Shown here in pieces: positions 1 through 64,000 of a stretch of 64,000 bases of DNA. Where the stretch lies: the NCBI GenBank assembly GCA_963741205.1, contig CAVUHW010000028.1:33526-97525 (forward strand), read 5' to 3'. Below the pieces are notes generated by a model. That model saw only the letters and a program-made list of their open reading frames with translations. It had not been told where the DNA came from and ran no database searches. The stretch comes from Nitrospirota bacterium. GTDB taxonomy: Bacteria; Nitrospirota; UBA9217. The translations under genes and the position numbers were made by a program. The stretch's first letter is position 1, and each line of letters starts with the position of its first letter.

Positions 1-907
1 AGGATCATGCCCAATTCACAGAGGGCGATGGGATTTTCCGGCTCCCGGACGAGCGCCTCGTTAAACGCCCCCTTCGCAAGCGCCGCATCCCCCCGGTCCA
101 GATACAGGGTGCCGAAGCTCAAATAAGGAAGCACGAATCCTGCATCCGCTTCCATTGCCTTCTTGAACCACATCTCGGCAGTATCGGCCGTGCGCCTCGA
201 TTTCAGGGCGGTCTTGCCCATATTGTAAAAACGGAGGGCGCTTGTGCCCGGCTGGTAGCCGGCCTTCGCCCTGCGGAAGCCGCTTTTTTCCCTTCAATGG
301 TCGATGCTACAAAATCGTCCAGCGTTTCGGCCCCCATGAGCGGATACCCCGAGAGTTCAAAGGAGATGACCCTCTCCCCGTTCAGGATTACGGTCGACGG
401 GAGGGCGATCACGCCGTAATCATGGAAGGCGACCAGTCCGCGGTCGATGAGGATGGGGAAGCCGATTTTAAGCTTATCGGAAAAGGCCCGTATCGCGGCA
501 AGCGTCTCGTCGGAGATATTCTGACCGTCGGCATTCACGCCGATGACCGAAAGGCCCTGCCGCTTGTATTTTTCATGGAGCTGCTGCATCCTCGCCAATA
601 TTTTTTCTGATTTCGGATTCCACGTTGACCAGAAGACGAGAACGGTGAGCTTCTCCCCCTTGACATCGGCGAATGATTTCGCTTCGCCGTTGATGGTTTT
701 GAGGGAAAAATCAGGCGCCTGCATGCCGGTCTGGAGTGATTGCAGGGTGGCTGCGGCGGGAGCGAAGGAGAGGACCCCGTAGAAGGCTGCGAAGACAGTC
801 ATGATCAGTGCTCGATTGAGGCGAAAAGGCATAGGACAGCGGTTCTCCCTCGGCCCGCGGATCCCCTTCAGCATCACGCGCAGGCGGTTGTCCGGCGGCG
901 GGATCAT
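1..907 (-). CDS. TlpA/ResA-like thioredoxin-fold protein with C-terminal TPR repeats; partial (runs off window start), one frame break
   Basis: ORF 203..907 has a hydrophobic N-terminus followed by TlpA-type blocks KGEKLTVLVFWSTWNPKSEKIL, GLSVIGVNADG and GVIALPSTVILNGERV. After ...TIEGKK (T6 run at 284-289 on the + strand) a frame change gives SGFRRAKAGYQPGTSALRFYNMGKTALK...LYLDRGDAALAKGAFNEALVREPENP. This is TPR-like and stays open to position 1. The start at 907 overlaps the upstream stop (ATGA). Confidence 0.7.
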
Positions 908-1431
908 CTCCCCTGCTCGTGCTTTCTGATCCCCTCTTTGAACTCCGCGACGGCCTTGTTCAGGTCGCCAAGCCTCTCATAAACAAGACCGAGTTCATAG
1001 TGGGTCAAAACCGGGTTCGGGTTCAGGAGCAGGGCGTCCTTCAGCGCCAGTTCGGCCTCCGCCAGCTGTCCCTTCCGAGCCAGGACGATCCCTTTTCCGG
1101 TCTTTGCGCTGCTCGATCGGGGATTGAGCTTCAGGGCCTCGTCAAAGGAACTTTTGGCCCCGTCAAGGTCTCCCTTGCGTAAAAGGAGCTGGCCCAACTG
1201 GACACGGAGCTGTGCGTCGGAGGGGTCTGTCTTGACGGCCGTTCTGGCTGCAGCAAGCTCCTCCTCGATCTTGCCGTTATTTTCCGCCGTCGTGGTAGAT
1301 TGTGTCACCGCCGCTTCTTTTGTCTCACCCTTGCCACCAACTCCCCATGCAGCAGGAGGCAAAAACGCCAGGAAAGCCCAAAAAACAACGATGCAGATCG
1401 TGATTGATTGACGACCGGATCGCGGCATCAT
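904..1431 (-). CDS. TPR-repeat protein with N-terminal signal/anchor
   Basis: Intact 175-aa ORF. The hydrophobic N-terminus ITICIVVFWAFLAFLPPAAWG is followed by TPR-like units LRVQLGQLLLRKGDLDGAKSSFDEALKLNP, GKGIVLARKGQLAEAELALKDALLLNP and HYELGLVYERLGDLNKAVAEFKEGI. Confidence 0.75.
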   Translation of the reverse strand: MMPRSGRQSITICIVVFWAFLAFLPPAAWGVGGKGETKEAAVTQSTTTAENNGKIEEELAAARTAVKTDPSDAQLRVQLGQLLLRKGDLDGAKSSFDEALKLNPRSSSAKTGKGIVLARKGQLAEAELALKDALLLNPNPVLTHYELGLVYERLGDLNKAVAEFKEGIRKHEQGR

Positions 1432-1457
1432 TTCCCCATCCCTCTAAAAAAAATCAC

Positions 1458-2820
1458 CTAGCGCGCGGCGGCCGGCGGCTTATTGACCACCGGCTTGGCC
1501 CTGTCGTAAGAGAACTTCTGATGGCAACCCGGTTGACAGCTCCCGCCGGATTCCGTTTTCTTAAAGCCTACCGGCAGCTGCCAAGTCGCAAAAGGCACTT
1601 TATCGCGAATATGCCTCGGGTTGTTCGTGGCATGCGCGTCATGGCACGCCCGGCACGTGCGGCCTTTCACTGCTTTATTGACGTGGACAAAATGCAGATT
1701 TTGGCTGCCGTTTCTGAAATTCGTGAGTGTCGTGGTGCTCTCGTCGCTGGCGATGGTCTTTTCATGGCACATAAAGCAAAGCTTGTAATTGTCGGGGTTG
1801 TAGCCGGCGTAGAAGAGCTGCGGGTAGAATTCGCGCAGCATTCTGAAATTCTTGGACCCGTGAGGATTGTGACAGCCCGAGCAGTCGCCCTGCTTAATCG
1901 GGCCGTGGCGGTCGGTGTTGCTCTCGAGGATCGCCTTCATGTTCGCGATCCGCCCGTTCTGTCCGTTGTATTCCTTGTCATGGCAGCTGAGGCAGAGGTC
2001 CATCGGTGGTTTTAACAGCTGCTTTACGTTGTTCGAGGCATGGGCGTCGTGGCAGGCAAGGCACTTTCTGTCCGTATCGAGCGCCTTGTGCGGCACGGTC
2101 GCCTCCCTGATTTCCGCGTCCTTGTCCATGTGGCAGGTCAGGCAAAGACCGCGCGTATTCTCGGCGTTGAGATTGTACCGGAAATTACCGCTGTGAGGAC
2201 TATGGCAATTCACGCAGCTCTGCTTCACCGGCGTATGAATGTGCTTCGTGCTTTTCAGGGTATTGGCCTTGTCCGCATGGCAGGTGAAGCAGACGTCATT
2301 TACTTCCGCAACGAGCATCTTCGGAAAATCGCTCTGGTGAACGGCGTGGCAGGCGCTGCAGCTTCCGACGGCGGCGGGACCATGGACAATTTCCGGCCAC
2401 GAGTGATTTATTGTGACAGAGAAAGCAGAGGTCGCCTCCCGCGGCGCGGAGCTGAAACTTGTTTGGGGACTGATGAGGGTCATGGCACTTCGTACAGTTA
2501 CCTTTTTTCACGGGCGCATGGACGAACTTCTTCGTGTTCATCTGCTCGTGGCACTGCGAACAGAGCTTGCCCACATCCGCTATCGGTTCGAACTTATGCT
2601 TTGCCTTCTGCTTATGACAGGAGGTACAATCACCCACCGCCACCGGCCCATGGACGAACTTTTCCTTCCCCATGGCAGCATGACAACTGGCGGTCACACA
2701 GGAATCCTTTGCCGGAGCGGCTTCTTTTCCAGGGCAACAACGCGGCCGGCGGCGCCGTATATCGGCAGCGCGAAGGCCAGCGCAGCCAAGACACTAAATA
2801 ATAATTGTTTTTTCCCCCAC
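1458..2820 (-). CDS. multihaem c-type cytochrome (about 13 CXXCH plus CX4CH and CX3CH sites); two frame breaks
   Basis: Built from ORFs 1458..2483 and 2296..2697 plus the upstream frame to GTG at 2820 (signal peptide MGKKQLLFSVLAALAFALPIYG). CXXCH motifs: CTSCH CSQCH CTKCH CFLCH CSACH CFTCH CVNCH CLTCH CLACH CLSCH CSGCH CFMCH CRACH. Variant motifs: CVTASCH and CQPGCH. Frame breaks lie near 2725 and near 2405. Confidence 0.85.
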
Positions 2821-3202
2821 CTTCGTTTACCCCTAGAACAATTTAACCTGTGTTCCACGCCCCGTCGGAGCAGTGACAGTCGACACGACATTATAGCCAA
2901 TTTGTTGCATCTGTCAAATATTTTTTTGGTGAGAGGGAAAAAAGGAAGGAATGAGCGAATGCCGCAGCGCTTCCCGCTATCCCCGCCGTTTCCCTTCATT
3001 TCCCATAGCTCATTACATCTTTCTTGACACCCTTCCGTGATTGATCTATCCTCAAATATGCACACCTGCCTTGAAGAGCCCGACTTTCCACCAGTTTCCA
3101 GTTAGTTGATTGGGAAATAGCCTGGAGAGAATGACATCAAGGTAGACACTGGCCGTCCTCGGGAAACGGGTCAAGGGGGCATACTATAAAAAAGGAGGCC
3201 GC

Positions 3203-5703
3203 ATGACACAAGGCATGGAGGACAGCCATGGCAGGAGCGGGAACGTCCGGACGGGGAACGATCCCGCAGAGATCAAGCAATCGATTCTGGACAATCTCTA
3301 TTTCAGCCAGGCCCGCATCCCTCAAACAGCGACCCTCAACGACTGGTACATGGCTCTTGCGTACACCGTCCGTGACCGGATGCTCGATAACTGGCTTAGG
3401 TCGAATATACATCGGGGAAGGAAAGACCTGAAGATCGTAAGCTACTTGTCCGCTGAGTATCTCATGGGACCCCACCTCGGCAACAACCTGATAAATCTCG
3501 GCATCCGGGAGCAGGCCCAACAGGCTGTATCGGAACTGGGGCTCGATATGGAAGCGCTGCTCCGGCAGGAGGCAGAGCCTGGGCTCGGCAACGGCGGGCT
3601 CGGCAGGCTCGCGGCCTGTTACATGGATTCGCTCGCGACACTCCAGATTCCCGCCATCGGCTACGGCATCCGTTACGAATTCGGCATCTTCGATCAGGAG
3701 ATCGTGACGGCTGGCAGATGGAAAAAACAGACAAGTGGCTGCGCTGGGCAACCCCTGGGAGATCTGCCGCCCCGAGATCGTCTATGCTGTGAAGTGCGGC
3801 GGCCACACCGAGCACTATCCGGACGATCAGGGGCGGTTCAGGGTGCGCTGGGTCCCGAGCCGGGTGTCAAGGGAGTGGCCTACGACACGCCCATTGCCGG
3901 ATATCACGCGGGCATGACGAACTGCTCCGTCTCTGGAAGTCCGAGGCTGTTGAGTCCTTCGATTTTCAGGCATTCAACGTGGGCGACTACTACGGCGCCG
4001 TCGACGAGAAGATCGTTTCCGAGACCATCACCAAGGTCCTCTACCCGAATGACGAGCCTGCCATCGGCAAGCGCCTCCGCCTTGCACAGCAATACTTCTT
4101 CGTCTCCTGCTCACTCCGGGACATGATCCGGATCCATGAACTCCAGGGCAACACCAGCCTCGAAATTTTCAGGAGAGGTTTGCCGCCCAGCTCAACGACA
4201 CCCATCCCGCCATCGCCGTGGCCGAACTCATGCGGCTTCTCGTGGACGAGCGCCGCATCGATTGGGACGAGGCATGGGACATCACCCAGAGGACTCTTCT
4301 CCTACACCAATCACACCCTGCTCCCGAGGCGCTCGAGAACTGGCCTCTGCCGCTTTTGCCGGCCTCCTGCCGCGCCATCTGGAGATTATCTTCGAGATCA
4401 ACCGGCGGTTTCTCGAATGAGGTACGCGCGGAAGTCCCGGACGACGACGACGCGTCGGCGCCTGTCGCTCATCGATGAGGCGGGGGAAAAATCGGTGCGC
4501 ATGGCCAACCTGGCCACGGTGGGCAGCCATGCCGTCAACGGCGTGGCCGCGTCTCCACACGGAGCTGCTGAAGGAGACCGTTCTCCGGGATTTCCACGAA
4601 ATATCCCGAAAAATTCCACAACATCACCAATGGCGTGACGCCCCGCCGCTGGATGGCGCTTAGCAACCCGGGCCTTGCGGAGCTCATCACCGGCAGGATC
4701 GGCGACGAGTGGATCTGCGGCTCGATCAGATCGCGCAAGCTGGAGCCATTTCGCAGCGACCCGGGTTCCGGGAGCGCTGGCGTGCGGTCAAGCGGGCCAA
4801 CAAGGAAGCGCCTCGCTGGCCTCATCCGGGAGCGGACCGGCGTCACCGTGGCCCCCGCGAGCCTCTTCGACATTCAGGTGAAGCGGATCCACGAATACAA
4901 GCGCCAGCATCTGAACGTCCTCCACATCATCACCCTCTACAGCCGGCTCAGGCAAAACCCGGGCCTCGAACGTGCCGCGCGACCGTTGATTTTCGGCGGC
5001 AAGGCCGCTCCCGGCTACCTCATGGCCAAGCTGATCATCAAGCTGATCAATGCCGTCGCCGAGGTCGTGAACCACGACCCGGCAGTCACGAGACCGCCTG
5101 AAGGTGGTCTTCTTCCCCGATTTCAACGTCAAGAACGCCCAGCGGATCTACCCGGCCGCCGATCTCTCGGAACAGATCTCACGGCCGGCAAGGAGGCCTC
5201 GGGAACCGGGAACATGAAGTTCTCGATGAACGGCGCCCTCACGATCGGGACGTTGGACGGCGCCAATGTCGAGATCCGGAGGAGGTCGGGGAGGAGAACT
5301 TCTTCCTCTTCGGCCTCAAGACGGAAGAAGTCGAAAGAATAATGTCTGCGGTTACAACCCGCTCGCGAGCTACAAACCAAACCCGGAACTGGGGAGGTCA
5401 TCGAGGCGCTCGCCTCGGGCCTCTTCTCCCGGGGCGACCGGGCTTTTCAGCCCCTGGTCGATTCTCGATGGACCGCGACAAGTACCTGGTCTTCGCGGAC
5501 TACCAGTCCTATGTCGATAGCCAGGACCGAGTGTCCGAGGCGTTCCGGGATCAGGAACGATGGACGCGCATGTCGATCTTGAATGGGCGCGCATGGGCAA
5601 ATTCTCCTCGGACCGCTCGATCCGGGAATACTGCGCCCGCATCTGGCAGGCGAAGGCAGTTACTGACGGCCCGCGCGGAAAAATGAATACCGTTTTAACT
5701 TGA
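3203..5703 (+). CDS. glgP: glycogen/alpha-glucan phosphorylase, reading frame interrupted more than 10 times
   Basis: AAGGAGG lies 5 nt before the ATG at 3203. Hallmark blocks are scattered over all three + frames: EPGLGNGGLGRLAACYMDSLATL, YGIRYEFGIFDQ, YPNDEPAIGKRLRLAQQYFFVS, TNHTLLPEALE, VRMANLATVGSHAVNGVAALHTELL, NITNGVTPRRW, KRIHEYKRQHLN, IFGGKAAPGY, EASGTGNMKFSMNGALTIGTLDGANVEI and SSDRSIREYCARIW. The stop TGA at 5701-5703 lies just before the poly-G block. Confidence 0.85.
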
Positions 5704-5707
5704 GGAA

Positions 5708-6022
<315 letters not shown>

Positions 6023-6114
6023 TTCAGTACAGGTATCAATCGCCGGATCACCCATGGAAGAGACTTAGGAGAGCATCGCAACGACTTCCCGGCGTTTCAT
6101 AAAACAGGACATTT

Positions 6115-6792
6115 CTACTTTGGTAAGAACAGGGCATTTCTACTTTGGCTTGACACACCCGCCACTGTTGTGATCACACCGGTCGAGGCATTAACCTTTC
6201 GGATGCGCTGGTTGAAAGTATCCGCAATGTAGATGTTTCCAGCAGCATCAACTGCTACACTTTCAGGCCCATTAAGGCTTGCCGACGTGGCAGGGCCGTT
6301 ATCGCCGCTGAACATTGGTGAATATTGATTCCCGTTTCCTGCCACGGTCGTTATTACGCCAGTCGATGCATTTACCTTCCTGATGCGACCGTTGTTGTGA
6401 TCCGCTATATAAATATTTCCCGCGGAATCGACGGCTACACTTTGTGGATAACTGAGGTTTGCCGACGTGGCAGGCCGTTATCACCGCTAAAGCCCGACAC
6501 CCCGTTGCCTGCTACTGTCGCTATGATTCCGGTCGATGAATTCACCTTCCGGATGCGATGGTTGTCGGTATCCGCTATGTAAATGTTTCCAGCGGCATCA
6601 ACCGCAACACTCCAGCGGTGATTTTATGACCGCGCTTGTCGCTGCGCCGCCATCGCCAGTATAACCACCAGCAACTGTTACAATATCCCCCCGTGCAGCC
6701 CAAGAAGTTACCGGTATTACCATGGCTAAATAAAGAAGCAGCGCTACCAGCCAGTACGAACGAGTATTTCGTGCGTCGTAATCTTTCCTCAT
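6115..6792 (-). CDS. NHL/beta-propeller repeat protein with signal peptide; frame breaks, 3' end apparently truncated
   Basis: N-terminus MRKDYDARNTRSYWLVALLLYLAMVIPVTSWA (ORF 6598..6792). About three units with a period of roughly 170-180 nt have the form GDGGxAxxAxLxxPxxVAVDxxGNIYIADxxNxRIRKVxxxTGVITTVAG, for example LNGPESVAVDAAGNIYIADTFNQRIRKVNASTGVITTVAG. Confidence 0.65.
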
Positions 6793-6943
6793 GACCTAAC
6801 CCTCAATTTTTGTTTTTCAAAATGATTACAAACAAAAATTATATATTGAACTGCATTTGTTGCTTCTTCTCAGCACCCTCGAAAACACATAATCTTATTC
6901 GAAGCCAGTGAAACTAGAACAGCTACTTTCAAGTCACGAATTA

Positions 6944-7129
6944 TCATGTGAGTCTCCTGCTATCCGAATCCGGAGCGGAAGAATTTCCTTCGGGACAGAG
7001 GATATCGACAAGCTCATCGGCATGCGTGAAGGTCCTTGTTTCCGAGGTCTCCACGACCTCAACCATCCCGACCGGCTTGAGCGGATCATCGGGATCGCGG
7101 CGGTATATGCGAATGACGTAACTTTCCAT
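6944..7129 (-). CDS. small hypothetical protein (61 aa)
   Basis: ORF MESYVIRIYRRDPDDPLKPVGMVEVVETSETRTFTHADELVDILC... is preceded by AAGGA 7 nt upstream. It lies between the large regulator and the NHL gene on the same strand. No family is recognised with certainty. Confidence 0.45.
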   Translation of the reverse strand: MESYVIRIYRRDPDDPLKPVGMVEVVETSETRTFTHADELVDILCPEGNSSAPDSDSRRLT

Positions 7130-7283
7130 AGTTGATCCTTTTTCGTTCGCACGTTTATAACATGGTTCGACTTACAGATTACTTACATATGGAGCAAAAA
7201 ATATACTTTTTTATAAAAATATAATGTGTAGAAAAGTTACAAGAAGTGTCGAATGAGGGGGAAAAGCAGACAAATGCCGGGAA

Positions 7284-10200
7284 TTACCCGTTCCGGCGTA
7301 TGGAGGAATATATTTCCTTGGTTTTTGTGGAGGGCTCAAGCCCGAAGGCTTTTTGAAGCATGGCGCGGCAGCGGTAATAGACTTTGACAACCTCTGCTTC
7401 CTGGCCGAGTTTATGGTGGCAGATCATAAGCTGCTGGTACAGCTCCTCGGCAAGGTCGTCTATCTCGATCCCTTTCTGGTAACACTCTACCGCGAGGTCG
7501 TAGCGGCCTGACTGCTGCCGGTATTTGCCGAGGGCCTTCGTGTAATAGAGAAATTTCGTGCGCAGGCGCTCTCTCAGGGAAATAGTCCAAGGTTCCTTGG
7601 CGTCTCCGGGAAGAAAATGACCTTTATAAAGAGCAAGGGCCTTTTCAGTCAGTCGTATCGTTTCCTCGATATCGGCCTGCGGACGGCGGAACGCCGGATC
7701 GGGACATGCCGGATCTTTCGCGGCTACGAACTCATGCCCTTGCTCCTTCTGTTTCCACATATCTTCCACCCGGCACAGGAGACGCTCGAACCCCCACGCA
7801 TCAGTCCATACGCGCTGATCGTTCAGGCTCACCTGTCCTTCCTGCAGCAGGATCGCTTCATCATCACCTAAAAGTTTCCGTAAGCGGTGGAGCGTGGTAT
7901 CCAGGTTCCGGTTGGCGGCGTCGCCTTCTGCTTCGGGCCACAGGGCATCGATGAGCTGTGACTCAGAAACGCTCTTCCCGCCGAAGGCGATCAATGTCTT
8001 GAGCATCGAGAGCGGCTTCTGCTGCACCTTGCCTGGAGACACAACAGGCTTCTCGTCCCTGAGCAACTCAAACCCGCCGAGAGTGTAGACCTTAACCGGC
8101 CAGGGCCACTGATCAAGATGCAGCGGGGGTGTAAGCGGCATTAATTGCCGTTTTCTAATGAGGTGTCGCACATACTCAACCTCAATCCCCGATTCAAGGG
8201 CCTTCATGCACAGCCTGGCCATAATGGATGGCCTCCAAAAATACATGTTATCTATCCCGTGGTCTCTGCCCAGGCTGAATGCTTTACGGAGAGACTCAAG
8301 CCCCTTCACTTCGTTTTCACGTTTGAAGTGAAGGCAGGATTCGCAATTGAATAGCTATATAGAAGGTATGCGCTGCCCATGCTTTGAATCAGAGGGAATA
8401 CCTTTTCAAGACATTCAGCGGCATCGTGATCGAGCCCCTGTTCAAGGCAGATCTCCGCCAAGTTGATCCGGATGGCTGCTTCCGGTGCACGAATCCGATT
8501 TTCACTGCACCGTTCAGTGAAAGCTCCAGGAATTGGCGGGCTTGCGAATAATTTGCACTGAGGGCGGATTTCCATGCAATTAGCCAATAATAGTACCCCT
8601 TGTCCACGGCTCGGCATGCGCCAAGCCCAGCCGTGATTTTCGGCAGAAATTCCCCGATGAGCTTTTCGTCCCCCTCGGAAAGCGCCGCGGCAAGCATATG
8701 GCCATAGATGTATGTGTCCCAAAAATGTACCCCGCTCTTGTCGGCTAGGGCCAGAGCTTCGTGTGCCTTTTTCATGCCCTCATCGAGTGCACAGGTGACG
8801 AAAGAATAGTGGGCCTCGATTGCTTTCACCATGAGTTGCACGAGTTCGGTCGCTTCCCCGGACTTGGCAGACTCACGAAGCAGGCTGAGGATCATCCCCG
8901 CCTTGGTGAAATTCCCCTGGTAAATGTAATGAGCGATGAGGTGCAATCCGGAATTGAGGAACAGATCGGCGTCCGAAATCATCCCTGCGCAAACAATCGA
9001 AAAGGCCCGTTCCCGTATCTCGTGAATATCGGGATGATCAGGTTGTCCGAAGGCGACTGCGTTAAAATAGCTCAACGCGACCCGATGCTCTATATCGTTC
9101 GATGGAAATGAGGGATCCTCTGCGAGCACCCTCTCCAGGATTTCAGTCCAAGGCCTCATGTGCACATATACGCATTCGTGAAACGCTGTGTCGACGACAG
9201 CGCACCAGGAAAGGAAAAGGCCCGTCCTATCCCCCTGCATCCGGAAGAGCGCAAACGCCTTCTCAAAAGAGGCCCTGCTCTCACGAGGATTAAAAGCCAG
9301 CAAGCAGGCGCCTTGCCAGAACAGGAGGTAGGGAGTTTGTTCAATCAGCTCGCGAGGCATGGCGTCAAGCCATGCACGAACCGCTCCGGTCCTGCCCTCG
9401 GAGAGGAGCGCCGGCGCTCCAGTACAGATAAGCCGTGCCGCTTCAGGCCAATCCCGTGCTCGAAGGAAAAGTCCAATGGCATCTTCAACTTTGCCGGATT
9501 TTTCCAGGATAGCCGCCGCGCGCCGTTCGATCGCAGCGACTCCGTCCTGCGTGAACTCGTCACGCGCCCGGGTCATGAGAAATTCGCGGAACAGGGGATG
9601 GAACTGGTAGGAAGCGTCATGATGCATGTGCCGGGTCGTAAAAAAGTTATTTTTCGATAGATCGTCGAGGAGTGCGCCTGCCGAAGATAGACCGGTCAAT
9701 TCGGCGGCGGCCGCAGGGCTTATCCCCGGAAGGAGCGATGTCTGCATCAGGAAACGTTGTGTGGTTTCGTCCATCTTGATGAATATTTCTGATGCGAAGT
9801 AATTAAAAATGCTCTCCCTCGTTGAACCGGTCAATACAGTGTCAATATCACTATTCTTGAGCGACTCCAGAATGAGCACGAGCCCAGCTGCCCAGCCATC
9901 TGTTTTTTCGTGCAAGCGCTCGAGGGTGCTAACCGCGATGCCCTTCACACTGCTTCTGAGGGCCAGATCTCTAGTTTCCGTCAGGGAAAGCCGGATGTCA
10001 TCCCATCCGATAAAGGGCATATCGTTGTTTGTATGGCCATGAGAAAAAATCGGTAGCGGTCCTCTTCTGCTAATAACGATCATAGTGAAACCCTCAGGCA
10101 AAACCGATATCCCTGTGCTGATCGCGTGATGGAGCATCGAGTCAGATGGCGCGTCCTGATAATTGTCGAGTACGAGTACGAGAGGTGGTTTAAACTTCCG

Positions 10201-10560
10201 GCAAAGTTCTTCAAAATATCTGCGAGTGAACGTCTCTATGCCGGGAATATGAGCGGGAGTCAGCATCGGCAATGGTTTATTATTTCGGGGAGACGAATGG
10301 AGAACGGCTTGCCCCAGGTAATGAAAAAAGGAAGCGGGGTCTCCATCACCTTCATCTACCTGGTACCACAGACAGGGTAGCTTGCGAGATTGGAGCCAAC
10401 TCGCGATAAGTGTGGTCTTGCCCGATCCGCCAGGCGCCGAGACCCAGACTACGCGCTTCGACCGGCATTTGTCGAGGAGGCGGAAAAGCCTTAGCCGCTC
10501 CATTACGCCGGTGATGGTAGGACGGCTGATCTTGGCTATAGATGCATTTTGGTTCGCCAT
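7284..10560 (-). CDS. large STAND-type ATPase / TPR / SARP (winged-helix plus BTAD) transcriptional regulator; two frame breaks
   Basis: The N-terminal P-loop VVWVSAPGGSGKTTL and a MalT-like body lie in ORF 8389..10560. The middle piece is ORF 8306..8722. The C-terminal part is ORF 7284..8309, with VKVYTLGGFELLRDEKPV...LSMLKTLIAFGGKSVSESQLIDALWPE...LHRLRKLLG (OmpR-like wHTH) followed by the BTAD-like ALALYKGHFLPGD...EELYQQLMICHHKLGQEAEVVKVYYRCRAMLQKAFGLEPS. Confidence 0.8.
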
Positions 10561-10829
10561 ACGATGGAATCAGGATGAGTCTTTATAGGGAGTGTTGTTT
10601 TAACCGGGCAGTGATGGATGTATTGACTAAGCAAGACTACCAAAAATAATAGGCAATGTCAACAAAATATAGCACAATGTTGAATGTTTTTTTATTGGCA
10701 GATCTTAATAGTAGAACCTTGTTCTATTATGAATATTGTAATTTCCAGCGTGTCTATTAAAGATTTCTTTATGGGACACCCTGACTGCTGTATTCGGTCC
10801 GCAATTTATCAAGCAGTTCTAACAACGAA

Positions 10830-11501
10830 TTACAATACCCTTTTGGGACGGTACCAAACAACCGCAAAACCATCTCGACCAAGCATGCCCGCCTTATAGA
10901 GCTTCAATGTCCTGTGAACGGTCGCCCGCGGTATTCGCACCTTCTCAACGATCTGCCTGACGGATAGCTTCTCGCTCTCATGTGCGTCGATGATCTTCGC
11001 CAGGGAAGCCGGTGCGGATGACTTCCTCCCGATCTTTATGCCCTTCTGTTTTGCGAGTGCCATACCCGCCTTCACCCGCTCCTGAATTAGGGAACGCTCA
11101 AATTCCGCCATTGCGCCGATAATAGGAAACATCATCCTGCCCGCAGGTGTAGATAGGTCAATATTTTCCTGATAGGATACAAAGGACACTCCAAGGCTTT
11201 GCAATTCGCTCAGGGAATTAATGAGATGCTTTAAGGACCTCCCCCACTCGTCGAGTTTCCAGACGACTATGCAATCGATTTTCCTTTTTCGAGCATCGTC
11301 TAATAGCCTGTCGAGTTGAGGTCTCCGGTCTTTTGCGCCTGACTGCCCGATATCAACATACTCACCTATTATTGACCAGCCCCTCACTTGGCAAAATTCA
11401 TTGATAGGGTTTAATTGAAGATCGGGTTCTGGCTTTTATCAGCCGTTGATATCCTGGCGTAAATGCCGACACGAGCAATTCTTATTTTCCAATTCGTTCA
11501 T
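10830..11501 (-). CDS. serine recombinase (resolvase/invertase family); two compensating frame breaks in the N-terminal catalytic region
   Basis: ORF 10830..11387 contains CIVVWKLDEWGRSLKHL, GRMMFPIIGAMAEFERSLIQERVKAGMALAKQKG and a C-terminal HTH (SVRQIVEKVRIPRATVHRTL). Upstream, the ATG at 11501 (GGAAGGAG RBS) is in the same phase. The catalytic-serine block RIARVGIYARISTADKSQN reads in another frame between about 11480 and 11420. Confidence 0.8.
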
Positions 11502-11544
11502 AATATGCTCCTTCCGATATGAATCTCATGGTTGTCGGTGCAAG

Positions 11545-11721
11545 TTACTTCTTCTTTGCCTTGTCAAGACTTAACTCTTCCTCAGTCAGCGCGCTGGAGA
11601 ACTACGACAGGTTTTCCCAACTTAGTGATGATGATCTGCCTGCCGGTACGCTAGACTCGGCCACGATCTGCGTGGCCCTCTGCCGTAACTCTGAAACCGT
11701 CACGAATTTCAAATTAACCAT
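11545..11721 (-). CDS. Phd/YefM-like antitoxin-type small DNA-binding protein; two compensating frame breaks
   Basis: The ATG at 11721 has GGAG 5 nt upstream. Frame A reads MVNLKFVTVSELRQRATQIVAE... The middle piece in another frame reads QIIITKLGKPVVVLQ, the Phd/YefM hallmark. Frame A resumes with SALTEEELSLDKAKKK and the stop at 11545-11547. The 177-nt span is divisible by 3. Confidence 0.55.
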
Positions 11722-11750
11722 GTCTACTCCCTTCCAGCATGATAGACAAT

Positions 11751-11779
11751 ATTATAGACATTATTTTAGCTATTGTCAA
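11751..11779 (-). promoter_or_regulatory. consensus sigma70-type promoter TTGACA-17-TATAAT with TGTCTAT direct repeats
   Basis: The minus strand reads cTTGACAatagctaaaataatgtcTATAATattgtctatcatgctggaagggagtagacATG. The -35 box is at 11779-11774 and the -10 box at 11756-11751, with a 17-nt spacer. TGTCTAT occurs twice, once overlapping the -10 box and once at about +1. Confidence 0.6.
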
Positions 11780-12175
11780 GAGTAGAAAGGGAGTAAGACT
11801 GGTCTGGGTGTGAACTCAATGATCTTTGCCTTCGTCGGTTCCCCTGTTCGCAAGGTGGCGGCTTCTTTGCTTGAGGCCGTTACTCAACTTTGGTTTACGA
11901 ATACCCACAAAATACACAACTCATTTCTATTGACATCACCCATCATCACATATATAATTTTGTCCATCACCGTTTTTTTCAAGCTACGCAATTAGCCTTG
12001 AATTAAATACCAGCAGACCACCACTCTACACCAACGAATAACTCAAATGGTCAAGTTAGCTTAACTTTCAAAGAAAACGGAGATTCTAAATTTGTCTTTG
12101 TATACGCGACGAAGGATAACCTTAATGTAGTAACATCTCAACCATTTCAAAAAAGTTATTAGGATGGGGGAAACG

Positions 12176-13053
12176 ATGTCAATTAATTGTAGGGTTTTAC
12201 GAGTTGTGACAGTGATGGTTTTCGGTGCTCTCTTTATCTTCGCATCGAGCGTTTATGCAGATACTATTTATCTCAAAGATGGGACGTTGACAAAAAGGGG
12301 CGGTCAAGAGCGAAGATGAAAAAACAATATTAATTGAAATCGGCAATACTTGGAAGAGAGTTGATAAAAGCAATATTGAAAGCATGACCAAAGATGCAGT
12401 CCCCGCAGTTCCTGCAGAACAGCAGGCCGAAACAAACGTCCCGGCTCAACAACCAAGCGCAAAAACGTCTAAAGAAGTAACAGATTTACGTTTAAAGTTC
12501 GGAACTGCTGCGCAGGTAGAAAAAATAATCGAAAACGGCACCTCTTTTGATTTGAATAGTGAGAATCACCGCAACATTCAAATAGATGTTAATACAATAA
12601 TGTATGGACAGTCGGATATAGGGCTATTACTAAGTGCTGGCCTTTTTGGGAGGCAACATTCCGGCCACGATAAAGACGTATCCCAACTTAAAGTCGATTA
12701 CCGTGCTGGTGGCGTCAGTCTTGGCATTGGTGTGGGGATGAAGGCTAACGAGCATCTGCATTTTGAAGGTAAAGGAGAACTCGGTTTGGGAGACGGGAAA
12801 TGCGACGATAAAAGTTCCGGGACCGGGACCAATTAGCATTACAACGGAAAGGGGGGAGTATGTATCATTTTCGTTCATTGCTGGCGCGTACTATACATTC
12901 AGCAAACCAGGTCTTCAAATTGGTTTAGAACTTGGGGCTCAATCATTCAGCGGAAAATTTACAATAAAAGATAACACCGTTAATCAGACCTCCAACGAAG
13001 AAGTAAAGGGAACTGGTGGTACTGCAAACTTAGTTGTTGGCTATCGTTTCTAA
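12176..13053 (+). CDS. outer-membrane beta-barrel protein with signal peptide; two frame breaks
   Basis: ATG at 12176, signal peptide VVTVMVFGALFIFASSVYA, then DTIYLKDGTLTK. A frame break at the A5G4 run (12292-12300) leads to GAVKSEDEKTILIEIGNTWKRVDKSNIESM (ORF 12384..12836). A second break lies near 12800. The C-terminus ...GTGGTANLVVGYRF ends in the aromatic residue typical of OMP barrels. Confidence 0.6.
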
Positions 13054-13200
13054 AAGATAAATATAGAATCGAGACTCGGAGATTATTGAGCCGCATTTTC
13101 AGTAAGTGTCCTTCGGCTTGATTTCAGGTTCTGGCATCACCATAAGAGAGGATACAGGCAAGCGGTCGGTATTAAACTACTTAACTCTGAAAAGGAGGAA

Positions 13201-13924
13201 ATGACAATGAGGAAGAGCATTGCATGGGCTGTCATTTGTTTATTGGCTGAAATAGGCTTGACCGCTTGCGGTGGTAGCGGTGGTGGCGGTGGGAATTCGA
13301 CGCCTGAACTACGCCTGCTAGGCACTGTCGTTAACCTTAGCCAGATCAAGAATTTCGCGGAAGCAACAACACCAGGGAGTACAATTTCCTTTACTGTGGC
13401 AGGCTCAATCGATACCCACGAAACTGACAGGGTTATTCTCTTTAGCGATCTCTTCGCCATCCATCACATCAACGCCCACAGGCACACAAACTGTTAATGT
13501 GCTGGTGCAAAACGTATCTTTAACGAACCCGAGTACGGGCGCGTCTGTGTCAGCCACGACTACTTACTACTGCTATCAAACAGGCTACCTCTATAAAATA
13601 GTTCATGATGATGGAACTATATCTACCCCAACCTCTCAGACATTATTACCCTCATCTGCAAAAGTAGGAGATTTCGGTGACGACATGGTGCTAAGCAACT
13701 CCGATGGAACCACTGAAACAAGTACCTGGAGAATAGACCCAGGCACAAATGGAGATGCCATATTCGTCTACTCTTTCACCGACAGGGATAGCTCTAATGT
13801 AGTGACGGAAACATCGGAAGATGCCTATACAATAAAGCCAGATGGGTCGATAACAGCGATATCGACAAAATTCAATGATCCGGGGACAGGTAGGTCCGGG
13901 ATCATGTCCGGCAATAAGAATTAA
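13201..13924 (+). CDS. lipoprotein of unknown function; one frame break
   Basis: The lipobox signal MRKSIAWAVICLLAEIGLTAC is followed by a Gly-rich linker. ORF 13201..13497 continues, after a break near 13440, as SSPSITSTPTGTQTVNVLVQNVSLTNPSTGASV... (ORF 13499..13924). Confidence 0.55.
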
Positions 13925-14466
13925 GCAATTATTGCCTATCGGTTTGAGTTACAATCGACTATTTAATGGAAAGGGACGGCAAATTGTACCTTCCTATCGA
14001 AGCGATTTCACTAAAGAAATTGCGATAACACACACAAAAGGGATTCGAGCCATCGTTATCGCCGCGTCCCTTATCTTTACCTAGCAGGTCACTGACTCCA
14101 CATCGCCGTCTTCGGGAACTCGATGATGGTAAAAAGACTTTTTTCAATTCTATCAATCCTGTAAGAAAAGGCCCACGGTTGCCCAAGGACGTTATCAACG
14201 TATTGCTTGTGTCGGTTCGTGTGTCAGAAGAGGGTTCAAATCAGAGTAAACATCACCACGCTTTTTTCGGCATCTCTTAGGTATTCTGTCCGACTGTGAA
14301 TGTATCTGTCAGTACGGGATGATAGCTGGATTATATGTATTGCTCAAGTAATAAAAAAAAGCCCGGAATGTCTTTGTCCGAGTCTTGTCCGATGAATATT
14401 TGTACCATTTGTGTACCAAAAAAAATAAGAAAGCGCCGTAAAGGCTCTGATTCTTTTAAGAATTAT

Positions 14467-14544
14467 TGGCGTCCCCAGGGGGATTCGAACCCCTGTTATC
14501 GCCGTGAAAGGGCGGTGTCCTGGGCCGGGCTAGACGATGGGGAC
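14467..14544 (-). tRNA. tRNA-Glu (anticodon TTC), CCA encoded
   Basis: The reverse complement reads GTCCCCATCGTCTAGCCCGGCCCAGGACACCGCCCTTTCACGGCGATAACAGGGGTTCGAATCCCCCTGGGGACGCCA. It is close to the classical bacterial tRNA-Glu(UUC) sequence, with anticodon loop CTTTCAC. Confidence 0.9.
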
Positions 14545-14656
14545 GTACTAACATATGAACTCAGAGTTCAAAGTAAAGTGCAAATTAACAAATCTCTCAG
14601 ATGCAACTTTCTACTTTGCACTTTTTTCTAACTCTGTACTCTCAACTGTTTTTAAA

Positions 14657-14732
14657 TGGTGAGCCGGCTGGGACTCGAACCCAGGACACCCGCCTTAAAA
14701 GGGCGGTGCTCTACCAACTGAGCTACCGGCCC
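14657..14732 (-). tRNA. tRNA-Lys (anticodon TTT), CCA encoded
   Basis: The reverse complement reads GGGCCGGTAGCTCAGTTGGTAGAGCACCGCCCTTTTAAGGCGGGTGTCCTGGGTTCGAGTCCCAGCCGGCTCACCA. The cloverleaf is regular. The anticodon stem is CCGCC/GGCGG and the loop is CTTTTAA. Confidence 0.92.
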
Positions 14733-14874
14733 ATCGACCTCGATTAAAGACGCGTATATTAACAGAGAATTCCGCTCTCTGTCAATAGAAAACCAGGCAG
14801 GGTCATGCCAGGGGCAAGGGTCACGGAGCTTCAAATCAAAGGCGGTCCAGCCAGTTCTTTGCGAGAAACTCCGA

Positions 14875-16190
14875 TTACTGTTTTGTCGCCTTCTTCTTGA
14901 ACGGCTGCTCAAGGATGATGGTCTCGTCCCTGCGCGCGCCGGTCGAGATGATGGCCGGCTTGACCCCGCAGAGCTTGCAGAGCTTCTCCACGTAGGCCCG
15001 GGCCTTTTTCGGCAGGTCGTCGTATTTCCTGACGCCGATGGTGGTCTGCTTCCAGCCGGGCATGGTGATGTACTGCGGCTCCCTTTTTCCAGCACGGCGA
15101 GCTCCGACGGCATCTCTTCGTAGAGTTTCCCCTTGTACTTGTAGCCCACGCAGATCTTGAGCTCGTCGAGGGTGTCGAGCACGTCGAGCTTGGTGATGGC
15201 CGACGCTCGTCATGCCGTTTACGCGCACGGCATGGCGGATGATGAGGGTGTCCGCCCAGCCGCACCGCCGCGGCCTGCCGGTCGTGGCGCCGTATTCCTT
15301 GCCGCGGGCGCGGAGCAGCTCTCCCAGCTCGTTCTCCTGCTCCGTGGGGAAGGGTCCGCTGCCCACGCGGGTGGTATAGGCCTTGACGATGCCCATCACC
15401 TCGGTGATCGAGTTCGGGCCGATGCCGAGGCCCGTGCAGGCGCCGCCCGCCGTGGGGCTGGACGAGGTCACAAAGGGATAGGTCCCGTGGTCCACGTCCA
15501 GGTGCGTGCCCTGCGCCCCTTCGGCAAGGATCTTTCTTGTTTTTGCCGATCGACTGATTGAGGAACAGCGTGGTATCGGCGATATACTTTTTGAGGCGTC
15601 TTGGCATATCCCAGGTATTCCTCGTACACCTGGTCCAGGTGCACCACGCGGCGCATTGTAGAAACGTTCGAGCAGGAAGTTCGCCTCGCCGGTGTTGCTC
15701 GCGAGCTTTTCGCGGAACATCGCCGGATCCAGGAGATCGGCCATCCTGATGCCCTTGCGGTTGATCTTGTCGGCATAGGCCGGGCCGATGCCGCGGCCCG
15801 TGGTCCCGATCTTCTTGTTGCCCTTGAGCTTCTCGCTCGCGACATCGAGCGCCTTGTGGTACGGCATGATCAGATGGGCGTTCTTGCTGATCAGGAGGCT
15901 GTCGTCGAACTTGATGCCGCGCTTTGGCCATGGCGTCCATTTCTTCGAGGAGCGCGGACGGGATCGATCGACCACGCCGTTTCCGATGATGCATTTCTTG
16001 CCCCTGTGCAGGATGCCCGGAGGGGACCAGGTGCAGGATGAACTCGTCCATGCCCGACCACGACCGTATGACCGGCGTTGTGGCCCCCCTGGTAGCGCGC
16101 GACGATATCCGCCCGCTCGGTCAGGAGGTCGATGATCTTTCCCTTGCCTTCATCGCCCCACTGGGCGCCGACAACGACTAAAACTGGCAT
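14875..16190 (-). CDS. purA: adenylosuccinate synthetase; several frame breaks
   Basis: The N-terminus is [43 protein letters not shown] (start at 16190). Later blocks lie in other frames: [70 protein letters not shown] and [19 protein letters not shown]. The protein ends ...[16 protein letters not shown]. Confidence 0.88.
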
Positions 16191-16203
16191 TGCAAACTCC
16201 TTT

Positions 16204-16268
16204 ATTGGAAATTGCAAATTGGAAATTGACAGATGAACGAATGCTTCATTTCCAATTTCCAATATTGC
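16204..16268. repeat. intergenic imperfect hairpin with tandem-unit arms (GGAAATTG units; CAGATGAAC in the loop)
   Basis: attggaaattgcaaattggaaattga / cagatgaacgaatgct / tcatttccaatttccaatattgc. It lies between the serA stop and the purA start. Confidence 0.6.
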
Positions 16269-16366
16269 CTGCACTGCGCTTCCACACCTGCATTCGCGCT
16301 ATGCTTCATACGCTGGCCGCACTTCGCTGGTGCAGGCAATTCAATTCATTCCGCCAAAGCGGAATG

Positions 16367-17951
16367 CTATATCTTGATCTGCTTCACCGACAGCACGTTC
16401 GGCAGCTGTCTTGATCTTTGCCATGAGCTCGTCGGACACGACGCTGTCGATGCTTACCACCGACATGGCCAGGCCGCCCTGCTTCTCGCGGCCGAACTGC
16501 ATGCGCGCGATGTTGATCGCCGTTCTGGCCGAGGAGCATGCCGATGCCGCCGATAACGCCCGGTTTGTCGTTGTTCATGAGCACCAGCATGTCGCCCTCG
16601 GGCACCGTCTCCATGGGGAAATTGTCCACCTGGATGATGCGCGGCTCTTTCTTGCTGTTCAGCGTGCCCGGAAGCGGACACGTCCCTGCCGCCCGCCTTG
16701 ATCCGGAGCGTGACGAGGCTCGTATACTCGGTAGCCCCGGTGGACTTGGACACCTTGACCTCGATGCCCCGGTCCTTGGCGATGAGCGGCGCGTTCACGT
16801 AGTTCACGTTCTCCTGCAGGGTCGGCGTGAGCAGGCCCTTGAGCGCCGCGAGCGTGATCGGCTCCTGTTTGAGGTTCGCCACCTCCCCGCTGTACTCCAC
16901 GGTCACCTGGGTGAGGCCGCCCTCGGAGAGCTGGGCGATGAACAGGCCCATGCGCTCCGCAAGGTTGATGTAGGGAGAGAGCGTCGGGAGCTGGTCCGCG
17001 GGCACCGACGGCACGTTCACGGCGTTCCGCACGGTCCCGGCGACGAGGTAATCCACGATCTGCTCGGCCACGGCAACGGCCACGTTCTCCTGGGCCTCCC
17101 GGGTGGAAGCGCCGAGATGCGGCGTGGCGATAAAGTTGTCGAGGGTCAGGAGCGGATGGTTCTCCGGCGGCTCCTTCTCGAACACGTCGAAGGCCGCTGC
17201 CGCGACCTTGCCGCTCTTCAAGCGCCTCGTAAGAGATCCTGCTCGTTCACGATGCCGCCGCGGGCGCAGTTGATGATGCGCACGCCGTCCTTCATCTGGG
17301 CGATCGTGTCCTTGTTGATCAGGTTCGCCGTTTCCTTGGTCTTGGGCGTATGGATCGTGATGAAGTCGGACCGCTTGTAGAGCGTCGGCAGGTCCGCGAG
17401 CTCGATGCCGAGGCGACTTCGCCTTTTCCGCGGAGATGAACGGGATCATAGGCCAGGACCTTCATGCCGAGCCCGATGGCCCGGTTCGCGACCACGCCGC
17501 CGATCGCGCCCAGCCCGACGATCCCCAGGGTCTTGTCGTAGAGCTCGACGCCCTCGAACTTCTTCTTTTCCCACTTGCCCGCCTTGAGCGAGGCGTAGGA
17601 CTGGGGGATCATCCGGGCGCAGGCGAAGATCATGCCGATGGTGTGCTCCGCCGTGGTGACCGTGTTGCCGCCGGGCGTGTTCATCACCACAACGCCCTTC
17701 TTGGTGGCCGCCGGGATGTCCACGTTGTCCAGGCCGCTGCCCGCGCGGCCCACGACCTTGAGCTTCGCCGCCTTCTCGAGCAGCCCCGCCGTGACCTTGG
17801 TGGCCGAGCGGATGATCAGCGCGTCGTAGTCGCCGATGATCTTCTCGATCTCCTCGACCGAGGTCTTGCTCCGGGCGTCCACCTCGAGCCCGGCCTTTTT
17901 CAAGATCTCCACCCCGACGGGGGAGAGGTTGTCGCTGATGAGAACCTTCAT
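16367..17951 (-). CDS. serA: D-3-phosphoglycerate dehydrogenase with C-terminal ACT domain; frame breaks
   Basis: The start at 17951 has GGAGGTATC upstream. The sequence reads MKVLISDNLSPVGVEILKKAGLEV...VVGRAGSGLDNVDIPAATKKGVVVMNTPGGN...LGIVGLGAIGGVVANRA. The ACT part is LVLMNNDKPGVIGGIGMLLGQNG, and the C-terminal frame ends QLPNVLSVKQIKI with the stop at 16367-16369. Confidence 0.88.
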
Positions 17952-17973
17952 GATACCTCCTAAATGCAGATGT

Positions 17974-18053
17974 AACCACAGATGAACACGGATGGACACA
18001 AAATTAAATCCTTAATTCAGCTTTAAATAGCTTTACCGTGTTCATCTGTGGTT
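17974..18053. repeat. 18-bp perfect inverted repeat (AACCACAGATGAACACGG / CCGTGTTCATCTGTGGTT) with 44-nt spacer
   Basis: The arms lie at 17974-17991 and 18036-18053. They fill the spacer between the aminotransferase stop (18060) and the serA start (17951). Confidence 0.8.
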
Positions 18054-18059
18054 AATAAT

Positions 18060-19199
18060 TTATTTCATCAATATTTCCTGCGCCGCGCCGACGCCCGTAC
18101 CGAGCTTCACCGGATGGCCCAGGCCCTTCAGGACCATCTCGATGCCGGCAATGGCCGTGATCACGTCGAAGGTATCGGCATAGCCCAGGTGCGCGATGCG
18201 GAAGATCTTGCCCTTGAGCTTGTCCTGGCCTCCGGCGCCGGTGATGCCGTACTTCACGCGAAGGTCCTTATAGATCGCCTGGCCGTCAACGCCCGCGGGC
18301 GCTTCAATGGCCGTGAGCGCATTGCTCGGAGCTTTCCTTCGGGAAGAGCTTGAGGCCGAGGGCCGCGGCCCCCGCGCGGGTCGCCCGGGCGAGACGGTCG
18401 TGGCGGCGCAAACACCTTCTCGAGCCCTTCATCCTGGAGCATCTTGATGCAGGAGTTGAGCCCGATGATGAGCGTCACCGCCGAGGTGAAATTCGTCTGG
18501 TTCTTGGCCAGGTTCTCGCGCTCTTTCTTGAAATTGAAATAGAACTTCGGCGTCTTGGCCGTATCGGCCATCTTCCATGCCTTGTCGGAGACGGACACGA
18601 AGGCGAGCCCCGGGCGGAAGCATCACGCCCTTCTGCGAGCCGCCGATCATGACGTCGATGCCCCACTCGTCGGTCCTGATGTCGTGCGCCACGAGGGCCG
18701 AGATCGCATCGACGACAAAGAGCGCGTCGGTCTTCTTGACGACCGCCGCGACGGACTTGACGTCATGGTACACGCCGGTGGACGTCTCGTTCGCCTGGAT
18801 GAAGACGGCCTTGATCTTCGGGTTCTTCTTGAGCGCGGCCTCGACCTGCTCGGCCTTCACCGCATGGCCCCACTCCACGATGAGCTCTTCGACCTTCATG
18901 CCGTAGGCCTGGCAGATCTTGGTCCAGCGTTCGCCGAACTTACCGCCGTTGACGACCAGCACGTCGTCGCCGGGGCTCAGGAAGTTGGTCACCGAGCCGA
19001 CCATGCCGCCGGTGCCGGTGGAGCAGAGGATGAGCACGTCGTTCTTGGTCTGGTAGAGCCACTGAAGGCCCTTTTTTGCGGAATCGAGCACCGGAAGGAA
19101 ATCCGGCGCCCGGTGGTGGATGATCGGCATGGCCATGGCCAGAAGCGCCTCAGGGGGCACCGGGGTCGGGCCAGGGGCCAGAAGATATTTTTTCTGCAT
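18060..19199 (-). CDS. class-V (serine-pyruvate / phosphoserine-type) aminotransferase; frame breaks
   Basis: MQKKYLLAPGPTPVPPEALLAMAMPIIHHRAPDF...LILCSTGTGGMVGSVTNFLSPGDDVLVVNGGKFGERW...VVDAISALVAHDIRTDEWGIDVMIGGSQKG, with the C-terminus in ORF 18060..18257. It sits directly upstream of serA, suggesting a role in serine biosynthesis. Confidence 0.8.
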
Positions 19200-19504
19200 G
19201 GGTATATCCTCCATTAATAAGGGTAAGCGAAAACGCCTGTCAGGTTGTTTATCTGGTACAGCGCTGATATACGTAATCGTATTATGCTGAAGAAGATTAT
19301 AGTCCCGCCGGGGCGGGACCTATGCCCGGGGTTGGCGTGTCGCTGGGATATTGTGGGTGTCTGTGCTGTTTCAAGAGGTGCTGCCTTTCTTTAGCTTATT
19401 CAGGCCAAAAACCATGTGACAGTAGCATAAGCCGATGAAAATTGTCAAGAAAATAGTTCCCCGGAACAGCAAGCTGCTCCAGGGCATCATGAAGCGAAAT
19501 AATC

Positions 19505-19900
19505 CTACTTTTGCATGATGTCCATAATCAGGCTTAATGAAACCACGGGGTTCGTGCGGTCATTGGAATACACGCTGACGTGCTTTTCGAGAGGACCGTT
19601 CTTCCCGGTCGTATCAACACTCGCCTTGATCTGCCCGACGGCCCCCGGATCCAGGTGATCCGAACTGATCACCGCGGCGGTGCACCCTCAGGAGGTCTGG
19701 ACCCGCTCTATGATCAGCGGTTCCGTGCCCGCATTGCGCACCTCGAAAACATGGGTGGCCTGCGTCCCCTGAACGACTTTGCCGAAATCATACTTCCATT
19801 CCTTGATCTCGATCTTCGGTGCCTTGGCCTCCTGGGCCGCAATCAGGCCGGCGTAAAGGAAGAAGGCCATGAGAATGCTTAACCATGCCATCCTTTTCAT
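19505..19900 (-). CDS. secreted DUF1573-family protein with an in-frame TGA (19688-19690) at the first Cys of the SCGCT motif (candidate Sec)
   Basis: MKRMAWLSILMAFFLYAGLIAAQEA (signal), then ...FGKVVQGTQATHVFEVRNAGTEPLIIERVQTS-TGA-GCTAAVISSDHLDPGAVGQIKASVDTTGKNGPLEKHVSVYSNDRTNPVVSLSLIMDIMQK, ending at TAG 19505-19507. The frame is the same on both sides of the TGA. Confidence 0.7.
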
Positions 19901-19954
19901 ACGTCAGCTTCCTCTCTGCGAAGATGTTTCACATCCTTCATTTATTCCGCATCC

Positions 19955-20662
19955 TCAAAATCCTATTTTTTTCTGATAGATCATGCTGACGAGTTCATCG
20001 CGGGAAATAATCCCTTTTTCCACGAGCAGGCTGGTGATTGCGTCGATCCGGACCCTGCAGTCCTGCAGCGCCTGCTGTGCGGTCTCTTCCTTGGACAGGA
20101 TTGGCGACTTCGCATCGTTCGTCTCCGATTTCGGCATGCTGAGGTCGCTTCCGCGGATAATTTCCATTTTCCCCTCCGAGGCATGTTCTCTCTGGTAAAA
20201 AGGGTTTAGTGTTTGTTTCCGGACGATTTTCTCGTGGTCGTAGTATGTCCTGATGGCGTCCAGGATCTCGGATTCCATGGCCAAAGTCGGTTTGATGTTC
20301 AGTCCTGTAATGAAGCGGATCTCGTCGATCGCTTTGATGTCAAGAGGATCCGACATGGCTAGCATGAGCATCCCCTTCTCCCGCCGGGCCGGAACCACGT
20401 GATATTTCCTGGCAACCTCGGCTTTGACGAGCTTAATAACGCCTTCGTGGATTTCCGGTTCGAACAGATTGATGTAGGGGGTCTTAAGTTTTTCGGCAAT
20501 GACGCGGGCGATGTCCTCCTCCTGCACAAATTCCAGTTCTATCAGGATGGAGCCCAGTTTGCCTCCCCAGTTCCGCTGATGAGAAAGAGCCGCAGAGAGT
20601 TGAAATTCATCGATGAGACCAGCTTCTTTCAGCAATTCGCCGAGTTTCCTGGCCTCTGGCAT
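19955..20662 (-). CDS. stand-alone GspE-N / MshEN-like domain protein (no ATPase domain)
   Basis: The likely start is MPEARKLGELL at 20662, with GGAGG 10 nt upstream. The tandem motifs KLGELLKEAGLIDEFQLSAALSHQ - RNWGG - KLGSILIELEFVQEEDIARVIAEK are followed by a T2SSE_N-like fold (YHVVPARREKGMLMLAMSDPLDIKAIDEIRFITGLNIKPTLAMESEILDAI). Confidence 0.7.
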   Translation of the reverse strand: MPEARKLGELLKEAGLIDEFQLSAALSHQRNWGGKLGSILIELEFVQEEDIARVIAEKLKTPYINLFEPEIHEGVIKLVKAEVARKYHVVPARREKGMLMLAMSDPLDIKAIDEIRFITGLNIKPTLAMESEILDAIRTYYDHEKIVRKQTLNPFYQREHASEGKMEIIRGSDLSMPKSETNDAKSPILSKEETAQQALQDCRVRIDAITSLLVEKGIISRDELVSMIYQKKIGF

Positions 20663-20834
20663 GGGTCCGGACCTCCACCAAAAATCGCGTTCTCGAGCTG
20701 ATTGTCGGTAATTATATGCTTCGGGAGCGCCGGATGTCAATAAGTATTGGAGGAAAAGAGTAATGGGGGGAGCGTTCCCCTGAAAAAAATCCGTTGCCGC
20801 CATCGAGCTTCGCCACGGTCAATGCCGGATTCGG

Positions 20835-21368
20835 TTAATCACCTTCAAACTCCGTAAGGGTGAAGACCTTGTAGCCCTTTTCCAGAAGCTTCTTTTTCCC
20901 GCCGATGTCCGGCAGATCCACGACAAAGGCCAACTCCACGACGACCGCGCCGAGCTTTTCGACAAGCGCCGCCGCGGCCAAGGCCGTCCCGCCCGTTGCC
21001 AGGAGGTCGTCCACAAGGAGGACCCTCTCGCCTTTTTTCAGGGCGTCCCGGTGAATCTCGATCTTGTCGGTTCCGTACTCGAGGCAATACTCCTGCGACA
21101 CGACCTCCGCGGGGAGCTTGCCTTTCTTGCGGATGGGGATGAAGCCTTTGCCGAGGGTATATGCCAGCGCCGATCCGATGATGAACCCCCTCGACTCGAT
21201 GCCGACGACCGTATCGAAATCAAAGTCCGCATGGGCATACCGCTGCGTCAGCGTGTCGATGACCAGCCTGAACCCGACGGGGTCCTTGATGAGCGTGGTT
21301 ATGTCGCGGAACATGATACCCTTCTTGGGATAATTCGGCACCGTCCTGATCTTTGATTTTATCGGCAT
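20835..21368 (-). CDS. apt: adenine phosphoribosyltransferase
   Basis: Intact 177-aa ORF: FRDITTLIKDPVGFRLVID, VVGIESRGFIIGSALAYTLG, ERVLLVDDLLATGGTALAAAALVEKLGA. Confidence 0.92.
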   Translation of the reverse strand: MPIKSKIRTVPNYPKKGIMFRDITTLIKDPVGFRLVIDTLTQRYAHADFDFDTVVGIESRGFIIGSALAYTLGKGFIPIRKKGKLPAEVVSQEYCLEYGTDKIEIHRDALKKGERVLLVDDLLATGGTALAAAALVEKLGAVVVELAFVVDLPDIGGKKKLLEKGYKVFTLTEFEGD

Positions 21369-21969
21369 GATTTCCTTTCTCCTTCAGCAGACTCGCCCTC
21401 TTCGTCACCGCCGTCGCCATACTGGTCCACACCGATACGGTAAAGGTCTTCCCCGTGCACATCATTCACGACGATCGCGGGAAAATCCTCGACTTCAAGC
21501 CGCATGACAGCCTCGGTCCCGAGTTCCGGATAGGCGACGATCTCGGCCTTCTTGATCGTCTTCGAGATGAGCGCTCCGGCCCCACCGATGGCTGCGAAAT
21601 AGACGGCCTTGTATTTAACGATCGCGTCCTTCACGGACTGCCCGCGCGGCCCCTTGCCGATCATTCCCTTGAGGCCGAGTTCAAGCAAGGCGGGCGTGTA
21701 CTTGTCCATGCGGTAGCTTGTCGTCGGACCCGCGGAACCGATCGCCCTTCCCGGCGACGCGGGCGTCGGCCCCGTGTAGTAGAGGATCTGCCCTTCAAGT
21801 CGAACGGCGGCTTCTCGCCCTTCTGGCGCCCCTCGACGAGTTGTTTGTGGGCCATGTCCCGGCCCGTGAATATGGTCCCGGTAATGACGACCCGATCGCC
21901 GGCCCTGAGCTTCATAACAACGTCGTCGGTCAAGGGAGGGGTGAGTTTAATGGGATCAGCCATGGTCAC
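21359..21969 (-). CDS. class I (Fe-S) fumarate/tartrate hydratase, beta subunit; one frame break
   Basis: MTMADPIKLTPPLTDDVVMKLRAGDRVVITGTIFTGRDMAHKQLVE (ORF 21661..21969), then MDKYTPALLELGLKGMIGKGPRGQSVKDAIVKYKAVYFAAIGGAGALISK...VEDFPAIVVNDVHGEDLY (ORF 21359..21709). Confidence 0.85.
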
Positions 21970-22089
21970 ATGACCTCGTCATCTCACGAAAGTCATCCAG
22001 CGAAGGCATCCTAAGACAATTCTCAATTCGAATAAATTTTATTCCGTGTCAAGTTCGAATGACGAATACGAGGAAATTCCGAAATTTCT

Positions 22090-22929
22090 TTACAAAATGA
22101 TCGTCTTGTGCCTTGCGGCGTGGCAGTTGATGTTCACGGCCACGGGCAGGCTCGCGATGTGGCAGGGAAAGCTTTCCACGTGCACGGCCATGGCCGTCAC
22201 TTTCCCCCCCAGGCCTTCAGGGCCGATGCCCGTCTTGTTTACGGCCTTGAGCAGCATTTCCTCGATTGCGGCGAGCTCCAGCCTGGCGTTCGGGCTGCCG
22301 ACTGGCCGGAGGAGCGCCTTTTTCGCGATGAGCGCCGCCTTCTCGAAATCGCCGCCGATGCCGACGCCGATCACCACCGGAGGACAGGGGTTTGCACCCG
22401 CTTTTCGCACGCATTCGAGGACGAAGTCTTTGATCCCCTCCACGCCCTCCGTCGGCCGCAGCATGCGGATCACGCTCATGTTTTCGCTCCCCGCGCCCTT
22501 GGCCATGAACGAGATCTTCAGCTTGTCGCCCGGCACCAGCTCGGTATAAATGATGGCCGGCGTATTGTCGCCGGTGTTTTTGCGCGTCAGCGGGTCGACG
22601 ACGGACTTTCTGAGATAGCCCTCTTTATATCCCTTGCGAACGCCTTCGTTGATGGCGTCCACGATAAATCCGTTCTTGATCCTCAGGTCCTGACCGATCT
22701 CGACGAAAAAAATGGCGATACCCGTGTCCTGGCAGACGGGAATGTGCTCTTCGCGGGCGATGCGCGCGTTTTCCTTGAGGAGCTCGATGATCTCCCTGGC
22801 CGCGGGCGCCGTCTCCGTTTCGGTCGCCCGGTCGAACGCCGTCAGAACGTCGTCGCTCACGTTGTATGCCGCATCGATGCAGATCTGCGCGACGTGGTCG
22901 ATGATCGCGCTTACATGAATTTCGCGCAT
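22090..22929 (-). CDS. class I (Fe-S) fumarate/tartrate hydratase, alpha subunit
   Basis: Intact 279-aa ORF: [24 protein letters not shown]...[20 protein letters not shown]...GAGSENMS...[30 protein letters not shown]. Confidence 0.9.
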
Positions 22930-23834
22930 CCTGATCTCACCGCCTCAATGGACTTCATGAAAGCCGCCTTTTCTGCGGCGGTCAGGTTGATCTCGATCAC
23001 CTGTTCCATGCCTTTCTCGCCGAGTTTCACCGGCACTCCGGCGAACACGTCCCTTACGCCGTACTCTCCTGCGAGCCAGGCGGAACAGGGAAGGATCTTC
23101 TTTTTGTCCAGGAGCACCGCTTCCACCATCTCGAGCGTGGCCGCCGACGGCGCGTAATAGGCGCTCCCGGTCTTTAAGAGCGCAACGATCTCAGCGCCGC
23201 CGTTCCGCGTGCGGTCGACAAGCTTGTTGATCCGGTCCTCGCTCATGAGTTCCGTGATCGGGATCCCGGCCACGGTCGAGTAACGCGGCAGCGGCACCAT
23301 CGTGTCGCCGTGCCCGCCCAGGACGAAGGCATGGGTGTTCTCCACGGACACCCCGAGTTCCCCGGCTATGAACGTCCTGAACCTCGCCGAATCGAGGACA
23401 CCGCCCATTCCGATCACGCGCTCGCGAGGGAAACCTGCGGCCTTCATCGCCACGAATGCCATCACGTCCATGGGGTTCGTGACGACGATCATGACGGCCT
23501 TCGGGGACCGCCTGCCCGTCTCCGCGGCGACCTTCTTCACGATATCTCCGTTCGCTGCCAGGAGATCGTCGCGGCTCATGCCCGGCTTTCTCGCCAGGCC
23601 GGCCGTGATCACGATGACATCGGACCCGGCCGTTTCCTCATAGTCGTTTGAACCCGTGATCGTTGCGTCGTAGCCGAGTACGGGCCCTGCTTCCATGAGA
23701 TCGAGCCCCTTGCCCTGCGGCACGCCCTCAACCACGTCGACGAGAACGACATCCGCGAGCCGGGCCTCGGCGATCCGTTGCGCGAGCGTCGCCCCTACAT
23801 TGCCCGCGCCCACAACCGTAACTTTCTTTCTCAC
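22911..23834 (-). CDS. mdh: malate dehydrogenase (LDH-like family)
   Basis: The GTG start at 23834 has GGAGG 7 nt upstream. Blocks: [80 protein letters not shown]. The longer ORF to 23936 covers an intergenic repeat. Confidence 0.92.
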
Positions 23835-23853
23835 TCCAACACCTCCAAAGAAT

Positions 23854-23926
23854 GGCATAGCGCAGAGCGCATAGAGCATGGCGTTTAAATCTTTTTCGCT
23901 TTGCGCTATGCGCCATGCGCTTTGCG
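23854..23926. repeat. 30-bp imperfect inverted repeat (ATAGCGCAGAGCGCAT family)
   Basis: Left arm ggcatagcgcagagcgcatagagcatggcg, right arm cgctttgcgctatgcgccatgcgctttgcg, pairing at 23 of 30 positions around a 13-nt loop. The 16-mer ATAGCGCAGAGCGCAT recurs at 51849-51864. Confidence 0.7.
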
Positions 23927-23942
23927 ATTTCAGCATTGCGCA

Positions 23943-25221
23943 TTACAGCTTCGTGATTTTTACTTTGGTGATCTTTCTCCCCTCGAGTTCCAGGACCTCG
24001 AGCTTAAGGTTCCGGTACCTGAGTTGCTCGCCCACCTTCGGCATTCTTCCGAAAAGACCGAACACGAAACCGCCGAGCGTATTGAACTCCGTGGACTGGA
24101 GGTTTGTGTCGAGTAGCTCGTTAACCTCATCGAGCGCCGATTGGCCCGAGACCACGAAGTTCTTCTCGTCGACGATCTGGACGTCCTTCTCCTCGGCTTC
24201 GAGTTCGTCGTGGATGCTGCCGACGATCTCCTCAATCAGGTCTTCCAGCGTCACGAGGCCGGCCGTGCCGCCGTATTCGTCGATGACGATGGCGAGTTGA
24301 AAGCGCTCACGCTGCATCTCCGAGAGGAGTTCGCTCACGCGCTTGTTCTCCGGGATGAAGTACGCCGGCCTGATGAATTGCCGGATGCCGTCTTCCCGCT
24401 TCACCTCGCCCGACCGCCATGGCGACCAGGATGTCCTTGATATACAGCGTGCCGATGACCGTGTCCACCGTGTCCTCGATCACGGGATATCGGGAAAACC
24501 CGTGCTCCGACACGAGGGCGAACACTTCCTGAAGGGTAACATTCGACGGAACGCTCACGATTTCGGTCCGCGGCCGCATCGCCTGAGAAGCCAGCGTGTC
24601 GCCGAATTCGAAGACCTTGTGCAGCAGCTCCTTCTCCTCTTCCTTGAGCGAGCCCCGCTCCTCGCCGAGATTGATCATGGCCTTGATATCCTCTTCCGTG
24701 ACCGCCGCCGAGCAGGACACTCCCTGCGGTCCCGGACCGGCGAGCACATCGGCCGTACGGACCAGAAAACGCGCCGCGGGCGACAGGAGCGCGACCGCGG
24801 CCCGCAGCGACGGCGCCGCGGCGAGCGCAAAACCGTCGGGATTCCTGCAGGCGAGTCCCTTGGGCACAAGTTTGGCGATGAACACGACGATTGCGCTCAT
24901 GGCCGTTACGGTAACCAGCGCCGCTACGGAGACATAGGCAAAGGCATGTATCGCGACAACCGTGCCGATCACCGCTGACAGCACGATGAAGAAGTTCTCG
25001 GCCAGCAGGAGGGTCGCATGGAGGCCGTCCCGCTCCTGCACCAGCTCTAGTGCCACCGCCGCCCGGCGGTTCCCGGTTTCAGCCAGCTGCTGCAGGTGCG
25101 CCTTGTTGGACAAGACGAGGGCCGTCTCCGCGGCCGCGCTCAAGGCCGCGATGAGAACGCTCATCCCCGCCGCCCCCATCAGCAGCCAGTTATCGGATAT
25201 GAATGTGAGGAAGGTGTCCAT
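23943..25221 (-). CDS. HlyC/CorC (CNNM) family transporter: DUF21 - CBS pair - CorC_HlyC; one frame break
   Basis: ORF 24307..25221 gives the membrane DUF21 part (...AETALVLSNKAHLQQLAETGNRRAAVALELVQERD...) and the first CBS. ORF 23943..24404 gives FIPENKRVSELLSEMQRERFQLAIVIDEYGGTAGLVTLEDLIEEIVGSI...GGFVFGLFGRMPKVGEQL. Confidence 0.85.
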
Positions 25222-25330
25222 GATTTCGATTGCGGATTTCGGATTGCGGAATGCGGAATAAAGGCAAAGAATTGCCGCAGTCGCTACGGTTTTTCAATCC
25301 GCAATCCGCAATTCCGAAATCCGCAATTTC
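25222..25330. repeat. about 33-bp imperfect inverted repeat built from ATTGCGGA units, filling the whole intergenic spacer
   Basis: The left arm gatttcgattgcggatttcggattgcggaatgcggaat (25222-25259) pairs with the right arm caatccgcaatccgcaattccgaaatccgcaatttc (25295-25330). The 35-nt loop contains a small GGCAA/TTGCC hairpin. Confidence 0.8.
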
Positions 25331-27125
25331 ATGTCTTCTCTCCCGTCACCCGGATGACTTCGTCGAACGTGGTCTCGCCTTTCAGCATTTTTTTCACGGC
25401 GGCCTCGCGCAGACCGACCATGCCGTCGGCAACGGCCGTTTTCCGAATGAGTTCGTCATCCGCCTTGTCCCGGATGATGTTCCTGATCTTCTCGTTCACT
25501 TCCAGGACCTCGAAGATGCCGGTGCGTCCCAGGTATCCCGTACCCCGGCACTGGGTGCACCCTTCGCCGAATTTTACCACGATCCTGCAGTCCCTGCTCG
25601 AAGCGAGCCCCACGGCCTGGGCCTCCTCGGGCAGCAGTTCGTATTCCTTCTCGCAGTGTTTGCAGACCTTCCGGACCAGCCGCTGCGCCATCACGCCGAT
25701 GACCGTCGAGGAGATCAGGTACGGAGGCACCCCGAGATCGAGGAGCCTCGTAATCGTGCTCGCCGCATCGTTCGTGTGGAGCGTCGAGAAGACAAGATGG
25801 CCCGTCAAGGCCGCCTGCACCGCGTTCTCCGCCGTCTCGAGGTCGCGGATCTCGCCGACCATGATGATGTCCGGGTCCTGGCGCAGGATCGTCCGGAGCG
25901 TGCTGCCGAAGGTAATGCCGATCTGGGGCTGGACCCCCACCTGGTTGAACTTGTCGTAGACCATTTCGATGGGGTCCTCGATCGTCACGACATTCACCTC
26001 GGGTGTGGCAATGGTCTTGAGGGCGGAATACAGCGTCGTGGTCTTCCCGCTGCCCGTCGGACCGGTCACCAGGACGATGCCGTAGGGCCTCGCAATGAAA
26101 GAACGGAACAGCTCGTACTCGCGCGGCTCGAACCCGATCTCCTCGAGGTCCTGGAGCACGATATCAGGGTCGAAGATCCTGATCACCACCTTCTCGCCGA
26201 AGGCCGTCGGCATGGTGGACACGCGGAGCTCGACCTCCCGCGACTTGTATTCGGTCTTGATCCTGCCGTCCTGGGGCCGCCGCTTCTCGGCGATGTCCAT
26301 GCGGGAGAGCATTTTGACGCGGGAGACAAAGGCCGGATGGACGGCCTTGGGTATCCGGTGGATGGTATTCAGCATGCCGTCGATCCTGAGGCGGACCTCG
26401 CTCGCGTCGCGCTTGGGCTCAATGTGGATGTCGCTGGCCCGCTGGTCGAAGGCATAGCGGAACAGGAACTCAACGGCATTAATGACGTGTTTGTCCGTGG
26501 CCTCGATCTCGGACACGGACTTCATCTTGACGAACTGCTCGAGGTTCCCGAGGTCGACATCGGCGGACATCTCTTTTGCCGCCGCGGTCACCGAGGAGCG
26601 GAAGCCGTAGAATTCAGTGATGATCTTCAGGATATCGGTCTTCGGGGAAACGACGCGGTTTACCTTGTAGCCCATGCACTCGATGTTCTCGACGACTTCA
26701 ATATTAAGGGATCCGCAACGGCAAGGGTCAGGCTTTCCTCATTGCGTTCGATGGGTATGGAAATACTGCGCCTGCGCAAAGGCCCGCGACAGGATCTGCG
26801 TCGTCACCTCGGGATTGAGTTTGAGGGGGTCGATTTTCCTGAACGGCAGGCCGGCGTGGACTGCCACCGCTTCGGTGATGATGTCTTCGGTCAGGATCTG
26901 GCCCGGGGCGCCGGGCATCTCCAGGTTCAACGATGCGGCGACTTCGATGGCAGATACCTCATCCTCGATATGCATCCTGCCGCGGTGCAGTGTTTCCCCT
27001 CTTGCCTTCAAGAGCTTCATCCGCTGAACATCCTGTTTTACTTTGATCTCCTTGGCCTGCGCGGGCGAAAGCTTTCCAGCCTTGATCAGGATGTCGCAGA
27101 GCATGTCGGTCGTCAGTCTTTTCAT
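25329..27125 (-). CDS. GspE/PilB-family type II/IV secretion ATPase; one frame break
   Basis: ORF 25329..26675 contains ASDIHIEP, Walker A VLVTGPTGSGKTTTLYS, IIMVGEIRDLETA, GHLVFSTLHTNDA and a tetra-Cys cluster CKHCEKE...CTQCRGTGY. The N-terminal T2SSE_N-like domain lies in ORF 26739..27140, with the break near 26720. Confidence 0.88.
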
Positions 27126-27200
27126 AAAATATATCTGCACCCCCCGGACAGGGGAAAATCATACGCATTATTATACAACAACCGGCCCGAACGAAGCGTC

Positions 27201-27231
27201 AAATATAAAAGGCCCCCGGAGGAGGGGGGCC
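27201..27231 (-). terminator. Rho-independent terminator
   Basis: The minus strand reads GGCCCCC-ctcctcc-GGGGGCC followed by TTTTATATTT. Confidence 0.7.
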
Positions 27232-27265
27232 ATCTCGTGTCTGGAAGCCGGGACTGTCAGCGAAA

Positions 27266-27467
27266 CTACATCTTCGCCGGTTTGGCAGGCGCGGGCGTCG
27301 GCGCGGGCGCCGGCGTTGGAGCAGGAGCGGGCGCCGGTGCCGGAGCAGGCGTGCGTCATGATCGGTTGCGGAGCCGGCTGGGGGGTCTCTGCCTTTTTCT
27401 CGCAGCCGGTAAGCATCACCGCAATACCGATGACCAAAATCTGAATGAGCGATAAATATTTTTTCAA
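27266..27467 (-). CDS. small Pro/Ala-rich lipoprotein (frame ambiguous)
   Basis: AAAGGAGG lies 7 nt before the TTG at 27467. The sequence reads KKYLSLIQILVIGIAVMLTGC (lipobox) EKKAETPQPAPQP. An alternative frame then reads TPAPAPAPAPAPTPAPAPTPAPAKPAKM with its stop at 27266-27268, just before the terminator. The tracked ORF 27171..27545 reads through the terminator hairpin instead. Confidence 0.45.
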
Positions 27468-27574
27468 GAACGTACCTCCTTTCGGACTATTGCCTGCATC
27501 GTGCGAATTGATAGAAGCGCCTCGGTTCGATAAAACGAGGGGCACGCATTCATTTGCCGGGTGCGGCGATTCGC

Positions 27575-27802
27575 CTAGAGGATCCTTGTCGCGACCGAAC
27601 GGGTAACGGTGAGCTCCCTCACTTTCTGGCCAAGCTTTTCTTCCAATGCTACCTGCTGTTCTTCGTTAAGACGGAGGCGGAAGACCCGGAGCTTGTTCAG
27701 GGACTTCTTCGTGAGATGAATCTCCCGAAGCTCAAAACCGATCTGTTTTTTTATTTCAGCGCTCTGCTGCGGGGTCAACTCAAGTTTTACAAAATCTTCC
27801 AC
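27575..27802 (-). CDS. small hypothetical protein with an internal 27-residue duplication
   Basis: VKLELTPQQSAEIKKQIGFELREIHLT and FRLRLNEEQQVALEEKLGQKVRELTVT align position by position. No family is recognised. Confidence 0.4.
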   Translation of the reverse strand: MEDFVKLELTPQQSAEIKKQIGFELREIHLTKKSLNKLRVFRLRLNEEQQVALEEKLGQKVRELTVTRSVATRIL

Positions 27803-27926
27803 TCTAGGTGCCCTCCATAGACGGCAATTATAGGCTCTTTCCCGTGCAAATACAAGACTTATTTGTTTCTCATAATGATTTTCGGGCTGTGATCGCCGTC
27901 ACCTTTTCAACACAGCAAAGCGCTCT

Positions 27927-29619
<1,693 letters not shown>

Positions 29620-29639
29620 GAAACCCCCTTCGGGTAAAT

Positions 29640-29745
29640 TCCAAATAGCAAATCACAAGTTCAAATAACAATCAGATTCAAAATGTCCAGGGGAAAACGT
29701 CAAGTCTGCTGCTTCTCACTTTGAACTTATTGTTACTTTGACTTT
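29640..29745. repeat. low-complexity intergenic element with complementary words (AGTTCAAA/TTTGAACT, TAACAAT/ATTGTTA)
   Basis: It lies between the ispG 3' end and the proS start. The words are complementary but not in simple hairpin order. Confidence 0.4.
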
Positions 29746-29778
29746 GTTTTGTTTCGTAAACGATCTCTTCCACTTCCT

Positions 29779-30827
29779 TCACCAGCACATCGGCAAGCTC
29801 TCTTCTCGTCGAACTTTCTTAAGGATCTCGCCGTGCTTGAACAGAAGCCCCACGCCCTTGCCGCCGGCGATGCCGACGTCGGCCTCGCGCGCCTCGCCGG
29901 GCCCGTTCACCACGCAGCCCATGACCGCAACGGTGACCGGCTCCTTGATGTGGGCAAGCCTCTTCTCCACTTTTTCCGCGAGGCCGATGATGTCGATCTC
30001 GGTCCTGCCGCAGGTGGGGCAGGAGATGATGTTCACCCCGCGCTGGCTGATCTTGAGCGATTTCAGTATCTCGTAGGCCACGCGCACTTCCTCCACCGGG
30101 TCGGCGGTAAGCGACACCCGCAGGGTATCGCCGATGCCCTCGGAAAGCAGGATGCCCAGGCCGACGCTCGATTTGATCGTGCCCGAAAAGAGCGTTCCGG
30201 CCTCGGAGATGCCGATATGGAGCGGATAGTCGGACTTCTCCGAAAAGAGCCGGTAGGCCGCGACGGTCGTGAGCACGTCCGATGCCTTGAGAGACACCTT
30301 GATGTTCCGTGTAATCCAGGTCTTCGAGGATCCGGATATGGCCGAAAGCGCTTTCGACGATGGCTGCAGGCGTCGGATGGCCGTACTTTTCGAGCAGATG
30401 CTTTTCGAGCGAGCCGGCATTCACGCCGATCCGGATGGGGATGCTCCGTGTCCCTGCACGCCCGGACAACTTCGGCAACCTTCTCTTTCCCGCCGATGTT
30501 GCCCGGATTGATGCGAAGGCCGTCCACGCCCTGCTCTCACGGACTCGAGCGCGAGGCGGTAATCGAAGTGGATATCGGCGATCAGGGGCATTGCGGTGCC
30601 CTTTCTGATCTTCCCGAGCGACTTTGCGGCCTCTTCGTCCGGGACCGCGAGCCGCACGATCTCGCACCCGGCCTCTTCAAGCCGCCTGATCTGGGCGAGC
30701 GTCGCCTCCGCGTCGCGGGTGTCCGTGTTGCACATGGACTGGACCGCCACCGGCGCGCCGCCGCCGATCTTGACGGTGCCGAGGGTGATCTGCCTGGTTT
30801 TTTTGCGAAGGATTTCTGTATATCACG
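29779..30827 (-). CDS. ispG: 4-hydroxy-3-methylbut-2-enyl diphosphate synthase; several frame breaks
   Basis: GTG at 30827, then VIYRNPSQK. After a break in the 7-nt homopolymer at 30798-30804 the sequence continues [54 protein letters not shown], then [24 protein letters not shown] and [20 protein letters not shown]. The exact 3' end is uncertain. Confidence 0.85.
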
Positions 30828-30921
30828 CTATCATTCAAATCAGCCGCAGAGCGCGCAGTCTGCGAAGAGTAAACCGGTGCCATCGCTCGAGTCTCCGCGC
30901 CTACGCGAGGCATAATTGGTT

Positions 30922-32208
30922 CTATTTTGATAAAAAACATCCTCACGATGTCGTTGTAGGAAACAACCGCGATCAGCGTGATCAAGAATCGCCGCGCCGA
31001 TGCTCTGGGACACTTCCATCACCTTCCTGCTCACCGGTTTCTTGCGGATGGCTTCGATCACCAGGAACAGGATCAGCCCGCCGTCCAGGACGGGGATGGG
31101 CAGCAGGTTCAGGATGCCGAGCGAGATGCTGATCATGGCAAGGAGCGAAAGAAACGAGGAAAGCCCGGCAGCCGCGGCCTGGCCCGACATCTGCGCGATC
31201 ATCACCGGTCCGCCGAGGGTCTTGATCGAGAGGCTGAAGGTCAGGAGTTTCTTGAGCGTGATGAACGTGAGATCGATGGCCTCGAGGGTCTTATCGAACC
31301 CCAGCCGCAGGGAATCGAAAAAGCCGTACTTCTTGAAGACCAGGTGCATCACCGGCTCCACGCCGATCACGTACCGTCCGCCGTCCTGGACAGGCGTGAC
31401 GGACACGTCCAGGCGTTTGCCTTCCCGCTCGATGGTGAGGATGAGCGTCTTGCCTTTGCTGTCTTTCACCAGGGAGGAAAACTGGTTCCAGTGATAGATC
31501 GTCTCGCGGTCCACGGCGAGGATCTTGTCATGCGCCTTGATCCCCGCCTTCTCCGCAGGGAAGCCCGGCTTCAAGTTGCCGATCTCGGCGGGCATGTCGG
31601 GGATCAGACCGGACATGCCGATCTTGAGCTCCGTGGCCGCTTCGGGCCTGCAGCGCCAGGACCTTTTTCTCACCGCCGCGGTCGATCATAACCGTCACGT
31701 CCGTGCCGGGATTCACGGCGATAAGGGACAGCGCCTTGGTCCAGTCGCTGATGCTCCGGCCGTTGATCTCCTCGATCACGTCGCCGGCGAGGAAGCCCGC
31801 GCGCTCGGCCGGAGAACCCTTTTCCACGAAGCCGACCTTTGCCGGGCCTTCGGAATAGGTGCCGACCATGAAGACCAGCGGCATGACGAGAAAGGCGAGG
31901 ACGATGTTCGTAAGCGGGCCCGTTGCCGCGATCTTGGCGCGCTGCCATACGGTCTTGGATTGGAACTCATCCGGCGCGCCGGTGGGCTCCTCGTCGGGGT
32001 TCTCGCCCGCCATCTTCACGTACCCGCCCAGGGGCAGCGCGGAGAGGACGTATTCCGTATCGCCCTTCTTGTAGCCGACGATCTTGGGCCCCATCCCGAG
32101 CGAGAACTTCTCGACGCGCACGCCCGCCCGCTTTGCCATGATGAAGTGACCGAACTCGTGCACGAACACGAGGATCCCGATCACGATCAAAAAATAGATA
32201 AGTGTCAT
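30922..32208 (-). CDS. rseP: RIP metalloprotease RseP (site-2 protease, M50 with PDZ); frame breaks
   Basis: MTLIYFLIVIGILVFVHEFGHFIMAKRAGVRVEKFSLGMGPK (HExxH), PDZ-like GSPAERAGFLAGDVIEEING and PAEKAGIKAHDKILAVD, and LNLLPIPVLDGG. The C-terminus YNDIVRMF is followed by a probable stop once the 6-nt homopolymer at 30932-30937 is corrected. Confidence 0.85.
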
Positions 32209-32247
32209 TCTATCTCCTTAATATCCAAGGTAACTGATCAGGTTGGC

Positions 32248-32330
32248 ATGCCCGAGAAAGCGGGAATCCATTTGACTTTTCGAAAGACTCAAGTCAAAAT
32301 GGATTCCCGATAAAAGCATCGGGAATGACA
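32248..32330. repeat. compound REP-like element of the GGGAATCCA / TGGATTCCCG / GGGAATGAC family
   Basis: cccgagaaagcGGGAATCCATTTGACTtttcgaaagactcaAGTCAAAATGGATTCCCgataaaagcatcgggaatgac has a central hairpin of about 16 bp flanked by two small hairpins. Related copies lie at 58261-58340 and 59607-59688. Confidence 0.75.
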
Positions 32331-32352
32331 GACTTATTCATTCCGCCTTCCA

Positions 32353-33517
32353 TCATCCGACATTCGCAATGATCTTCTCCGCTTCCCGCCTCGCCCAGAG
32401 GTCCGCCTTGAGGGCGTCCTCGACGGTCCTGACCGGGGTCTGTGAATGGGCATCCATCGTGGACCTGATTACGCGGGCGATATCGCCGTATCCGATCCTT
32501 GTCTGTCCAGGAAATATCCGACCGCCACTTCATTCGCCGCAGAGAGCACCGCGGGCATGGTGCCGCCTGCCCTGAGGGCGTCAAAGGCATAGGCCAGGCA
32601 CGGGAACCGGTCCATATCGGGGTCCTCGAAGGTGAGCGTGCCGACCCGCGCAAGGTCAAGGGCCGGAGATACGTCCGCAAGCCGTTCGGGATAGGTGAGG
32701 GCATACGCGATCGGGCCCTTCATGTCGGGCATGCCGAGCTGGGCCACGACCGCGCCATCCTGATATTCCACCATGGAATGAACGATGCTCTGCGGATGCA
32801 CGAGGACCCTGATCTTTTCGGGAGGAATATCAAAAAGCCATCGCGCCTCGATCACCTCAAGCCCCTTGTTCATGAGCGTGGCCGAATCGATCGTGATCTT
32901 CCTGCCCATGCTCCAATTCGGATGTTTCAGCGCCTGGGCCGGCGTCACCTCGTCGAGGTCTGTTCCGGGAATAGGTCCGGAACGGACCGCCCGACGCGGT
33001 CAGGATCAGCCGCCGGATATCTCGGTTCGCGCCCGCCTGCAGGCACTGGAAGATGGCGCTGTGCTCGCTGTCCACCGGGAAGACGCCGGTCCCCCGGCTG
33101 CGGGATTCGGCCATGACGAGTTCGCCGGCGGTGACGAGCACTTCCTTGTTCGCGAGCGCGACCTGCTTTGCCTGCCCGGATCGCGGCCATGGTCGGCACA
33201 AGCCCGGCAGTGCCCACAATGGCCGAGACCGTGATGTCCGCTTCATCCGCCGCAGCGACCCGGATCATGCCCTCGACTCCGGAGAAGACGCGGACGTTGA
33301 GGTCCGTCCAGCCGCTTTCTCAGGAGCTCGGCCGGCGCTTCCCCGGAAACGGATACGACTGGCGGGCCTGAACCGGCGCACCTGCTTTTCGAGAAGATCG
33401 ATATTATTGCCTGCGGCGAGCGCAACGACCGTGAACCGCGTCGGGAAACTTCTCAACAATCGAGAGCGTCGACCGGCCGATGGAACCCGTGGAGCCGAGT
33501 ATGGAGATTCTTTTCAA
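32353..33517 (-). CDS. dxr: 1-deoxy-D-xylulose 5-phosphate reductoisomerase; several frame breaks
   Basis: TTG at 33517, then [25 protein letters not shown], later [77 protein letters not shown] and [16 protein letters not shown]. The protein ends ...EKIIANVG with the stop at 32353-32355. Confidence 0.88.
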
Positions 33518-33580
33518 AATTGAACCGAATCCGAAGTCAGGAGGCGCACGAAGTTCATCGATCGACTCAGGACGCATTCC

Positions 33581-34382
33581 TTACCTCATCTTTAAATAGT
33601 AATACAGCACCGGCGCTGCGAAGAGCATGCTGTCCATCCGGTCCAGGATGCCGCCGTGGCCCGGGATGATCCCTCCCGAGTCCTTGATGCCGGCCGCGCG
33701 TTTGAGCAGCGATTCCACGAGGTCTCCGATGGTGCCGACCGCCGCGAGCACGAGGGCGATTCCGATTGCCTCGCCCGCGTCGATCGGCGGCATGAACCAG
33801 ACCCGGCACAAAAGCGCCATGCCGGCTGACGCGGCCAGCGCGCCGACAAGCCCTTCGATGCTCTTCTTCGGGCTCACCTTCTCATACAGCCGGTGCTTGC
33901 CGAAAGGGATGCCGATGGAGTAGGCGCCGATGTCCGATGCCCAGATAATGAAAGTACAGAAACACCAGCCACTGTTTGCCGTCCGCGCCGGTTCGGATCA
34001 CGACCTGGAAAGCGAACAGCATGGCCACGTAGAGGACGCCGAGGAGCGTCGATGCCGCATCCTCAAGCGCCCCGTCCACCGGACGGGGAGAGAACAGCCG
34101 CGCGACGAGGGTCACAAGCAGCAACGCCGCGACCATGAAAAACCCGCCCAGAGAGGGAAGCAGCGGATGATAGAACTCGATCACCGTGAACACGCCGAGC
34201 GCCATGCCCACGGCGGTCTGCGGACGGGCCCCCCGCGCCTGCGCCATGCGGTAAAATTCGTACAATCCCACGACGACGGCCGCGAGAATCAGCCCCGTAA
34301 AATACAACGGCGGCAGCTTCCAGGCAACAAGATAGAAAATAGGGAGAAAGAGAAGGCCCGAGATCACTCTCTTATGCAGCAT
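33581..34382 (-). CDS. cdsA: phosphatidate cytidylyltransferase; one frame break
   Basis: MLHKRVISGLLFLPIFYLVAW... is the membrane part. After a break near 33900 comes SPKKSIEGLVGALAAS...GDLVESLLKRAAGIKDSGGIIPGHGGILDRMDSMLFAAPVLYY. Confidence 0.85.
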
Positions 34383-34508
34383 GCATGGTCTCCATGATGA
34401 ATCCTGGATACTGGATGATCGCACTGCCTCCTGCTTCAACGGGAGGGCCGATGCGCGGATGGCTCGAAAGTTCGGATGCGTGTACTGCATAACGCATCCC
34501 GCACCTAA

Positions 34509-34527
34509 CCTCCCCTTGAAGGGGGAG
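34509..34527. repeat. CCTCCCCTTGAAGGGGGAG hairpin (family also at 53836-53958)
   Basis: Stem CTCCCC/GGGGAG with loop TTGAA, between the uppS stop and the cdsA start. Confidence 0.55.
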
Positions 34528-34541
34528 TATCTGACAGGTAA

Positions 34542-35301
34542 TCACTTCCGTGCGAGCTGCTCCTGTGTCAAACCGAACCTGCGCTGCCGCCCCTGGTAGT
34601 CGATAAGCGCCGCGTGCAGGTCCTTTTCCGAGAAGTCAGGCCACAGCGTATCGGTAAAATAAAGCTCGGCATATGCCGCCTGCCACAGGAGGAAGTTGCT
34701 GATCCGCTTCTCACCGCTCGTGCGGATGATCAGGTCCGGATCGGGAAGGCCCGCGGTATCCAGGTAGCGAGGAAAAAACTTCATCGGTCAGTTGCTCCGC
34801 CGTGGTTCCCGCGGCGCTCAACCGTCTTATCGCCTCGAGAATTTCTCCCCTCCCGCCGTAGGACAACGCAAGATTCAGCACCATGCCGGTGTTGCCCGCG
34901 GTCTCGGCGACGGCCTTTCCGATCCACTTGCGTGCTGATGCCGGAAGGCGTTCTATCCTGCCGATGGTGCGGAACCTGATGTCGTTCGCTTTCATGGTGG
35001 CGATTTCCGACTTGAGAAAGGTCCCGAGCAGGTCCATGAGAAACCCGACTTCGTCCTTGGGTCTCCCCCAGTTCTCATCGGAAAAGGCATACAGCGTCAG
35101 GACGTCTATGCCGATCCGCCGGCACTCCTCCGTAATGCGACGCACGGTTTCAACGCCCCGCTTATGCCCGGCTATGCGCGGGAGTCCCTTCCGCAGCGCC
35201 CAGCGGCCGTTGCCGTCCATGATAATGGCGACGTGATGCGGCATGTTTGCCGCATCCAGCGCCGCCATGTTCCCCTCATGAGGAGATCTTTTTTTATTCA
35301 T
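34542..35301 (-). CDS. uppS: undecaprenyl-diphosphate synthase; one frame break
   Basis: Start [35 protein letters not shown] at 35301, then [29 protein letters not shown] and [13 protein letters not shown]. After a break near 34780 the sequence reads [39 protein letters not shown]. Confidence 0.88.
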
Positions 35302-35355
35302 AATCCCTGTTTCAGTTTTCCGATCAGAACGCTCATTTACTCCAGACCTGAACGT

Positions 35356-35388
35356 GAATTCCGCATTCCGATTCCGCATTCCGATTCG
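35356..35388. repeat. single arm of the ATTCCGCA/ATTGCGGA unit repeat
   Basis: gaattccgcattccgattccgcattccgattcg lies upstream of the uppS start. It is related to the reverse complement of the arm at 25222-25259. No partner arm was seen nearby. Confidence 0.55.
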
Positions 35389-35390
35389 AC

Positions 35391-37171
35391 TCACTTTACC
35401 GGATAGCTCATTAACTTGATGGTATCGCTGGAAAACAATCCGCCCGGAATCCGCACCAGCGCCACGATCTTCGCGCCGGGACCTTCCTGACGGAGTATCT
35501 GAAAGTCGAGCACGGCGCCCTTGATGTCCTTGATGGTCCATCTCTGCTCAAGCCGGGCGCCTGTCCACCCCAGGCTGACGAATTCGGCCTGCGTGTAGCT
35601 TTCCGCAGATACGACCCGCCGCTGTTCTTCGGCAGCAGGATCTCGTCCCTGCCGTCTCCGTTCAGGTCAAGGGCCAGGACCCTTCCCGGGATCCTGACTA
35701 TCAGCGATTTGTTGTCCGTCTCCGCCGCTTCCTTGGAAAGGACGGCATCGATCCCCGTTACGGGCTTCGTCACCGCTTTTTGACCGCGGGATAGGACTCC
35801 TCGCTCTTCCAGATCAACGCGCCGCCGGAATAAACAAGCAACTGGTCCTTGTTGTCGAACGCAACGAGCAGCGGGGCCGGCTCTCCGAGCGCCGCAAATG
35901 CGAAACCGTAGAGCCCCACGCCGTCGGGCAGGGGCATCTCCGCGACCGGCGAGGTAGGCGCCGCTCGGACCATAGATATTGGCGGGCCGGTCCGCTGAAA
36001 AACGACCCGGGGTCGTATCCGCGGCCGATCAGGATATTCCCCTTGCCGGGGTAGGCGATGACGCGGAGAAAGCCGGGGATTTCGGCGATCTGATGATAGA
36101 CGCCATCCTGAAATTCAAAGACGCGCGAGACGACCTTCCCGTTCTGCATGGCCGTCACAAAGATCTCGGACCTGCCGTTCCCGTTGATGTCGGCGGCATC
36201 GAGGTTGATGTGCTGTATTTCACCGGCGCTAACGGGCACGTGCTCCACCCAATCTTCGCGCCAACCCGCGGGCCCCTGCCGGTAGACATGGAGCCTGACG
36301 CCGTCGGAAAAAGCATATTGCACGGCGCCGCTCCCTTCAAAATCGGCCGCGGTCATGAGCTGCGCGTCAAAGGGAAGCGCCGGGATGTCGTTCTTTTCTT
36401 CCGTCACAGGGGCGAAGAAGGGCTTCACTTCGGCGATGGCTTCCTTCCTGGACTTCAGATCGAGCATTGCGATAAGCGTATCGATCGGTCTGGCCTCATC
36501 GGCATAGAAAAGCCTGGCCGTGACGAGGAGCTTCCTGGCTTCGGATGGATAGATCCCGACGGCCGCGACGACATCAAGATTGTATGCCTTGCCCATCTCC
36601 TTGATCAGCGAGCGGTCGCGCTGCTTCTTGTCCTTGAGGAACCCGGCGACCGTCCCGCTGTCGAGCAGAGAGAACCTTCCTGACTCGTTCAGCCGCTCGG
36701 CAAGGCCCTGGATCAGTCTCGGGCCTGTCGGCCCGCAGCGGGAGGAGCGCCATGCTGATCTTCTTCGGCGTGATCCTCGCCTTGTCGCCCTCCTTCGGGT
36801 CCTTCAGTCGTTTTCTCATCACGACCGTAGCACGTGGTTTCCGTCACGTCCGTTACCGCGGCGTCGCCGACCTCATCCTCGGTCCGTCCGATCACCTGGC
36901 CGGTCACGGGATGGAGGATCTCCTTGCCGTCCCGCCACAGGGTGAGCATGACGCCGGGCACGAGTCCGTCTTTGGCCCCGAGTGAAACGGTGAACCGGTC
37001 GCCTTTGACGGCCTTGACCTCGCCCTGGACTTTGGGAAAGTGGGACTGGATCCCGGCTGCCAGCTCGTCGACGGATGCGATCTCCTCCACCCCGAGCGGC
37101 GTTTCGGAAGCGGCCGCCCCGGTCCCGAAGGCCGCGGAAAACAGCAGGAACAGAAGAATCAGTTTTTTCAT
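35391..37171 (-). CDS. secreted FG-GAP/VCBS-like repeat protein; several frame breaks
   Basis: Signal peptide MKKLILLFLLFSAAFGTGAAAS, Ca-binding-type repeats DINGNGRSEIFV and DLNGDGRDEILLP. The pieces lie in ORFs 36713..37204, 35814..36596, 35770..35973 and 35411..35773. The final frame ends ...IKLMSYPVK with the stop at 35391-35393. Confidence 0.6.
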
Positions 37172-37385
37172 GAACAGGACGACCCCTTTTCTCTCGATCT
37201 TCAAGGTATCATGTTACCCAACCCGGATAAGCCGGAATTCCAGAAGGCACTCTATTGAGAGAATGCCAGGAGTATATCGAATCAAATGTCGAAAATCAAT
37301 TACTCGCTGGATTCCGGCTAGAGCCATCCGTGAATGACAGTTTCGACGGGCGTATTTGAGAAAATTCGATTCTGTCGGCAACGAA

Positions 37386-39567
37386 CTATTCCACGCGAAT
37401 CCGTATCACCGCGGTCCAGGATTTCCCGGGACCGAGAGAGATGCGCCAGACCGGCATGAGCATGGAGCTCTGATAGACGCGCTCGAACCCGGCCTCGGAC
37501 TGGGACACCGTCTCCACCGGCGCGCGCCAGAGCATGGCCGGTTCGTCGAATGCAAGCGTGAGCCTGAGCTTGAGCCATTCGTCGACCAGGCTGACCTCGT
37601 GCACGTTGTTCGTTTCTCCGGAGGACGCGAGGTTCCTCTTGTCCAGCATATGGCCCGGAATATCGTAGTACCGGTCGTGGGAACTCCCCGCGAGGAAGGA
37701 AAAGTTAAACTCGCTGCCGAACGAGGTGTTCAGCTCTTCGGCGCTCGAGGTTTTCGATCTCATACCGAACCGAGAAATCCGGAGCGCCCCTGCGAAGGGA
37801 GATTTCCTTTCCCAGGCGGACGCGGAGCCCTGCCACGTTCCCCTCCCGCTCGAGGATGACGGCCGCGGAACTCCCCTGTTTCTTCTCCCGGACGCCGTAT
37901 GCCCCGAGGACAAAATCCCCGGCCTCATAATATTCGCAGCGTATGAAGGCCGCCAGGTCCACGCCGGACCCGAGGAAGTGGTCGATCAGCGATCCGCGGG
38001 TATACCAGTCGTACAGGAGGTGATACTGAAGCCCCTCCTCCTTCATGGCCACACGCTCATGAATGGTCTTTACGCCGCCGGTTTGGGCCGCGCCTGCCTT
38101 ATCCCCTGCGGCCCGGATGATCTTGTCGTGATAGCCTTCGCGCCTTCGTGTAAGCGTGTTCGTGAGATTGAACATGCGGGGCTTCCAGTCGAGCTCGGTC
38201 ATCCTGCCGCCGTCTGCCGGGTCTAGAAAGATGTTCAAAAGCTCGGAGTTCAGCATGATTTCATCGTTTCCGTCCTGGTCGAAATCGCCGCGTTCGATAT
38301 CGAGCCATGCCGGCGGGGCGCCTTTACCCTTTTTGACCTTGCCCCTTGCCGCCTGCGCCTTCAACATCCCGTCCGCCTGGAATTCCGCCTGGATCAGCTG
38401 CTCATAGACCCCCGAGCGCAGGTGGGGCAGGTAGAGACCTCCGAAGACGCCATGCCAGTACGCGTCGTTGCACTGCGCCTGGTAAAGATGGTCGAGCATC
38501 CGGGCCGCATCGGCTTTCTTCGCGCCTCCCAGTGCGTCGAGCGCCGCGTGCACCTTCCGGCTCGTCATCATCATGCGTTTGTGCATGTGGTTACTCTCGG
38601 AATATTTGGCCAGAAAGTTCCTCCAGATGCCGCCCTTGATGAAGGGCCGGAGACCTGCGAAGTCGGGCAGGTTCTTTACCTTTTCCAGCGCATCTTCGTA
38701 TTCCTTCATGGCACGGGTCGGGAGCGTCCACTCGCCCATCTCCATGTACGATGACGTGGGGAGATAGATCCGGCCGCGCGCCGGCTCCTTGTCCAGGTAT
38801 TCGGCGAAGGTCGTGGTCTCGAGCCAGTCGCTGTTCTGTTCAAGGAGCGAAAAAAACCGCTCCAGCCAGCCCTCTTCGTACACCGACCGGTAGGTCTCGG
38901 GCCAGACTCCGAACTTTTCGCCGTCATCGGCCATGACCGCCAGACGGTTCCGCTCCGTCGAACGAAGGGTGGAAAGAAACGAGATTGTTTCCTCGGGGAC
39001 ACGGAAAGGGATCAGGTAGCGGAGTCTCTCGCTCCCCGGGAAGATGCGGACGATCCTGTCCTGTTCCTCCGTAAGGTAGTAGCCGTCCAGGTCTTCGTCG
39101 CGCAGGCCGGCCATCTTGAAATGGAAGTCGTCGACGACCACGTGGTTGATGCCGGCTTCGGCGATGGACTTCGGAAGGTGCGGCTCCCAGACGCGCTCCG
39201 CGAGCCACATGCCGTGCGCGTCATAACCGATCTTTTTCCGCAGGTAATCCGAAAGCGCGCGGATCTGTCCGATCTTGTCATTATCGGGCAGCACCGCAAG
39301 GACCGGCTCGTAAAACCCGCCGGACAGGATCTCCACCCGGCTTTCCTCGACAAGGTCCTTCAGCATATCGATGAACTCGGGATGACGCCGCTCGAAGAAG
39401 TGATAGAGGATGCCGGTGTAGTGGAGCGTTATCTTGATCTGCCGATGGCGCTCAAGCGTCTTGACGAAGGGCAGGTAGGACTTCTGGTATGCCTCCTCTG
39501 CAACAGATTCGAAATTGCCGACCGGCTGGTGATTGTGGATGGCAAAAATAAATTGAACTTTTGGCAT
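37386..39567 (-). CDS. glycoside hydrolase family 57 (alpha-amylase / 4-alpha-glucanotransferase type); one frame break
   Basis: MPKVQFIFAIHNHQPVGNF...LTLHYTGILYHFF...EILSGGFYEPVLAVLP...GMWLAERVWEPHL...HVVVDDFHF. The C-terminal beta-rich domain lies in ORF 37386..37928. Confidence 0.85.
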
Positions 39568-39807
39568 GAGTTTAACCAGCCTGCTCTTTTTCCCCGCCAA
39601 GCGAGATAGATTGGGATATTAGCCTTATGGTGCTGAAATGTCAATCAAAAACAAGGGAATGGGGGGCTATAACGAAGGTCGCTGCCTGCTGTCTCATCTG
39701 TGCTGCGCCGATATGGTCCGCAGGGGACTGGGCTGGGGATGATCTGATAAATTTTGTTTATTTTACCCTCTCTTCGGTTCATGAAATCATTGATGTCAAT
39801 TGCCGGC

Positions 39808-40255
39808 TTATTCTTCTTCCTGTCTCTGAGATAGCACTTTTTTAAGCAGCCGCATCGACCCACGAAGACCGTAGCTTGCGAAGATGGTCCTGAACTTGGA
39901 GAACCATGAATAGGTGAACGTTACCGGGCTCCGGAGATTCTTACCCAGGGCGTAGTCATATTCCCAGACCAGCACGTGCCGCGCCCCCGCATCTTTCAGG
40001 ATTGACTTTACCTTCCCGCGGTCCCGGTCGAGGGAGTAAACGTTGACCGCGCTGGGGTCGCCGTTCCAGTACTTGGCGCTCGTGATAGCTCCCGAGTCGA
40101 TGAAGGGCGCCAACCGCCCCGCGAGCGCCACGATCTCATCCCGTTTGTCGAAAACGATCCACTTTCCGCCGAAGCGCTCCCATTCCCCGCGGTCGAAGGC
40201 TCTCGTGTTCGTCGGGCAAAAGCCATGTCCAGAGAAGGTCTTTTGCAGTTTTCAC
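39808..40255 (-). CDS. hypothetical protein; probable frame break in an A4 run near the start
   Basis: AAGGAG lies 9 nt before the GTG at 40255 (VKTAK). The body is ...FCPTNTRAFDRGEWERFGGKWIVFDKRDEIVALAGRLAPFIDSGAITSAKYWNGDPSAVNVYSLDRDRGKV... Confidence 0.4.
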
Positions 40256-40304
40256 GGCTCTCTACTCCTTGGTTTCTTCGCTGGTCAAACCTTGCATGAC
40301 CGGC

Positions 40305-41713
40305 CTACTCTGCTATGGTAATCGAGAAAGCCGCGCCTCCGGTTGCCATGGTCTGGACAAGCGACAGGCTGCCTGTGTCTTCATCAATGGCGAATACCGA
40401 AACGTCACCTGAACCGGAGTTCGCCACATACAGAAACCGGCCCGATGGCTCGCCGGCCAATTCCAGCGGTACGAGACCGGTTGCAAATGGCGATCCGGGT
40501 ACCGGTGTCAAGGCGCCCCTCTCCGTATCTAATACATATGCCGATACGTCATTCGATACGGTGTTGCCCACATACAGGAACTGCCCTGATGCATCGAGCG
40601 TCACGGAACGCGGATCCGTGCCTGCGGGGAATGGAGAACCCGCGACCTGGGTCAGCGCACCCGTGATCGTGTCAACGCGGTAGACCGTCACGTCGTTTGA
40701 AAAACGGTTGGGAACGAATGCGAATTTTCCCGAAGAAGAGAGTGCAATGTCGCGAGGCCCGCTGCCTGCTGCGAATGGTGAACCGTCAATGACCGTCAAT
40801 GAACCGGTTGTCTGATCTATGGCATAGGCCGTGACATTGTTCGAGTCGCGATTCGTCACGTAGAGATAGAGGCCGGAATCACCGACCGTCAGACCGTAGG
40901 GAACAAGTCCCGTCGCAAACGGCGATCCGGAAACTTCTGTCAAAGCGCCGCTGCTGATTGCGTAGCCCGAGACGTTGTTCGAACCGGCATTCGACAGGTA
41001 CAGAAGCTTTCCTGCAGGATCGGTCGTGATATTCTTTGGACCGGCCCCTGTAGGTACGGGCGTTCCCGGAACCAGTGAAAGCGCGCCGGTTACGGCATTA
41101 ACCGCATAACTCGCGATCGTGTTCGAAATATCGTGAGTGACAAACAAAAAATCGCCTGCGGGGCTGAGCTCTACATATCGCGGACCGGATCCCGGAACCG
41201 TGACAGAGCCCGCTGTGCTCAACTGCCCGGTATCTGCGTCAATGCTGAGGATGGCGATGGTGTTCACATCATGATTTGCAACGTATGCAAAACGTGCCCG
41301 CTCTGCTTCAACATCGAGACGTATGCGGCCGCTGATTTCCCCGGCTTTCGCTGAGATGGTCGTTACGCCTTTACCGCTGGTAGAAATCATCCCGGAACCG
41401 CTGACTGTCGCAACACCGACATTCGACGAATTCCAGGTCACTTGAGCTGGTCACGTCGCGTCTGCTGCCGTCGGAGAACGTGCCCATGGCGGTGAAAAGC
41501 CTCGACGTACCGGAGGCAAGAGCTGTTCACCGGCAATACCTGTATTGACTGCAGGTCCGAAGCCGGACTTGCCGTATCCCTGCTGCAGCCGATCGGCACA
41601 GATGCGATCATGGAGAGGACAACCGCAAAGGCGAGTGGTATGAAATCTCCAAGCCGGCTGATACTGACGATTCTCGCCACTGTGGGATACGGTGCTTCAA
41701 CGACATATTTCAT
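40305..41713 (-). CDS. lipoprotein with Big_2 Ig-like domain and 7-bladed lactonase-type beta-propeller; N-terminal frame breaks
   Basis: Lipobox ...VVLSMIASVPIGCSRD (ORF 41438..41713). Big_2-like VTWNSSNVGVATVSGSGMISTSGKGVTTISAKAG. Repeated blades follow the pattern FAYVANxxxNTIxxYxIDxxTGxLTxVxGSPFxxGxxP (intact ORF 40305..41441). Confidence 0.75.
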
Positions 41714-43209
41714 TTCACCCTCCTTTCCTGAGCCACCAATAAAATCGCGGAGTGCTGAGGAGGGAATCTCCTGAGGCGCCTACTCTTCAGCACCTTTACC
41801 TCTTTGATGACAATCGAAGATGCACTTCCACCCGAGGGCACCGTTTGAATCTTCGTAAGGCCGCCGGTTTCTTCGTCAATTGCGAAGGCGATGACATCTC
41901 GTGACCTCGCATGCGAGACATACAGAAACCGTCCCGAAGGGTCAACGTCAAAACCCAGAGGAAAACCGCCGCTCGGGAACGGAGAACCCGGTACGGCCGT
42001 GAGACTTCCCGTCTTCCTGTCGATGAAAGTATGCCGAGATATCATTCGATGACCGTGGTTCCCTACATAGAGGAACTTCCCCGACGGCATCTGCTGTCAA
42101 TTCGCGTGGATCGGAGCCGGCCGGGAAAGGAGACCCGGCAACGGGAGTCAAGGCGCCGCTAAGCGGATCGATGCTCAGGACCGTCACGGCGTTTTCAAAA
42201 CGGTCGGTTACGAATGCGAACATGCCCGAGGCGGATAATTCGATGGCTCGAGCGCCTCTCCCCGCGGGGAACGGCGAACCCGGGATCGGGGCCAGTGCAC
42301 CCGTCGCAGCATCTATCGAGTAGACCGACACGGCGTTCGAATCCCGATTCGTCACGTAGAGAAACAGGCCCGAATCACTAACTTCCAGGCCGTATGGCGC
42401 CAGACCGGTGGGAAAGGGCGAACCGGGCATTTCGGTCAGACCGCCATTATTGAGAACGTATCCTGAAACGTCGTTCGAACCCACATTCGATAGATACAGG
42501 AACTTGCCCGCGGGATCGATCGCAATATTTCTGGGAGACACGCCCGTCGGAACGGGGGTCCCCGGCACCAGGGTCAGCATGCCTGTGAAGGGATTGATCG
42601 CGAAGCTCGCGATAGAGTTCGAGACCTGGTTGGTGACGAACAGAAAATCGGCCGCCGGATCGAGCTCCAGATAGATCGGGACTTACACCCGACGAAGAAA
42701 CCGCTCCAGCGTCGCTTAATTGTCCGGTTTCAGGGTCGATTCTGAAGAGGGAGATGGTGTTCACATCCGTATTCGCCACATATGCAAACAGGGCCCGCTC
42801 GGCCTCAAAGTTTGGACCCTTCCGGCCGGCATCTCGCTCCCGCATTCGCCGACATGGTGTTACCCTTTACCTGCGGGACCAGTCATCCCGGAACTGACTG
42901 ACTGTCGCAGCACCGTTATTCAACGAGTTCCAGTCACTTGACCGGTCACATCACGGCTGCTTCCGTCGGAGAACGTGCCCATGGCGATGAAGCGGCATAG
43001 GTGTATCGGAGGCCGTCGCACCGTTGACGGCCGATACCTGAGTTGAGTAGATCCGGAACCTGCTTCGAACTATCCCTGCTGCAGCCGATCTGCGCCGCCG
43101 CAATCAGGGAGAGGACGACTACAAAGACGAACTTCATGAGACCTCCGTACAGAACGCCATGAACATTTTTTGTCATAGCTGTATGAGGTATTTCCATTAA
43201 ATATTTCAT
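41710..43209 (-). CDS. paralogue of the preceding lipoprotein (Big_2 plus lactonase-type beta-propeller); several frame breaks
   Basis: MKY...MKFVFVVVLSLIAAAQIGCSRD (ORF 42946..43209). Blades lie in ORFs 42447..42845, 41948..42580 and 41710..42090. By eye it is roughly 60% identical to 40305..41441. Its stop overlaps the downstream start (ATGA at 41710-41713). Confidence 0.7.
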
Positions 43210-43460
43210 GTCACCCTCCTTCCCTGTGCCGCCGAAAAAATTGAGGCTGGCGCAATTTCGGACACAAAATATCCTAATTTAAAGGTATCACTGTTTCCGG
43301 GATCTGTCAAAGCGATACTGCCGCCACGAGGCGGGAGTTCGAAAAAACAGGAACTTAGGGTGCAATACTATTATTCCTCTCGTCTATTTCAATTCCTGTT
43401 CGCCGACTCAGCCAGATTGCTCGATGTAATACCGTGGTAGCATACGAGTTGCACGAGTTC

Positions 43461-43488
43461 TTGACAACCGCCCATGCAGCGATATATT
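43461..43488 (+). promoter_or_regulatory. possible sigma70-type promoter TTGACA-16-TATATT
   Basis: TTGACAaccgcccatgcagcgaTATATT lies about 45 nt upstream of the ATG at 43533, which has AAAGGAGG 8 nt upstream. Confidence 0.35.
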
Positions 43489-43532
43489 TGAATCAAGAAG
43501 ATTCCTGAGCAATATGAAAGGAGGCGATAATT

Positions 43533-44057
43533 ATGAAAAAAATTCTTTCCGTTGTTCTGGGAATGGGGCTCGTTCTTTCACTTGGAATGGCTTATGCGGA
43601 AGAAGGCACGGGTGGAATCGTGTATCCGAGCGAAAAGATGATCCGTGATGAGGATCTTCCCCGTTACAACCTCGATCAAGATCGATCAACGATTAATCAG
43701 ATTCCTGCAGAACCCGGTGCGGAAGGATCGGCTGCCGGGGGGATCAACAGGGAACCGGAGAGTACAGGTACTGATATCGAGCAGAATAAAGCGCCTGTCG
43801 AAAAAGTTCCCGTAGCACCCGGGGAAGAAGGAAGCAGGTGCGGGAGGAGAAAGAAAGGCTCCGGAAGGATACAGATATTAAAAAAGGTTTACCACCCTGG
43901 CGAACAGGAGCAGGCATACACGTCATGTCCGGGACACGGAAGTTCGCAGTTGAGTCCCAGGCGACTCCTTAAAAAAAAGCCCCGCTGCGCTAATGCGAGC
44001 GGGGCTGTATCGTTCGGGGAAGAGCGAGGCCCCTCCCTTATCCGGTTGTTCATTTGA
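43533..44057 (+). CDS. small secreted protein of unknown function (3' end/frame uncertain)
   Basis: Signal peptide MKKILSVVLGMGLVLSLGMAYA with the repeated motif PGAEGSAAGG / PGEEGS. The tracked ORF reads through a terminator hairpin. An alternative frame after about 43836 gives AGAGGERKAPEGYRY and a stop near 43880. Confidence 0.4.
   Translation: MKKILSVVLGMGLVLSLGMAYAEEGTGGIVYPSEKMIRDEDLPRYNLDQDRSTINQIPAEPGAEGSAAGGINREPESTGTDIEQNKAPVEKVPVAPGEEGSRCGRRKKGSGRIQILKKVYHPGEQEQAYTSCPGHGSSQLSPRRLLKKKPRCANASGAVSFGEERGPSLIRLFI
43971..44006 (-). terminator. Rho-independent terminator (bidirectional hairpin; U-tract on the minus strand)
   Basis: AAAAAAAAGCCCCGCT-gcgctaatgcg-AGCGGGGCT. On the minus strand the hairpin is followed by T8. 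It lies downstream of the gene at 44103..44651. Confidence 0.75.
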
Positions 44058-44102
44058 TAGGTTGGGGGATAAGCTGTTACTTTTCAACGAGCCGCATATC
44101 GT

Positions 44103-44651
44103 TTAATGCGCACCTTGATGCATCATGCCGCAGCCGCCGGGGCCGGCCGCGAGAATTTCCTTTAATTTTTTCCTCTGTTCGGGGGTGAGCAGCGCTTTGA
44201 CCTCTTCATGCGCCTTGACGTGAGTAAGGAACATGTCTGTCTTGAGGGCCTCATTCTTTTTCGCCGAGGCCTCGACGGCCTTCATGTCAACGGGCTCCTT
44301 TTCGAGGAGGTCCTGAAGTTCGACATGGGCGATTATTATGTCCGCTCTCTTTTTTACCATGTCCTTGATGGTTTTCGTATGGAGAGCTTTTAGCGCTTCC
44401 TTCTGTTTATCATCCAGGTTGAGTTCCATAAAGTGTTTCCACATGGGATGGTCTTCGCCCATCATGTCGTCGCCGTGCATGCCGCCCATTCCATGCATCA
44501 TACCCTGGTGCCCCATTCCCTCCATCATCATGCCGCCGTGCATTCCTCCGCCCGCTTTTTCCATGCAGCCGCACATCTGCGCATCCGCATTCAAGGCCGC
44601 GACCGCGATAAAGATGAAACCACCAATGATACTAACCAGACTTTTTCTCAT
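44103..44651 (-). CDS. periplasmic Spy/CpxP/ZraP-family (LTXXQ) protein with Met/His/Gly-rich N-terminal region
   Basis: Signal peptide MRKSLVSIIGGFIFIAVAALNADA, then MCGCMEKAGGGMHGGMMMEGMGHQGMMHGMGGMHGDDMMGEDHPMW, helical LDDKQKEALKALHTKTIKDM... and LTPEQRKKLKEIL. Confidence 0.7.
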   Translation of the reverse strand: MRKSLVSIIGGFIFIAVAALNADAQMCGCMEKAGGGMHGGMMMEGMGHQGMMHGMGGMHGDDMMGEDHPMWKHFMELNLDDKQKEALKALHTKTIKDMVKKRADIIIAHVELQDLLEKEPVDMKAVEASAKKNEALKTDMFLTHVKAHEEVKALLTPEQRKKLKEILAAGPGGCGMMHQGAH

Positions 44652-44723
44652 ACCTGCACCTCCCTGTTGATTTTTTTAAATATGATTAATGGTAGCAGAG
44701 GGGGAGAGCGATTTCAACTCTTG

Positions 44724-44762
44724 AACCTGAAAAAGTCAGAAACCTACTGCCTTTTTCAGGTT
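44724..44762. terminator. 12-bp perfect inverted repeat AACCTGAAAAAG / CTTTTTCAGGTT
   Basis: It lies between the EamA stop (44799) and the Spy-like start (44651). There is no clear U-tract, so it could be a terminator or an operator. Confidence 0.35.
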
Positions 44763-44798
44763 TAATGACTTGTATGAAAGCGTCCCTTCCCGAGCGTC

Positions 44799-45677
44799 TC
44801 AGGCAAAAACCGCGATCAGGACAAACCCGGAGAACATCAGCACGGCGCCGAGTAAACGCTCACGAATGTTCCTTTCACCGAAGAGCAGGAAGCCATAAAG
44901 CACGCCGAAGAGGAGGCTCGTGCGTTTGACCGCGATCATGTAGGCAACGTTCGCCATGCTGATGGCATAATAATGAGACACCGTCGCCGTTGCGTCGAAC
45001 AGCGCCGGCAGCAGAGCGATCCGGACATTGCTCCGGAGAAGATCGAAAAACCGTCCTTTTCCGCTCCTGCGGGCGATAATCGGGAGCATGCAGATCGCCA
45101 GCGCCAGAAAGTATGTCGCCCCGAAAAAGGGCGCAGACGAGTGGTCCACCCCGATCTTTCCAAGAGCTGACGTCAGGCCGTAGATGAGCGCGATGATCAG
45201 CATGAAGAGCGACCCGCGCTCGCGCGCGATTGCGCGGAACGGTTCGAGGAACCCGGCGCGCAGGGCCGACAGGTTCAGCGTATACCCGCCCAGGCCGATC
45301 AGCGCGATGCCGGCCCCGCCCATGGCTGATACGCCCTGGCCCACGAGCACGAAGGAGATGACGATCAGAAAAACGGGAGTGACCGAGAGAAAGGGAAGCG
45401 AAAGGCTGAGCGGCGATATCCGGAGCGCCTTGTAGTAAAGCAGGAGGGCGCCCAGCTCCAGCGGCAGGGCGGCGAAAAAGGCCGCGAAGAACGCGCCGTC
45501 AACCTTCGGAAGCGGTCCGGAGAGCGCCGCTGCCGCAATGAGCGCAGGCAGGGCAAAGACAATCCGGAACCAGGCGATGACATACTCGTTCTCATGGGTT
45601 ATGACCCGTTTGGTGAGGGCATCGCTCGTGGCAAGGCTGAAGGCGCTGATCAGGGACAGGATGACCCAGGTTTCCAT
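44799..45677 (-). CDS. EamA/DMT-family transporter
   Basis: Likely start METWVILSLISAFSLATSDALTKRV at 45677. About ten hydrophobic segments and two EamA-like halves. Confidence 0.8.
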   Translation of the reverse strand: METWVILSLISAFSLATSDALTKRVITHENEYVIAWFRIVFALPALIAAAALSGPLPKVDGAFFAAFFAALPLELGALLLYYKALRISPLSLSLPFLSVTPVFLIVISFVLVGQGVSAMGGAGIALIGLGGYTLNLSALRAGFLEPFRAIARERGSLFMLIIALIYGLTSALGKIGVDHSSAPFFGATYFLALAICMLPIIARRSGKGRFFDLLRSNVRIALLPALFDATATVSHYYAISMANVAYMIAVKRTSLLFGVLYGFLLFGERNIRERLLGAVLMFSGFVLIAVFA

Positions 45678-45687
45678 AACGATTCGT

Positions 45688-46437
45688 TCATTGCATGCCG
45701 CGCCGGTTCCATACCTGAATGGCTGAACCTCGTTGATAAAGCTCGCGCCATATTTCGGACGATTTCTTCTCGAAGATCGAGCCTGCATCGGCGCTCATGA
45801 CGATCCAGTCTCCTTTCGAAAGCTCCCAATCAAGCTGCCGCGCCATCCATCCCGCATATCCGGCATACAGCCGCAACTCTCTGTCCGTCTTGTGCGAGCG
45901 GATCATGTGCTCCAGGGTGCCCATGCTGGCACTGACGTAAACATTTCCGAACACGCGGCCCGACTCTTCCGGCTTTTCCCCGGACCGTATGAGCATCAGC
46001 ATCCGATGGCCCTCAACGGGTCCGCCATAGTAGACGACGCCGGCCCGATCCTTGAGGCCCGGCACTGACGGGAGCACCTCGGCAAGGGGCACCTTCGTGG
46101 GCCGGTTGATGATGAGGCCTGCCGCGCCTTCAGCGCTGTAATCGATGAGCAGGACAACGGTCTCCTCGAACCGGGGATCAACCATATTAGGGCTGGCAAC
46201 GAGAAATTTCCCCTTGGCCGGCATGTCATCACTGAAGGGATCCGGCTCAGGCATTGCGGGCGCATTGGGTTTGCTGACAGGCGATAAACCGGTATTCGCC
46301 CGCGCCGGCTCAGTGCCGGCGGAGAAGAGGGCCGAGAAGATGACAATCGCCGCAGCGACGCCAACGGCAATAAACAGCGCCTTTCGCAATGATTGGCTCT
46401 TGAAAGATGTTAGTGACATATTCAAGTACATCCTCAA
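45688..46437 (-). CDS. YqgE/AlgH (UPF0301) family protein with N-terminal hydrophobic segment
   Basis: GKFLVASPNMVDPRFEETVVLLIDYSAEGAAGLIINRP...GVVYYGGPVEGHRMLMLI...LRLYAGYAGWMARQLDWELSKGDWIV, preceded by LRKALFIAVGVAAAIVIFSALFSAG. Confidence 0.8.
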   Translation of the reverse strand: MRMYLNMSLTSFKSQSLRKALFIAVGVAAAIVIFSALFSAGTEPARANTGLSPVSKPNAPAMPEPDPFSDDMPAKGKFLVASPNMVDPRFEETVVLLIDYSAEGAAGLIINRPTKVPLAEVLPSVPGLKDRAGVVYYGGPVEGHRMLMLIRSGEKPEESGRVFGNVYVSASMGTLEHMIRSHKTDRELRLYAGYAGWMARQLDWELSKGDWIVMSADAGSIFEKKSSEIWRELYQRGSAIQVWNRRGMQ

Positions 46438-46528
46438 GCGGCGAGATGACTTCAGCTAAATACACCGTAACAGAAGAAAGCAGTGGTGTCAATGCCCGCG
46501 CGAAAGACCTGAGTTTGAGGCAGGCAAC

Positions 46529-46568
46529 AAAAAAGCCCTTCGCTATGTTTCAGGCAAAGGGCTTTTCA
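46529..46568. terminator. bidirectional Rho-independent terminator
   Basis: AAAAAAGCCCTT-16 nt-AAGGGCTTTTC. On the minus strand the hairpin is followed by TTTTTTG. It lies downstream of the stop at 46611. Confidence 0.7.
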
Positions 46569-46610
46569 ATTGAGGTAAATCAGACGCCGACACGGTCGGC
46601 TCGGTCCCTA

Positions 46611-48941
46611 TTACACGTTCTCCACCATCTCCCACACGCCGCAGGGACAGATGCCCGAGCAGAAGCCGCAGCCGATGCACTTGCTTTCATCCACCACGTA
46701 CTCGAAGGACTTGTTCGGGAGCTTCCTTCTCGTGATGGCGCCGTAGTAGCAGGATTGTTCGCACATGCCGCAGTCGCGGCAGGAGCCGCAGGACATGCAG
46801 CGGTCCGCTTCCTTCTTGGCGGAGAACTTGATGTCGCCGAGGCGGCATACCTCGTAGTACTGGGTCTTAACCCTCTCGTAGGGAATCACGCGCCGCTCTT
46901 CGGGCACGTAGTCGGTGTTCATCAGCTGAGCATTGATAACGTCGGCGGCCACCTTGCCCGCTCCGATGGCATGCGTCACGAGGCCCGGCTTGGTCGCGTC
47001 GCCGATGGCGAAGACCTTCACGTCCGAGGTCTGGCCCAGGTCGTTCACCGACGATGTAGCCGCGCTCCGTATGGATCTCCGCGGGCAGGAAATCGAGCAC
47101 CGGCTTTTCGCCGATGGAGATGATCACCATGTCCGCATCCATCGAGGTGCCGTCCTTGAAGTGGATCTTCTTTGCCTTGGCGTCGTACTTCTCGGTCACC
47201 TTCGGGAACAGGATCTGCGTGCCCTTTTCCGCCGCCATCTGCTGCTCTTTGCCGAAGGATGCGGGCTTCTGAATGTCGACGCAGGTCACGAGCTCCGCGC
47301 CGTGGTCATAGGCCTGGCACGCGATGTCCATGCCCACGTTGCCCGCGCCGATCACGACGACCTTCTTGCCTTTGAGGTTCTTCGGCTTGCCGAAGTTGAT
47401 CTCTTTGAGGTAGTCGATGCCCTTGACCACGTCCTCGTGTCCCGGGAACGGGATCACGCGGCCTTCGTGCGCGCCCACGGCAATGACCACCACGTCGTGG
47501 TGCTTGTAGATGTTTTCGAACTTTTTCCTGTCGACGTTGACCTTGGTATGGACGTTCACGCCGATCTCGGCAAAGCGCGAGAGCTCCTTGTCCAGGATCT
47601 TCTTGGGCAGGCGCTCGCGCGGAATGCACATCTCAAGCTTTCCGCCGATCTTGTCCGATGCCTCGAACAGATCAACGGTATGGCCTTTGAGGCCCAGCTG
47701 CCACGCGGTCGAGAGGCCGCCCGGACCGCCGCCGATAACGGCGACGCTGTGGCCCGTTGATTTCGCCTTCTTCGGGGCCTTGAGGTTAAGGGCTGCAGCG
47801 CCGTATTCCTTGATGTTCAAAGGCTCGTCCACCCTGCCGCGCGTGCAGTCGTGTCATGCAGAGGTTCGGGCAGACCGTGCCGCAGACCGTTGCCGGAAGC
47901 GGGCTGTACTGGAGCACGAGCGCGAGGGCTTCGGCCGTTCTCCCCTGCCGGATAAGCGTCGCGCGCTTGTGCGACGGGATGCGCGAAGGGCAGGCATAGG
48001 CGCAGGGAGGAAGGTACTTGTCGTTCTTCCATTCCGGTTTCCAGCGCCGCTCTTCGCCGGTGGTGATATAGGGAAGGACGCTGCGGTCGTGGGTCAGATA
48101 GGCGCCGAACATGCCGCCCTTGCCCACTTCCTTTTCCCATACGTTCAGGCGGAAATCCGTAAGCCCCATCTTGAGCTTGCCCTTTGCCTTGGCCTTCTCG
48201 GCCGGCGTAAAGGCGATGAGTTTCTTCCAGGCGCTCATGTCCTTCGTGAGTTCTTCGTAGTGGGACATGCGGTCGATGGCCGTAAGGTACGGCTTCATGT
48301 TCGCGGTGAGCCACTCCCAGTCCTGCTCGCGTCAGGTCCACGAGCTTCACATCTGCCTTGCTGTATTCCTTGATCGGGCCGCGGAAATAGATCGTGCCGC
48401 CGACCATGCCCACGCAGGGACGGTAGCCCAGGATGTTCTCGGGATCGCGGGGATTGACGCCGCAGACCACGGCGATGCCTCCTGCCTTGAACTCGGCAAA
48501 GGAGTCGCCCACGCCCCGGAAATACCACGATTCGAGGTCCGGAAACCGGGGGTTCTTCTTGGTCATGGTGTCGCACCGCGCCCCGCCGCCGCCCTGGACA
48601 TAGAGCTTGCCTTGGGCCCCCGCGTTATGCGCGCCGTTCGCCACGTCGCCGAGGACCGTGATGACGGCCCCGCAGTTGAGCCAGCCCGTATCGTCGGATG
48701 ATGAGCCCTTGACCACGATCTCGGTGTTGTCCATGCCCATGCTGCCCACGCGCTGGCCGGCCGTGCCTTCGATGGCCACCTTGACCTTCTCGCCGCGCGG
48801 CCAGATGCGTCCGCCGATGCCGTGCTGGCCGTCGGCGACCACGGTGATGTCTTTGGCCCCGTCCTTAACGGCCTTCTGGAGCTGCTCTTCGAGGTCTTTC
48901 GAAGAGACCCGTTTCCCGTCGATATTGCCTTTGATTATCAT
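46611..48941 (-). CDS. glutamate synthase GXGXG (GltB3-like) domain fused to GltD-like NAD(P)H oxidoreductase and a C-terminal 2x[4Fe-4S] ferredoxin domain; frame breaks
   Basis: ORF 47817..48941 gives ADGQHGIGGRIWPRGEKVKVAIEGTAGQRVGSMGMD...VLGDVANGAHNAGAQGKLYVQGGGGARC. ORF 47786..48298 gives CPSRIPSHKRATLIRQGRTAEALALVLQYSPLPATVCGTVCPNLC. ORF 46867..47832 gives VAVIGGGPGGLSTAWQL...KKVVVIGAGNVGMDIA. ORF 46611..47048 gives VFAIGDA...CMSCGSCRDCGMCEQSC...CIGCGFCSGICPCG. Confidence 0.8.
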
Positions 48942-48959
48942 GTCATCAACCTTTTATTA

Positions 48960-49040
48960 GACGCAGATCTTCGCAGATGTGCGCAGATAGATAACTGATT
49001 CTTTTGATTAATCCGCGTCAATCTGCGTTCATCTGCGGCC
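48960..49040. repeat. hairpin whose arms are three tandem 10-nt CGCAGAT units (CAGATGAAC family)
   Basis: The left arm gacgcagatcttcgcagatgtgcgcagat pairs with the right arm atccgcgtcaatctgcgttcatctgcggcc. The reverse complement of the right arm contains GCAGATGAACGCAGAT, compared with ACAGATGAACACGG at 17979-17991. Confidence 0.7.
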
Positions 49041-50736
49041 AAAATGTTTTAACTTTTCTCTGTGTTCTTCCGCGATTACTTAACACACATACTGAAATCT
49101 GCAGCCGGTCCGCGATCTCCTTGTCGTTGACGCCCAGAGCGTCCGACATGCCGATCGGCAGCTCGGTGCTTCGGCCCAGCGGCGCGAAGATTTTCTTGAG
49201 TTCCACGTCCGCGGCCTTGAACACTTCGACCACCCGCTCCGCCACTTTGTCGGGGTCGAGACGGCGGTAGAGCTTGGGGTCCTGTGTCGTGATGCCGCGC
49301 GGGCACTTGCCGAGGTTGCAGACGTTGCAGCGGTTGTACTCGTCGCCGAAGCAGCCTGCAGCCGCCTGCATGATGTACTTGCCGATGTCCACTGCGGACG
49401 CGCCGAGCATGATCAGGGCCGCCGCGTTCGCGGCGAGGTTGCCGCCCTTGCCCACGCCGCCCGCCGCGATCAGCGGCAGCTCGTTCTGCTTGCCCTGCTT
49501 CACGAGGTCGAGGTAGCAGTCGCGGATATTCGAGGCGATGGGATGCCCCATCTTGTCCATGGAAACGTTGTAGGCCGCGCCCGTGCCGCCGTCCTCGCCG
49601 TCGATGCAAAGCGCCGCGGCGTAAGGGTTGCGGGCAAGGTTGTTCAGCACCGCGCGGGCCGTCTTGGTGCCGGAGATCTTGGGATAGACCGGCACGCGGA
49701 AGCCCCAGGCCATGGACATGGACTGGATCATCTTGGCGACGGCCTCTTCGATGGAGTATTTCGTCTGGTGCGTCGGCGGCGATGCCAGGTCGACGAACTG
49801 CGGCACGCCGCGGATCTTGGCGATCAGGCCCAGGACTTTGTAGGCCTGGAGCAGCCCGCCGTCGCCGGGCTTTGCGCCCTGGCCGTACTTGATCTCGATG
49901 GCGGCGGGGTCCTCGATCATGTCCGGAAGGGCATGGATGATCTCGTCCCAGCCGAAGTAGCCCGACGCGATCTGGAGGATGAAGTATTTGATGTAGCGTG
50001 ATTTCAGGATGCTCGGGGGCATGCCGCCTTCGCCCGAGCACATGACCACGGGCAGGCCTTCCACTTCGTTCAGATAGGTGATGCCCATGGCGAGGCCTTC
50101 CCACATGTGCGGGGAGAGAGCGCCGATGGACATGCTGCCGATGCGGATGGGATAGATCTCGCGCACCGGCGGGATGAAGGTAGCGCCGGAGATGGCCAGC
50201 CTGTCGCCTTCAACCTTGAGCGGAAGCTGCTCCGGCGGAAGGTTCCTGCCCAGAAGCGTCCTGATGCGGAACTCGTGCCGGCCGGCGTCAAGCGCCGGGT
50301 CGGTCAGCATCGAGATGCGCGTGAATTTCAGCTTATCGAGCGTCGAGGTAGACGGATCGTTCCGCCGTCCGCCGCGCATGAAGGGGATGCCGCCCTTGTT
50401 CTTGAAATGGTAGAGCTTGTGCTGGAAATTGTATTCCGGGAAAATGGCGTCCGTGGGGCAGACGAGGGAGCACGTGCCGCAGCCGATGCAGTAACGCTCG
50501 ATCTCCGTTGCCTGGCGCACGACATGGGTCAGCCGCCGTGTAACTTTCGGCTCGGGGCTTGCCCCCTCGGAGGTTACCACCCGCTGGGTATAGACCGCGG
50601 CCTCGATGGCCTTCATGGGGCAGACGGCCGTGCAGCGGCCGCACCGGGTGCAGCGGTCCTCGCGCCACTGGATGATATAGGGAAGCTCTTTTATCGAGAG
50701 CTGATGGTTCTGATCTAACCGTGAAGCTGGTTCCAT
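49018..50736 (-). CDS. glutamate synthase FMN-binding (GltB2-like) subunit with N-terminal 2x[4Fe-4S] domain
   Basis: 572-aa ORF: CTRCGRCTAVCP, CIGCGTCSLVCP, IRIGSMSIGALS, IKYGQGAKPGDGGLL, LASPPTHQ, DGEDGGTGAA, LIAAGGVG. The last 20 or so codons run into the repeat at 48960-49040 and may be over-extended. Confidence 0.88.
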   Translation of the reverse strand: MEPASRLDQNHQLSIKELPYIIQWREDRCTRCGRCTAVCPMKAIEAAVYTQRVVTSEGASPEPKVTRRLTHVVRQATEIERYCIGCGTCSLVCPTDAIFPEYNFQHKLYHFKNKGGIPFMRGGRRNDPSTSTLDKLKFTRISMLTDPALDAGRHEFRIRTLLGRNLPPEQLPLKVEGDRLAISGATFIPPVREIYPIRIGSMSIGALSPHMWEGLAMGITYLNEVEGLPVVMCSGEGGMPPSILKSRYIKYFILQIASGYFGWDEIIHALPDMIEDPAAIEIKYGQGAKPGDGGLLQAYKVLGLIAKIRGVPQFVDLASPPTHQTKYSIEEAVAKMIQSMSMAWGFRVPVYPKISGTKTARAVLNNLARNPYAAALCIDGEDGGTGAAYNVSMDKMGHPIASNIRDCYLDLVKQGKQNELPLIAAGGVGKGGNLAANAAALIMLGASAVDIGKYIMQAAAGCFGDEYNRCNVCNLGKCPRGITTQDPKLYRRLDPDKVAERVVEVFKAADVELKKIFAPLGRSTELPIGMSDALGVNDKEIADRLQISVCVLSNRGRTQRKVKTFWPQMNAD

Positions 50737-51824
50737 ACCTTAACCTCCCGCGCGCCGGGCGCGATGATCACCATGTCGTACTTCATGGGGAAGATGTCCT
50801 TCGTCTTGTCCCGGTCCGGGATTGCGCTGTCCACGCCGCAGACCTCGGACATGAGCGCGTACTTGCCGGGCTTGCCGCCCACCGCGCCGGGCCGGAGCTT
50901 CTTCGAGTCCTGCACCATGAAGACCGTGCCGTCCGGCGTGAACCCGATCACGCAGTTCGGTCCGTCGATGCAGAGCGGGCGAAGAGATTTTTTGAGGAGC
51001 TTGAGCGCCGGCGCGTCGGAGCGGCCGGCGATCTCCGCGTCCTTCATCGGCGTGATGATGTCTTTATAGTAATGGAGCGGGTACCCGAGGGTCCTGTTCG
51101 TGTAGTGCATGATGTGGGTGAAGACCTCGGAGTCCGAATTGTAGCCCATGTAGCCGGGGTTGCCGCGGCCCGTGAGGAACTCGCGGATCGGCACAAAGGC
51201 CGTGTTCTCGCCGTTCGTCATCGTGGCGTAGCCCTGGATGAAGAAGGGATGGCAGGCGTAGAGGTAGATGGCGTAGTTCGTGTTCTGCCTGCCCTGGGCC
51301 AGGACGATCTTTGACTTGAGGCCCGACTTCTCCAGACCGAAGAATTCGCCGAGCTGCAGGGGGTCGCCCACTTCTTTGAGCGTCAGAACGTCGGGATAGA
51401 AGGAGAACACGAAGAGCGACCCGTCCGGCTCGCCCATGCACCGGAGCGAGAGCCTCGTGTGCATCAGGAGGTCTTCCTGTTCCCTTTTCGTCTTGTCCTT
51501 GTACGCAGCGGGATAATCGTAGACCTTCGCGATATAATGCTCGCGACGTTCGACCCCCGCTACGTTCTTGATCGGCGGCTCCCAGGAGAACTTCTCCGTG
51601 AAGCCCTGGGCCTTCATATAGTCTTCGAGCATGGACAGGCCTTTGTTCGAGCAGATGGCGGACAGCGTGGGATACTGCTTATAGTCCGCAAACGGCCCGG
51701 CCATGTCCTTGAGCATGAGCCCGAGGCCCGATCCGTCATGGCCTTCCTTCATGGTCTCGAGCGAATGGATGTTCTCCATGGGAGAAATATAATCGCCCGA
51801 TGTAATTGCACTCAAACGGCACAT
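50715..51824 (-). CDS. class II glutamine amidotransferase (GltB1-like) subunit of glutamate synthase
   Basis: Likely start MCRLSAITSG at 51824 (Cys2 nucleophile), then HDGSGLGLMLKD. The tracked 385-aa ORF is intact (369 aa from the proposed start at 51824) and sits directly upstream of the FMN subunit with overlapping ends. Confidence 0.85.
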   Translation of the reverse strand: MCRLSAITSGDYISPMENIHSLETMKEGHDGSGLGLMLKDMAGPFADYKQYPTLSAICSNKGLSMLEDYMKAQGFTEKFSWEPPIKNVAGVERREHYIAKVYDYPAAYKDKTKREQEDLLMHTRLSLRCMGEPDGSLFVFSFYPDVLTLKEVGDPLQLGEFFGLEKSGLKSKIVLAQGRQNTNYAIYLYACHPFFIQGYATMTNGENTAFVPIREFLTGRGNPGYMGYNSDSEVFTHIMHYTNRTLGYPLHYYKDIITPMKDAEIAGRSDAPALKLLKKSLRPLCIDGPNCVIGFTPDGTVFMVQDSKKLRPGAVGGKPGKYALMSEVCGVDSAIPDRDKTKDIFPMKYDMVIIAPGAREVKVWNQLHG

Positions 51825-51847
51825 GATTAACTCCTCAAAAAAAATCG

Positions 51848-51923
51848 AATAGCGCAGAGCGCATGGCAGCAACCATTCTGATCGCCTGCCATAGACGCTA
51901 CGCCCTATGCTCTATGCGCTTTG
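51848..51923. repeat. ATAGCGCAGAGCGCAT-family intergenic element
   Basis: aatagcgcagagcgcatggcag ... ctgccatagacgctacgccctatgctctatgcgctttg contains ATGGCAG/CTGCCAT and AGCGCAT/ATGCGCT pairings. It shares a 16-mer with 23857-23872. Confidence 0.6.
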
Positions 51924-52010
51924 TGGTATTGATGTATCAGGTCTTTGTTTCCGGCGGGAACACCCTTTTGGTTCGGCTACAAACGACCCTCTAACCTTCG
52001 CTGCGGTGGT

Positions 52011-52039
52011 AAAAAAAGCCCCTCAACAGGGGCTTTTGG
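52011..52039. terminator. orphan terminator-like hairpin between divergent genes
   Basis: AAAAAAAGCCCCT-caaca-AGGGGCTTTTG, with A7 on one side and T4 on the other. No gene ends here on either strand. Confidence 0.5.
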
Positions 52040-52166
52040 GCGCGGGCAAACCACAGCCAAACTTAGATAAAATACACCTGATAGTGCGCTTGTGTCAAGC
52101 CGAAAGTTCTCTGTTATGCCGGAGATAGAGGATTGGCAAAACAGAGAAGTATGTTACAATCCCCTC

Positions 52167-53802
52167 ATGGGGAAATCGTCAGAAGGTATTGAACGCTACC
52201 ACGAAAGGACTAAACACCACCCCCACCGGTACGCGCGCTCGGCAGGGTATCTGGACTGGGAGAGCGAACCGAATCCCTTCAGAAGATATGACGGCACCCC
52301 GATCGTAAGGCTTCCCCTCCTGGAAGAGGACCCCGCGGGAACTTTCCAGAGCCTGTTCGACAGAAAAGGAGTCGACGTACGTCCTTTCTCCCTCGAAAAT
52401 ATCGCCTGTTTCCTTGAGCTCTCACTGGGGCTTTCAGCGTGGAAATCGTACGGAGAAAATTCCTGGGCGCTCCGGATGAACCCCTCAAGCGGGAACCTCC
52501 ATCCCGTCGAGGGCTATGTGGTCCTGCCTCCTCTCCCCGGGGACGACGTCCCAGGCGGCGTGTGTCACTACAACCCCTTTTTTCACGGACTCGAACGAAG
52601 GACGGCCGTCGACGCACAGCTCTGGGCAAGTTTGAGGCAACACTTCCCCGAGGGGTTTTTCACGGGGCTCTCCTCCCTACATTGGAGAGAGTCGTGGAAA
52701 TACGGCGAACGAGCGTTCCGGTATTCTCATCTCGACATGGGGCATGCGGTAGCGGCCATGAGCTTCTCCGCTGCCCTTCTGGGATGGAAGGTAACTTACC
52801 TGAACGCGCTTTCAGACCACGAAGTCGAAACCATCCTCGGATTCACCAAGACCCGCTGGAAAGAATTCGAGCGGGAGGAAGCCGGTCCCCTGCTCTTTGT
52901 CCATGGAATGTCCGCGAATAACGAGGTTCCCCGCGGACTGCCCGCGGACATCATCCATTCGTTCGAATCCCTCTCGTTTGCCGGGGAGCCCAATCCATTG
53001 AGCAAGCGCCATCGCGACTGGAGCGTGATCGATGAGGTTTCGGAGCTTACCGTCAAACCCGCGACGCAGGAAGAAACGTATCGCCATGAAAATCATCCCT
53101 TCGCCGTAAAAAATCCTTCTGCCGGACGCGGCAGCCGCGATCATCAGGAAACGAAGGAGCGCCCTCTCCTTCGATGCGAAAACTACGCTGGATCGAGATC
53201 ACTTTTTCGACATCCTTGACAGGACCGTCCCACGGAACCACTGCGCACCCTTCGATGCGGAGCTTGGCCGCGCCTCTGTCCATCTCCTCATTTTTGTTCA
53301 CCGCATCATCGGCCTGGAACCGGGCCTTTACTTCCTTGTCCGGGAGAGAAAAGACATTGAAGAGATAAAACAAAAATTTCGGTCCGGCTTCCTCTGGGAA
53401 AAAGCACCGGAAGCTCCCGAGACGATTCCTTTGTATATTTTGGAGCTGGGTGACTTCAGATCAAAGGCGCAATCTGCAAGCTGTGATCAGGACATCGCGG
53501 GAGACGGGGCCTTTGCAGTCGCCATGATCGCCGAATTCCGCGATACCATCGAGCAAGAGCCCTATCAATACCGTCATCTTCATTGGGAGGCAGGGATGAT
53601 CGGCCAGGTATTATACCTGGCTTGCGAGGCCTACGGGATCAGGGGAACGGGCATGGGCTGTTTCTTTGACGACAGGGTTCACGAAATGCTGGGACTACGG
53701 GACAATACGTATCAAGACCTCTATCATTTCGGCGCGGGGAAGCCGGTTGAAGACACACGCATCGCCACGCTGCCGCCCTATCAACACCTTCGTAAAAAAT
53801 AA
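52167..53802 (+). CDS. two-domain SagB-type/nitroreductase-family protein; one frame break
   Basis: MGKSSEGIERYHERTKHHPHRYARSAGYLDWESEPNPFRRY...LRMNPSSGNLHPVEGY...FRYSHLDMGHAVAAM (ORF 52092..53219). After a break near 53130 the second domain reads AAAIIRKRRSALSFD...LYFLV...YRHLHWEAGMIGQVLYLACEAYGIRGTGMGCFFDD (ORF 53431..53802). Confidence 0.75.
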
Positions 53803-53803
53803 A

Positions 53804-53832
53804 AAGCGCACCGCCGGGCAGACGGTGCGCTT
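53804..53832. terminator. 10-bp stem hairpin AAGCGCACCG/CGGTGCGCTT after the nitroreductase stop (U-tract on the minus strand)
   Basis: It begins one nucleotide after TAA 53800-53802 and is preceded by AAAAAATAAAA. A degenerate copy lies at 55829-55857. Confidence 0.6.
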
Positions 53833-53835
53833 AGT

Positions 53836-53958
53836 CCTCCCCCTTCAAGGGAAAGAGCCTGCCCCCGAATGATTCTATCGGGGGTAAGGAGGGGGATGGG
53901 TACATTGTTGCTGGTTCAGCCCCATCCCCACCCTAGCCCTCCCCTTGAAGGGGAGGGA
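53836..53958. repeat. cluster of GC-rich hairpins (CCCTCCCC-ttgaa-GGGGAGGG family)
   Basis: CCCCCGA-atgattcta-TCGGGGG; GGGGATGGG-20 nt-CCCATCCCC; CCCTCCCCttgaaGGGGAGGG; also tcccccttcaaggga. Confidence 0.6.
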
Positions 53959-54036
53959 ATGCGGAGATAATTAACCCACCTACTTGCACGCCTTGCAAGT
54001 CGTAATCATTGGATATTCGAAAGCAGAGAGGAAGGA

Positions 54037-54058
54037 GGCCGCCCTGCTCCGGGCGGCC
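54037..54058 (-). terminator. GC-rich hairpin downstream of the di-haem peroxidase gene
   Basis: The minus strand reads GGCCGCCC-ggagca-GGGCGGCC followed by TCCTTCCTCTCTGCTTT, about 20 nt after the stop at 54078. Confidence 0.5.
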
Positions 54059-54077
54059 TTCTCAAGGGAAAAGATCG

Positions 54078-55421
54078 TCACAGCGACCGCAGGAAATTGA
54101 GAACAGCCTGCTTATCAGTGACTCCAAGGGCATCGAAATTGCCAATCACTGTATTGGCTTCCGATCCGGGGCTTGCGTGTTGAGCGATCGCCTCGAGAAG
54201 ATCGCTCGTCCTCCCGTCGTGGAGGAAAAAGATCCTCTGGCCGAGTCCCCAGAGGGGTGCGGTACGAAATTCATCAGTTCCGGCATTCCCCTGGATGATG
54301 TCATCGGCCAATCCTGTCCCCATGTTGTGCACCAACAGATCGGAGAAGAGATTTGCTGTCTGGTTGCTGAGTGCGCCGACCGCGGTCGTGCCGGTAGCCA
54401 GTTGAGGCGTATGGCAGGCACCACAGCCGGTCGAGTTGAACAATGCCTCGGCCGTTCACGATGGACGGAGTGCGGTAACGGGCCGCACCGGGCCGGGGGC
54501 GCGAGGAATCGCATGAACAGAGCGAACAACTCGACGTCGCCTGGGATATTCCTGTCCCTGCCCGTAAGGTTGAGGTCGCTCTCGGGCAGCGGGTTGAAAA
54601 GGCAATTCGCCGCAAGTGCCGCTGTGTCATCGCGCTCCTGCTGGAACAACTGGTTCGTAACGCCCTGCTCGACGAGGTAAGCTTCCCCGGAGAAAATAGC
54701 GAGCGACTTGTTCTGGGCCTTCCACCCGAAGCGGGTGATTGTTCCGGTATTTCCTTCCCTGTTCTCGTGGCCGGAAATTCCGAATGATCCCGGAGTTTGC
54801 GTTCTTGTTCGCAAGGATAACGCTGTCAGGGATCATCTCAATCAACCCGGCGCCGAAGGTGGGCGTCGGGATGCGGAAGATCACGTTGTCGGGGCGTCAG
54901 CAAAGACGGCTGTGCAAGTGTGCAGCCCGGCGCGTCACTTCTGCCGGCAATGGTGAAGAGGGCGTGCACGCCTCCGTCACGAATGGTATTGGCAGCGGGA
55001 TCATGAATTTGAAGCGGGCTTCACGAATCGGCCCGTTGACCGTGACGAATGATGGGGGTACGTTGGTGGCGCCCTCTTTGGTCGCCACCGCCACCTGCGG
55101 ATTCACAAAAGGACTCGTTCCACCCACGGCTGGTTGGGCGTGACATCCAGCACAGCTATCCAGGTTGAACGTCGGCCCCAGGCCCGCATCGGTGCCGCGG
55201 ATCGTTCCCGACACCGAATCAACCTCGGTGAAGACATCGAGGCCCGATTTGAAGAAGTTGTTTTGAGTTGACGTAAGCCCGGGAATTGGTCCGCCCGCAC
55301 CAGCCGTCCCGCCGCGGACCCCTGGATCGAAGGGAATGGTCTGGGCAAAGGCGTTATGAACGGGCCCCGCTACAAGCAACACCAGCACAGCTACAATCAA
55401 TGTTCTTATTCTAATTCTCAT
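54078..55421 (-). CDS. di-haem cytochrome c oxidoreductase / putative peroxidase (DHOR-type); several frame breaks
   Basis: Signal peptide MRIRIRTLIVAVLVLLVAGPVHNAFA; first haem site FNLDSCAGCHAQPAVGGTSP; middle ITRFGWKAQNKSL; second haem site FNSTGCGACHTP; C-terminus FRTAPLWGLGQRIFFLHDGRTSDLLEAI. The pieces lie in ORFs 54897..55454, 54627..54884, 54146..54814 and 54078..54443. Confidence 0.75.
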
Positions 55422-55689
55422 GGACTTGCCCCTTTCTCTGCCCGCATCGGGCAACTGAAGTTGAACATTACACGATTAAATATATCGTCGTCAAAGAAAG
55501 GAGGCAATCGGCCTAAAGAAGGAATTTCACGACTGGGTATAGGCCTTTTGTCCTAAGTATTTTGCGGTCATCCGTATCAGCCACGGACCAGGGTTCCGCC
55601 CCGGCGACACGTTTACAGGTCAATCGTCAAGGCATAATTCACCTCGAGGAAATTACGTTCGCGGCGGCCCGTATCTGAAATGCATGAGA

Positions 55690-55828
55690 ACGGATGGAAT
55701 TGTGAAGAGTATTTTCGAGGATATCAATGTATGACGGTGGGTTTTCCCCAGTAGAATCCTGGGGCGGCTTCAGGCGCTGGCAGGGATTTCGGCGGATGCC
55801 TCCGTATCAGCATCTGCATAAAAAATAA
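55690..55828 (+). pseudogene. decayed 3' fragment of a second nitroreductase-family gene
   Basis: ...MYDGGFSPVES...PPYQHLHKK-TAA plus the following hairpin parallel LYHFGAGKPVED...PPYQHLRKK-TAA plus hairpin at 53730-53832. A 19-nt identical stretch AAAAAATAAAAAGCGCACC is shared. Confidence 0.5.
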
Positions 55829-55921
55829 AAAGCGCACCACCAGGCAGACGGTGAGCTTCAGTTTTATCCCTCCTCTCCACTAGGGGAAAAGCAATTGTCC
55901 AGTAATGCGGTGCTAAGCTCT

Positions 55922-56191
55922 TCACGTGGAAAACCGCTGAGCAGCGCGTGCTCGCGCCTTGGCAGCCTCTTCTGCGCGGTTCCTCGGCGGTGCGTTCGTC
56001 TCAAGTGAGTTCAGAAGGGTTCTGGAAACTGCAGCTATCTCGTCAACAGCCGCAAGGAATGAAGCTTCGTTCGCCTTCGATGGCTTGTTGAAGCCGCTTA
56101 CTTTTCTCACGAATTGAAGAGCGGCCCCGTGAATCTCCTCGTCCGTCACAGGCGGTTCGAAGTTGAAGAGGGTTTTGATGTTTCTACACAT
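55922..56191 (-). CDS. DUF2277-family protein
   Basis: Intact 89-aa ORF: MCRNIKTLFNFEPPVTDEEIHGAALQFVRKVSGFNKPSKANE. Confidence 0.8.
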   Translation of the reverse strand: MCRNIKTLFNFEPPVTDEEIHGAALQFVRKVSGFNKPSKANEASFLAAVDEIAAVSRTLLNSLETNAPPRNRAEEAAKARARAAQRFST

Positions 56192-56274
56192 AAGCGTTAC
56201 CTCGCTGTATCAGAGCTAGCCATCAGCGGCAAAACCGTCATTGTCGGTGTTGGCACAATGAGTAGGCACGATCG

Positions 56275-58230
56275 TTAAAGTTTCTTGCAGACCTCCAACA
56301 GGCGGGAAGGATCGTTGACCGGCTCGAAGCACGTGCTTTCTTTGCACGGAATGACGCGGCCGAGGTCGTCCCCATAGACGATCGCCGTGTACATCATCCC
56401 GGAAAGGGCGCGCGCCGCGCGCGGCGAGTTTGCTCTCAGGCGGCGCTTCAACCGTGAGTTTCAGCATGCGGAACGACGCGTCGAGGCTCACGAAAAAAGC
56501 GCCGGCATGGGCGCCTATTTCGCGCGCCATTTCCAAAAAAATACCGAGTGTCTGCCGGGCCGCCTTTTGGTACTCGTCCTTTCCCGTCATAAGCGACAGC
56601 TTCAGGAGCAGCAGGACAGCCAGGGCGTTGGCTGAAGGCTGCGGAATGTCCTCCATGCGTTTAAGCCGCGTGCCCAATACCTCGGTCTCCGTATCGAAGA
56701 ACCCGCCTTCCTGCCTGTCGTAATATTTCTCCATGCACGCCGTCATGAGTTCGTCGGCCTTCGCAAGGTACGGCTTTTCGGCTGTCGCTTCGTATCCCGA
56801 AACCAGGGCATCTATAAGATGAATGTAGTCGTCGAGTACGGCGGGGACGTCCTCCGTGTGCATCAGACGGCCGTCCACAAACCTTTCCTTCAGAATCCTG
56901 TCGAGGCTCCTTGTGCCAAAGGCCCTTATGTCCTCGTCGCCGAGAACGGCGAAGGCATGAAAATATGAAGCGATGAGCATTCCATTCATCGAGGTATAGA
57001 ATGCTTTGTCGATCAAAGGCGTCTCCCGGAGCGCACGGGCCGCAAACAGCTTTTTCTTGCCGCTCTCGATGACCCGCTTGACGTCCTCAACGTTCTTGCC
57101 CAGACTTCCGGCAAGCTCCGGCAAAGACCGCGTTACGAACAGGACCTTCTTCGCAGGATCGTGGTGCATGCTGCCTTCCGGATGCAGCAGAAATGCCGAC
57201 AGGACGGCATACTCCTCCGGATCGAGCGGTTTCCGGAACTCCTCCTCTGTCCAGGTGAAGTAGCCGCCCTCGTCATCGGGAGTTACATCCGCGTCCTGGC
57301 TCCCGTAAAACCCTCCTCCAGGATCGGACAGGACCTCGCGCGTGAATCTGATGATGTCCAGCGCAGTCTCACGATACCGTTCATCACCGAATACCGCATA
57401 CCCGTCGATATAGTTTCTGAGGAGCCCTGCGTTGTCGTCCGCCATTTTCTCAAAATGAGGAATGGTCCAGGACTCGTCGACGGAATACCGATGGAAGCCA
57501 CCTCCGAGCTGATCGTGAAAACCTCCCTGTGCCATGGCCTCAAGCATCCTTCGGGCGGCCTGACCCGCGGCAGGGTTTTCGCTCACGAGTGAGCGACGGA
57601 TCAGAAACCCCAGCGCGGCGGTCATGGGGAACTTGGGGGCGGCGCCGAAACCCCCGCTCTTCATGTCGAACTGGGCGAGCAGGGCTTTTTCAGCTTCCGC
57701 GATCAGCGACTCGCTCAACTCTCCGGCCTGCATCGGCTCCGGCCGCAGCGCCTCCATGACGCGGTGGGAATAGTCACCGCGTCATTCCGTTGGGTGCGAT
57801 AAAAATCATGTACCGCGATGAGGATTTTCTTGAACCCCGGCCTGCCCTGACGGTCCTCGGGAGGGAAATAGGTGCCGCCGTAGAAGGGTTGTTTGTCCGG
57901 TGTCAGGAAGACCGAAAGCGGCCATCCGCTTCCCCCGCCCATGGCCGCGACCGCCTGCTGGTATCTCCGGTCGATGTCCGGCCGCTCGTCGCGGTCGAGC
58001 TTGATGCTGATGAAAAGCTTGTTCAGCAGCCTTGCGGCATCTTCGTCCTCGAAGGATTCCTTCGCCATCACATGGCACCAGTGGCACCAGACCGCGCCTG
58101 TGCTCAAGAAAACGGGCTTGTCCTCCTGCCTTGCCTTTTCAAAGGCCTCGTCGGACCAGGGATACCAGTCGATCTTCTGGTTCGCCGCGTGTTTGAGATA
58201 GGATGATTTTTCGTTTGCCAGTCTGTTCAT
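56275..58230 (-). CDS. thioredoxin-domain protein of the DUF255 / YyaL family (N-terminal Trx fold plus alpha/alpha-toroid); frame breaks
   Basis: MNRLANEKSSYLKHAANQKIDWYPWSDEAFEKARQEDKPVFLSTGAVWCHWCHVM...GSGWPLSVFLTPDKQPFYGGTYFPPED (ORF 57715..58254), then GGFGAAPKFP...GGFHDQLGGGFHRYSVDESWTIPHFEKM (ORF 56216..57757). The last part changes frame and ends ...LLEVCKKL with the stop at 56275-56277. Confidence 0.85.
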
Positions 58231-58260
58231 GTATCTTGCGGTTTTGGGACGCACGATATT

Positions 58261-58340
58261 ACGTCATATCCCGCGAAGGCGGGAATCCAAGATCATCGAA
58301 AAACCTCTGGATTCCGGTTTCAAGCCCGAATGACTGACGT
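58261..58340. repeat. GGGAATCC-family REP-like element
   Basis: acgtcatatCCCGCgaagGCGGGAATCCAagatcatcgaaaaacctcTGGATTCCggtttcaagcccgaatgactgacgt. Confidence 0.65.
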
Positions 58341-58347
58341 ATATCTG

Positions 58348-58848
58348 CTAATCTTCGTCCAACGGTTTTATCAAAACGTACTTCGGGTCTTCAGGCGGGA
58401 GGGTCGCTTCATCAAAGGGCATGACGCCGAGCCGGGTCATGACCGTCTCAAAGCTGGAGAGCAGCTCACGGTAATCGTATCCGGGCAACTCCTGGTGCAG
58501 TGCGGTTTCCACAAGCCGGTCGAAGGAGTCATAGTCGAAAGCTCCGTCAAGGACGCGCGACCGGACAAGCACGGTATACAATGTCCTCTCATCGTTCAGG
58601 TTCTCGCCCGCATGCACAGCGAGACGCCCCGCCGTACCGGATCGGCGATATAATGACTTCATCGCCCCTTCGAGCGCATCATACAGGGTCACGATCCCCG
58701 CTGCGATCTTGCCCTCCCGGAGCCTGCGTTTTCCTCCCCGGATATGGAGCCGCGCCCGCTGCAACGGCCCCTCGACAGGACCGAGTTCTTTTTCATCCAT
58801 CAGACCGAAGTGGGGCACAGGTAGAACTCCCTCTTCCACGATTGACAA
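58348..58848 (-). CDS. hypothetical protein
   Basis: Intact 166-aa ORF with a helical composition. No family is recognised. Confidence 0.4.
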   Translation of the reverse strand: MSIVEEGVLPVPHFGLMDEKELGPVEGPLQRARLHIRGGKRRLREGKIAAGIVTLYDALEGAMKSLYRRSGTAGRLAVHAGENLNDERTLYTVLVRSRVLDGAFDYDSFDRLVETALHQELPGYDYRELLSSFETVMTRLGVMPFDEATLPPEDPKYVLIKPLDED

Positions 58849-58860
58849 TTGATACCGCGC

Positions 58861-59496
58861 TTAAATACGCATAGGACGATGACGATCGTTCACTTCGCTC
58901 GCTAGGACGATTGACGAAAACTTTTCGTCTCTCGTCCTGCGTCCTTCGTCTCTCGTTCCTTTCACGCCGCCTTTTGCTTCCCTGGCCGCCTGGCTCTTCT
59001 TCATCAGTTTGAACGTTTCCCGCATGAAGGCCGGCAGATCGGAAGGCTGCCTCGAGGTCACCAGGTTTCCGTCCACGACGACCTCGCTGTCCTCGTAGAG
59101 CGCCCCGGCGTCCTTCAACTCCTGCACCATGTTGCTGTAACAGGTGGCGTGCCTGCCCTTGAGCAGGTCCGCGCTGACCAGGGTCTGCTGCCCGTGGCAA
59201 ATTGCTGCTACGGGTTTGTTCATCCTGAAGAAGGACTTAGCGATCTCTAACGCCCTTCGCTCTTTTCGAACAGCGAGCGGCGCCTTACCGCCGGGAAGAA
59301 TGAGGATGTCGTACTCCGACGGCTTGACTTCATCGATCGTTTTCTGCACCGCCACTTCATAGCCGTGCTTGCCAATGATATTCCCCTTGCCCGGGGCCGC
59401 TACATCCGCGCTGATGCCCACTTCCTGAAAACGATAGAGCGGAACAAGCAACTCCGTGTCCTCGAACTGATCGGCGCTGATAATCAATGCTTTCAT
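58861..59496 (-). CDS. DJ-1/PfpI-family protein
   Basis: MKALIISADQFEDTELLVPLYRF...YDILILPGGKAP...KPVAAICHGQQTL...VVDGNLVTSRQPSDLPAFMRE. The basic C-terminal tail is unusually long. Confidence 0.85.
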   Translation of the reverse strand: MKALIISADQFEDTELLVPLYRFQEVGISADVAAPGKGNIIGKHGYEVAVQKTIDEVKPSEYDILILPGGKAPLAVRKERRALEIAKSFFRMNKPVAAICHGQQTLVSADLLKGRHATCYSNMVQELKDAGALYEDSEVVVDGNLVTSRQPSDLPAFMRETFKLMKKSQAAREAKGGVKGTRDEGRRTRDEKFSSIVLASEVNDRHRPMRI

Positions 59497-59606
59497 GGTA
59501 TCCACCTCGTTCGTCATGACGCCGCGCGCGACAGCAACGAATAAACGCGGCTCATGCTCTCTATAAAAAGTATATCATAGCAAGAGTGCCAGCCGCAGCC
59601 TAGAGT

Positions 59607-59688
59607 GTCATCCCGAATGATGCTGGATTCGGGATCCCGTTGCGACTAAAGAATGGATTCCCGCTCAGAAGCGCTGCGGGAATGACGA
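59607..59688. repeat. GGGAATCC / GGGAATGAC-family REP-like element
   Basis: gtcATCCCGAATgatgctggATTCGGGATcccgttgcgactaaagaaTGGATTCCCGCtcagaagcgctGCGGGAATGACg. Confidence 0.65.
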
Positions 59689-59760
59689 CTTGAGTTGCAT
59701 GTTGGAGCGGACCGAAGAATGATTTATGCGGAAAGGATCGAGGACGGTAAAATACGGCCC

Positions 59761-61048
59761 TTACGGCGACCAGGCGGGCGACGTGTAATTGGCATCGTTT
59801 TTCGTGATCCGCTCGATATCGGTGCCGTTGGCATTCATGATATAAATGTTGAATTTCCCCTCACGGTTCGAGCTGAACACGATCTGTCTGCCTGAAGGCG
59901 ACCACGACGGGTTCTCGTCGCTCCCCGGTCCGTTCGTCACGATGCGGAAATCGCTTCCATCAGGGTTCACGGTTGCAATTTTGAAGAGTCCCTTGACCTG
60001 GGACGCGAATACGATGCGGTCGCCCCGGGGAGACCAGTTCGGAGAGGCATTATACTTTCCTTCAAAGGTGATCCGACGGACATCGGCGCCGTCTGCGCTC
60101 ATGATGTAGAGCTGCGGCGTTCCGGCCCTGCCGGAGGTGAAGACGAGCTCTCTGCCGTTCGGCGCCCACGAAGGCGACACGTTGTCGGAGGCGCCGTAGG
60201 TCAGCCGCTCCAGGTCTTTTCCGTCCCTCCCAATGGTGTAGATTTCGGCGGAGCCGTCCTTGGAGAGTGCGAGCGCGATGTGCCTGCCGTTCGGCGACCA
60301 GGCCGGCGAAATATTAAGACCTTCGCTTCCCGACAGTTTCCACCGCTTACCCGTATCGGTATCCAGCGCGAAAAGATCGGGGTTTCTGTCGCGGTACGAT
60401 ACGTAGGCGAGTATTTTCCCGTCCGGGCTCCAGGCAGGAGACAGGCAGATGGAGCGGTCCGCCGTGACCTTAAGCGGGTTCTGGCCGTCGTATTCCATAA
60501 CGTACAGTTCTTTGGACCGCGTTTTGTCCGAGACGTAGGCAATTCGGGAGCGGGCGATCCCCTTCTCGCCCGTGAATCGGGACACGATCTCATCGGCGAA
60601 GGTGTGCACCATGCGACGGAAAGTCTCCTCGTTGCCGAAGTATTCCTTGTTTGCGAGACTGCACTCCCCGTCGGCCCATCGTAGAGCCTGCCGGAGAGCA
60701 CGAGGTTCTTGCCGTTTCTCTGGATCTTGGCCCAGACCAAACCGGAGAGCCCGAAGACTCCTCCCCGCTTCCTGATTTCTTCCGACGGCTCCATGTTTCC
60801 GTTGACTTCAGGTCCAGTTTCTTCGCGTCCATAACCTCAAAAATCTGGGAACGCCGCAAATCAGACTGTAATACCTCAAGTGCAAGAGAACGAAGTTCGG
60901 AAGACCCGCTCTCATCGTAGATGTCGAGAACCGCTATGGGGATTTTTTTCGCTTCGCCGCGGACCACGCCGAGATAGTATTGGGAATAGACCACGGCGGG
61001 AAGTCCGATGAGGATGCAGAGCAGTATGAAGGCAAGTAATCTTTTCAT
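59761..61048 (-). CDS. tolB: Tol-Pal system beta-propeller protein TolB; frame breaks in the N-terminal third
   Basis: Signal peptide MKRLLAFILLCILIGLPAVVYS. The propeller repeats are SPAWSPDGKILAYVS, SPAWSPNGRHIALAL, SPSWAPNGRELVFTS, SPNWSPRGDRIVFAS and NPSWSPSGRQIVFSS (ORF 59761..60612). Confidence 0.88.
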
Positions 61049-61069
61049 GATTGTAGATATCGGTCTATG

Positions 61070-61859
61070 TTACTCCTGCGGCAAAAGATCAATGCTGAAA
61101 TTCTCTGAGTCCTTATAAAAATCGTCAGGCATGGGGGGAAAGGATTTCACATCAAGGATAGCCCTCCTGGCCGCCATGTCGAATGGGTCGCTTTTGCTGG
61201 ACTCCTCTATTTTGACCTCTACGATTCTGCCGGAGCGGAGTACCTTAAACAGCACCGTAGCTTTTATTCCCTTTGCACCCATCGGAGGGGACCAATTATT
61301 TCCGATTATTTCTCTCATCTGCCTCGCGTAGACATCCAATTTAGAATTTCCAGAGGAGGCTTTGACTACTCCAACCCCGGCCTCGCCTCCCGCCTTGGCG
61401 GGCGCGGCAGCCGGCGCGTTAGGAGCGGATGCCGATTCCTTCGGCGCGGGCTTGGCCTGTTCGGCCGCTGCCGGCTTGACCTGTTCCGTCTTTGCCGCCT
61501 TGGCCGCTTGCCTTCTGCGACGGTTTCGTCTTCTGCGCGGCCAGCTCGGGCATTGCGCTCTTGTTCAATGGCTTGCTTGCCGGCTTGGGCGCCGCGATCT
61601 TGACCTTGGGCTGGGGCGGCGCGGGTTCCGGCTTCGCGAGGGGAGGCGCCGATGCCGGTGCGGGAGCCGGCGCGCTTTCAGCCGGCTGCCCTACGAGCTT
61701 CACCTCGTAGAACGGCGGCAGGTAAACTTTCGGGGCCATTGCCGTGTAAAAAATGAGTGCGAGTACAATGAGGGCGGCATGCAGGAAAAAAGAAAAGAAG
61801 ACGGAAAGGACCAATTCATTGCCTGACTGTCCGATCCTCTGTCCCGGGAAAAACCTCAT
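61070..61859 (-). CDS. TolA/TonB-family energy-transducer protein; frame break in the Pro/Ala-rich linker
   Basis: TM segment LVLSVFFSFFLHAALIVLALIF, linker PAESAPAPAPASAPPLAKPEPAPPQPKVK, and TonB_C-like ...WSPPMGAKGIKATVLFKVLRSGRIVEVKIEESSKSDPFDMAARRAI (ORF 61070..61339). Its position between tolR and tolB suggests tolA. Confidence 0.75.
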
Positions 61860-62275
61860 CTGCCGGCCTCACCTCCCGGCGCTGCTTCCGTCACCATGCC
61901 GAGCCGGTCAATGCCGGCCCGCTTCACGACGTCCATCACCCGCACGACGGCGCCGTACGGGGCGTCCTTGTCCGCCCGGAGATACACATTGACGAGGGGC
62001 TTGCTCTTACGGATGGAATCGAGCACGTCCTTGAGCCGGGATATGTCTACCCGCTCTTTTTCAACGAACAGTTCCTGACCGCGGGTCACGGTAAGCACGA
62101 CGCGGTCTTCGGGCTTGACCGTATTGGCTTCGGACTTGGGCAGGTTCACGTCGAGGCCCCTGCTCATCATGGGAGAAATAATCATATAAAAGAAGAGCAC
62201 GACAAGCAGCACATCGATGAGCGGCACAAGGTTGATGTCGCGGATCATACGCCGTTCCCGTCTCGTGAAGCTCAT
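61856..62275 (-). CDS. tolR: biopolymer transport protein TolR/ExbD
   Basis: Intact 139-aa ORF: DINLVPLIDVLLVVLFFYMI...VYLRADKDAPYGAVVRVMDVVKRAGI. Start and stop overlap the neighbouring genes. Confidence 0.88.
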   Translation of the reverse strand: MSFTRRERRMIRDINLVPLIDVLLVVLFFYMIISPMMSRGLDVNLPKSEANTVKPEDRVVLTVTRGQELFVEKERVDISRLKDVLDSIRKSKPLVNVYLRADKDAPYGAVVRVMDVVKRAGIDRLGMVTEAAPGGEAGR

Positions 62276-62988
62276 GACTTCCTCCGGAGCAGGTTCCGTT
62301 CGAGAAAGCTCAGGAACTCCATGGAAAAGGAATCCATCCGCGTGGCGATGCCGTTGATCTTCGCCGAAAAATAGTTATAGGAAATAACGGCGGGAATGGC
62401 GACGAACAGCCCCATAGAGGTGTTGATGAGCGCGGCGGCGAGCCCCGGCGCCAGGGCCGCGATATCGCCCGCGCCCTTCAGCCCGATTCCGTAGAAAGCG
62501 TCCATGATGCCCCAGACCGTGGCCAGGAGGCCCAGGAGCGGCCCCACCGTGCCGGTCGTGCCGAGAAACGGGAGATAACGTTCCAGGTACATGACTTCGT
62601 CCTGCGTGGTGATCTTGAGCGAACGCTCGATCTCCTGGGAAATGAGCGGCCGCTCCTCATCGGTCACCTTGCCGTCCGGCAGGCTCTTGATGATGGACTC
62701 GGTCTCACGGTACCCCTCGACAAAGAGCGTGGCAAGAGGGCTGAACTTTGACATTTCGGCATCCCGTAGAAGCTCCTCAATGTTTTTGGTCTTCCGGAAC
62801 GCCAACAGAAAGGCATGGGATTCTTTCTCCGCCCTCCGCAGAAATTGGTACTTGAGCAGGATCATGGCCCAGGACACGACCGAGAACCCCATCAGGATGA
62901 CCACGATTCCCCTGCCGACCCATCCGACCTCGCCCAACAGGCCGATCACTCCCATGCCCATGCCGGGCACCGCCGCGATTGCGAGCAT
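62272..62988 (-). CDS. tolQ: MotA/TolQ/ExbB proton-channel protein
   Basis: Intact 238-aa ORF: LPFLGTTGTVGPLLGLLATVWGIMDAF...AALAPGLAAALINTSMGLFVAIPAVISYNYF. Confidence 0.88.
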   Translation of the reverse strand: MLAIAAVPGMGMGVIGLLGEVGWVGRGIVVILMGFSVVSWAMILLKYQFLRRAEKESHAFLLAFRKTKNIEELLRDAEMSKFSPLATLFVEGYRETESIIKSLPDGKVTDEERPLISQEIERSLKITTQDEVMYLERYLPFLGTTGTVGPLLGLLATVWGIMDAFYGIGLKGAGDIAALAPGLAAALINTSMGLFVAIPAVISYNYFSAKINGIATRMDSFSMEFLSFLERNLLRRKS

Positions 62989-63015
62989 TGTTACCTCCGT
63001 AATAAAAATTCGGCG

Positions 63016-64000
63016 TTAGTAGACGCCGATCACCTTCCCCATCTCCGACACGTCATACCCGCCCATGGCGACGATCTGCTCGCGGAACTCTTTGTCGCCG
63101 CGGATGATCCCGAGCAGGGCTTGCATCATCGGCGTATCATAAAATTCCCGGGGGACGGCGAGGTCGTATCGCTCTTGCGCCACGGGGACGAAGTCGAGGT
63201 CAAGCGCCTGCGCCGCCGACAGCACCCCGAGCCCCGTGTCCGCGGCGCCTGAAACCACGGCCGCGGCCACTGCCATGTGGGTAAATTCCTCGTGATCATA
63301 CCCTTTTACGTCCTTCGGGTCAATGTTCAAGTTTTTGAGATAGAGGTCCGTCAGAAGCCGCGTACCCGCGCCTGCCTGGCGGTTCACGAAGACGACCTCC
63401 GGCCTCGCAAGATCCGCGAACCCCCGTATGTTTTTGGGATTGCCTCTCGGTACGATGAATCCCTGGGTCCGGTAGACGAGGTTCACGAGCACGGTCCGCG
63501 TTTCAGGGAGCATTTTTTTTATATAGCTTACGTTATACTCGCCCGTCTCTTCATCGAGCAGGTGCGTCCCCGCAAGATGCGCCTCCCCGCGCTTGAGCGC
63601 CAGGAGTCCGCCCATGCTGCCCACGTGCGCAGACGAGAGAGAAAGTTCCGGATGCCTTTTCTTGAGAAAGTTCGCGAGCACATCGAGGGCGTTGTCGTGA
63701 GAGCCGATGCAGACGATGGTGTTCTCGATATCGCGGCCGGCGCGAAGCAGTTCCACGGTCACCTCGTGTCCCCCGGCGATGCCCTCGCTCCGGGCAGGTA
63801 CGCGGATGACGCCGTCCGCGCGAACGAGCGACATGAGAGCGCCCGCGCCGCGCGTTACGGGAGTAGCGATAAGATTCCCGGCAACGCTTCCGAGCTTGAC
63901 GCGGATGAACTCTTCCTGTCCGAGCGATGATGCCACCTGCCTGCTGAGCTTTGCCGTGATCGTCCCTGAATCAGGCGGTTTGATCCCGAGAAGTTCGTAG
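63016..64000 (-). CDS. molybdopterin biosynthesis MoeA-like protein with C-terminal periplasmic-binding-like domain; partial (runs off window end)
   Basis: MoeA C-terminal-type QEEFIRVKLGSVAGNLIATPVTRGAGALMSLVRADGVIRVPARSEGI, then PBP-like IVCIGSHDNALDVLANFL...VNRQAGAGTRLLTD...AAAVVSGAADTGLGVLSAAQALDLDFVPV. The frame stays open upstream to position 64000. Confidence 0.7.
   Translation of the reverse strand, partial: YELLGIKPPDSGTITAKLSRQVASSLGQEEFIRVKLGSVAGNLIATPVTRGAGALMSLVRADGVIRVPARSEGIAGGHEVTVELLRAGRDIENTIVCIGSHDNALDVLANFLKKRHPELSLSSAHVGSMGGLLALKRGEAHLAGTHLLDEETGEYNVSYIKKMLPETRTVLVNLVYRTQGFIVPRGNPKNIRGFADLARPEVVFVNRQAGAGTRLLTDLYLKNLNIDPKDVKGYDHEEFTHMAVAAAVVSGAADTGLGVLSAAQALDLDFVPVAQERYDLAVPREFYDTPMMQALLGIIRGDKEFREQIVAMGGYDVSEMGKVIGVY

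Follow-up and report, generated by a model that had tools for sequence, protein, structure and literature searches.

An in-frame UGA that almost certainly encodes selenocysteine in a DUF1573/OS_HP2-family gene of Nitrospirota

The window analyzed in this study is a 64,000-nt stretch of contig CAVUHW010000028.1 from a Nitrospirota bacterium. On its minus strand, an ORF extends from an ATG at 19900-19898 to a TGA at 19690-19688, the last residues before the TGA being ...TEPLIIERVQTS (...AGTEPLIIERVQTS). Past the TGA, the unshifted frame reads GCTAAVISSDHL... (GCTAAVISSDHLDPGAVGQIK...) up to a TAG at 19507-19505, giving a total of 131 codons in which the TGA, codon 71, is the sole interruption. 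With Cys substituted at this codon, the protein matched the Pfam DUF1573 family (PF07610, E=2.7e-26, 91.9 bits, above the gathering cutoff of 26.1) over residues 30-119, corresponding to model positions 1-90 of 98, and it also matched the HYDIN/VesB-like Ig family. These results confirmed the proposal of the first-pass annotation that a single 131-codon frame for a signal peptide and a DUF1573 domain is broken only by the TGA. Residues 1-22, MKRMAWLSILMAFFLYAGLIAA (19835-19900, minus strand), were predicted by inspection to form a Sec-pathway signal peptide, with a K/R n-region, a hydrophobic core, I-A-A ahead of the cleavage site, and probable cleavage before QE. An equivalent N-terminus ending in AQE was common to all homologs. 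The TGA occupies the first position of a U-G-C (CxC-type) motif, and the partner Cys is encoded by the TGC at 19682-19684 (minus strand).

The borders of the gene were read from the sequence. A putative Shine-Dalgarno-like element, GAGAGGAAG, lies 5' of the ATG at 19908-19916 (minus strand), and a terminator-like GC-rich hairpin with a T-rich tail was detected by a consensus scan approximately 20 nt past the TAG (19459-19484, minus strand). The terminator-like hairpin is weak evidence when taken alone, as one such site was found in the region vs 2.1 expected in shuffled sequences; it lies where a full-length gene would be expected to end. Directly upstream, a gene at 19955-20803 on the minus strand encodes a 282-aa protein with an MshEN domain of the c-di-GMP-binding type (PF05157, E=3.2e-21) and without an ATPase domain. 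Its c-di-GMP motif scored 72.3 bits against NF053729 (cutoff, 38). The MshEN gene ends in a TGA located 54 nt before the ATG of the DUF1573 gene, and in 11 of 14 related loci (L001, L003, L006, L081, L082, L084-L087, L089, and L091) it likewise immediately precedes the DUF1573 gene. Judging from this arrangement, the MshEN gene is a conserved neighbor that may be functionally linked to the DUF1573 protein. The proteins encoded around the gene were 76-96% identical to those of Nitrospirota MAG loci, and the order of MshEN gene, DUF1573 gene, aminotransferase gene, serA and, approximately 5 kb further on, tRNA-Lys and tRNA-Glu was conserved, which places the window in a Nitrospirota genome.

In the window, the tRNA-Glu and tRNA-Lys genes (14467-14732) lie beside a low-GC stretch at approximately 10000-14400 (43-47% GC vs 57% overall). 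This stretch carries a serine resolvase gene (10833-11435, minus strand) and adjoins a 723-aa ORF with no Pfam match (8389-10560) and a gene for a BTAD/Trans_reg_C regulator (7284-8309); it resembles a mobile element or island that integrated beside the tRNA genes. The start of the window encodes a redoxin of the AhpC/TSA type (206-976) and a multihaem cytochrome (1461-2507) that carries four Paired_CXXCH_1 repeats, both on the minus strand. The redoxin domain contained no internal in-frame stop, so this gene does not encode a second selenoprotein. A scan of the window for further TGA codons read through in frame gave 161 candidates and was abandoned as too noisy in GC-rich, frameshifted sequence.

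The purA, serA, and class-V aminotransferase genes next to the DUF1573 gene (14875-19214, minus strand) are each split over at least two frames relative to their intact homologs in L081, the class-V aminotransferase following the frame path 2 to 1 to 2. These splits may be attributed either to many assembly indel errors or to pseudogenes. A perfect 304-nt G homopolymer at 5708-6011, just downstream of glycogen phosphorylase fragments at 3203-5342 (plus strand), is almost certainly a sequencing or assembly artefact. Because frame-broken housekeeping genes and a poly-G artefact imply that errors are common in this window, we considered whether the true codon at 19690-19688 was TGC or TGT and the TGA a substitution artefact. 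However, the errors in the neighboring genes are frame changes, that is, indels and not substitutions. The contrast drawn by the first-pass annotation between these broken neighbors and the same-frame stop in the DUF1573 gene held when the aminotransferase, serA, and purA were compared with L081. In addition, TGA was present at the same column in 23 related loci, comprising 12 Nitrospirota MAG loci and 11 metagenome contig loci. These loci span 43-73% protein identity and come from independent assemblies generated by various projects and on various platforms. A protein search also returned 12 distinct homologs of 72-90 residues (59-83% identity), all of which ended in ...RVQTS or an equivalent sequence just before the TGA column. 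Judged from the sequences, this shared end point is the signature of a common in-frame stop. An error at this codon is therefore exceedingly improbable.

The homologs were then compared at the motif itself. The protein search yielded two full-length Cys homologs, P0001 (64% identity) and P0002 (58% identity), both reading S-C-G-C-T. The S-U-G-C-T of the window protein aligned with the S-C-G-C-T of P0001, P0002, P0009, P0011, and P0017-19, in agreement with the earlier placement of the TGA at the first Cys of this motif. Among 160 fetched loci, 144 DUF1573 motif hits had Cys codons at both positions vs 23 loci with TGA at the first position. The second Cys was invariant in the homologs (TGC or TGT), with the exception of L092, which reads S-TGA-G-TGA-A. 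L092 (9629-9913) and L090 (2-376) belong to the same MAG, JBARBN01, and represent contig ends that overlap at 95% identity and carry variant copies of the gene; L090 has TGT at the second position. The double TGA of L092 may reflect a strain with U-G-U, an error, or decay of this gene copy.

The homologue comparison that the first-pass annotation had called for was extended to the sequence on both sides of the codon. In a close set of 20 loci (12 Nitrospirota MAG loci, one of them on a complete 3.26-Mb chromosome, and eight metagenome contig loci), TGA was present at the first-Cys column in 20/20, and neither TAA nor TAG occurred there. All 20 loci remained in frame for approximately 60 codons past the TGA before reaching a normal stop. 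The three further loci, L009-L011 (approximately 43% identity), also carried TGA at this column with a continuing frame. Amino acid identity was 65% over the 60 codons after the TGA vs 60% over the 42 codons before it, and the variable columns were distributed over the three codon positions as 37/25/56. These values indicate that the frame downstream of the TGA is translated and under purifying selection. The gene thus shows what is expected of a selenoprotein gene: an in-frame UGA aligned with the Cys of homologs and flanked by conserved sequence on both sides, and orthologs that keep both the UGA and the frame beyond it, the latter under purifying selection. As a specificity control, in-frame stops conserved between syntenic loci were tried and dropped, since off-frame and antisense translations of conserved genes also yield them.

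An alternative explanation is that the TGA is a genuine terminator, so that only a 70-residue product is made, and that the gene is a pseudogene or its downstream half is expressed separately from a GTG at 19672. Gene callers do annotate a stop at this position, all database entries end in ...VQTS, and a GTG-initiated ORF of 55 aa is present at 19505-19672 (minus strand). In contrast, the conservation of the downstream part, its third-position variation, and its constant phase with the upstream part across 43-73% identity are not those of a dispensable remnant. The stop was invariably TGA and never TAA or TAG, the Cys homologs were contiguous single proteins, and a 70-residue product would split the Ig-like domain in the middle of its sandwich. 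Taken together, these observations make termination at the TGA highly improbable.

The mRNA downstream of the TGA can form the hairpin GGUGAUC-AGUUCG-GAUCACC (19654-19673, minus strand), in which a 7-bp stem (19673-19667 with 19660-19654) closes a 6-nt loop (19666-19661) with G at loop position 2. The distance from the UGA is 14 nt to the hairpin and 21 nt to its loop, as described in the first-pass annotation, and the hairpin was contained in the MFE fold. Its free energy was -9.5 kcal/mol when folded alone. The z-score of the 71-nt local fold was only -1.67, and a 7-bp hairpin at 57% GC is unremarkable by itself, indicating that one sequence alone is insufficient to claim a functional hairpin. 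It is the comparative evidence that lifts the hairpin beyond chance. A stem-loop with the loop AGUUCN was present at the same position in 21 of 21 close sequences. In the main clade (17 distinct sequences), the 7-bp helix was 100% paired, with compensatory pairs at position 5 (A-U to G-C) and position 7 (C-G to U-A). The hairpin of the divergent L009-L011 clade reads GAUGGCU-AGUUCG-AGCCGUC; when this clade was included (19 distinct sequences), 133 of 133 cells were paired, with double changes at four of the seven pairs (17 cells). The observed covariation score was reached by none of 500 shuffles, and control registers slid by 1-3 nt were only 20-47% paired.

The stem lies within coding sequence, and part of the covariation is inherited by clade and not independent. 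L005 and L087 are identical at stem positions 3 and 5 and differ compensatorily at position 7, which suggests at least one extra independent event. The stem was retained in the divergent clade even though the encoded peptide shifts from AVISSDHL to AMASSSRL. Within the main clade, the change at position 7 combines a synonymous substitution in an Ile wobble position (AUC to AUU) with an Asp to Asn change on the opposite arm, a pattern that, from the sequences compared, would not be expected from protein-level constraint. In the closest Cys homolog, P0001, three of the seven stem positions were mismatched and the fold reached only -1.7 kcal/mol, showing that the hairpin was lost. The second Cys homolog, P0002, retained a weaker 6-bp hairpin (-8.4 kcal/mol), so Cys forms have not lost the hairpin without exception. 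In the main clade, we also evaluated a longer lower stem containing a bulged C, and two of its pairs were broken in 7 and 11 of the 17 sequences. As the lower stem was only partly supported, our claim is limited to the 7-bp apical helix. In the L009-L011 clade, the UGA itself pairs within a lower helix.

We compared the hairpin with the published bSECIS model, which specifies an apical loop of 3-9 nt, an upper stem of 4-16 bp, a UGA-loop distance of 16-37 nt, an MFE of -7.5 kcal/mol or lower, and a G at loop position 1 or 2, with G or U as the usual next nucleotide. All 21 sequences had a 6-nt AGUUCN loop with G then U, a 7-bp stem, and a 21-nt spacing, values that lie within the model. The energies were -7.1 to -11.1 kcal/mol for the hairpin alone and -11.3 to -19.4 kcal/mol for the 45 nt after the UGA, and it is the 45-nt fold that passes the -7.5 kcal/mol limit, as hairpin-only values reach -7.1. 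The suggestion that the hairpin follows the rules for bacterial SECIS elements was therefore borne out, and folding, covariation, and the published model together identify 19654-19673 as the apical stem-loop of a predicted bacterial SECIS element. Similar to the bacterial SECIS consensus (bSECISearch model; fdhF/fdnG type of E. coli), it lies in the coding region just 3' of the UGA, with its stem, loop G-U, 21-nt spacing, and 45-nt energy all within the model. In contrast, it shares no sequence similarity with the E. coli elements, and binding of SelB to it is a prediction. A permissive Rfam scan of 19450-19950 gave no match, which is uninformative because Rfam contains no model fitting such a bSECIS.

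The genes for selenocysteine (Sec) insertion were also sought. Neither the 64-kb window nor the sequence flanking the related loci yielded selA, selB, selD, or tRNA-Sec. Only tRNA-Lys and tRNA-Glu were detected when the window was scanned with ARAGORN and Rfam (gathering threshold) and 18 related loci with ARAGORN, and Pfam annotation of 30 major window ORFs revealed no sel genes. This absence is expected, since the window covers roughly 2% of a genome. In other organisms of this group, some Nitrospirae have been reported to carry selB and selC, with selC overlapping selB in a groundwater Nitrospirae lineage.

The lack of Sec machinery in the window and flanks would nevertheless agree with read-through of the UGA by other means, either by near-cognate insertion of Trp or Cys stimulated by the hairpin or by reassignment of UGA. 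Downstream hairpins can promote read-through in general. However, TGA functions as an ordinary stop in these genomes: it closes the MshEN gene upstream, both in the window and in 5 of the 11 related loci compared, and in 2 of 15 loci it is also the terminator of the DUF1573 gene. Codon reassignment is thereby excluded. Furthermore, the column is Cys in all non-TGA homologs, forming a classic Sec/Cys pair, and the hairpin geometry and the G-U of the loop agree with the SelB-type bSECIS model. The same family and motif have, moreover, already been accepted as a selenoprotein family. Read-through in the absence of a Sec system is thus very unlikely.

These comparisons establish that the UGA is conserved, that the frame downstream of it is translated, that the hairpin is conserved and covaries, and that the protein belongs to the DUF1573 family. 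Combined with the Cys homologs and the purifying selection after the UGA, these findings support the first reading of the TGA as a candidate selenocysteine codon, and the TGA at 19688-19690 (minus strand) almost certainly does specify selenocysteine and is served by a recoding hairpin of its own. On the basis of the single frame, the matches to PF07610 and NF041425, and the same architecture in 20 related loci, 19900-19505 (minus strand) is very probably one complete gene for a small periplasmic or otherwise exported DUF1573/OS_HP2-type selenoprotein in which the UGA is recoded via the hairpin; its dependence on SelB, the incorporation of Se, its export, and its redox role are what we infer from the sequence.

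The family to which this protein belongs is already known. The first-pass annotation had not counted DUF1573 among the listed selenoprotein families, which proved to be wrong: OS_HP2 was reported among new selenoprotein families from Olavius symbionts in 2007 (Zhang & Gladyshev 2007, NAR, PMC1976440). OS_HP2, for Olavius symbiont hypothetical protein 2, corresponds to pfam07610/DUF1573 with the motif UxC/UGC (PMC1976440, PMC2398784, PMC9312934, PMC13188914). The GOS study listed it as pfam07610 UxC with two Sec sequences and 354 Cys homologs (Zhang & Gladyshev 2008, PLoS Genet, PMC2398784), and it also appears in reviews from 2022 and 2026 (PMC9312934, PMC13188914). The novelty implied by the first-pass annotation therefore does not hold. 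The window protein agrees with the literature definition of OS_HP2, having a pfam07610 domain and U as the first residue of UxC, in the form S-U-G-C-T. The two are alike in their Pfam domain, in the Sec at the first position of U-G-C, in the abundance of Cys homologs, and in a stem-loop directly downstream of the UGA, which was published for OS_HP2. They differ in distribution, OS_HP2 being known from deltaproteobacterial symbionts and marine metagenomes and the window clade being from Nitrospirota. This comparison was based on the published descriptions of OS_HP2 and on the NF041425 model.

NF041425 is the NCBIfam model of the "OS_HP2 family (seleno)protein" (subfamily_domain). With Cys at codon 71, the window protein scored 86.1 bits against this model (E=1.6e-24, model positions 2-94 of 98), below the cutoff of 100. 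The other Nitrospirota Sec forms scored 76-84 bits, the L009 clade 78.6 bits, and the Cys forms 69-81 bits; all DUF1573 proteins tested, whether Sec or Cys, therefore fell between 69 and 86 bits, under the cutoff. These scores imply that the curated NF041425 subfamily is narrower than the set of proteins compared and that the Nitrospirota clade lies outside its boundary, which fits with the database products of this clade stopping at the TGA. The Nitrospirota lineage is thus a new branch of an already catalogued selenoprotein family. What is modestly new is this clade below the NF041425 cutoff, a fusion to cytochrome c within a second clade of Sec forms, and the conserved MshEN-domain neighbor.

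A likely course of translation can be proposed from the established bacterial Sec pathway. The UGA at 19690-19688 would be recoded to selenocysteine during translation, with the AGUUCN loop, 21 nt past the UGA, being bound by SelB-GTP-Sec-tRNASec. Sec would be delivered to the A site in competition with RF2, and 60 more codons would then be translated up to the TAG. The mature protein of approximately 109 residues would fold as an ASH/PapD-like Ig beta-sandwich, with U-G-C in a tight turn between two strands. The Sec-x-Cys pair could form a reversible selenenylsulfide or bind a soft metal or metalloid, acting as a periplasmic redox centre.

The structure was viewed through the AF2 model of P0001, a 64%-identical Cys homolog standing in for the window protein. 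The pLDDT of its domain exceeded 90, and C-G-C (residues 81-83) was placed between strands 72-79 and 83-87. Exposure on this modeled turn points to a role of Sec-x-Cys either as a selenenylsulfide redox couple or in binding a soft metal. CXC redox motifs are known from the CGC shuttle disulfide of Erv2p and from a CGC peptide mimic of protein disulfide isomerase. In the P0001 model, as in these systems, two chalcogen residues are located one Gly apart on an exposed turn. In contrast to Erv2p and thioredoxin-type systems, the fold of the window family is an Ig-like ASH/PapD sandwich and not that of a flavin-linked sulfhydryl oxidase or a thioredoxin. In a fold search (Foldseek), all matches were Ig domains of the generic ASH/PapD-like kind, none of them a functional analog. 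The sole hit of a PDB sequence search was 2qsv (profile E=1.7e-4), an uncharacterised protein of Porphyromonas gingivalis that has Ig-like domains in tandem; 2qsv was also the second-ranked Foldseek match (E=3.9e-7) and superimposed on the P0001 model with an rmsd of 2.2 A over 109 columns. In contrast to the window family, 2qsv has neither C-G-C nor U-G-C, the aligned turn reading ...VTTRNPALTAV, and it is therefore uninformative on the active site.

Additional hints came from related loci. In the second Sec clade, DUF1573(Sec) was fused to a C-terminal c-type cytochrome domain in L010 (236-1027) and L011 (701-1369); this domain contained two CxxCH motifs and matched PF13442 (E=3.6e-9). L009, of the same clade, has no cytochrome extension. 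The gene for P0001 (L161, 10904-11956) adjoins a gene for a SurA_N plus Thioredoxin_4/DsbA protein. The P0001 locus is not syntenic with those of the Sec forms, and it lies 4-10 kb from a complete T2SS/T4P-like gene cluster. Read from gene context, the cytochrome c fusion and the DsbA/thioredoxin-like neighbor hint at a redox role, and the replacement of a first Cys by Sec has been described in a review as typical of redox-active sites. Literature on DUF1573 beyond OS_HP2 consisted of incidental mentions in Bacteroides iron-stimulon tables and in work on Tannerella vesicles.

The results have consequences for annotation. In every related assembly examined, the database product stops at 72-90 residues, so that a selenoprotein conserved in Nitrospirota from soil, groundwater, and sediment has gone unrecorded, and the curated NCBI family model misses the Nitrospirota clade. 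The knowledge of Sec decoding itself is unchanged by our result; what is supplied is a clean SECIS alignment with covariation and the extension of a known selenoprotein family to another phylum. The cytochrome c fusion and the DsbA-like neighbor of a Cys form provide two context clues for experiments on the function of DUF1573, a family with hundreds of Cys homologs. As a tentative reading that we consider rather unlikely as a whole, the Nitrospirota clade and L009-L011 would be unrecognised DUF1573 selenoprotein branches whose U-G-C turn serves as a periplasmic selenenylsulfide or metal redox centre exchanging electrons with c-type cytochromes, and the protein might be co-expressed with the c-di-GMP-sensing MshEN-domain protein. 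If true, such a redox centre would be the first mechanistic handle on the large DUF1573 family.
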